This document shows positions 1-20,000 of a stretch of DNA of 20,000 nucleotides, in pieces. Position numbers and translations under genes: made by a program. The notes beneath the pieces are model-generated. The model was not told where the DNA came from. It searched no databases and worked only from the letters and a program-made list of their open reading frames with translations. The stretch lies in IMG/VR virus record IMGVR_UViG_3300031760_000031, one strand, 5' to 3'. Each line of letters starts with the position of its first letter. Within the stretch, counting starts at the first letter, position 1. The stretch comes from an uncultured virus (IMG/VR IMGVR_UViG_3300031760_000031) (lineage: Duplodnaviria; Heunggongvirae; Uroviricota; Caudoviricetes).

Positions 1-844
1 ATTGGTAAAATTTACCAAAAGTTGCTTCCATGACAGAAGTATCTGCCCAACCTTCTTTTAATGTTTCGCCAAAATTACCGAGTTCGACAAGTGTCCCTTT
101 TGACGTTTTGCCAAACTCATTCAATCTTCCTAATTCAATAGCCGTCTCTATAAACGACTGTTTTAAATCTTTAGACGCGACACCTGCCAATTCCAAGGAC
201 TTCCAGTCCATATATTTTAATGAACCAGCACCATAAGACTGGTTCAAGTTATAGATTGCTCTTGAGAATTCTTGTGTACTTTTACCAGCAAATGCGGTTG
301 CGTTCGCAATACCCATAATCATCGGCATAAGGTTTTCAACCTTACCACCAGACGATGTTAACTGCGCTAAAGACTTTGTCATATCAGTAAAACCATATGA
401 GGTTTCATCTGAAAACCACATTAGTTTATCTAAATATCCGTTAATTTCATCAATTGATTTTCCAGTTGAGTTTACAAGAGTCTGAACTGATTCTATTTTT
501 TGATTATATTTATTCCAGCCTTCTCCAACCTGCTCCATAGTTAGCGCATGAACCAACCGTTCTCCAGCTTGTTCTGCTCTAATCGCGATACTGCTTAGTA
601 CGTTTATTGCAACTTTTTCGAGTGCTGAAAATCCTTCAGTAACAGTTACTTGCGCTTTTATCAACGGATTAAGATCTGTCTTTTCCGCCGCATCATTTAC
701 TCGCTTAAATCCTTCATCTGCATCTTTGAACTTTAAACTTTGTTCCAGCTTATTTAAAGAAGACATGGAAGTTTTTACATTACGTTCAAATTCGGCATTG
801 TCAAAACGTAGAGTTACAACGCGTTCATCTATAGTTCTGCTCAT
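1..844 (-). CDS. Tail tape measure protein, N-terminal part (runs off the left edge of the window)
   Basis: Not in the ORF track because it has no stop in the window. ATG at 844 overlaps the upstream stop (ATGA). Manual translation begins MSRTIDERVVTLRFDNAEFERNVKTSMSSLNKLEQSLKFKDADEGF and is helical in character. It lies directly after the tail chaperone and tail completion genes. Confidence 0.88.
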   Translation of the reverse strand, partial: MSRTIDERVVTLRFDNAEFERNVKTSMSSLNKLEQSLKFKDADEGFKRVNDAAEKTDLNPLIKAQVTVTEGFSALEKVAINVLSSIAIRAEQAGERLVHALTMEQVGEGWNKYNQKIESVQTLVNSTGKSIDEINGYLDKLMWFSDETSYGFTDMTKSLAQLTSSGGKVENLMPMIMGIANATAFAGKSTQEFSRAIYNLNQSYGAGSLKYMDWKSLELAGVASKDLKQSFIETAIELGRLNEFGKTSKGTLVELGNFGETLKEGWADTSVMEATFGKFYQ

Positions 845-1215
845 TCACCTATCTCCTTCCATGCTTGATCAGTAAGTCTATCAAAAACTGGACCTATGGC
901 TGGATTAATATAGTCTCTTCCTTCAACCCATCCGCCAGTTCCTGTGCCATGGCCGTACTGTAGAATAATAGCAATAGGGACTTCTTGCTCAATATGAGAG
1001 TTACAGAACTCTATTTTGATTCTTCCATCTTCTTCGATTATTCTATAATACCAGGATGCTCTAGTTAATCCTGTATCAACAGGAGTGGCTTCCATCAAAG
1101 CTAAAACACCTTCATCGCCATATTTTTCAAGAGTTGAAATATTAATTGGCTTTTGTAATTTTGCTAAATAATCTTTTGCTTTTGAAAACTTGCCATTTGA
1201 TGTGACTTTAAACAT
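841..1215 (-). CDS. HK97 gp10-like neck/tail-completion protein
   Basis: Motifs TPVDTGLTRASW and LQYGHGT..GGWVEGRDYINPAI resemble HK97-gp10-like proteins. The likely start is ATG 1215, with AGGAG 8 nt upstream; the ORF track uses TTG 1236. Confidence 0.75.
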   Translation of the reverse strand: MFKVTSNGKFSKAKDYLAKLQKPINISTLEKYGDEGVLALMEATPVDTGLTRASWYYRIIEEDGRIKIEFCNSHIEQEVPIAIILQYGHGTGTGGWVEGRDYINPAIGPVFDRLTDQAWKEIGE

Positions 1216-1232
1216 CTCACCACTCCTGTTAA

Positions 1233-1781
1233 TCAACCTTTACTATGGTATTTGGCTCTTCTTGCTTGATTCAAAGCTCGATTACGATTATAAATATCGC
1301 TTTGGCTCATCTTCTTAGCAGGAGCATTCTTTACTGCACAAACTCTAATTAATGTCATCAATCTTCCTAAATGCCATTTTTGACATTCAAATGGAATGTT
1401 ATAACACGTCATCCAATAATAAATAATTTCTGCAGTAATTATTTCATTCCCTTTGCCCTTAGATCCTTCGCTATTATTAAAAGTTGTTGCTGTCATTGGA
1501 TCGTTGATATAAGCATCGATCTTAGCAATTTCAATCGGAGGAATGCAATAATATATCATCGGATCTACGTTCTGCGTTAACGTCATGCATCGAACATAGT
1601 CTATTTTTTCTTCTTTTGTTTTTTCTTCCAATGAAAGATATGGCTTCTTCCATTTGGATTCCCACTTTGACAAAGAAACTAAAGAGTGTTCTAGCGAAAG
1701 CTGGATCTCATGATCAATATTAATGAATTCCTGCTTTTGCTCGTCAAACCATTCCCCTTTTGGAATGATTAATTTATACAT
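1233..1781 (-). CDS. Putative tail assembly chaperone / pre-tape-measure protein
   Basis: 182-aa ORF between the first chaperone-like gene and the gp10-like/TMP genes. Called mainly from synteny. Confidence 0.55.
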   Translation of the reverse strand: MYKLIIPKGEWFDEQKQEFINIDHEIQLSLEHSLVSLSKWESKWKKPYLSLEEKTKEEKIDYVRCMTLTQNVDPMIYYCIPPIEIAKIDAYINDPMTATTFNNSEGSKGKGNEIITAEIIYYWMTCYNIPFECQKWHLGRLMTLIRVCAVKNAPAKKMSQSDIYNRNRALNQARRAKYHSKG

Positions 1782-1786
1782 AGCCG

Positions 1787-2227
1787 TTAAGAATTAATCT
1801 TACTTAAAAGCTGCTTAGTTTCTTCGTCAACCTCACCTTTAGCAATCATCTCATTTGCTTGTTCTGCTAAACCAGCTGGCAATACTTTATTAATAAAATC
1901 AGCTGCAGCATCTGAATCTGTTGCTAATTCAAGATAAATATCAGAATAAGCTTCTGTCGCCATAAAATCTTCACGAATCTGGTCATTCTTAATAAAACGA
2001 CGGCCATCCTCGCTTTTTACACCATATGCTTTAATTACTGTTTCTTTGAATAATGCTATTAAAGCATTTGTGTCCTTTGCATTAATGATCTTTTTAATTG
2101 TCTCCAAAAGACCACCATCTTTAGAAAACTGCATATCCATAAGTTCAGCCTTCGTAAAGTTAAAATAAAAATCTTCAGTTCTTTCGACACCGTTAAAGTC
2201 GGTATAAGTTAACGTTTTTTTATACAT
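1787..2227 (-). CDS. Tail assembly chaperone
   Basis: 146-aa acidic ORF immediately after the major tail gene, with a strong GAAAGGAG RBS. Called from synteny. Confidence 0.65.
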   Translation of the reverse strand: MYKKTLTYTDFNGVERTEDFYFNFTKAELMDMQFSKDGGLLETIKKIINAKDTNALIALFKETVIKAYGVKSEDGRRFIKNDQIREDFMATEAYSDIYLELATDSDAAADFINKVLPAGLAEQANEMIAKGEVDEETKQLLSKINS

Positions 2228-2243
2228 ATTTCTCTCCTTTCAT

Positions 2244-2281
2244 AAAAAAAAAAGAAAAGAGCGACTAAAATAGCCGCTCTT
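2244..2281 (-). terminator. Rho-independent terminator/attenuator after the major tail protein gene
   Basis: 11-bp stem (2257-2267 with 2271-2281, one G-U pair on the minus strand) followed by UUCUUUUUUUUUU. Confidence 0.8.
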
Positions 2282-2308
2282 CACACCATTTTGAATAATT
2301 GATTATGC

Positions 2309-2992
2309 CTACAAAGACGTAGTGCCACCGGAACCACTAGCCCTAAGGATGATGCTCTTAACTTCATCTGGCAAAGGAAGCCTAGCGTCTGCTTCAGATG
2401 ATCCATAAAGAACATCCTGAATCGCAGTCATAGCATCTGATGATACTTTTGTTGAATCGATTTCGATCGTACAGGTTGGTTTAAAATCTGTTACTGGAAC
2501 CGGGGTGCAAGTAACTTCCCAAGACATTTCGACTGCTGACGGAGAATCATTGATCGTATCATGAGTCTTTGCAGAAGGAGATGCCTTGCAGCCATAAACC
2601 AGGTGAAGTTTGTAACCAAATGAATCGCCAACAGTATCGTTACCAATAGCTGTTCTATAGCAGAAGCCAAATGGTTTACGGTTCTGCTGGCCAATTACAA
2701 CACCAGTTGTTAATGATTCAGATCCATCGCACTGAGCGAATTGATCTGGATAAGTGTATGCTCTGATAGTTCCACCATATTCTTCTGCAGAGAACAGAGT
2801 AATGTAGTTGATATCATCCGCAAATAATTTTGTTGGTTCCGCACCCGATGGGTTCTCATCAAAGCCAAGCAAACCATTCCATGCGACACCTTCTGAATAA
2901 GCATTATTGCTATCAATCAGATATAAGACGGCATTTTTTGCACCAGTTTCGTAGAGTTTTTTGCCGAGCTCATCCCAAACTAATCTAGCCAT
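2309..2992 (-). CDS. Major tail (tube) protein
   Basis: 227 aa, with motifs LYETG..VLY, GVAWNGL, ENPSGAEPT.LFADDINY, FGFCYRT and TINDSP..SWE typical of siphophage tube proteins. GGAGG RBS. Position is consistent. Confidence 0.85.
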   Translation of the reverse strand: MARLVWDELGKKLYETGAKNAVLYLIDSNNAYSEGVAWNGLLGFDENPSGAEPTKLFADDINYITLFSAEEYGGTIRAYTYPDQFAQCDGSESLTTGVVIGQQNRKPFGFCYRTAIGNDTVGDSFGYKLHLVYGCKASPSAKTHDTINDSPSAVEMSWEVTCTPVPVTDFKPTCTIEIDSTKVSSDAMTAIQDVLYGSSEADARLPLPDEVKSIILRASGSGGTTSL

Positions 2993-3004
2993 TGTTTTCC
3001 TCCA

Positions 3005-3316
3005 TTAATAATATAAATTAAATACGTCATGATAGAGATTATCCGAAATAAAACGACGATCATATGAACAATATGGAATCTCCAAAAACTTGTCTATATA
3101 ATCGTCGTTATCAGGATCTCTACCAATTAAAGTTACCGTGTAGCGATTATATCCTTTATAAGCCAAATCGTCTGCATGGTTAATCTCCCGTGTATCTCTT
3201 TCGTAAACAACACACGGATATTTTAGAAGCTGCGATGCAGGAGGTTGAAAATAAACATTATTATTTCCGAGTATACCTCTAAATACAGGAGACAGATCTA
3301 TCCGCTTCCTCGCCAT
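3005..3316 (-). CDS. Tail terminator / tail completion protein
   Basis: 103 aa, containing NVYFQPP..LKYPCVVY. Lies between the head-closure gene and the major tail gene. Confidence 0.65.
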   Translation of the reverse strand: MARKRIDLSPVFRGILGNNNVYFQPPASQLLKYPCVVYERDTREINHADDLAYKGYNRYTVTLIGRDPDNDDYIDKFLEIPYCSYDRRFISDNLYHDVFNLYY

Positions 3317-3623
3317 TCCACAAACCTCCCAATTGCATAATTAACCTTGGGTACTGAACTTCGACATTTGTTATTCTCCATTTAGTACCCATAAAGGTTA
3401 CATATTTCATTCTGTAGAAATTTTCTCTGGCATATGGATCGGCGATAAAACTTATCTGATTCGAAATATCAAAGCCATCATTAATTTGACTCGTGTTTCC
3501 AGCAGATTTGGTATTCCGTAAAACATCACCATAGTATGAATGTTCAACGATATGCTCTGTCCATACGTCTGGGGCTGTTTCTTCACTAACCGCGAAGCCT
3601 ATCTGTCCGTACCATTTCGCCAT
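3279..3623 (-). CDS. Head-closure / head-tail adaptor (SPP1 gp16-like)
   Basis: 114-aa beta-rich ORF directly after the capsid gene, with AAAGGA RBS. Called from synteny. Confidence 0.6.
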   Translation of the reverse strand: MAKWYGQIGFAVSEETAPDVWTEHIVEHSYYGDVLRNTKSAGNTSQINDGFDISNQISFIADPYARENFYRMKYVTFMGTKWRITNVEVQYPRLIMQLGGLWNGEEADRSVSCI

Positions 3624-3660
3624 TTTGAAAATTCCTTTCTATAAAATACTATGTACTAGC

Positions 3661-5469
3661 TTAAATGCTGCTGGACTCAGAAGCAACCTTCAGAACGATT
3701 GCAGAATGAGGACGAACCAGAGCACCAGAGCAACGAGTTTCAATCAAATACTTCATCTTGTTGTAATCGATATCGAAATCGTCGAACAGAGATACTTCAC
3801 CACCCTTATTCATACCAACGTTGTAATCCTGCAGGTCAAGAGCTACTGCATAGACGTCTTCAGGCATAACGGTCGCAGGAACCTTAACGACTCTGTCAAC
3901 AGACATTGCGGAAGCGAGTTCGTTCATACCCTTATAAAGTCTCTGACCGATCTTGTCTTCCATTAACAGCATGTCAGAAACGATGTCGGTTCTGACAAAT
4001 GCAGTAACGTTACCAGAGCCCTGGTAATCATCAAGAGCCTTAACCATCTTGTTCTGAATAGCATGAGCTAAAGTCTCGGAGTCAGCAACAGTTACTTCAT
4101 AAGCCATAGCATACAGATTCTCTTCGGTATCCTTAACAACCGGAATGATGCACATTTCATCAATCTTATCTGCGTCCGGAGCTGTTCTTCCGTCACCAAA
4201 GATGTATGCGCGAGCTCTTTCTTCATCCAGCTTGATGCGCATTTCTTTCTTGATCCAAGCAACCATATCAATATCAGTAATGTCGATCTGATCATCACGA
4301 TCAAACTTCTGAAGCTTATAAATTGTAGTTGGATCTGCTTTTCTCTTTAAGAGCTTGAAGACTTCTTCAACTTTCTTAGTACCCTTAACATAACCTTTAG
4401 CCCTAGCTTCGGCCTGGGTAATATCTGCAAACATCATCTTAATCTTCGCAAATGGAGTCTTATGAACACCATTGTTAATAATATCAACCCATCCGTTTGG
4501 ATTGGTATTGACAAATGGAACTTCGTTGCCATGTACGTTCTTGTATTCAGGATACAGATAGTCTAAATTCGTCACACTGTGAACAAGAACTTCCTGCGGA
4601 TTTAAACCATGCTGTAAGAAAGCTTCCTTAACGGATCCATATCTCTTAGCATCCTGTAAAGCCGCGTATACTTCTTCTTCCATGCCATCATGCTGGAGAA
4701 CATCTTCGTTATCAAATGCGTTATGTTTCATTTCTTCATCCTCTTCTTCTTCATCGTTAGTGCCAGCAGAAGCAAGAGCTTCGCCGACTAAGTATTCACA
4801 AACTTTTCTCTGCTCAGGTGTCATACTATCAAGAACATCCTGCACAGTCATATCGTCTTTTTTATCAGCCATTTTGTCCTCTCCTTTATCTAATTCTTTT
4901 TCTTCTGAAGTATCTGCATGCTCAAGTGTCTCTGATTCTTTTTCTTCGCTAGTCTTTTCCGAATCTTCAACAATTTCGATAAAATCAGAATCATCACTAT
5001 GCTCAAGAACGAGATCTTCTCCTGTATAAATTTCAGCGCCAATAGCTACAGGATCTTCATCAGCGCTATGAGCCATAACATACTCAATGGATGCTCCTGG
5101 ATTTGCACCGGCAAGTACCAGGCTAACCTCACGGATAATACCATGCAAAACATCTCCATCAGCAGTTTGTTTCAATCCATTTGCATAAATTGACAAACTC
5201 CCAATATCTCCATGCTGCATAATAGTTTTGATCCTTTGAGATTTTGGAAGGTCATTAAAATAGCCATACGCTTTAACACCGGCATCCACATTCTTTAGAA
5301 CTGCGTGACCAAGCACATTATCCGGGTCGTTGTGCTGATGATTCCAGACTAGTGGAACCGTCATTCCGTCACAATCCTTAAAAGCGTTATGACGAATAGT
5401 CCTTCCATCGGAGCATTTCAAATCATTTTTCGTGGCCCAACCCCAAAAATCATAGTCTTTCTTAGCCAT
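3661..5469 (-). CDS. Prohead protease-scaffold-major capsid fusion protein (HK97-type)
   Basis: The N-terminal ~130 aa carry prohead-protease-like motifs (VPLVWNHQH, VLGHAVL, SLSIYAN, IREVSLVLAGANPGA). An acidic linker follows, then a ~300-aa capsid domain ending FDDFDIDYNKMKYLIETRCSGALVRPHSAIVL. Directly follows the portal. Confidence 0.88.
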   Translation of the reverse strand: MAKKDYDFWGWATKNDLKCSDGRTIRHNAFKDCDGMTVPLVWNHQHNDPDNVLGHAVLKNVDAGVKAYGYFNDLPKSQRIKTIMQHGDIGSLSIYANGLKQTADGDVLHGIIREVSLVLAGANPGASIEYVMAHSADEDPVAIGAEIYTGEDLVLEHSDDSDFIEIVEDSEKTSEEKESETLEHADTSEEKELDKGEDKMADKKDDMTVQDVLDSMTPEQRKVCEYLVGEALASAGTNDEEEEDEEMKHNAFDNEDVLQHDGMEEEVYAALQDAKRYGSVKEAFLQHGLNPQEVLVHSVTNLDYLYPEYKNVHGNEVPFVNTNPNGWVDIINNGVHKTPFAKIKMMFADITQAEARAKGYVKGTKKVEEVFKLLKRKADPTTIYKLQKFDRDDQIDITDIDMVAWIKKEMRIKLDEERARAYIFGDGRTAPDADKIDEMCIIPVVKDTEENLYAMAYEVTVADSETLAHAIQNKMVKALDDYQGSGNVTAFVRTDIVSDMLLMEDKIGQRLYKGMNELASAMSVDRVVKVPATVMPEDVYAVALDLQDYNVGMNKGGEVSLFDDFDIDYNKMKYLIETRCSGALVRPHSAIVLKVASESSSI

Positions 5470-5489
5470 TTTGAATTTTCACTCCTTCA

Positions 5490-6845
5490 TTAAATTTCAG
5501 ACAATTTCAATTCACTCAAGCTCTTATCTTCAACCGTTTCCGCTGTTAATTGATCTTCTTGAGGATTTGTATTTTCTCCCTCAGAAGGTACTTCACTCAT
5601 TTGATTCGCTTCGTTCGGATCAACAACGTTCGGGAACTGGCTTCCGTTTGACTGGTTAATGTTCTTGTTGCTAAGTTCATTAGCTCTAGGATCATCAACA
5701 GGCAACAATCCAACAACTTGTCTAAATTCATTCGAAGACATAATCTCATTACGAGTAAACTTATCTGCAAGTTCAGCAAGTTTAGATGTTGGAACAAGCT
5801 TGAATGGATCTCTAAAGAACGCTATTGATTGCTTTTGTGTTATTGCGGTCTTTGTAAGAAACTTTCGTCTCATTTCGTCTGCGATAGCCGAAACAATTGG
5901 CTCAACGGTCCGAGAATAATAGTTCATCATAGTCTGTTCATCTGCAGAACCATCTAAAATACCAGTAGTGATCCCTAACTGCCCGTATACGATGTTTGTC
6001 AGGTATTCAATACGTGCTAATAAATTGTTCTCCAAAGGACGATTCAACTGTGTGATTTTCTCTGTCGCATCAACATATGCAATACCGTATTTGCTTCCAG
6101 TAAGCTGCATTTCAATGTCTTTGCGACGCTGCTCAGCCTGTTGCCTCTTTGTTTCAGTTTTAACTAAATATGGAAGTTGGATAATCATATCTAACTTCCC
6201 AGATCCACTTTGTTCATCAACGACGTCCATCAACGTTAAAGTTCTGATAAGTCTCTGTAGCGTTGAGTTTGGTTCATTCATAATTGAATAAAGAGGATTT
6301 TCAACGATTGCAACGTTCTTCTTAGCAAACCAAATTTCTTGATGCCTACCAGTTCGATCGTTGTAAACGTTAATCTTTACATTGTCAGGCGCCCATTCTA
6401 TAATCTTCCCAACCCGTAAAGACTGTATATCAAAAGATCCCTTATCGGGATCAATTGATGTATCGATTGGAACAATCGCTATAGTTCCTTCATCAAACAT
6501 TGACATGACTGCATCTTGCATAAATGCCCTAGCAGTTTGGTCTTTGTTTGCAGAAATTGTTAAGCAATCGTTCAATGCCGAATCCATCTCGCTAATAAAG
6601 TACCCGTTTTTATCTAATTTCACATGCTTGAATTTAATCTGGGCAACGTCTAATGCGATTCGATTATAGATAGATGTGACTATCGTTCGTTCGTTACCTC
6701 GAGATAATCTATAGCGATATGGATTATATGATGAATAGGAAATATCAGTGCGATCATCATCGTATTTCCAATAATAATCCTGAGTTGGATCCCTATTCAT
6801 GAAGGCGTTCCATGCGTGGATTAGCCTATCGCTGAATTTTGGCAT
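5490..6845 (-). CDS. Portal protein
   Basis: 451 aa with IYNRIALDVA, ILDGSA and NEIMSSNEFRQVVGL (HK97-portal-like C-terminus). GGAGG RBS. Directly upstream of protease-capsid. Confidence 0.88.
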   Translation of the reverse strand: MPKFSDRLIHAWNAFMNRDPTQDYYWKYDDDRTDISYSSYNPYRYRLSRGNERTIVTSIYNRIALDVAQIKFKHVKLDKNGYFISEMDSALNDCLTISANKDQTARAFMQDAVMSMFDEGTIAIVPIDTSIDPDKGSFDIQSLRVGKIIEWAPDNVKINVYNDRTGRHQEIWFAKKNVAIVENPLYSIMNEPNSTLQRLIRTLTLMDVVDEQSGSGKLDMIIQLPYLVKTETKRQQAEQRRKDIEMQLTGSKYGIAYVDATEKITQLNRPLENNLLARIEYLTNIVYGQLGITTGILDGSADEQTMMNYYSRTVEPIVSAIADEMRRKFLTKTAITQKQSIAFFRDPFKLVPTSKLAELADKFTRNEIMSSNEFRQVVGLLPVDDPRANELSNKNINQSNGSQFPNVVDPNEANQMSEVPSEGENTNPQEDQLTAETVEDKSLSELKLSEI

Positions 6846-6859
6846 TAGAACTCAACCTC

Positions 6860-7516
6860 CTATCCTAGGTAATTCTTTACTGCATCTATAGATACATTCA
6901 TAGATTTTGCAATATCAGCATAGTTTTTACCTTCGTTTTTCATTTCTGTTGCGCGTTTTCTTTGCTTATCAGAAAGTCCTTTATTTCCGTTATTATTGTT
7001 ATTGTTATTCTTATTCTTATTGTTGTTATTATTGCTATTATTATTGTTATCGCCAATCATAGTATCTACCAATGCATTCATGAATTTCTTTCCTGCATCG
7101 GCAGCAGCTGGAACTACAACTTTCTCAACCATAAGGTTCATAAATTGTTCACCCTTAGAAATAGGCTTTGGATCAAGATTATTAACTTGATTTCGTATAT
7201 CAATGGCGTCTTTTTCAAGGCGCATTCTTTGAATGTACTTTTCAAGTTGTTTATCAGTCATCTGTTTGATGTCCTTATTTCTTGGAGACTTCATTTTACG
7301 AGCTTCGGCTGCAGCTTTTAATTGTTTAACTTTTTTATCATAAGCTTTTCTCTCGGCTCTACTTCTCTTGATATAGTTACCATTCTCATCAGTACGGTAA
7401 CGACGTTTACCCTCGGCGGTCAGAGTTCCATCCGGATTCTGAAAGCGCCTAACACCCCATTTCATATTTAGGATCCCGTAATGGTAAAGCTCGTCTTTGT
7501 TTAAAAAATACGCCAT
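6860..7516 (-). CDS. LxH-leader protein (HYG..MKWGVRR family) with poly-Asn linker and C-terminal HTH
   Basis: N-terminus DELYHYGILNMKWGVRRFQNPDGTLTAEGKRRY. C-terminus QRKRATEMKNEGKNYADIAKSMNVSIDAVKNYL has an HTH pattern. AGGAGG RBS. Confidence 0.8.
   Translation of the reverse strand: MAYFLNKDELYHYGILNMKWGVRRFQNPDGTLTAEGKRRYRTDENGNYIKRSRAERKAYDKKVKQLKAAAEARKMKSPRNKDIKQMTDKQLEKYIQRMRLEKDAIDIRNQVNNLDPKPISKGEQFMNLMVEKVVVPAAADAGKKFMNALVDTMIGDNNNNSNNNNNKNKNNNNNNNGNKGLSDKQRKRATEMKNEGKNYADIAKSMNVSIDAVKNYLG
6981..7050 (-). repeat. Imperfect (AAY)n coding microsatellite (poly-Asn tract)
   Basis: Encodes DNNNNSNNNNNKNKNNNNNNNGNK. Confidence 0.85.
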
Positions 7517-7550
7517 TTTGAAATCCTCCTATTCTACTTTTTTATGTTTT

Positions 7551-7670
7551 TCATTTTCTTTCAGTAAGAGTTCCGTCAGGATTCTGATAATGCTTAATAA
7601 TCCACTTCTGTCCTAAGATTCCGTGATGATAAAACTCATCATTATTTCTTTTTCGACTGTGATTTACCAT
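7551..7670 (-). CDS. 39-aa mini-ORF or remnant consisting almost only of the leader motif
   Basis: Manual translation: MVNHSRKRNNDEFYHHGILGQKWIIKHYQNPDGTLTERK*. ATG at 7670 (alternative 7676) with GGTGA upstream. Overlaps the 3' end of the neighbouring gene in another frame. Could be a pseudogene. Confidence 0.55.
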   Translation of the reverse strand: MVNHSRKRNNDEFYHHGILGQKWIIKHYQNPDGTLTERK

Positions 7671-8235
7671 ACGCATAATCACCGATATCAATTAACCCGT
7701 ACAACGCAACATCTGCCATGTTTGCAAAAATACCGGCAACCGCTGCACTAGCGCGATCGGCACCTTTTGCAGTCAGGTCGTCATATACTTTTGTTCCAAA
7801 ACCTCCTGCCAATGCGGACTTAAGGAACTGTTTACCAAGATGCTGAGTCTGGATTTTCTTATTTGTCTCTTTACTCTGCCAACTATAATTTGCCTCTGCT
7901 GCAGCAGTCCTAGCTTCACCCAATGTCTTTTTATAATCGCTCTTTAAAGACTTGCGCTCCTCATCGGTTTTGGCTTTCTTTTTCTTTTCTTTGTAAATTC
8001 CTTTAATTTCCTTTTTATCTTGCCTGTATCCCTTATTAAGATTTACAGCAAGTCTTTGACCTAATGATGTATTAGTTAATGCTCTACCAATATTGTTCAG
8101 AACTTTATCAGTTCTATAACGTTCTTTGCCTTCAGACGTTAATGTTCCATCTTGATTCTGAAAACGACGAATACCCCATTTCTGGCCCAATACACCGTAA
8201 TGCATTAATTCATCTTTGTTGAGATAGTAAGCCAT
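7642..8235 (-). CDS. LxH-leader protein (HYG..QKWGIRR family), Lys-rich
   Basis: Begins MAYYLNKDELMHYGVLGQKWGIRRFQNQDGTLTSEGKERY. The ATG at 8235 has a GGAGG RBS; the ORF track starts at 8250. Confidence 0.8.
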   Translation of the reverse strand: MAYYLNKDELMHYGVLGQKWGIRRFQNQDGTLTSEGKERYRTDKVLNNIGRALTNTSLGQRLAVNLNKGYRQDKKEIKGIYKEKKKKAKTDEERKSLKSDYKKTLGEARTAAAEANYSWQSKETNKKIQTQHLGKQFLKSALAGGFGTKVYDDLTAKGADRASAAVAGIFANMADVALYGLIDIGDYAYGKSQSKKK

Positions 8236-8249
8236 AATAATACCCTCCA

Positions 8250-8978
8250 TTATCTACGATCTTTTAACTTATTAGCGTCTTCAGTTGCGAACTTCTCTGG
8301 ATTATCCAAATATTGCCTATAAGCTTTTTGTAATTCTTTTCCGCCTTTATCAGCAACTTCTTTATTTTGAACAATCTCTAAGAAGTCAGTCGAATATCGA
8401 TTATATTTTCTTGCTGCGTCCATTTTGGAATTAATATCCTCTAGTTTTGTCTTATACTGTCCATTAATGAACTGAGCACCAGCATAAGTTGACTCCGGAG
8501 CGAACTTAGCGATCTTACGAGAGTATTTGTTGATCAACGACTGAGCTTTATGAATTTTAGCCTCATTCTTTGAAGTACTGTTTTGCATTTTTTCTGCCTT
8601 TGCAGAAAGTTTTCCTGCTTTAGCAGATAGCTTCTGAGACTTAATTTCTAATTTAGTTCTCTTCTTATCACTAATAAGCCAGCCATTAACGGCTTTGTTG
8701 TGTAGCTTAGCAGCTTTGTTCTGAAGTTTGTTTGCCTTAGCCAACTTCTTTTCTGCTCTGTAGTCTTTTCCAGCATTTCTATCGATACGCTTCTGATATT
8801 TATCGATCTTACGCTGCTGTTTATCGATTTTACCAACTAATTTCGCATACCGTTTTTTACCCTCTTCTGTCAGAGAGCCATCTTCATTTTGGTATCTACG
8901 AATACCCCATTTCATTCCTTTAATGCCAGAATGGTATAATTCATAATTACCGCAAGACGTCATATAAAATTCCTGCAT
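8250..8978 (-). CDS. LxH-leader protein (HSG..MKWGIRR family), basic coiled-coil
   Basis: ELYHSGIKGMKWGIRRYQNEDGSLTEEGKKRY followed by a K/A-rich helical region. GAGGAGG RBS. Confidence 0.8.
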   Translation of the reverse strand: MQEFYMTSCGNYELYHSGIKGMKWGIRRYQNEDGSLTEEGKKRYAKLVGKIDKQQRKIDKYQKRIDRNAGKDYRAEKKLAKANKLQNKAAKLHNKAVNGWLISDKKRTKLEIKSQKLSAKAGKLSAKAEKMQNSTSKNEAKIHKAQSLINKYSRKIAKFAPESTYAGAQFINGQYKTKLEDINSKMDAARKYNRYSTDFLEIVQNKEVADKGGKELQKAYRQYLDNPEKFATEDANKLKDRR

Positions 8979-8990
8979 GCATACCTCCTC

Positions 8991-9019
8991 AAATAAAAAA
9001 GTCTCTCTGACGGAGACTT
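8991..9019 (-). terminator. Rho-independent terminator after the toxin-immunity pair
   Basis: Minus-strand RNA reads AAGUCUC-CGUCAGA-GAGACUU-UUUUAUUU, starting at the stop codon of 9018..9281. Confidence 0.65.
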
Positions 9020-9281
9020 AACTGTTTGAATATAACTTAAGTTTTTCTTGTGGAATAATTTTTCCATTAATAAATTCTTTTCTAGAAATCATTAAAGGAA
9101 AAAATACGCAAACGCTTTTGTCTTTTTTATTAACACCTATCAAACTGTCATTAACATTCAAGTTTTCATGTAATCTATAGTCAAATACAAAATATGAATC
9201 ATATTCGATTCCGTTAACTATTTTCTTACCCTTAGCAGTTTTAAATTCCGATGCCAATTTAATTGCTTCTTTTAATTCCAT
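9018..9281 (-). CDS. Putative immunity protein for the upstream papain-fold toxin
   Basis: 87 aa with its own AAAGGAG RBS, 14 nt after the toxin stop. It is the only cassette gene without the LxH leader. The pattern (helix LKEAIKLA, E.DSYFVF, IGVNKKDKSV) is reminiscent of YrhB/Imm35-like immunity proteins. Confidence 0.55.
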   Translation of the reverse strand: MELKEAIKLASEFKTAKGKKIVNGIEYDSYFVFDYRLHENLNVNDSLIGVNKKDKSVCVFFPLMISRKEFINGKIIPQEKLKLYSNS

Positions 9282-9295
9282 ATTTTCTCCTTTAA

Positions 9296-11020
9296 CTATC
9301 TAAACTTCTTTGCATACTCTAAATCGTCTATCCAATCAGTCTCGATATGCTGATCTTCTAATACGCCTACAATATCTGGAATAATTCTCTCTAAATCGTC
9401 ATAAGTAACGTATGTAGACCATCCTCCAATTGGGTAAATCGGTTCATTACGCTTCAATTCCCCGGTTTTAATCTTTTCGGTGTAGTCATTATACATATTC
9501 ATATAAACCCAAGCAGCCTGTTCCATAAGGTCATTCTCGACTTTACCGCTATTAGCTATTTGAGCAGGACATGTAACATATGACATCCTAGATTTGTCGA
9601 TTTCCAAATTGTCAGTTCGCATTGTATAAATAGCACCACTATCAATGTCAATATCAGACATTTCTTTAGTGTAATTCTTATTTAGCGCTTGGCTTCTCGA
9701 AATGTACTCTTCAATATCAGCTTCATGATTTGAATTTCCAGAGTATTTTTCAGTAGGCTGAGTATCGATAAAATGAACTTCACCGTTTACGATCTCATAA
9801 TTGAAAATATGCCCACCATATGGATACCAACGGATTACTGTAAATCCACTTGAATCTTCGCCATTTGATTCAGCAAGTAGTTGCTTTTTAAGTTCGTCTG
9901 CTAATTGCTTAGACAATTGACGATCTTTTTTCTCGTCTACAAATGGTTCATAATTTTGGTCTAGAGAATTATAAATGTTTGAGAAATCAGTAGCAATGAA
10001 CTCGCCACCTTTATAAAAGCTTTCGATTTCTTCATTCGTCATCCCACCATAAATATCAGGAATTGCTTTAACATCAAGCCCTTTCAATCTTAAGTCGTAT
10101 GAAATTGAACATGAATAACAATTTGTCTGATAATAGGCATCTTCTTCATAGTTTGGATTAATCGTATCTCTATTTTGCTTTGGAGATAGTTTCTCTTTAA
10201 TTTGTCTAAATAAAGGCTCTTTCGTCTTTTGATCCGGCTTATTAGTAGGCTGATCGATTGTATCGACAGACTTTTTAGACAAATTTGAAATAAAATTCGA
10301 AATGTTTTTATAAACATCAGTTTTTCTAATGTCTCTTAATGCATGACGCGCTATTTTTGTAGCATGATAAGCAATAAATCTTAATGCTTTATCTGGTCCG
10401 ACAATAAGTCCTTCTGATTTTTTGTTATTATTTTTTGACAGATCACCGAATATGTTTCTAGCATTTACAAACTTGTCATGTCTTTCATTTGTTTCTGCTA
10501 ATCCTCTTTTTATAGAAGCTTTTGCATTCGTAACAAAAGTCGTAACTCGATCCTTTAAATTATTAACTTTGGAAATACTAGAAGCTACTTTATTTTGGAC
10601 TTTTTTACTCTTTTCTTTTGCTGTCTTTTTAACTGCAGTAAGGTTGACACTTAAATTCTTATTCTTACTAATAAAAGATTCAGCTTTTTTATAAAAATCA
10701 CTTACAGGTTTATTTGTTTCTTTCTTTGCTGACTCTTTTTTATTTATACCGCTTAAAAAGTTTCGTCCAAGCTGCTTATAGTCTGTTCTTCCGCCAAAGT
10801 TTTTGGCTGTAGAATTTAAAAAGTAGCCTAACGATTTAAATTTGTTGGCTACTTGTGATGCTTTCATATAAGTGTCATATTCTTTTTTTGTATAGAAATA
10901 CCTGTACTTAGGTTTCGAAGTCGACCCAAGATTTATTCGCTGATAGTATTTGTGTTTTTCTTTTTCAGCTCCTAATTTAAGGCCCCAGTGGTATAGCTCT
11001 TTACTTTTTAGATACTCCAT
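9296..11020 (-). CDS. LxH-leader protein with papain-fold (Tox-PL-like) Cys-His-Asp toxin domain
   Basis: Leader ELYHWG...HKYYQRI...KYRYFY and a long basic linker, then INPNY...TNCYSCSISYDLRLKGLDVKAIP (Cys 10118-10120), WYPYGGHIFNYEIVNGEVHFIDTQ (His 9809-9811, Asp 9764-9766) and RTDNLEID. Confidence 0.78.
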   Translation of the reverse strand: MEYLKSKELYHWGLKLGAEKEKHKYYQRINLGSTSKPKYRYFYTKKEYDTYMKASQVANKFKSLGYFLNSTAKNFGGRTDYKQLGRNFLSGINKKESAKKETNKPVSDFYKKAESFISKNKNLSVNLTAVKKTAKEKSKKVQNKVASSISKVNNLKDRVTTFVTNAKASIKRGLAETNERHDKFVNARNIFGDLSKNNNKKSEGLIVGPDKALRFIAYHATKIARHALRDIRKTDVYKNISNFISNLSKKSVDTIDQPTNKPDQKTKEPLFRQIKEKLSPKQNRDTINPNYEEDAYYQTNCYSCSISYDLRLKGLDVKAIPDIYGGMTNEEIESFYKGGEFIATDFSNIYNSLDQNYEPFVDEKKDRQLSKQLADELKKQLLAESNGEDSSGFTVIRWYPYGGHIFNYEIVNGEVHFIDTQPTEKYSGNSNHEADIEEYISRSQALNKNYTKEMSDIDIDSGAIYTMRTDNLEIDKSRMSYVTCPAQIANSGKVENDLMEQAAWVYMNMYNDYTEKIKTGELKRNEPIYPIGGWSTYVTYDDLERIIPDIVGVLEDQHIETDWIDDLEYAKKFR

Positions 11021-11032
11021 TTTGATAATCTC

Positions 11033-11467
11033 CTATCCTAAAGTAGTAGTATGACTAGTAACCTTAATACGACTCTTCTTTGACTTTTTCTTCTTTGATA
11101 GCTTTTGAATAAAACTAGCTCCTTTTGAAGCTGCTCTTTCAACGCCACGTTCAATCTTTCCTTTTGTCTTAAATACAGTAACTGAGCCATCGCTCGATTT
11201 AACCTGGATTTTATTTGAAAGCCAACTGTTACCATTACTAGTAACTTCTTTGTATCTAGTAATACCGCCGTTTCTTTCAACTTTTACATATTCTTTTGTT
11301 GTTGGACGCAAATCAGTAGTTGGAGTTCTAAACTGATTCGTCATTCCTTTGTAAATATAAATCCACTTACCATTTCTCAAAAATTTGTCAATATATTTAT
11401 GATTGGTCCATGAAGAACCTTTAGCCGCATGGGCTAATTCTTTTGATCTATATAATTCATATCCCAT
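11033..11467 (-). CDS. LxH-leader basic protein (HKY...GKWIYIY type)
   Basis: SKELAHAAKGSSWTNHKYIDKFLRNGKWIYIY shares its leader type with the toxin gene (SKELYH...HKY...YRYFY). AGGAGG RBS. Confidence 0.75.
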   Translation of the reverse strand: MGYELYRSKELAHAAKGSSWTNHKYIDKFLRNGKWIYIYKGMTNQFRTPTTDLRPTTKEYVKVERNGGITRYKEVTSNGNSWLSNKIQVKSSDGSVTVFKTKGKIERGVERAASKGASFIQKLSKKKKSKKSRIKVTSHTTTLG

Positions 11468-11506
11468 AGTGGCCTCCTGTTATATAATGTTATAGAGGTG
11501 AATAAT

Positions 11507-11827
11507 ATGAAAATTGCTCAGATTTACTGTCCTAGTTGTGGTGGTTCAATTAAAGGTGACTTAACAAAAGATAGTGTAATCTGTCCTTTTTGTGGAACGC
11601 AGCTTGCTATCGATCATGAAAAGAAAGAAATTACTATAAACCAGAATATTAATAAGAATATTTCTATTAGTAAGAATCAAACAAAACGAATAATTGATGA
11701 AGCTGAAATAATTCGTGCAAAAACAGAAAATACAAAAGCAAAATCAAATGCAATCTCTGAAATAGCAGCAATTATAGCCTTACTAATCATAATTCTGTTG
11801 TCATTTTTAATGTCGATTATAGCTTAA
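11507..11827 (+). CDS. Zn-ribbon protein with C-terminal transmembrane helix (moron-like, opposite strand)
   Basis: Contains CPSCGG and CPFCG knuckles and a C-terminal IAAIIALLIIILLSFLMSIIA. GAGGTG RBS precedes ATG 11507 (the track starts at GTG 11498). TATAAT at 11483-11488. Fills the gap between terL and the cassette without overlap. Confidence 0.75.
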   Translation: MKIAQIYCPSCGGSIKGDLTKDSVICPFCGTQLAIDHEKKEITINQNINKNISISKNQTKRIIDEAEIIRAKTENTKAKSNAISEIAAIIALLIIILLSFLMSIIA

Positions 11828-11832
11828 TATAT

Positions 11833-13596
11833 TTAAAAACTATCCTTATTATGCTTAAACGCTACAAACGCATCCAGCATGGCTGCGACACAGTCTATCT
11901 TCTGTTCTGAACGTTTCTTATAGAGTTTACGATTTCCGTTCGTATCTTCTAGAGTAATACAATTACCCATGGCGAAATTCATGATTTGCTCGTCAAATAA
12001 CAAAAGTCTCTCTTCAGAGAGCTTTTTTAATTCTCCTAATGGAACCGATTCTGTTCTAGCACCCTGAATTACTTTCTCTACACCAAAAGGTCCTCGTTCT
12101 GTTGCCCAACGTTCTACAAATTCTTTTGCATTATATGGGTCATAACCAAAGCAATTTACATCATACTGATGCATATCGATAAACCGATCAAGATCCTCAT
12201 AGACATTCATCATATCGAGGATCGCTCCGTCCATTACAACAAGACTTCCTTCACGGATAAACTCATCGTATTTGCTCTTTAAAGCAGAAGGTAATTTCTG
12301 ATAAGTAAAAGCGCTGATATAGTTTCTTGTCTTAATGCCAAAAGATCCACCACGTAGAGGGAACATGAAAGTAAATGCACAAAAGTCATCCCCTTGAGAT
12401 AAATCACCACCCATAGCGCATTGCATTTTGTCGAATGACCGATATGGATGCGTCAGCGTTTCCTCATATGGGAAGTAATAAGTATAACCTTCAAGCGGAA
12501 TACCAAATCTCTTTGCAAGAATATCATTCCTATTTGCCGGAGATTTCTCAGCTCTTTCCTTGTCTAATTGATAAGTCTCATAGCTAACCGTGATTCCTAT
12601 GTTTGGATTTGCTTTAACCCACATAGCTGGGTTTTCTACTTCCTCGATCGAATCTAAACGATAATACCAAATCGATACTCTTGGGTTTATATAGTCACCC
12701 TTAAGTATGTCAATAAGCTCCATTTTGATTGTGTCGCCAGGACCATTACGAACTGTGCCCTCTGAAGAAGTCGCCACGATCAAATAGTCATTTACCTCTT
12801 CAATACCACCTTGCTCCTTAGTACAAGACTGCTCTATTGCACCAATAACGTCTTCCCTGGTATCACCAGAGAGCCATTCATCGACAGTAGCAATCTTAAC
12901 TCGATAACCCTGAAGCTTGTCTCGGCTCATTGGTTTGACTTCGATTGTGGATCCAGTAATAAAGTTCTGAATACCCTTCTTGGTAGAGGCTAGCTTAACT
13001 CGATCTGCTCGATTACCTGTTGTGTTTTGAAGTGAACCATATGTCATAAATTTAAACATAGGTCCTTTAGATCTGTTAATTGCTGTTCGTAATGGCGAAA
13101 GTACTTCATCCGCTTGAGCCATTGTTGGAGCTGTGACTGTTTGTCCATTTGAACTACGATCACAAATTAAAAAATATGCTTGCAAGAATGCAGCATACAT
13201 TGATTTTGCGGCGCCTCTGGCAATAATTAAAAATTGCTTTGTGATTAACCGTTTTTTAAACATTTTATTAACATAATGCCCACCTCGACCATTTGGATCT
13301 GGGATGTATACACTACGTTCAATAAAGTAATACCATCCGAAGATTTCTTCCGCCCAAAGTTTAAATGATTCAAGCATTTTCACATCGCCGCCATTAGTGA
13401 GAGTTAACTCATTCTCGCAAAAAGCGACAAAACCATTCATTGCATCTTTGTCGTAATAAACTCCGGGGTTTTTAATAAGCTCATCAATACGGTTCATTTC
13501 CATAGCGATGTACTTATTAATTGGTGTCTCTCCTCTCATTACAGATTCTCTAAACTGGCCGTAATATATCGGTACGGCAGTATTAGATAGTGACAT
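11833..13596 (-). CDS. terL: Terminase large subunit
   Basis: 587 aa with Walker A IARGAAKS, Walker B IATVDE, WVKANPNIG, nuclease motif GGDLSQGDDF, GYDPYNA and C-terminal KIDCVAAMLDA. Confidence 0.93.
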   Translation of the reverse strand: MSLSNTAVPIYYGQFRESVMRGETPINKYIAMEMNRIDELIKNPGVYYDKDAMNGFVAFCENELTLTNGGDVKMLESFKLWAEEIFGWYYFIERSVYIPDPNGRGGHYVNKMFKKRLITKQFLIIARGAAKSMYAAFLQAYFLICDRSSNGQTVTAPTMAQADEVLSPLRTAINRSKGPMFKFMTYGSLQNTTGNRADRVKLASTKKGIQNFITGSTIEVKPMSRDKLQGYRVKIATVDEWLSGDTREDVIGAIEQSCTKEQGGIEEVNDYLIVATSSEGTVRNGPGDTIKMELIDILKGDYINPRVSIWYYRLDSIEEVENPAMWVKANPNIGITVSYETYQLDKERAEKSPANRNDILAKRFGIPLEGYTYYFPYEETLTHPYRSFDKMQCAMGGDLSQGDDFCAFTFMFPLRGGSFGIKTRNYISAFTYQKLPSALKSKYDEFIREGSLVVMDGAILDMMNVYEDLDRFIDMHQYDVNCFGYDPYNAKEFVERWATERGPFGVEKVIQGARTESVPLGELKKLSEERLLLFDEQIMNFAMGNCITLEDTNGNRKLYKKRSEQKIDCVAAMLDAFVAFKHNKDSF

Positions 13597-13599
13597 TGG

Positions 13600-13959
13600 C
13601 TAGATCTCCCCTATCTCTCCAACATAATTTTGTGTAATAAAACCTCTCCATTCAAGCTCGTCTATCGACTCTTTTAAGGCGGTAGCAAGAGCAGAAGAGG
13701 TTGGCGGATCAAAAATAGATTTGGTTTTTAATCCAGCCCAAGTAATGAGAGTTCTTAAATTTATTGGCTGACCTTTAATTAAAATGTCTGACCATTTCGA
13801 TGTATTGTCCTTGATCGTATGTGGTTCATCTGATAACCCTTCTTGGTAGACAATGAATAATACTGCATTTACTGCAATAATAAGATCTCTATCGAAATCC
13901 GTGTTTCTTCGGTCAATGCCAATAACATCTTTGATCGAATCTAAAATACTTTGGTCCAT
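13600..13959 (-). CDS. Putative head-tail connector (gp6/gp15-like)
   Basis: Helical protein SILDSIKDVIGI...FDRDLIIAVN...FDPPTSS...ELEWR. ATG 13959 has a GGAGGAGG RBS. Confidence 0.55.
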   Translation of the reverse strand: MDQSILDSIKDVIGIDRRNTDFDRDLIIAVNAVLFIVYQEGLSDEPHTIKDNTSKWSDILIKGQPINLRTLITWAGLKTKSIFDPPTSSALATALKESIDELEWRGFITQNYVGEIGEI

Positions 13960-13961
13960 GA

Positions 13962-14399
13962 CTACCTCCTCCAAGGACATGTATCATTCGGAGAACGCTC
14001 ATCCAAAGTAAAATTGATGATGTCATTCTCAAACCCGTAATGAATCAGATTATGGGTTTCTAATTTTGTAGTAATTAAATTATTTGGATCGAACACAATA
14101 GGATCTCGATTTAAAACATCTTCGATAGTAATCGGATTAATGTGATGAACGAGAATACCTTTGTAAATATCGTATCCTTCGCAAGCTAAGTCACATCCAT
14201 GATCACGAAGAATAATTCTATTTCTAGTTGATCGCCATTCCGGACACTTATAAAGAACTTGATTAAGATGTCGTTCGTATCCAAATGTCTCTTCCGCAAC
14301 AACACCATTAAGCATCAAATATAACAGACGATCTTTAAATCCGTTAATGGACATTAGTTCGTCGTAAGATCTAGAACGGTTCGATTTCGTCGTTATCAT
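13962..14399 (-). CDS. HNH endonuclease (terminase-associated)
   Basis: WRSTRNRIILRDHGCDLAC...VHHINP...NNLIT...THNLIH. Lies next to the terminase genes. Start uncertain (14399; the track gives 14450). Confidence 0.82.
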   Translation of the reverse strand: MITTKSNRSRSYDELMSINGFKDRLLYLMLNGVVAEETFGYERHLNQVLYKCPEWRSTRNRIILRDHGCDLACEGYDIYKGILVHHINPITIEDVLNRDPIVFDPNNLITTKLETHNLIHYGFENDIINFTLDERSPNDTCPWRR

Positions 14400-14724
14400 C
14401 GTCAGATGAATTTCCTGTATAAATTCCGAATGCTTGCATTGCTGCTGCAAATAATTCTTCCGAATGTTTAGCGGACTTAAGAGCTTCTGTCTTTGCTACA
14501 AGAAGTTCATTCTCTTTTCTTAGTTTCTCCAGCTCTAATTTCGACTTTGTTGATCCCAATCTGAGAAAGTGGACCAATTCTTGTGAAGAAGCTGTATGGT
14601 TTCTAATTCTATATTCGACTTCATCTGCTGCCAAAGCAATCAATTGATTCTCTCGGCCTTCTTCTGTCTCAGCTGGACGGAGTTTTGGTACAGTTTCGTC
14701 GGTGACTATACGCTTTTTAGCCAT
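14371..14724 (-). CDS. Putative terminase small subunit
   Basis: 117-aa helical/coiled-coil protein, the first gene after the cos-like site and upstream of HNH and terL. GAAAGGA RBS. Called from synteny only. Confidence 0.5.
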   Translation of the reverse strand: MAKKRIVTDETVPKLRPAETEEGRENQLIALAADEVEYRIRNHTASSQELVHFLRLGSTKSKLELEKLRKENELLVAKTEALKSAKHSEELFAAAMQAFGIYTGNSSDDDNDEIEPF

Positions 14725-14940
14725 GATCTCACTTCCTTTCCCTATGGTTCTTCTATAGTTTGACTATACTTTAGTGTCATTTATGAGGCATTAAATACTA
14801 GGAGAGTTGATGCCTCGAATACAAAAACGAAGACACCTCGTGCGAAAGGAGAGTAGAGCCCTAACACGGTACTTAATACCTCGTAAATAACGCTAAAGAG
14901 TACCATGTGGAAAGCGATCGGGTTTGAAAAATATCCATAA

Positions 14941-15019
14941 AAAATTCCGCCGGAGAATTTCTTGAGACCGCCGCGATGCAATAGGGGGTGGGGCTTTTGA
15001 GGACCCCCCTCCCTATGCA
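14941..15019. other. Candidate cos/packaging-initiation site
   Basis: GC-rich island in AT-rich DNA. A short IR (AAATTC..GAATTT, 14942-14960), a GC core (14965-14976) and a G-run/C-run IR (14977-14993 with 15004-15019) lie just upstream of the terS-HNH-terL block. Confidence 0.5.
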
Positions 15020-15052
15020 AAAAAGAAAGAATGATAGAACAATTAATTTATT

Positions 15053-15349
15053 CTATGAACTTTTATAGTTTTTATTAATAACTTTTTTGTAAATGTGCAT
15101 AAAATCGTTTGCAATGATTTCATCGATCGCACGTTCGATCTCATCATTGTTTAATTCATCACTTAATTGTTCTGAAGTATTGGCTATTCTTGCTAAATAA
15201 TTGCTTGAACAATAACCTTTTAAGTTGTCATACATTAGCCAATCACTAAATTGAGTAAATGGATTATATGGATTGTCAATTGTTGTTAAAGCGAATTTCG
15301 CGTTGTTCTCAATTGAACTGTTCTTGATTTCAATTTCTTCTTTTTTCAT
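15053..15349 (-). CDS. Small acidic protein directly downstream of the RNAP gene
   Basis: LTTIDNPYNPFTQFSDWLMYDNLKGY...YLARIA...EIERAIDEII. AGGTGG RBS precedes ATG 15349 (track start 15361). Confidence 0.75.
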   Translation of the reverse strand: MKKEEIEIKNSSIENNAKFALTTIDNPYNPFTQFSDWLMYDNLKGYCSSNYLARIANTSEQLSDELNNDEIERAIDEIIANDFMHIYKKVINKNYKSS

Positions 15350-15363
15350 CCTTAATACCACCT

Positions 15364-18345
15364 TTACTCATTTCCTTTTAATGCTTTTGAAATTGTACTA
15401 GCAGACATTCCTAATGCTGCAGCAATTTCTGCGTTTGTTTTTCCGCTTTGAGACATTGCTTTAGCTCTACTTATCATTGCTGGTGTCATTGTTTTTCTTG
15501 AACTCGGAGTAGCTCTATCCCTTAGTGCATCCGTATCCGTATGGTCCAGAACTTTTCTTAAAGTGTTTGCATGGATCGCACCAGCCTGAATTGCTTCCCA
15601 CATTTTATCCGTGATTACAATCTCATTCCTCTGAGCCCCTACTCTCGTCCGGGCCTTAGTCAACTCTACCTGTCTAAGTTTCTTCTTGTCTTCCTTCTTT
15701 ATTGATGGATTACTTTGAACCTTAGCTTTAAATTCTAGTGTTGCGATAACTTGAGCTTGTCTTTCTCTAGGCTTATTTTTTGTGGAGAGGTCCAGTTGGT
15801 TCTGTATCTCTGTTACCTCTTTAGCATAGGTTTTTGCTGCTTTACTACTATACTCTATGCCTTTGGTATCATAACTTAATTTTCTTGCCTGATTAGCCAT
15901 CGCCTTCATAGTATTTGCATAGGAGGCATATAGTTGTTCCATTGGACTGTTGTAATCTGAGATAAGAGTTCTTGCATCATCTGTTTCTGCCATCTTGGTC
16001 GATTGCGTTTTACGAACTTTCTCAACTACAGTAGTTACACCGGTTTTCTTATTGGTTTTTTCAACAGTGTAATAAGCTTTTGGATCAGTCTTATAAAGCA
16101 ATGCACCTTCTGGCTTTGTTGGATCATAATCAGAACGACCTTTAATATTAATTCTTGGTTGTCCTTTTCTCCTTGGCACATCTTCTTCCGATTTAGCCAT
16201 TGAGATCAACGTAGATGCGCCCATTGATTCTTTGCCGTCTTTTGTTATATGAAGCTGGTATTTTCTTTTGAGCTTTTCAATCTCGTTTTGTGCATAACTA
16301 GACTGGTAATCAAGTTTATGCTTTTCAGCATCAATAACAACCATTGAATGGCGAACTGCTTGCGCAAGTTCATCTTCGCTGGCACCTTTAATTGTCATGT
16401 CTGAGATCAAGTTAGAAATTCTACCCATTTCATTCTGAGTGTTCTTCATAACTTTAAATTCAAGACCTGCTTTATTAAAGTAATGCTTATCACCATTTTT
16501 ATCTTCGTAAGTCTTACTTGGATCACAACCATATTTTTCTTTTGGATCAAATCCTTCAAGACCCTTTAATGATTTGCCATTGTTGTTCTTAATCCTTATA
16601 GTGCTGTTTGTTGGAATAACCATAACTGTATCGCCATCAAAATCAGCTCCAGAAAGTTTTTCCGCAACAGATGCATTAATGCCAACAGCATCTCTAGAAT
16701 TCTTTCCAATCATGGCAATGCCATCTTTTTGCTTATTGTTAACAGTTAAAATTGGAATTTCAAATTGGCCACCATGAGGATAACGAACTAAAGCAACTTG
16801 CTCACCATCTTTATAATTTGGAGCATAAATTTCGTTATTTTTCATTGATGGTATTGGAAGAATTACCTGAAATTTTTGTCTTGGTAGAGCAGCAGCGGTT
16901 AAATGAACTGCAGATGAATCACAGTCGCTGGCAAAAGAGTCAAGATAGTATTTCTTGATTGTATTATTCTCAAGGCTCATAATATCTTTTAGCTCTTGCT
17001 GCTTTTCAAGAATGGCTAAATTTAACTGTCTCTTAGCAAGCTGTACGCTTTGTTTTGATAAGAACTGCGCAGAAAGAGTATCCTTCCAGTTGTCCCAGTC
17101 ACCTTCATCCGCTCTTCGATTTAAAAGATTCAGATGCCGATTTCCATCCTTATCATAATAGTAAGTTTGTCCACCTTGCTCTTTATCTTTTATTAACGAA
17201 CCAAACGGATTATCGCGGTCAATTTCTTTTGTAATTTTATCTCTCTTTACGTCTTTTAATACTTCAAGTTTAGGAACATCTCTATGTTTATTGGTATTAA
17301 ATATAACGTCTATACCAGGAGGAAATGAGCTTTGATCAATGGCATAAGCAGCCATACCCTTGATATATTTTTCGTCATCAACAAGAATCCTTACTTGAGC
17401 ATAATTCTTTTCACCAAGAGAGAGATCCGGTACATTCCTACGGAGTTCTATCAAACCATCTTTATCTTTTCCACCATCTTCAGCATAACGAATCATTAGC
17501 CTACTCGAATCCATAGATTCTGGATATTCGAATTTCTTCTTAAAACCATCAATACCATTGTTGATGGCTTCATAATCCTTTATTGCCTTTATATGTTCGT
17601 AAGTATAAAAATCTTTCCAAGTAGCATCAGGCATAGCTACAACATTCATTGTTGTCTGTCTTGATCCGCTTGGATCTGTAATGTTAGGAACTCTTCCTCC
17701 AAACGTTTTATAACCTTCACCTTCAAGAATATAAACTGCATCGTCAAGTTTAGTTCTTGTAACATTAAGTTCTGTTTCTACGCCAGGACCAATATCAATC
17801 ATAGCCTTTGGATCATCTTTGGCTAGTTCGTTAAGGCGCTCTTTTAAAAAATCGGCGGTCTTTAAAGTTACTTCAATATTTGCTTTTCTTGATGGATTTA
17901 ATAACGATCTAACACTAGACTCATTTTGTAAACCCATCTTTCTAGCAATCTCAGAAGGACCATAACCAGCATCTCGAAGTGCTTCTGCACGATTAATCTT
18001 ATCCATTCTATCGAGATTTGAAGCAAGAGTAATTGCATGACGATATTCTGTAGTAGACATTTTTAATATCTTTGCTACAGCTGTCTCACCTTTAAATGTT
18101 TTACCATAATCCGGATTCTTGATCTTTTCGCCATTCTTAATAATGTATTCTTCATTATCTGTGTAAGTTGGTTTCTGTTTTCTTAACTGCGCTACAAAAG
18201 AGAGAAAGTCTCCAGAATGTTGAAATGGTGAATCTCCAGATCCCCAAGGATATCTTCCAGAACCAGGAGTTCCTTTAATATGGTCTGTTCCATAATGCAT
18301 TAAAAAATCGTCAAGTGACGGTTTCTCATTAATCATAAATATCAA
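15364..18345 (-). CDS. Single-subunit two-barrel (DPBB) RNA polymerase, QDE-1/YonO-like, with N- and C-terminal HTH motifs
   Basis: Catalytic-type LSGADFDGDTVMV (DFDGD at 16630-16644), upstream ALVRYPH and YAQVRI...YIKGMA (compare QIR..KG, RNP and DxDGD in cellular RdRP-family enzymes), and downstream MGRISN and VIDAEKH. Start is TTG 18345 or ATG 18336. Confidence 0.8.
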   Translation of the reverse strand: MIFMINEKPSLDDFLMHYGTDHIKGTPGSGRYPWGSGDSPFQHSGDFLSFVAQLRKQKPTYTDNEEYIIKNGEKIKNPDYGKTFKGETAVAKILKMSTTEYRHAITLASNLDRMDKINRAEALRDAGYGPSEIARKMGLQNESSVRSLLNPSRKANIEVTLKTADFLKERLNELAKDDPKAMIDIGPGVETELNVTRTKLDDAVYILEGEGYKTFGGRVPNITDPSGSRQTTMNVVAMPDATWKDFYTYEHIKAIKDYEAINNGIDGFKKKFEYPESMDSSRLMIRYAEDGGKDKDGLIELRRNVPDLSLGEKNYAQVRILVDDEKYIKGMAAYAIDQSSFPPGIDVIFNTNKHRDVPKLEVLKDVKRDKITKEIDRDNPFGSLIKDKEQGGQTYYYDKDGNRHLNLLNRRADEGDWDNWKDTLSAQFLSKQSVQLAKRQLNLAILEKQQELKDIMSLENNTIKKYYLDSFASDCDSSAVHLTAAALPRQKFQVILPIPSMKNNEIYAPNYKDGEQVALVRYPHGGQFEIPILTVNNKQKDGIAMIGKNSRDAVGINASVAEKLSGADFDGDTVMVIPTNSTIRIKNNNGKSLKGLEGFDPKEKYGCDPSKTYEDKNGDKHYFNKAGLEFKVMKNTQNEMGRISNLISDMTIKGASEDELAQAVRHSMVVIDAEKHKLDYQSSYAQNEIEKLKRKYQLHITKDGKESMGASTLISMAKSEEDVPRRKGQPRINIKGRSDYDPTKPEGALLYKTDPKAYYTVEKTNKKTGVTTVVEKVRKTQSTKMAETDDARTLISDYNSPMEQLYASYANTMKAMANQARKLSYDTKGIEYSSKAAKTYAKEVTEIQNQLDLSTKNKPRERQAQVIATLEFKAKVQSNPSIKKEDKKKLRQVELTKARTRVGAQRNEIVITDKMWEAIQAGAIHANTLRKVLDHTDTDALRDRATPSSRKTMTPAMISRAKAMSQSGKTNAEIAAALGMSASTISKALKGNE

Positions 18346-18923
18346 TTAACTCCTTCCTGTTCTTTCACATCATCGAGAATCTTACTGAAACGAATAATTA
18401 AATCCATAACCGGTAATATCTCTTCTGGTTTCGGATTATAAAAAAGAACTTCGTTTCCTTGATAGATTCGAAGTTCCATATCAATCTCACCAGGTTTAAA
18501 TCCATACTCCAAACAGAATAAAGCAGCATAAACTAATAGCTGATCTATCTTTGCTGGAATTTCACCAGTCTTTAAGTCATGGATTCGTAATATCATTCGA
18601 TCTGTGCCGCGCTGTTTGCCAAAGTAAATAGCATCAGCAGTGCCGTAACAATTAATCGAATAGAATAAAAGTACTTCCGAGTCCATACCATAGCCAATAG
18701 CATCATTAACAAAAGCATTTAAAGCTTTATTGGATTTTGGAAGTCTTTGCCTCAACTTGATGCATCTAGAAGCAAAGTCATGAAGCTCTGTCCCTTTCGC
18801 AGCAGCAAGCTTACTCTTAAATACAGATATCAATTTTTCATCTGTATAATTCAGCCAATGATAACTGGATGCACTCAAAAAAGCATGTGTGCCTTCAATC
18901 GCGGAATGCTGATTCCATTTCAT
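18342..18923 (-). CDS. PD-(D/E)XK (Cas4/RecB-like) exonuclease
   Basis: Motifs HAFLSAS, GTELH, E..L, GTADAI, IHDLKTG and QLLVYA match the RecB-family nuclease pattern. Confidence 0.78.
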   Translation of the reverse strand: MKWNQHSAIEGTHAFLSASSYHWLNYTDEKLISVFKSKLAAAKGTELHDFASRCIKLRQRLPKSNKALNAFVNDAIGYGMDSEVLLFYSINCYGTADAIYFGKQRGTDRMILRIHDLKTGEIPAKIDQLLVYAALFCLEYGFKPGEIDMELRIYQGNEVLFYNPKPEEILPVMDLIIRFSKILDDVKEQEGVN

Positions 18924-19215
18924 TTAAAACACTCTCCTTATTCTCCGGATAAATAAATCTGGCAAAAGACATATTATTCATGAGCTTTACTCTATAGTCC
19001 TGGTTCGGACGATGCGGTGCATGCGCAGAACGTTTTACTTCTAATGCTGCCCAATGTTTTCCGAACAAAACTAAAAGATCAGGAACACCTTGAATCAAAC
19101 GAGCATCAAGCTTAATTACAAAGCACCCTTTGAATCGTTCCTTAATATCTTTTACTAGATTTCTTTGAAAGTTCCTTTCTAAAGTATCAATACGATTATT
19201 CTTTCTCTTTGCCAT
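18895..19215 (-). CDS. VRR-NUC / Holliday-junction-resolvase-like nuclease
   Basis: Motifs E..FQ..L, GVPDLLVL, AALEVKRS and RPNQ. AAAGGAG RBS precedes ATG 19215. Confidence 0.75.
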   Translation of the reverse strand: MAKRKNNRIDTLERNFQRNLVKDIKERFKGCFVIKLDARLIQGVPDLLVLFGKHWAALEVKRSAHAPHRPNQDYRVKLMNNMSFARFIYPENKESVLNEMESAFRD

Positions 19216-19435
19216 GTTGTTCACTCTCCTTTAAACCTGACAAAACAAAAAATAAAAGGAGAATGCGATAAGCCAGCACAAACATACAAAAGTCGGCCTT
19301 TTATCATTTCTCCTTCATAACAGGGCATGGAATTTACGCGAAGAGATTTTTAGTCAAAATATCTTTTACTGAGTTCAGATAACCTATTAAAACTCGAAAG
19401 CAAAACTGCCATCAAAATCGGTCAAAAATATACTC

Positions 19436-19700
19436 TGCACAAATTCACAAAAATTTTCTTATATTTATATATATATTATTTTTTCTTTTCGCATTAATTA
19501 ATAAAAATTTTTGTGTTTTTGTGCAAAATGCTCTAAAAGCCTTTAAAATAAGGCTTTTTCGTTACACAAAAATTTTTTATTTTTGTGCAAAATCACAAAA
19601 ATTTTGTGAAATTTTCAAAAATTCAACTTCAAAAATTTTAATTTCCAAAATATTTTTGTGCAGAACACAATTTTTGTGCATAAATTTGTGCAAGAATTTT
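19436..19700. repeat. Iteron-like TTTGTGCA repeats with an inverted repeat flanking an AT-rich core (candidate replication origin)
   Basis: TTTGTGCA occurs at 19518, 19582, 19655, 19673 and 19685, and inverted at 19436. The 23-bp IR arms (19436-19458 and 19503-19525, 20/23 match) enclose an almost pure A/T tract. Confidence 0.65.
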
Positions 19701-19766
19701 ACCTAATTTTCTTGAAAATTTATGGCTAAAAATCGCAAAAGAAAGAGTCAATGCTCTTTCTACGGT

Positions 19767-20000
19767 TTAATATCCAAGGCTTCGAATCCATTTCGCAAAG
19801 GCTTTTGGATTCCAATAAGTTTCATCCACATAGCCAAGATTATTCTTCATGAACCACTCGAAACATTCACGAAGAGTGATCTTATTTTGCTTGAATTCCC
19901 TGAATATCTTTTGATCGTAGGTAACAGCACTTGACCCTTTCTTCAATACCTCTGCGTAATTAGGCATAAAGTTAGTATAGCTTTCTATTTTGCCTTCAGA
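19767..20000 (-). CDS. Hypothetical protein (probably 5'-truncated by the window edge)
   Basis: The frame of the 66-aa track ORF stays open to position 20000 (SEGKIESYTNF-MPNY...), and there is no good RBS before ATG 19967. Confidence 0.55.
   Translation of the reverse strand, partial: SEGKIESYTNFMPNYAEVLKKGSSAVTYDQKIFREFKQNKITLRECFEWFMKNNLGYVDETYWNPKAFAKWIRSLGY

Follow-up and report, generated by a model that had tools for sequence, protein, structure and literature searches.

Gene content of the head module and its phage lineage

The window, i.e. the whole 20,000-nucleotide stretch of DNA that was analysed, comprises the head module and the start of the tail module of a siphophage, all encoded on the minus strand. 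Its genes on this strand are a putative RNA polymerase, an HNH protein, a connector, the large terminase, a variable cassette, the portal, a protease-capsid fusion and tail genes (Table 1). The phage is a member of the Lactococcus 1706 / FP_oengus / actinophage group, a supercluster linked in the available text of bioRxiv 10.1101/842583. A search with the protease-capsid fusion hits 244 phage records, almost all of which belong to the hosts of this group (Arthrobacter, Gordonia, Streptomyces, Lactococcus, Curtobacterium, Rhodococcus, Microbacterium and Faecalibacterium phages), and searches with the portal and the polymerase lead to the same host groups. The genomes of most isolated relatives measure 43-78 kb. 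Identity with Ca. Heliusvirales is unsupported, because the markers of that group given in the available part of PMC11283538 are a separate protease and capsid and no RNA polymerase.

Table 1. Features of the head module, with positions in the window
Feature	Position	Strand	Basis
HK97-fold capsid domain (predicted)	3661..4578	-	Foldseek
Acidic spacer/scaffold (fusion residues 131-297), seven hydrophobic-x-His sites, helical segment 209-235	4579..5079	-	motif, model
Prohead protease domain (fusion residues 1-130), predicted assemblin/gp21 fold	5080..5469	-	Pfam, PHROG, model
Portal protein, RLIHA at residues 7-11; doubtful member	5490..6845	-	Pfam Phage_portal
Class-A leader protein (DUF7211), C-terminal helix-turn-helix	6860..7516	-	Pfam DUF7211 27.9 bits; HTH_38 below cut-off
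Relic 41-codon frame: VNHS site, degenerate class-A leader EFYHHG, stop	7551..7676	-	repeat and frame inspection
Class-A leader protein, basic body without known family	7642..8250	-	DUF7211 just below cut-off, 24.4 bits
Class-A leader protein (ELYHS), lysine-rich body	8250..8978	-	DUF7211 26.7 bits, just below cut-off
87-aa protein without leader, directly after papain-fold gene	9018..9281	-	position; homologue context
Leader protein, class A/B hybrid, Tox-PL1 papain-fold domain	9296..11020	-	Pfam Gln_amidase
Class-B leader protein (ELAHA...HKY...GKWxYxY), small +1 as in spacer	11033..11467	-	leader pattern
Large terminase, without leader; context and control	11833..13596	-	own motif scan, Pfam
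Putative single-subunit two-barrel RNA polymerase, class-D leader DFLMHYG...SGRYPWGSG	15364..18345	-	PHROG 4291, weak Pfam RdRP

The His sites of the protease-capsid fusion

The fusion spans positions 3661-5469 as a whole. Its N-terminal domain matches PHROG 3270, head maturation protease, and Pfam Peptidase_S78 with an E-value of 0.0013 and 19.4 bits, below the cut-off of 21 bits. The model of residues 1-130 (pLDDT 93.5) retrieves herpesvirus proteases as top matches in Foldseek, and structural comparison with VIA gives Z scores of 10.0 for the VZV protease and 9.4 for T4 gp21 (rmsd 3.2, 120 aligned), while the next match, an unrelated fold, scores 4.0. The domain as modelled thus has the assemblin barrel fold. 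His44 (5338-5340) and Ser93 (5191-5193) are invariant in 76 of 76 aligned sequences and probably form the catalytic pair, a role that we assume from the pattern of HK97 gp4 and not from a structural overlay. The C-terminal part is predicted to adopt a capsid fold, with Foldseek matches to the D3 and HK97 capsids (E-values of 4e-12 to 8e-12); a sequence search for a solved structure of a relative found none.

Between the two domains lies the spacer, 31% of which is Asp or Glu, with sites at His134 (VMAHS, codon at 5068), His157 (VLEHS, 4999), His184 (TLEHA, 4918), His249 (EMKHN, 4723), His260 (VLQHD, 4690), His287 (FLQHG, 4609) and His297 (VLVHS, 4579). All motifs listed by the earlier note, in the spacer and elsewhere, were recovered on the minus strand, and each of the seven His in fusion residues 126-305 carries Leu or Met at position -2. 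Although three-residue motifs are common, composition shuffles of residues 126-305, bounds that were set after the sites were known, gave seven L/M-x-H in 0 and six in 2 of 200,000 cases.

Conservation in homologues extends this observation. From 115 loci we obtained 83 ORFs matching the fusion, 63 of them with both boundary motifs and 40 after dereplication at 70% identity. In these 40 spacers 234 of 259 His have Leu, Met, Ile, Val or Phe at -2 (Leu in 44%), compared to 22% from composition, so that the motif is conserved and enriched in homologous linkers, as the proposal of the earlier note requires. The +1 residue is most often Ala (28%), Ser (28%), Asn (12%) or Gly (11%) and the flanks are acidic. 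Each spacer carries 4-11 sites at variable positions within otherwise unalignable sequence. The first site, His134, is invariant in the aligned homologues, and in 26 of the 33 homologues that can be scored the last is found 5 or 9 residues upstream of a conserved [IL]xxL[FYA]P (three others lie at 1, two at 10, one at 22 and one further at 5 or 9 residues). Six of the seven window sites are located in segments modelled with pLDDT below 50. Conservation, the placement of the first and last sites, their position in low-confidence segments and the predicted fold together argue for the original proposal that the spacer motif is a prohead protease site with His at P1, and it is very likely that the prohead protease cuts the spacer after His. 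As the last site lies at a near-fixed distance from the capsid domain, the mature capsid protein is predicted to start at Ser298 and to comprise 305 amino acids (34.4 kDa). Gln as a P1 variant was considered and dropped, since its 37 occurrences among 241 spacer Gln are too near composition to claim.

His in acidic surroundings can bind metals, and we know of no prohead protease with His at P1. It could therefore be argued that the motif is no cut site and instead makes a metal-binding or pH-sensing contact in prohead assembly. This is very improbable given that the first and last sites are fixed at domain borders, that the +1 residue is small and that the same type of site is placed at junctions in polyproteins (see below); moreover, the fusion must be cut somewhere to yield an HK97 shell.

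Among all His of the fusion homologues, the hydrophobic-x-His signature also occurs at 137 of 240 in the protease domain and 59 of 149 in the capsid domain. Other families give 104/224 (HNH), 27/53 (14371-14724), 65/130 (tail terminator) and 10/15 (15053-15361), and low values come from the terminase (20/105) and the exonuclease (13/125). The raised fractions arise because conserved columns recur and are counted many times. These frequencies outside the spacers count against the reading of the motif as a cut site.

Near N-termini the bare motif is a poor guide. Of 22 minus-strand window proteins, a count that leaves out ORF 11498-11827, seven have L/M-x-H with the His no further than residue 20, and the other 15 have none. 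The seven are the portal (His10), 6860-7516 (His12), 7642-8250 (His17), 8250-8978 (His16), 9296-11020 (His11), 11033-11467 (His13) and the RNA polymerase (His17). In phage 1706, 12 of 70 ORFs have a bare hydrophobic-x-His within their first 30 residues. With the bare motif this common near N-termini, the case must rest on conservation and context. Furthermore, 37 of 42 homologues of the tail-module protein 1233-1781 retain LEHS close to the N-terminus, and 17 of 39 members of the connector family have a similar motif there, so that three residues alone do not mark cargo and N-terminal L-x-H loses its value as a diagnostic by itself.

The portal illustrates the difficulty. It does contain RLIHA, as had been reported, yet the His is present in 33 of 52 homologues and is replaced by Asn (10), Arg (4), Lys (4) or Ser (1) in the rest, and its context is basic and helix-like; the +1 residue is always Ala, Gly or Ser. 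The window motif itself follows a basic residue, an exception to the rule that the motif usually comes after an acidic one. The sequence thus weakly suggests a link between the portal and the His-motif system, and cleavage of the portal by the prohead protease is possible, with the odds somewhat against it.

Leader proteins in the window and across the lineage

The class-A leader corresponds to Pfam DUF7211 (PF23847, gathering cut-off 27 bits), whose profile finds no match in 9296-11020, 11033-11467 or the polymerase. The three class-A leaders of the window and the relic belong to one homologous DUF7211 family and coincide with an 84-nt repeat family (D1, 62-71% identity); they therefore do not represent independent occurrences. 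The Atlas record of 7642-8250 begins at residue 6 and the true start of this protein is probably its second Met; longer fused relatives of it were absent among 6085 candidates, which is weak evidence. The relic frame overlaps the end of 7642-8250, and its VNHS lies 11 residues before the leader His, the same layout as in polyprotein junctions. EFYHH had been counted as a cassette tag: the letters are present, but they read F-x-H, lie within the relic frame and head no full protein.

The largest cassette protein, 9296-11020, matches Tox-PL1 (PF15644, Pfam Gln_amidase) with 33.1 bits, above the cut-off of 24.1 bits (E = 1.3e-7), and the NC-H-DxQ signature described for these domains (PMC3482391, available text) is intact with Cys301, His404 and Asp419. 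According to the same source Tox-PL1 domains may be toxins or processing peptidases. The earlier designation as a toxin holds insofar as the domain is present, and the label extends as far as this match. A homologue of the small protein 9018-9281 follows a homologue of 9296-11020 in one related contig, and the protein may be a candidate inhibitor of its papain-fold neighbour. It has no Pfam family and no named Atlas family. An assignment as Imm35 is not supported, with 0 of 5 small downstream ORFs matching Imm35 at E-values up to 10.

We then consider the leaders in the lineage as a whole. The class-A profile identifies 176 ORFs in the loci (149 unique) with the consensus Leu at -2 (90%), an invariant His and then GxxG[MQ]KWG. 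The +1 residue is His (47%), Tyr (37%), Phe (6%), Trp (4%) or Ser (3%), where the seed pattern permitted Ser, Ala and Val. The class-A leader occurs, with up to nine copies per locus, in 62 of 63 loci that contain both terminase and capsid, a set that is partly redundant as several loci are the same contig. Of 176 leader genes 175 belong to the head module, a figure biased by the choice of loci, which were those surrounding head and polymerase genes. Class B comprises 11 sequences, 9 of them with Ser or Ala at +1, class C five sequences, and class D 16 ORFs, 15 of which are polymerases; in one locus (L075) the polymerase-type leader heads non-polymerase ORFs. The downstream tags of classes A-D differ and the classes have the upstream hydrophobic-x-His alone in common. 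Among 192 unique non-core ORFs between connector/terminase and capsid, 107 carry a class-A leader, 36 another N-terminal hydrophobic-x-His and 49 neither.

A profile built from 101 leaders finds 56,159 clusters (clustering at 50% identity) with E-values up to 0.001 among 1.84 billion representatives. In cultured phages one window leader matches 181 records, and all of their organism names are also matched by the capsid. The feature is real and lineage-wide. The bodies that follow the leader vary. Beyond DUF7211, Pfam recognizes one Tox-PL1 and one ADP-ribosyltransferase domain (the latter in locus L080) and nothing else in 43 long leader proteins from the loci, and two Tox-PL1, four GNAT and one helix-turn-helix domain in 50 polyproteins drawn from the best 150 of the 56,159 matches. 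A MuF domain was searched for with Pfam in 23 window proteins, the 43 leader proteins and the 50 polyproteins, and gave no match.

The polymerase carries a DFDGD (DxDGD) motif at residues 568-572 and by two-barrel homology is a putative YonO-like single-subunit enzyme, in line with the description of this polymerase as putative and of its DxDGD motif in the available text of bioRxiv 10.1101/842583 and PMC2919709. Its leader, hydrophobic-x-His-x-G after acidic residues, keeps the His and a hydrophobic -2 residue in 26 of 26 dereplicated homologues, with Tyr at +1 in 21 of 26. In the genome of phage 1706 (GenBank EU081845) orf7 and orf75 are the sole ORFs that fit any of the four leader patterns, and both are labelled 'structural protein' in that record. 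The window polymerase and orf75 share 36% identity over 1039 columns, and orf75 lies outside the morphogenesis module. The 1706 labels presumably derive from virion mass spectrometry. Two further ORFs, orf62 and orf71, are likewise labelled structural and lie outside the morphogenesis module without a leader. For the 1706/FP_oengus/actinophage group our literature search, which covered openly available papers, found no virion proteomics. The leader classes, the varied bodies and the 1706 labels support the proposal of a swappable set of leader-tagged cargo proteins that includes the RNA polymerase.

Polyprotein junctions and two motif classes

The best 150 of the 56,159 profile matches, a ranked list without genomic context whose members are related by descent, are polyproteins with 2-5 leaders. 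Their internal leaders are as strict as N-terminal ones and keep the Leu in 93% and the His in 98% of cases. We define a junction site as hydrophobic-x-His-[SADTGN] within 35 residues before an internal leader. In the best 150 of 56,159 together with the loci, 124 of the 198 internal leaders that remain after dereplication have such a spacer-type site ahead of them (142 of 241 in the full set), compared to 52 of 1757 control windows; 74 of the 198 lack it, and 2 of 8 internal leaders from loci with genomic context conform to the strict pattern. C-termini (3/139 and 9/137) and interior windows (8/407) show it rarely. The notion that the site is an ordinary C-terminal feature of leader proteins was rejected on the C-terminal counts, and the idea that internal leaders are fusion scars with old starts is weak at best, with a Met 3-16 residues upstream in 91 of 256 cases compared to an expected 26%. 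The junction placement provides independent support for the spacer-type motif as a cut site on cargo. Taken with the shuffles and the 234 of 259 spacer His, the excess of 124/198 over 52/1757 (best 150 of 56,159 and loci) excludes a chance pattern for spacer and leaders, and the probability that we leave to it is negligible.

The single three-residue tag that had been proposed thus resolves into two motif classes: the spacer sites have a small +1 residue, and the class-A and polymerase leaders an aromatic residue or His. The combination of a junction site with a bulky leader +1 suggests that the leader's own His plays a partly different role.

The reading that we prefer, with a probability of about 0.65 for the mechanism as a whole, combines a His-specific prohead protease with a modular head-cargo tag. 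The prohead would be built from the fusion protein, whose protease and acidic scaffold would lie in its interior. The His-Ser protease would cut after the His of hydrophobic-x-His with a small +1 residue, free itself at His134, chop the spacer and leave the 305-residue HK97 capsid protein. Leader proteins, in which acidic-Leu-x-His is followed by a class tag (A = DUF7211, B, C or the polymerase tag D), would be recruited into the prohead, and we infer that they are likely packaged in the head. Cargo polyproteins would be cut apart at the spacer-type sites just before each internal leader. The tag would stay on the cargo because the conserved part lies after the His, which is at odds with a leader removed as in T4, and the protease would possibly trim the few residues before it; whether it cuts at the leader's own His we regard as evenly balanced. 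The cargo (RNA polymerase, small basic proteins, Tox-PL1, ADP-ribosyltransferase and GNAT enzymes) would most likely be delivered together with the DNA, and we lean, with some reserve, towards its injection.

A different fate of the leader His is conceivable if the spacer is cleaved and class-A and class-D leaders are never cut. These leaders would mimic a substrate and occupy the groove of the protease on the capsid fusion, which would thereby become the cargo receptor. The bulky +1 residue of both classes is in line with this, Leu is kept more strictly at -2 in leaders (90-94%) than in spacers (44%), and efficient cutting at the leader His would leave no need for the additional spacer-type site ahead of internal leaders. 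Yet class B has Ser or Ala at +1 in 9 of 11 sequences and 8250-8978 has Ser, 74 of 198 internal leaders (best 150 of 56,159 and loci) are without the second site, and several cuts per propeptide are normal. We consider pure docking quite unlikely. It is a variant of the preferred mechanism and departs from it in what happens to the leader His.

Alternatively, the spacer could be a protease site and the leaders a binding module with another job, such as contacts to DNA or RNA, self-association, or binding to the polymerase or to an outer capsid site, the likeness of the first residues being incidental or a relic. The class-A core G-x-x-G-[MQ]-K-W-G-x-R-R is indeed basic as well as aromatic, a net positive charge is found in 143 of 147 class-A proteins, and the frequency of bare N-terminal motifs in 1706 would fit as well. 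However, four different tags have the same upstream signature, spacer-type sites cluster at the junctions before internal leaders, the 1706 record labels its two leader ORFs structural and the leader genes lie in the head module, subject to the bias in locus choice. This makes an unrelated job of the leaders decidedly improbable.

The furthest-reaching reading would have the capsid-fused His-specific protease read two signals in a plug-and-play head-loading code of a very large lineage. One, hydrophobic-x-His with a small residue at +1, would be cut; the other, consisting of Leu-x-His, an aromatic +1 residue and GxxG[MQ]KWG, would serve for docking and stay uncut. The protease domain of every capsid subunit would then be a cargo receptor and the tag would be kept for ejection. 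We offer this as a speculation that is rather unlikely to be correct in full.

Comparison with known head-loading systems

The system would work like the capsid-targeting sequence (CTS) system of T4 but is no member of it. In T4 a single protease, gp21, cuts up the proteins of the core and also removes the short propeptides at the N-termini of internal proteins (PMC5694885, available text). The fusion protease is predicted to have the fold of gp21 (VIA Z 9.4), and as with the CTS of IPI-III and Alt a short common N-terminal leader is found on unrelated proteins; T4 Alt is an ADP-ribosyltransferase, and the leader-bearing proteins here include one as well. In contrast, P1 is Glu in T4 and predicted to be His here, and the CTS of 10-20 residues is removed (PMC5694885, available text) whereas the tag here would be retained, since it follows the His. 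A single polypeptide here combines protease, scaffold and capsid, cargo occurs as multi-leader polyproteins, and most isolated relatives have genomes of 43-78 kb, as given above. The predicted P1 His, the tag that would be kept, the capsid-fused protease and the polyprotein cargo thus set the system apart from a T4-type CTS.

Giant phages offer a second parallel. SPN3US gp245 recognizes an A-X-E motif, prefers Ser at P1' and makes several cuts per propeptide (PMC10052503, available text). This protease and phiKZ gp175 resemble the system here in the P3-x-P1 motif, the small P1' and the multiple cuts, and, as far as the available descriptions go, these phages also have common N-termini on paralogous head proteins and a packaged RNA polymerase, and the SPN3US portal is processed. 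They differ in that P1 is Glu, the propeptides are mostly long (111-254 residues), the polymerase is multi-subunit with an unprocessed beta subunit in SPN3US (PMC5694885, available text), and about 80% of the SPN3US head proteins are uncut (PMC10052503, same text).

MuF-fused effectors are encoded among head genes and have been proposed to be packaged (Iyer et al. 2017, PMC5512222; Zhang et al. 2012, PMC3482391; available parts). Like these effectors and the polyvalent proteins of the same papers, in which variable Tox-PL1, ART and 2H domains are joined to a head-associated N-terminal module, the cargo here has varied domains behind a common N-terminus; the place of the MuF domain is taken here, however, by a short peptide (about 25-40 residues; DUF7211 and others). 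The available text of PMC5512222 contains no mention of 1706, ReqiPepy6 or YonO. The 1706 / FP_oengus / actinophage supercluster has the same gene set and order as the window, and a leader, cleavage motif or cargo loading is not mentioned in the available parts of the papers on it (bioRxiv 10.1101/842583, PMC2919709). Likewise, no description of a head-loading system with a DUF7211 leader and His motif was found in the openly available literature.

If the preferred mechanism is true, it provides a function for DUF7211, predicts P1-His specificity for a prohead protease and makes the YonO-like polymerase a virion enzyme in ordinary-sized siphophages. In addition, the likely injected proteins of a widespread lineage (56,159 clusters) could be listed from sequence alone. 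The cargo-tag claim is directly testable, because the lineage has many members cultured on laboratory hosts, represented by the 244 records. Finally, the T4 CTS has already proved useful as a tool, and so would a head-loading peptide some 30 residues long.

The capsid-fusion spacer and a tail-module control

Within the acidic spacer separating the protease and capsid domains of the window's fusion protein, residues 209-235 comprise a conserved helical segment, which is present in several copies in some homologues, e.g. that of phage Qui (L114 13336-15768). The repeated segment is probably a scaffold module. As a control for motifs lying near the N-terminus we used the family of the tail-module protein at window 1233-1781 (minus strand), in which LEHS close to the N-terminus is kept in 37 of 42 homologues.

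Small ORFs and remnants around the cassette

Papain-fold ORFs are found in related loci (L004/L069, 3568-4778 region; L012 4502-4756), one of them lacking the leader, i.e. the N-terminal acidic-Leu-x-His tag proposed to mark head cargo. They are followed by ORFs of 79-84 amino acids, which resemble the candidate inhibitor at window 9018-9281 in position and size. The relic frame in the window cassette looks like the scar of a second module that has since been lost. Several relatives (L069, L082, L088 and L089) have a recurrent insertion in the head module, a block of unrelated ORFs without leaders that lies between the terminase and the portal region.

Features of the window and of two related phages (spacer-type site: hydrophobic-x-His followed by a small residue)
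Feature	Location	Strand	Context
Relic frame with spacer-type site and degenerate leader	window 7551-7676	-	overlaps end of 7642-8250
Asn-rich low-complexity repeat	window 6981-7062		inside 6860-7516, ahead of its helix-turn-helix
Zinc-ribbon, membrane-anchored ORF	window 11498-11827	+ (opposite strand)	between cassette and terminase
Gravy gp12, two internal leader-like sites	L111 5628-7193		ahead of terminase
ReqiPoco6 gp015, two internal leader-like sites	L113 6112-7728		ahead of terminase

Leaders on other protein bodies

In some phages of Gordonia and Streptomyces, matches to the leader lie within genes that carry the annotation 'RNA ligase'. Gravy gp12 and ReqiPoco6 gp015 presumably have a 2H phosphoesterase-like N-terminal part, and these putative phosphoesterase-like proteins could possibly serve as anti-defence cargo. 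The polymerase-type leader is modular, since two cassette ORFs (L075 4748-6563) begin with this same leader. In L080 (6015-6962) an ADP-ribosyltransferase domain is joined to a class-A (DUF7211) leader, a fusion that finds a parallel in T4 Alt.

Follow-up and report, generated by a model that had tools for sequence, protein, structure and literature searches.

The window analysed here is a stretch of 20,000 nucleotides from the 80.7 kb genome of a gut phage, whose relatives are 1706, FP_oengus and the cluster BI phages. Its terminase large subunit (TerL) is 68-69% identical to those of FP_oengus, Streptomyces BI and Rhodococcus ReqiPepy6. This phage is a siphophage of the HK97 type in which prohead protease and capsid are fused. 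Between the terL and portal genes there is a cassette of three class A (DUF7211) genes, one leader-only remnant of that class and two class B genes, the classes being named after two conserved leaders, or tags, that are fused to different C-terminal payloads. All ORFs of the cassette lie on the minus strand (Table 1), and their coordinates agree with those of an earlier interpretation made from the letters alone (the sequence-only reading). This reading missed an untagged 87-aa gene within the cassette and a papain-fold domain in the largest tagged protein. The genome also has an ORF that looks integrase-like when its start is inspected by eye. Promoter-like sites showed no excess (18 versus 21.4 in shuffles).

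Table 1. Genes of the tagged cassette and of its surroundings, with positions in the window.
Position	Strand	Feature	Evidence and remarks
3661..5469	-	Prohead protease-spacer-major capsid fusion	TIGR01543 + TIGR01554
5490..6845	-	Portal protein	PF04860; Leu-x-His-Ala at residues 8-11
6860..7516	-	Class A (DUF7211) tagged basic protein, 218 aa	PF23847, 27.9 bits
7551..7691	-	Leader-only class A remnant	phrog_32444, E 1.4e-9; overlaps end of upstream gene
7642..8235	-	Class A tagged basic protein, 197 aa	PF23847, 24.4 bits; payload cluster of 7
8250..8978	-	Class A tagged Lys-rich protein, 242 aa	PF23847, 26.7 bits
9018..9281	-	Untagged protein, predicted papain-fold inhibitor (immunity), 87 aa	Complex score 0.86
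9296..11020	-	Class B tagged protein with papain-fold toxin 1 domain, 574 aa	PF15644, 33.1 bits
11033..11467	-	Class B tagged basic protein, 144 aa	Class B profile match; payload cluster of 5
11833..13596	-	Terminase large subunit	PF20441; untagged; upstream boundary of cassette
15364..18345	-	Single-chain RNA polymerase-like protein, 993 aa	phrog_4291; class C tag at start

The sequence-only reading had suggested DUF7211 as the family of the class A leader, and the corresponding profile, PF23847 (25 positions, cut-off 27 bits), confirmed both this assignment and the leaders read in the three class A genes. This family is annotated as of function unknown. Gene 6860-7516 scores above this cut-off, and in a six-frame search of the whole genome three class A genes scored above it, with a further weak match at the start of the RNA polymerase. 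A leader is also present at 7551-7670, as had been read, but it does not belong to a full gene with a payload: a stop codon follows immediately after the tag, a ribosome-binding site is missing and no convincing slippery site for frameshift read-through was found. This remnant is probably a pseudogene. In the next gene the ATG at 8235 bears a ribosome-binding site, while the ORF finder had begun at 8250. At its C-terminus the 6860-7516 protein has a weak helix-turn-helix, matched by HTH_38 below the cut-off (E 1.8e-4). Comparison of the four class A leaders gave pS values of 0.62-0.92 and pN values of 0.21-0.29, so the peptide has been kept while synonymous sites are near saturation. These values rule out a recent DNA duplication of the leaders and support the earlier suggestion that selection on the protein maintains them; at the sequence level, the tags are under purifying selection.

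Both genes in which a class B leader had been read, 9296-11020 and 11033-11467, carry it, and a class B profile finds the second of them. The class has no Pfam family (0/26 members matched better than E 0.02). Its tag contains a second His and a predicted beta-hairpin, seen in the tag of 11033-11467. A third leader, class C, opens the RNA polymerase, in which the DxDGD motif is intact at residue 568 and which is 36% identical to orf75 of 1706; the same tag stands at the polymerase start in 10/11 relatives. Classes B and C fall outside PF23847, except for the weak match at the polymerase start. All three classes begin with hydrophobic-x-His, and position -2 is most often Leu in each (A 125/160, B 20/25, C 16/18). 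A common origin of classes A and B beyond this site was unsupported (hhalign probability 29%); classes A and C gave 95%, across 12 columns only. In 1706, orf7 consists of two class A tags and a class B-like segment, and orf75 is an RNA polymerase with tag C. Both are annotated as 'structural protein' in GenBank EU081845.

The hydrophobic-x-His start, which the sequence-only reading did not notice as shared, is common to classes A and B, the polymerase, the portal and the spacer of the capsid precursor. The fusion that contains this spacer matches TIGR01543 with E 3e-7 (below cut-off) and TIGR01554 with 28.2 bits; a search of solved structures with the precursor gave no match. Six hydrophobic-x-His-[SAGN] sites occur in the spacer (about 4573-5085), versus 0.35 in shuffles, and the last of them directly adjoins the conserved start of the shell domain. 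Among 30 capsid precursors less than 80% identical, a hydrophobic residue stands at -2 of 179/195 spacer His (background 20%) versus 33/118 in the shell domain, and the full motif was found at 158/195 versus 3/118; the [SAGN] class and the spacer limits behind these counts were set after the window's own sequence had been seen. In 41 pooled spacers there are 221 His sites versus 14.5 in shuffles, and the Glu version is at chance level (60 versus 62.8). The residue after the His is mostly S, A, G or N in the spacer, and mostly H or Y in class A and C tags. The motif lies within the first 35 aa of 30/53 portals, the other 23 being without a site, and of 10/11 RNA polymerases; it is rare there in terL (2/47), connector (1/46) and terS-like proteins (0/44). 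In its loose form it also occurs early in 10/53 major tail proteins and 5/48 HNH proteins.

Unrelated phages have hydrophobic-x-Glu or x-Asp in front of the class A tag. The class A core is preceded by Glu in 15 and by Asp in 4 of 22 non-His matches; two Glu/Asp matches are also readable as His sites shifted by one residue. After Lys or Arg there were no exact-pattern matches in viral contigs, the pattern being strict enough to leave room for other forms. The head protease/scaffold of one Glu-type contig begins with the tag, and the N-terminus of the capsid protein there has two Leu-Arg-Glu sites (2 versus 0.1, p 0.0045); some other contigs have the tag attached to the C-terminal end of the portal. 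Two of the three Glu-type portals tested were enriched (the remaining one p 0.17) and the Asp-type scaffold was not (p 0.59), in a test that covers few contigs, a single one having capsid and protease for each of the Glu and Asp types. Where testable, the head proteins of unrelated phages mostly repeat the residue that precedes the tag. This bears on the alternative that the His motif is uncut and serves in metal or nucleic acid binding or in self-association, with the tags as small folded modules that collect proteins where packaging or assembly takes place. The nearly invariant His, the second His and predicted hairpin of class B and the presence of up to four tag copies per protein would suit such a role. 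However, Glu or Asp replaces His before the same tag elsewhere, with head proteins following suit as above, and the last spacer site falls precisely where the shell domain begins. We regard this alternative as improbable.

In the relatives we found 285 tagged ORFs, all 285 on the sense strand. Tagged genes are present in 83/83 contigs that span the head module, with 1-8 per contig, and 936 kb beyond the RNA polymerase-to-capsid span contain none; because these loci also served as seeds for the tag profiles, the presence counts are partly circular, which does not touch the absence outside the head module. The predicted link of leader-bearing genes to head modules therefore holds in relatives. 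Their placement between terL and portal is true of this phage, but in relatives they occur anywhere from terS/HNH to the capsid gene.

The 574-aa protein contains a PF15644 (Tox-PL1) domain (residues 299-421, cut-off 24.1 bits) with the papain-fold residues Cys301, His404, Asp419 and Gln421; N300-C301, H404 and D419 are invariant in 9/9 aligned proteins and correspond to the NC, H, D catalytic motif given for Tox-PL1 in the accessible text of PMC3482391. The domain is intact as judged from these residues and its toxic activity is predicted. It occurs with tag A, with tag B or untagged (copies of 330-334 aa), and 20/21 matches (12 distinct contigs) are followed by a gene of 71-87 aa. No relatives of the entire 574-aa protein were confirmed among viral contigs. 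Between the window and contig L027 identity is 78% in the leader, 28% in the enzyme core and 26% in the partner. The predicted complex of papain domain and partner scored 0.86 (best control 0.42), the mark applied being attained by 116/157 solved pairs and 2/215 mismatched pairs; contacts agree by at least 97% across runs, partner pLDDT is at least 90 and the predicted interface takes in the catalytic Cys and His. The 87-aa protein is thus predicted, from this model, to cover the active site. Enzyme and partner identities co-vary (11 pairs, rho 0.59, p 0.0006), a pattern that joint inheritance of two linked genes would likewise produce. The Imm35 profile matched 0/7 partner proteins at E up to 10, and Foldseek searches with the partner produced nothing as good as E 0.001; the hit of rank 2 was an 'Immunity protein' (E 0.015), a lead only. 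In the ESM Atlas the partner found only unnamed viral clusters (0.88-0.89). The papain domain was ruled out as the general His-site protease, because it is limited to 12 distinct contigs versus tags in 83/83 and is accompanied by a predicted inhibitor. A terminator-like hairpin lies directly 3' of the partner gene (9019-8999) and is not evident at the partner genes of 12 relatives.

A cassette of accessory (moron) genes directed at the host, with a role in the lysogen or in lysis, would agree with some of these features: the integrase-like ORF, the hairpin, the untagged papain-partner pairs and a swap breakpoint that falls inside a leader. In that case the shared leader would be an export signal or a handle for recombination, and the papain domain would form with its partner a toxin-antitoxin pair unrelated to the virion. 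But a leader whose protein is conserved while its synonymous sites are saturated makes a poor DNA handle, and tagged genes are also present in 1706, described as virulent, and in ReqiPepy6. Moreover, the tags are limited to the head module and elsewhere are fused to portal and protease, and we consider such a role very improbable.

It seems likely to us that the leaders are two-part signals for internal head cargo, a prohead-protease site followed by a loading tag that is retained. Head loading is likely since the first residues of the tags match the motif repeated through the capsid-precursor spacer, and the idea of internal or ejected proteins, already proposed from the sequence alone, is supported by this common site and by the 'structural protein' labels. 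The labels in 1706 reportedly stem from virion mass spectrometry. The tagged proteins are likely to be internal head proteins and are probably injected along with the DNA. The hydrophobic-x-His site would be cut by the phage's own prohead protease. What follows it, a class A, B or C tag that is short, basic and aromatic, would bring the protein into the prohead and remain part of its mature form. Tagged proteins would enter together with the scaffold-like spacer and the portal, and the protease would then cleave after His in spacer, portal and cargo, which would remove an N-terminal piece of 5-25 residues or split multi-tag polyproteins. The freed basic proteins would remain with the DNA, and at least the enzymes, here the RNA polymerase and the papain-fold domain, would probably reach the next cell, as would the ADP-ribosyltransferase, GNAT and 2H domains of relatives. 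The 87-aa protein, which we propose is not packaged because it is untagged, would probably inhibit the papain-fold enzyme inside the cell that makes the phage, or inside the lysogen.

The payloads of the window have a pI of 9.9-10.7, except for the 574-aa protein (8.4); the median of 71 other ORFs in this genome is 5.3. In all, 231 unique tagged proteins fall into 89 payload clusters. The last ~67 codons of 8250-8978 are swapped in near-identical strains (8218-8453 including the junction), and the joint 8217-8454, which carries 78 different letters, was found in contigs from 3/4 runs compared. Together with the papain domain under tag A, tag B or none, this bears out the earlier idea of a constant tag with a variable payload. 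The C-termini are unrelated among themselves in the window, as had been claimed, but all five full-length payloads have relatives in other phages. The cassette is polymorphic in part, the other part being a conserved core. The payload of 6860-7516 belongs to the most widespread family (55/231). Most payloads have no recognisable Pfam domain, and many may therefore be structural fillers and not effectors. Enzymes among 130 scanned relatives were papain (6), ADP-ribosyltransferase (2), GNAT (1) and 2H (1), classes described as head-packaged effectors in the accessible parts of PMC9503650 and PMC5512222.

The tagged proteins might also be packaged and cut but act mainly as an auxiliary scaffold or DNA-condensing core that is degraded or left in the empty head, with only an occasional enzyme fusion ejected. 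The first two steps, entry and cleavage, are the same as in the two-part signal reading. That 88% of 227 payloads have a pI above 9 and mostly no Pfam domain, that one family is as frequent as expected of a core part and that no spanning contig lacks a tagged gene would fit this role. Gene number varies from 1 to 8, however, with 89 payload clusters and swaps between near-identical strains, and catalytic domains, the RNA polymerase included, bear the tag. We find a mainly structural role rather unlikely.

The two-part signal reading has partial parallels in T4, where internal proteins IPI-III and Alt carry a capsid-targeting sequence and are processed by the prohead protease gp21 (available text of PMC9958956 and PMC5694885). 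As far as these sources describe it, both systems have a short N-terminal signal, dispensable internal proteins, an ADP-ribosyltransferase among the cargo and one protease site common to scaffold, capsid and cargo; here, the site joining the capsid precursor and the cargo N-termini is a sequence motif only. T4 removes its targeting piece of ~10 residues according to the same text, whereas here the conserved 15-35 residues follow the predicted cut and would be kept, and the residues before the His are short and variable, not a conserved peptide. Further differences from T4 are the internal and tandem copies of the tags, a predicted site with His as its last residue and the siphophage type of the virus, with its protease-capsid fusion. 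The MuF polymorphic toxins of temperate phages, including MuF-Tox-PL1 fusions, are a second parallel (PMC3482391 and PMC12226406, in their accessible parts): a constant N-terminal part, an exchangeable C-terminal toxin domain, a small partner gene downstream, carrier-less toxin-partner cassettes and a head-module location are found in both, immunity being predicted here. However, no MuF domain was detected in the window cassette or in 130 tagged relatives, the carrier here is a peptide of fewer than 45 residues, most payloads are not toxins and Imm35, which that text gives as the immunity family of Tox-PL1, is not matched by the partner. Gene order and a YonO-like RNA polymerase are shared with the actinobacteriophage supercluster that includes the Lactococcus 1706-like phages and FP_oengus (bioRxiv 10.1101/842583); the available text of that study treats the polymerase as a group signature and mentions neither the tags, the His motif nor polymerase packaging. 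Searches of openly readable main texts found no paper on these tags or on a His-specific phage protease, and none with the term DUF7211.

Beyond this phage, we tentatively suggest that DUF7211 and the class B and C tags may be portable loading and ejection tags that survive maturation and have moved between unrelated lineages, the preceding site being re-tuned to the local prohead protease (a His-cutting one here, Glu or Asp elsewhere). Such tags may serve a peptide-addressed polymorphic effector system, by which a virion RNA polymerase and toxin-immunity-type enzymes would be delivered from an ordinary siphophage head. Under the two-part signal reading, one expects a maturation protease specific for His and a tag of fewer than 40 residues that loads proteins into siphophage heads. 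If true, this reading would assign a role to a phage motif that is very common and still unnamed, one exact form of it being contained in an estimated ~2,300 IMG/VR stretches. It would also provide a simple sequence rule that lists the non-DNA head contents of many gut, dairy and soil phages, and the cargo so listed would be candidate anti-defence enzymes, toxins and a likely virion RNA polymerase.

The viral contig that ends in the window measures 80,664 bases, with an estimated completeness of 96%. Its minus-strand order is RNA polymerase-like gene, terS-like gene, HNH, connector, terL, cassette, portal, protease-capsid fusion and tail genes. The terL product is 68-69% identical to those of FP_oengus, Streptomyces cluster BI and ReqiPepy6, a group treated in the available text of bioRxiv 10.1101/842583, and bovine gut metagenomes are among the best-matching sequencing runs. 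Three close relatives (L004, L006 and L027; terL 88-91% identical) harbor a six-gene untagged block; two of its genes were searched for and neither matched in the window's genome. On the opposite strand lies a gene for a zinc-ribbon protein of 109 aa whose C-terminus has a hydrophobic segment and which may be a membrane protein expressed in the lysogen; the 3' part of this gene differs at many sites among near-identical strains.

Features and their positions in the window and in fetched relative loci
Feature	Locus	Position (strand)	Remark
RNA polymerase-like gene	window	15364-18345 (-)	
Zinc-ribbon gene	window	11498-11827 (+)	between terL and cassette
Papain-fold gene	window	9296-11020 (-)	
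Promoter-like site	window	9996-9968 (-)	10 of 12 positions; inside papain gene
87-aa partner gene	window	9018-9281 (-)	untagged
Terminator-like hairpin	window	9019-8999 (-)	right after partner gene
Replaced segment	window	8218-8453	
Leader-only ORF	window	7551-7691	class A
Tagged gene	window	6860-7516 (-)	in largest payload cluster
Asn-rich low-complexity tract	window	6990-7050	218-aa protein; draws unrelated contigs during read placement
Six-gene untagged block	L004, L006, L027	7379-9973, 7382-9975, 7381-9983	between cassette and portal
Tagged 2H phosphoesterase	L047	10645-12273	ReqiPepy6 gp013
Tagged ADP-ribosyltransferases	L016, L106	6018-6965, 3561-4493	
Tagged GNAT enzyme	L012	140-712	
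Other hydrophobic-x-His leaders	L032, L071, L085, L017, L101	11289-12077, 7469-8131, 6198-7007, 1518-2711, 5006-5485	head module; outside classes A-C

The leaders described by the sequence-only reading are present, and its proposal that class A is DUF7211-like was confirmed by a Pfam match; class B matched no Pfam family. The window's class A leaders differ with pS of 0.62-0.92 and pN of 0.21-0.29. Leaders were better conserved than payloads in 8 of 8 comparisons with relatives' homologues (69-97% vs 26-71% identity). One ORF listed as a member of the array does carry a class A leader, but its payload is absent and it is a leader-only remnant. Our literature search, which covered freely accessible main texts, found no description of these tags.

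Loci were fetched by portal (45) and by terL (the best 80 of 166), together with three GenBank phages, and profiles were built from them for classes A and B and for a further class, C, whose tag was detected on the RNA polymerase. The profiles matched 285 ORFs in these loci, all on the sense strand. The proposed link to the head module holds: among the same loci, including the best 80 of 166 by terL, all 83 contigs spanning HNH/terS to portal (after merging duplicate fetches; 43 groups at <90% terL identity) carry tagged genes, 1-8 each besides the polymerase. No tagged gene was found outside the polymerase-to-capsid span in 936 kb of fetched contigs, which is less circular than the 83/83 presence because the profiles were seeded from the same loci. 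Single proteins bear up to four tags, and the class C tag also occurs on ordinary cassette genes (L011, L104). In L111 and L120 it occupies a small ORF of its own upstream of the polymerase frame, which may reflect a frameshift or an assembly error. The class B profile matched 308 proteins with E values up to 0.1; among the top 120, the first match begins within 30 residues of the N-terminus in 119, and PF15644 is present in 7. The sequences of five other leaders (see table) suggest further tag classes beyond A-C.

All three tags open with hydrophobic-x-His. The capsid gene product comprises an HK97-type protease, a spacer and a shell domain. With spacer limits and residue classes chosen after the window's own sequence was seen, hydrophobic-x-His-[SAGN] fits 158 of 195 spacer His vs 3 of 118 shell-domain His in 30 precursors <80% identical, the last spacer site being located at the conserved shell start. 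A hydrophobic residue at -2 alone precedes 179/195 spacer His, against a 20% background. Protease-domain His fit in 76 of 175 cases, at aligned homologous positions that are not independent. The motif occurs within the first 35 residues of 30/53 portals and 10/11 polymerases, against 2/47 terL, 1/46 connector, 0/44 terS-like, 5/48 HNH and 10/53 major tail proteins. According to the available text of PMC9958956 and PMC5694885, T4 gp21 and SPN3US gp245 cut one motif in capsid, scaffold and internal proteins, and in SPN3US also in the portal. By analogy, a maturation protease site would be expected to show the distribution seen for the His motif, with cleavage presumably after His.

One exact class A pattern served to count the residues that precede the tag core. 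By estimate, about 2,300 stretches have His; 21 stretches gave 22 matches with other residues (15 Glu, 4 Asp, 3 others), two of them also readable as shifted His sites, and Lys or Arg gave none. The sole Glu-type contig with capsid genes has the tag at the start of its head protease/scaffold, where hydrophobic-x-Glu-[SAGN] is enriched (12 vs 4.8, p 0.006), and two Leu-Arg-Glu sites lie in its capsid N-terminus (p 0.0045). Two contigs of the Glu type and one of the Asp type have the tag fused to the portal C-terminus, and of three Glu-type portals tested, two show enrichment. For the Asp type, the sole contig with a capsid gene shows a fit at the capsid N-terminus (2 vs 0.22, p 0.01) but none in the scaffold. 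There is no Glu excess in His-lineage spacers (60 vs 62.8), nor a His excess in Glu- and Asp-lineage head proteins. This small sample supports the first part of the leader as a putative protease site; it also shows the conserved tag standing after that site, unlike the T4 targeting peptide. Glu- and Asp-type phages have other repeated leaders beside the class A tag: L153 and L163 have several small ORFs near the portal, those of L153 sharing one common start, and L154 and L156 have Asp-Gly-Gly-Pro-Gly starts.

GenBank EU081845 labels both orf7 and orf75 of Lactococcus phage 1706 'structural protein'. In the former, two class A tags accompany a class B-like segment (E 0.0017); the latter, a polymerase homologue (36% identical), bears tag C. 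The labels reportedly derive from virion mass spectrometry. The tagged proteins are probably internal head cargo, addressed by a peptide tag that follows a His-specific maturation site and is retained. The arrangement is similar to that of T4 internal proteins and of MuF toxins, each definition fitting in part.

The papain-fold product matches PF15644 over the cut-off, and Cys301, His404, Asp419 and Gln421 are invariant in 9/9 aligned domains. The enzyme is found with tag A, tag B or untagged, and a 71-87 aa gene immediately follows 20 of 21 papain matches (12 distinct contigs; the 21 include duplicate fetches). Identity to L027 is 88% for terL, 78% for the class B leader, 28% for the enzyme core and 26% for the partner; to L006, core and partner are 50% and 52% identical. 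The partner has a confident predicted fold (pLDDT 93) that matched no named family in sequence and fold searches. The predicted complex scored 0.86 (best control 0.42), the mark for this score being reached by 116/157 solved and 2/215 mismatched pairs, counts only rough with the alignments used here. At least 97% of contacts agree among runs, with partner pLDDT of at least 90, and the predicted interface takes in the catalytic Cys and His. The model supports the partner as a putative inhibitor of the enzyme. The layout resembles that of MuF polymorphic toxins in the available text of PMC3482391, although the MuF domain is absent here. The hairpin and promoter-like site could allow separate partner expression; the hairpin was not seen in relatives, and promoter counts are at chance level.

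Among the fetched loci (including the best 80 of 166 by terL), the 231 unique tagged proteins group into 89 clusters by payload, with a median pI of 9.9 and 55 members in the largest. Contigs from 3 of 4 sequencing runs compared (three studies), in long pieces 97-99% identical to the window, have 78 other letters in place of one segment that ends six codons inside the next leader; the fourth run has the window's form. Payload ends are therefore exchanged even between near-identical strains, and the payload variability claimed earlier stands. The majority of 130 scanned representatives contain the tag and no other recognised domain; among the others are papain folds (6), ADP-ribosyltransferases (2), a GNAT and a 2H phosphoesterase. 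That the tagged proteins are instead passive core proteins, the main alternative, we consider unlikely. The tagged 2H phosphoesterase, ADP-ribosyltransferases and GNAT are candidate injected anti-defence or host-takeover enzymes.

Follow-up and report, generated by a model that had tools for sequence, protein, structure and literature searches.

Tox-PL1 domains that sit in phage head modules together with an immunity partner are already in print, in the passages of PMC3482391 that deal with MuF-fused Tox-PL1/Imm35 pairs. According to these passages, the pairs share with the locus analysed here the domain family, the NC-H-DxQ signature, a small downstream partner and a place in the phage head module beside terminase and portal, and Imm35 is linked to Tox-PL1 in particular, where it would probably inhibit a peptidase. 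Our locus differs from them in that it uses an LxH leader instead of MuF, that its partner stays under the Imm35 cut-off and that cis fusions occur with the partner placed before the leader. A comparable layout is that of the MuF polymorphic toxins of temperate phages, for which sections of PMC5576092 describe a conserved N-terminus, a variable C-terminal enzyme, a small downstream ORF and a proposed head delivery. Here, the leader region is the conserved N-terminus in front of a variable linker and a C-terminal enzyme, and its role would likewise be delivery. In contrast to MuF, however, this loading module is common to many non-enzymatic proteins and an RNA polymerase, and exchange remains mostly within one toxin family. 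For the MuF toxins, head-borne peptidases of moderate toxicity which steer infection or oppose defence have been proposed (parts of PMC5576092 and PMC9503650).

The internal proteins IPI-III and Alt of phage T4 offer another comparison, as they carry capsid targeting sequences that bring them into the head and are afterwards cut by gp21 at L/I-X-E (PMC9026906, in part). Both systems have a short N-terminal tag, a hydrophobic-x-P1 motif repeated in scaffold-like regions and basic, variable cargo, and the T4 effectors are ejected with the DNA. In contrast, P1 would be His and not Glu in our case, the phage has an HK97-type protease-capsid fusion, the conserved leader motif lies after the presumed cut, and T4 has no inhibitor partner. 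With respect to the enzyme, a papain-fold toxin acting inside bacteria is known from Citrobacter rodentium, where StbD cleaves GyrB and ParE and is accompanied by the immunity protein StbI (excerpts of bioRxiv 10.64898/2026.05.07.723447); StbD belongs to the C39 family and has contact-dependent delivery, in which it differs from our protein. Further pairs are Sporto gp8/gp9 and Secretariat gp15/gp16, which have the same terminase-portal position and the same series of leader, Tox-PL1 and partner, but use a type-A (DUF7211) leader and, in Secretariat, an additional GNAT module. Their records give amidase or acetyltransferase plus hypothetical protein and assign no function. Our literature search returned no description of an LxH-loaded system or of the leader, no phage study of Tox-PL1 among the entries listed, no proteomics of phage 1706 and no experiment on any member of the pair. 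The motif may be mentioned in the primary literature on 1706 and ReqiPepy6. The supplements of PMC3482391 and PMC5576092 may list some of the proteins discussed here.

The window, which is the whole stretch of 20,000 nucleotides analysed, is the 3'-most part of an 80,664-base phage record and encodes an RNA-polymerase-like protein, an HNH nuclease, a connector, terminase, portal, a protease-capsid fusion and tail genes. The features used below are listed in the direction of transcription:

11833..13596, minus strand: terminase large subunit, which borders the cargo block on its upstream side
11033..11467, minus strand: 144-aa gene with the same type-B LxH leader as the 574-aa protein, likely cargo (leader profile)
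9296..11020, minus strand: 574-aa Tox-PL1 protein (P0001) with leader, basic linker, papain-fold domain and acidic tail (ORF, Pfam, model)
10859..11008, minus strand: type-B leader spanning residues 5-54, LxH being residues 9-11 and the H11 codon 10988-10990; likely a signal for head loading and a site of the head protease (profile)
10211..10855, minus strand: Lys-rich linker, residues 56-270, net charge +28, poorly conserved (alignment)
9551..10210, minus strand: Tox-PL1 / Gln_amidase domain, residues 271-490 (Pfam, alignment, model)
10118-10120, 9809-9811, 9764-9766 and 9758-9760, minus strand: codons of C301, H404, D419 and Q421, respectively
9299..9550, minus strand: acidic C-terminal tail, residues 491-574, kept in close orthologues only (alignment)
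9018..9281, minus strand: 87-aa partner (P0002), likely the cognate inhibitor, helix plus three-strand sheet, weakly PepSY/Imm35-like
8999..9019, minus strand: weak terminator-like hairpin with T run (fold energy, comparison)
6860..8978, minus strand: three genes (242, 202 and 218 aa) for likely cargo proteins, each with a leader of type A (LxH / DUF7211) (Pfam, leader profile)
5490..6845, minus strand: portal protein with an LxH near its N-terminus
3661..5469, minus strand: fusion of an S78-like prohead protease, which likely cuts at LxH, with a capsid protein of HK97 type
4570..5079, minus strand: residues 131-300 of this fusion, an acidic linker in which 7 hydrophobic-x-His sites are likely cleaved during maturation

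The pair is thus located between terminase (11833-13596) and portal (5490-6845), in agreement with the preliminary description, which had placed it in the head-morphogenesis module. The protease-capsid fusion has 244 matches in 50,697 phage records, among them phages of Arthrobacter, Gordonia, Streptomyces, Lactococcus (1706), Rhodococcus and Faecalibacterium (Oengus). A supercluster with this gene set (1706/Oengus/actinophage) is described in part of bioRxiv 10.1101/842583; the group name Heliusvirales was not applied, as the passages of PMC11283538 consulted make no mention of the RNA polymerase and the gene set is the one described in the former source. The nearest named prophage is that of Eubacterium ramulus (terminase 71%), and the host of our phage may differ.

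As already described from the sequence, the 574-aa ORF contains the motifs NCYSC (N300, C301), GHIFN (H404) and IDTQ (D419, Q421) of a NCxxC, GHxFN, xDxQ triad, and a leader with LxH at residues 9-11. The assignment to Tox-PL is confirmed by Pfam, in which PF15644 matches residues 299-421 with an E-value of 1.3e-7 and 33.1 bits (cut-off 24.1). Within 87 aligned non-redundant relatives, C301, H404 and Q421 are each kept in 87/87, and position 419 is D in 84/87 and E in 3. Alignment rows were kept only with a profile match and a partner; most of the relatives had been fetched with a non-catalytic LRxRGYDV stretch, so that the conservation of the triad is not built in. The model of the domain (pLDDT 87.9) has a canonical placement of the secondary structure, with the Cys opening a helix and the His and Asp on neighbouring strands. 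In a fold search of this model against 48,161 chains, Salmonella SpvD came out best (Z 11.0, rmsd 2.9, 151 aligned), followed by Shigella OspI (Z 8.8, rmsd 4.4, 152 aligned) and other papain-fold enzymes, and StbD matched with Z 6.4. The Tox-PL1 profile also finds OspI (E 0.0028). Foldseek with the domain gave nothing at E <= 0.001, and single-protein scans of viral contigs gave zero relatives. OspI (3b21, 3w30) and SpvD (5lq7) are the closest solved sequences or folds, but they share only 11-17% identity with our domain and are secreted effectors with eukaryotic targets and no phage context. The independence from MuF also held, as Phage_Mu_F has no match on the 574-aa protein and does match a Bacteroides phage protein used as positive control. 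Judged by its sequence and predicted structure, the 574-aa protein is a MuF-independent member of the Tox-PL1 family with a papain fold. According to PMC10318531 (in part), OspI deamidates glutamine, and proteins of the PF15644 family may act as releasing peptidases or as toxins. By analogy with OspI, the enzyme would most likely deamidate one specific bacterial protein or cleave it by limited proteolysis.

The 87-aa ORF (9018-9281) follows at a distance of 14 nt, with an AGGAG ribosome site before each of the two genes, and is leaderless as described, since the LxH leader profile has no match on it. Searches with this protein gave no match in Pfam or PHROG, only a weak NusB match in NCBIfam, clusters without a name (under 0.9) in the ESM Atlas and no tblastn hit in 50,697 phage records. 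Four 30-residue matches in the viral-contig scans were judged to be chance. A family of partners became visible through the genes next to Tox-PL1. Among 143 distinct Tox-PL1 proteins, with a profile iterated on the same downstream genes, a partner-family gene follows 58/69 leader-bearing enzymes (five are without, six are cut off or have no candidate), 41/60 non-leader enzymes (MuF-fused or stand-alone) and 10/14 with open 5' ends. A profile built from 80 members that are less than 25% identical to P0002 recovers this protein with E 2.9e-12 in 428 genome frames (next best 0.43), albeit that P0002 had been part of the seed which gathered the members. Of 80 loci that were retrieved by their terminase only, 12 contain Tox-PL1; the 14 partner matches are spread over 11 of these, and the 68 loci that lack Tox-PL1 have no match. 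Over 16,537 ORFs, 109 of the 113 distinct partner matches lie directly downstream of Tox-PL1, one lies just upstream (L094) and three are fused to it; 113/113 matches therefore adjoin the domain or are joined to it. The fusions (L112, L154, L243) have the order partner, LxH site, leader, Tox-PL1 and lack a separate partner gene downstream. Since their partner parts are 32-51% alike, they do not go back to one assembly error; a single origin may still hold. With three relatives that fuse the partner onto the tagged enzyme, the claim that the immunity protein stays unpackaged may not hold. Genomes with two enzymes (L011, L013, L066) carry two different partners. Distances of enzyme and partner correlate (r 0.55; top of 999 shuffles 0.08), as is expected of any adjacent genes, and adjacency and kinship alone could give this value.

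Concerning the nature of the partner, its model (pLDDT 94.9) has weak fold matches: CD1622, YpeB and YpmB lead with a best Z of 5.5, and peptidase propeptides rank lower (3nqz Z 3.7, 4k90 Z 3.4). We take these to be PepSY folds. PepSY itself matches weakly in 7/87 family members, and StbI is not among the best 50 fold matches listed. The preliminary description had suggested an Imm35/YrhB protein, which the profile did not bear out: Imm35 (PF15567) has no match in the whole genome by Pfam, P0002 included, and only a weak one in 1/87 members (E 0.0066). What is left is a remote link, as hhalign aligns the partner profile with 11 Imm35 sequences at E 6.5e-4 (probability 27.5%; reversed control E 0.57) and one family member bridges to Imm35 at E 4.8e-5, while the iterated partner profile pulled in no Imm35 sequences. 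By the Tox-PL1 profile (A3), Tox-PL1 adjoins true Imm35 genes in 10/11 loci, partly overlapping. By sequence and analogy, the partner would work like Imm35 and is possibly a remote relative, not a scored member. It very probably binds and inhibits the enzyme.

The leader of the 574-aa protein is of the second type (LxH...HKY...Y.Y), with a profile match to residues 5-54; DUF7211 (PF23847) has no match on this protein in Pfam and does match the three downstream genes. Leader identity to the orthologues is 34/51 and 36/51, compared with 48/170 and 33/172 for the linkers, and P0001 has a single LxH (H11) among nine histidines. An indication of what the motif may do comes from the acidic linker of the protease-capsid fusions. 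In 44 dereplicated fusions, L, I, V, M or F stands two positions ahead of 265/291 linker histidines, which makes about six sites per protein (background 21%), against 54/183 in the capsid domain, 142/257 in the protease domain and 49/203 in terminase; in addition, 25/43 portals have a His at the matching N-terminal position. Since the motif precedes 91% of the linker histidines in these relatives, we consider LxH a likely site of the head protease. A direct transfer to the cargo has to take the next residue into account. This is A, S, G, N or D in 91% of the linker sites and in the cargo leaders mostly H (218), Y (166), F (45) or W (18), with S in 27, so cargo leaders may be bound and not cut. 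Compared with a T4-type tag, P3 and P1 agree with the linker motif, but the residue behind them differs from it; what is conserved in the leader lies after LxH and would stay on the protein if cut, unlike the T4 tag. Loading and cutting of cargo may thus not be tied to the linker sites. In long cargo proteins, LxH recurs between modules, and cargo behind the leader is modestly depleted of it (96 versus 128 expected in 267 sequences; terminase 45 versus 48.5). Orf7 of phage 1706, which contains five LxH sites, two leaders of type A and a weak one of type B, is annotated as structural; its label presumably came from virion proteomics. The LxH sites of the protease-capsid linker and this annotation lend indirect support to head loading, and proteins with the leader probably sit inside the head. 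A solved structure of the capsid fusion that would fix the mature N-terminus was searched for, and none was found.

The enzyme-partner pair is accessory: 56 terminase loci with the whole block reduce to 21 non-redundant ones, of which 21/21 have leader genes and 6/21 Tox-PL1. Among isolates, the Sporto-type domain occurs in 6 records from 5 phages (E <= 1e-12), namely Sporto, Lewando, Secretariat, Mossy and Schwartz33, and the head genes tested in 1706 and ReqiPepy6 lack the pair. On the basis of their sequences, near relatives (terminase 514-535 of 587) display gain, loss and swap of whole cassettes. L013 carries an orthologous pair (50% and 52%) besides a leaderless one, L014 and L015 have the leaderless pair alone, and L011 combines the leaderless pair with a protein that has the same leader (35/50) but a distant domain (59/182). 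The partner of this swapped enzyme is 58% like the other partner of L011 and 28% like P0002, which makes it one clear swap within the family. As the leaderless 330-aa Tox-PL1, with intact triad and own partner, is kept in the close relatives L010-L015, the enzyme can persist without the tag. The idea of a C-terminal exchange at the locus has this one enzyme-partner swap behind a kept leader in its favour, besides leader homologues that lack the domain. Other toxin classes are rare: 78 leader-bearing representatives without Tox-PL1 (at least 215 aa, one or two per cluster, out of 226) gave only two weak enzyme matches, an ADP-ribosyltransferase and a 2H phosphoesterase, both under cut-off, and one CW_7 repeat. 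Pairs are duplicated, swapped and only 20-30% alike. Besides, Secretariat gp15 joins GNAT to Tox-PL1, MuF head proteins of Bacteroides and Arthrobacter phages carry the domain, and mycobacteriophages have it as stand-alone protein with an annotated immunity gene (e.g. Piro94, outside the supercluster).

Based on these sequences and models, we lean slightly towards a head-loaded effector with a cognate inhibitor, independent of MuF, in the 1706/Oengus/actinophage supercluster. The enzyme would be synthesized late and kept silent in the producing cell by its partner. The LxH leader would likely load it into the prohead and the head protease likely trim it during maturation; ejected with the DNA, it would then modify a host bacterial protein, with an effect that may be moderate and not lethal, in host take-over or counter-defence. 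A maturation switch, in which a His-specific head protease and LxH-tagged loading arm the toxin, is a possible but doubtful elaboration. Here, the enzyme would enter the prohead silenced by the PepSY-like partner, which some phages fuse before the LxH, and a cut at LxH would free an armed deamidase or protease to be injected along with further tagged proteins such as the phage RNA polymerase. The small protein could also be a folding or loading chaperone, or an activator, of a head-loaded enzyme. Its fusion to the enzyme N-terminus in three divergent relatives and the lack of any partner score above the Imm35 cut-off would suit such a role, which is nevertheless very unlikely given the remote link to Imm35, a proposed peptidase inhibitor (PMC3482391, in part), and the fact that the family also follows MuF-fused and stand-alone Tox-PL1 (41/60 non-leader cases), so that the partner tracks the catalytic domain and not the loading route.

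Other readings do without a host target or without the virion. That the pair acts in the producing cell, in late host shut-off, in competition with co-infecting phages or as a toxin-antitoxin type, with no virion delivery, is fairly unlikely: most supercluster enzymes carry a leader common to unrelated late proteins, post-leader cargo is depleted of LxH as for proteins meeting the head protease, and the occurrence of this domain in MuF fusions also suggests heads. The leaderless pairs conserved in L010-L015 and stand-alone pairs outside the supercluster such as that of Piro94 speak for it. Parts of PMC3482391 propose a processing role for MuF-fused Tox-PL1, and an accessory peptidase for head or cargo proteins with a propeptide-like regulator and no host target would also be consistent with the propeptides among the closest partner folds (3nqz, 4k90) and with cis fusions that resemble zymogens. 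We regard this as unlikely, because the phage already has an S78-like protease, 15/21 relatives lack the pair, as do the head genes tested in 1706 and ReqiPepy6, and duplicated, swapped pairs of such low similarity fit conflict better than assembly. An enzyme aimed at eukaryotic cells like OspI or SpvD is hardly credible, as a dedicated partner implies a bacterial target, there is no secretion route and the pair is found in soil actinophages; the nearest solved folds are indeed effectors of animal pathogens, but solved structures are biased towards these.

If the preferred head-loading reading is true, DUF7211 and its sister leader, which are present in 21/21 non-redundant relatives, would have a function assigned to them. 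Phages would then have a third way, besides MuF and the T4 tag, of bringing effectors into their heads, and a head protease with cleavage behind histidine would be indicated. The five isolates named above would be the first cultured phages in which a Tox-PL1 pair can be studied, and the long-open question of how head-borne phage toxins act after infection becomes directly testable.

Two minor elements were also evaluated. A promoter-like site at 9996-9968 (10/12) was set aside, as 54 such sites were found versus 66 expected. The terminator that had been placed behind the 87-aa gene turned out to be weak: the hairpin 9019-8999 folds at -8.3 kcal/mol (z -1.0), 24/200 shuffles are as good, and it is absent after the orthologous gene in L013. 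In a count confounded by phage type, hairpins follow 19/87 partner genes and 3/87 control genes.

Three loci encode a Tox-PL1 (papain-fold, PF15644) protein fused to its partner, and in four others the domain ends a polyprotein:

L243 2630-3763, partner-LxH-leader-Tox-PL1 fusion
L112 722-2638, the same fusion
L154 5257-6711, the same fusion
L119 2470-6501, Tox-PL1-ending polyprotein
L160 2287-6414, likewise
L123 3130-6144, likewise
L126 1571-4657, likewise

All three fusions run in the order partner domain, LxH (the leader motif), leader and Tox-PL1, and judged by this partner-first order the architecture is zymogen-like. The polyproteins comprise 1000-1375 aa and carry two to four DUF7211 (type A leader) motifs, with Tox-PL1 at the end.

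In close relatives (L010-L015), a leaderless pair of Tox-PL1 (330 aa) and partner (79 aa), 53-62% conserved, directly follows the terminase gene. Its enzyme is similar, in the N-terminal part, to the stretch that precedes the domain in the L011 leader protein, as expected of an orphan cassette.

Two further genes concern other phages:

L007 1313-2317, protein annotated as VIP2-like toxin (mycobacteriophage Piro94)
L008 2110-3777, MuF-Tox-PL1 gene (Bacteroides phage jmh72_hp)

Since the sole family match of the Piro94 protein is PF15644 and the family search returned no ADP-ribosyltransferase family, the VIP2-like label of these cluster members looks wrong. Next after the jmh72_hp gene, a convergent opposite-strand 89-aa gene takes the place of a same-strand partner.

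The remaining features lie in or around the cargo block, the leader-bearing genes between terminase and portal:

4570-5079, minus strand, linker of the protease-capsid fusion
6860-7516, minus strand, DUF7211 protein with Asn-rich tract and C-terminal helix-turn-helix
11498-11827, plus strand, 109-aa zinc-ribbon protein with C-terminal hydrophobic stretch
15364-18345, minus strand, RNA-polymerase-like protein (PHROG 4291)
L011 8800-11402, L013 17016-19609 and L014 7412-10006, six-gene block

The linker is dense in hydrophobic-x-His sites, conserved throughout the supercluster of phages with this fusion, which suggests that a head protease cuts after His (P1); if true, this would be unusual. The six-gene block, located upstream of portal in these close relatives and including Gly/Asn-rich and Gln-rich proteins, is missing from the window. 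Between terminase and cargo block, on the strand opposite to both, lies the zinc-ribbon gene, absent from the L011, L013 and L014 maps, which cover the plus strand only. The helix-turn-helix protein is a possible injected DNA-binding protein. As to the RNA-polymerase-like protein, phage 1706 orf75 bears no structural annotation. LxH-G lies close to the N-terminus of the RNA-polymerase-like protein and is likewise N-terminal in its listed dereplicated homologues (8/8); this protein may be packaged in the virion.
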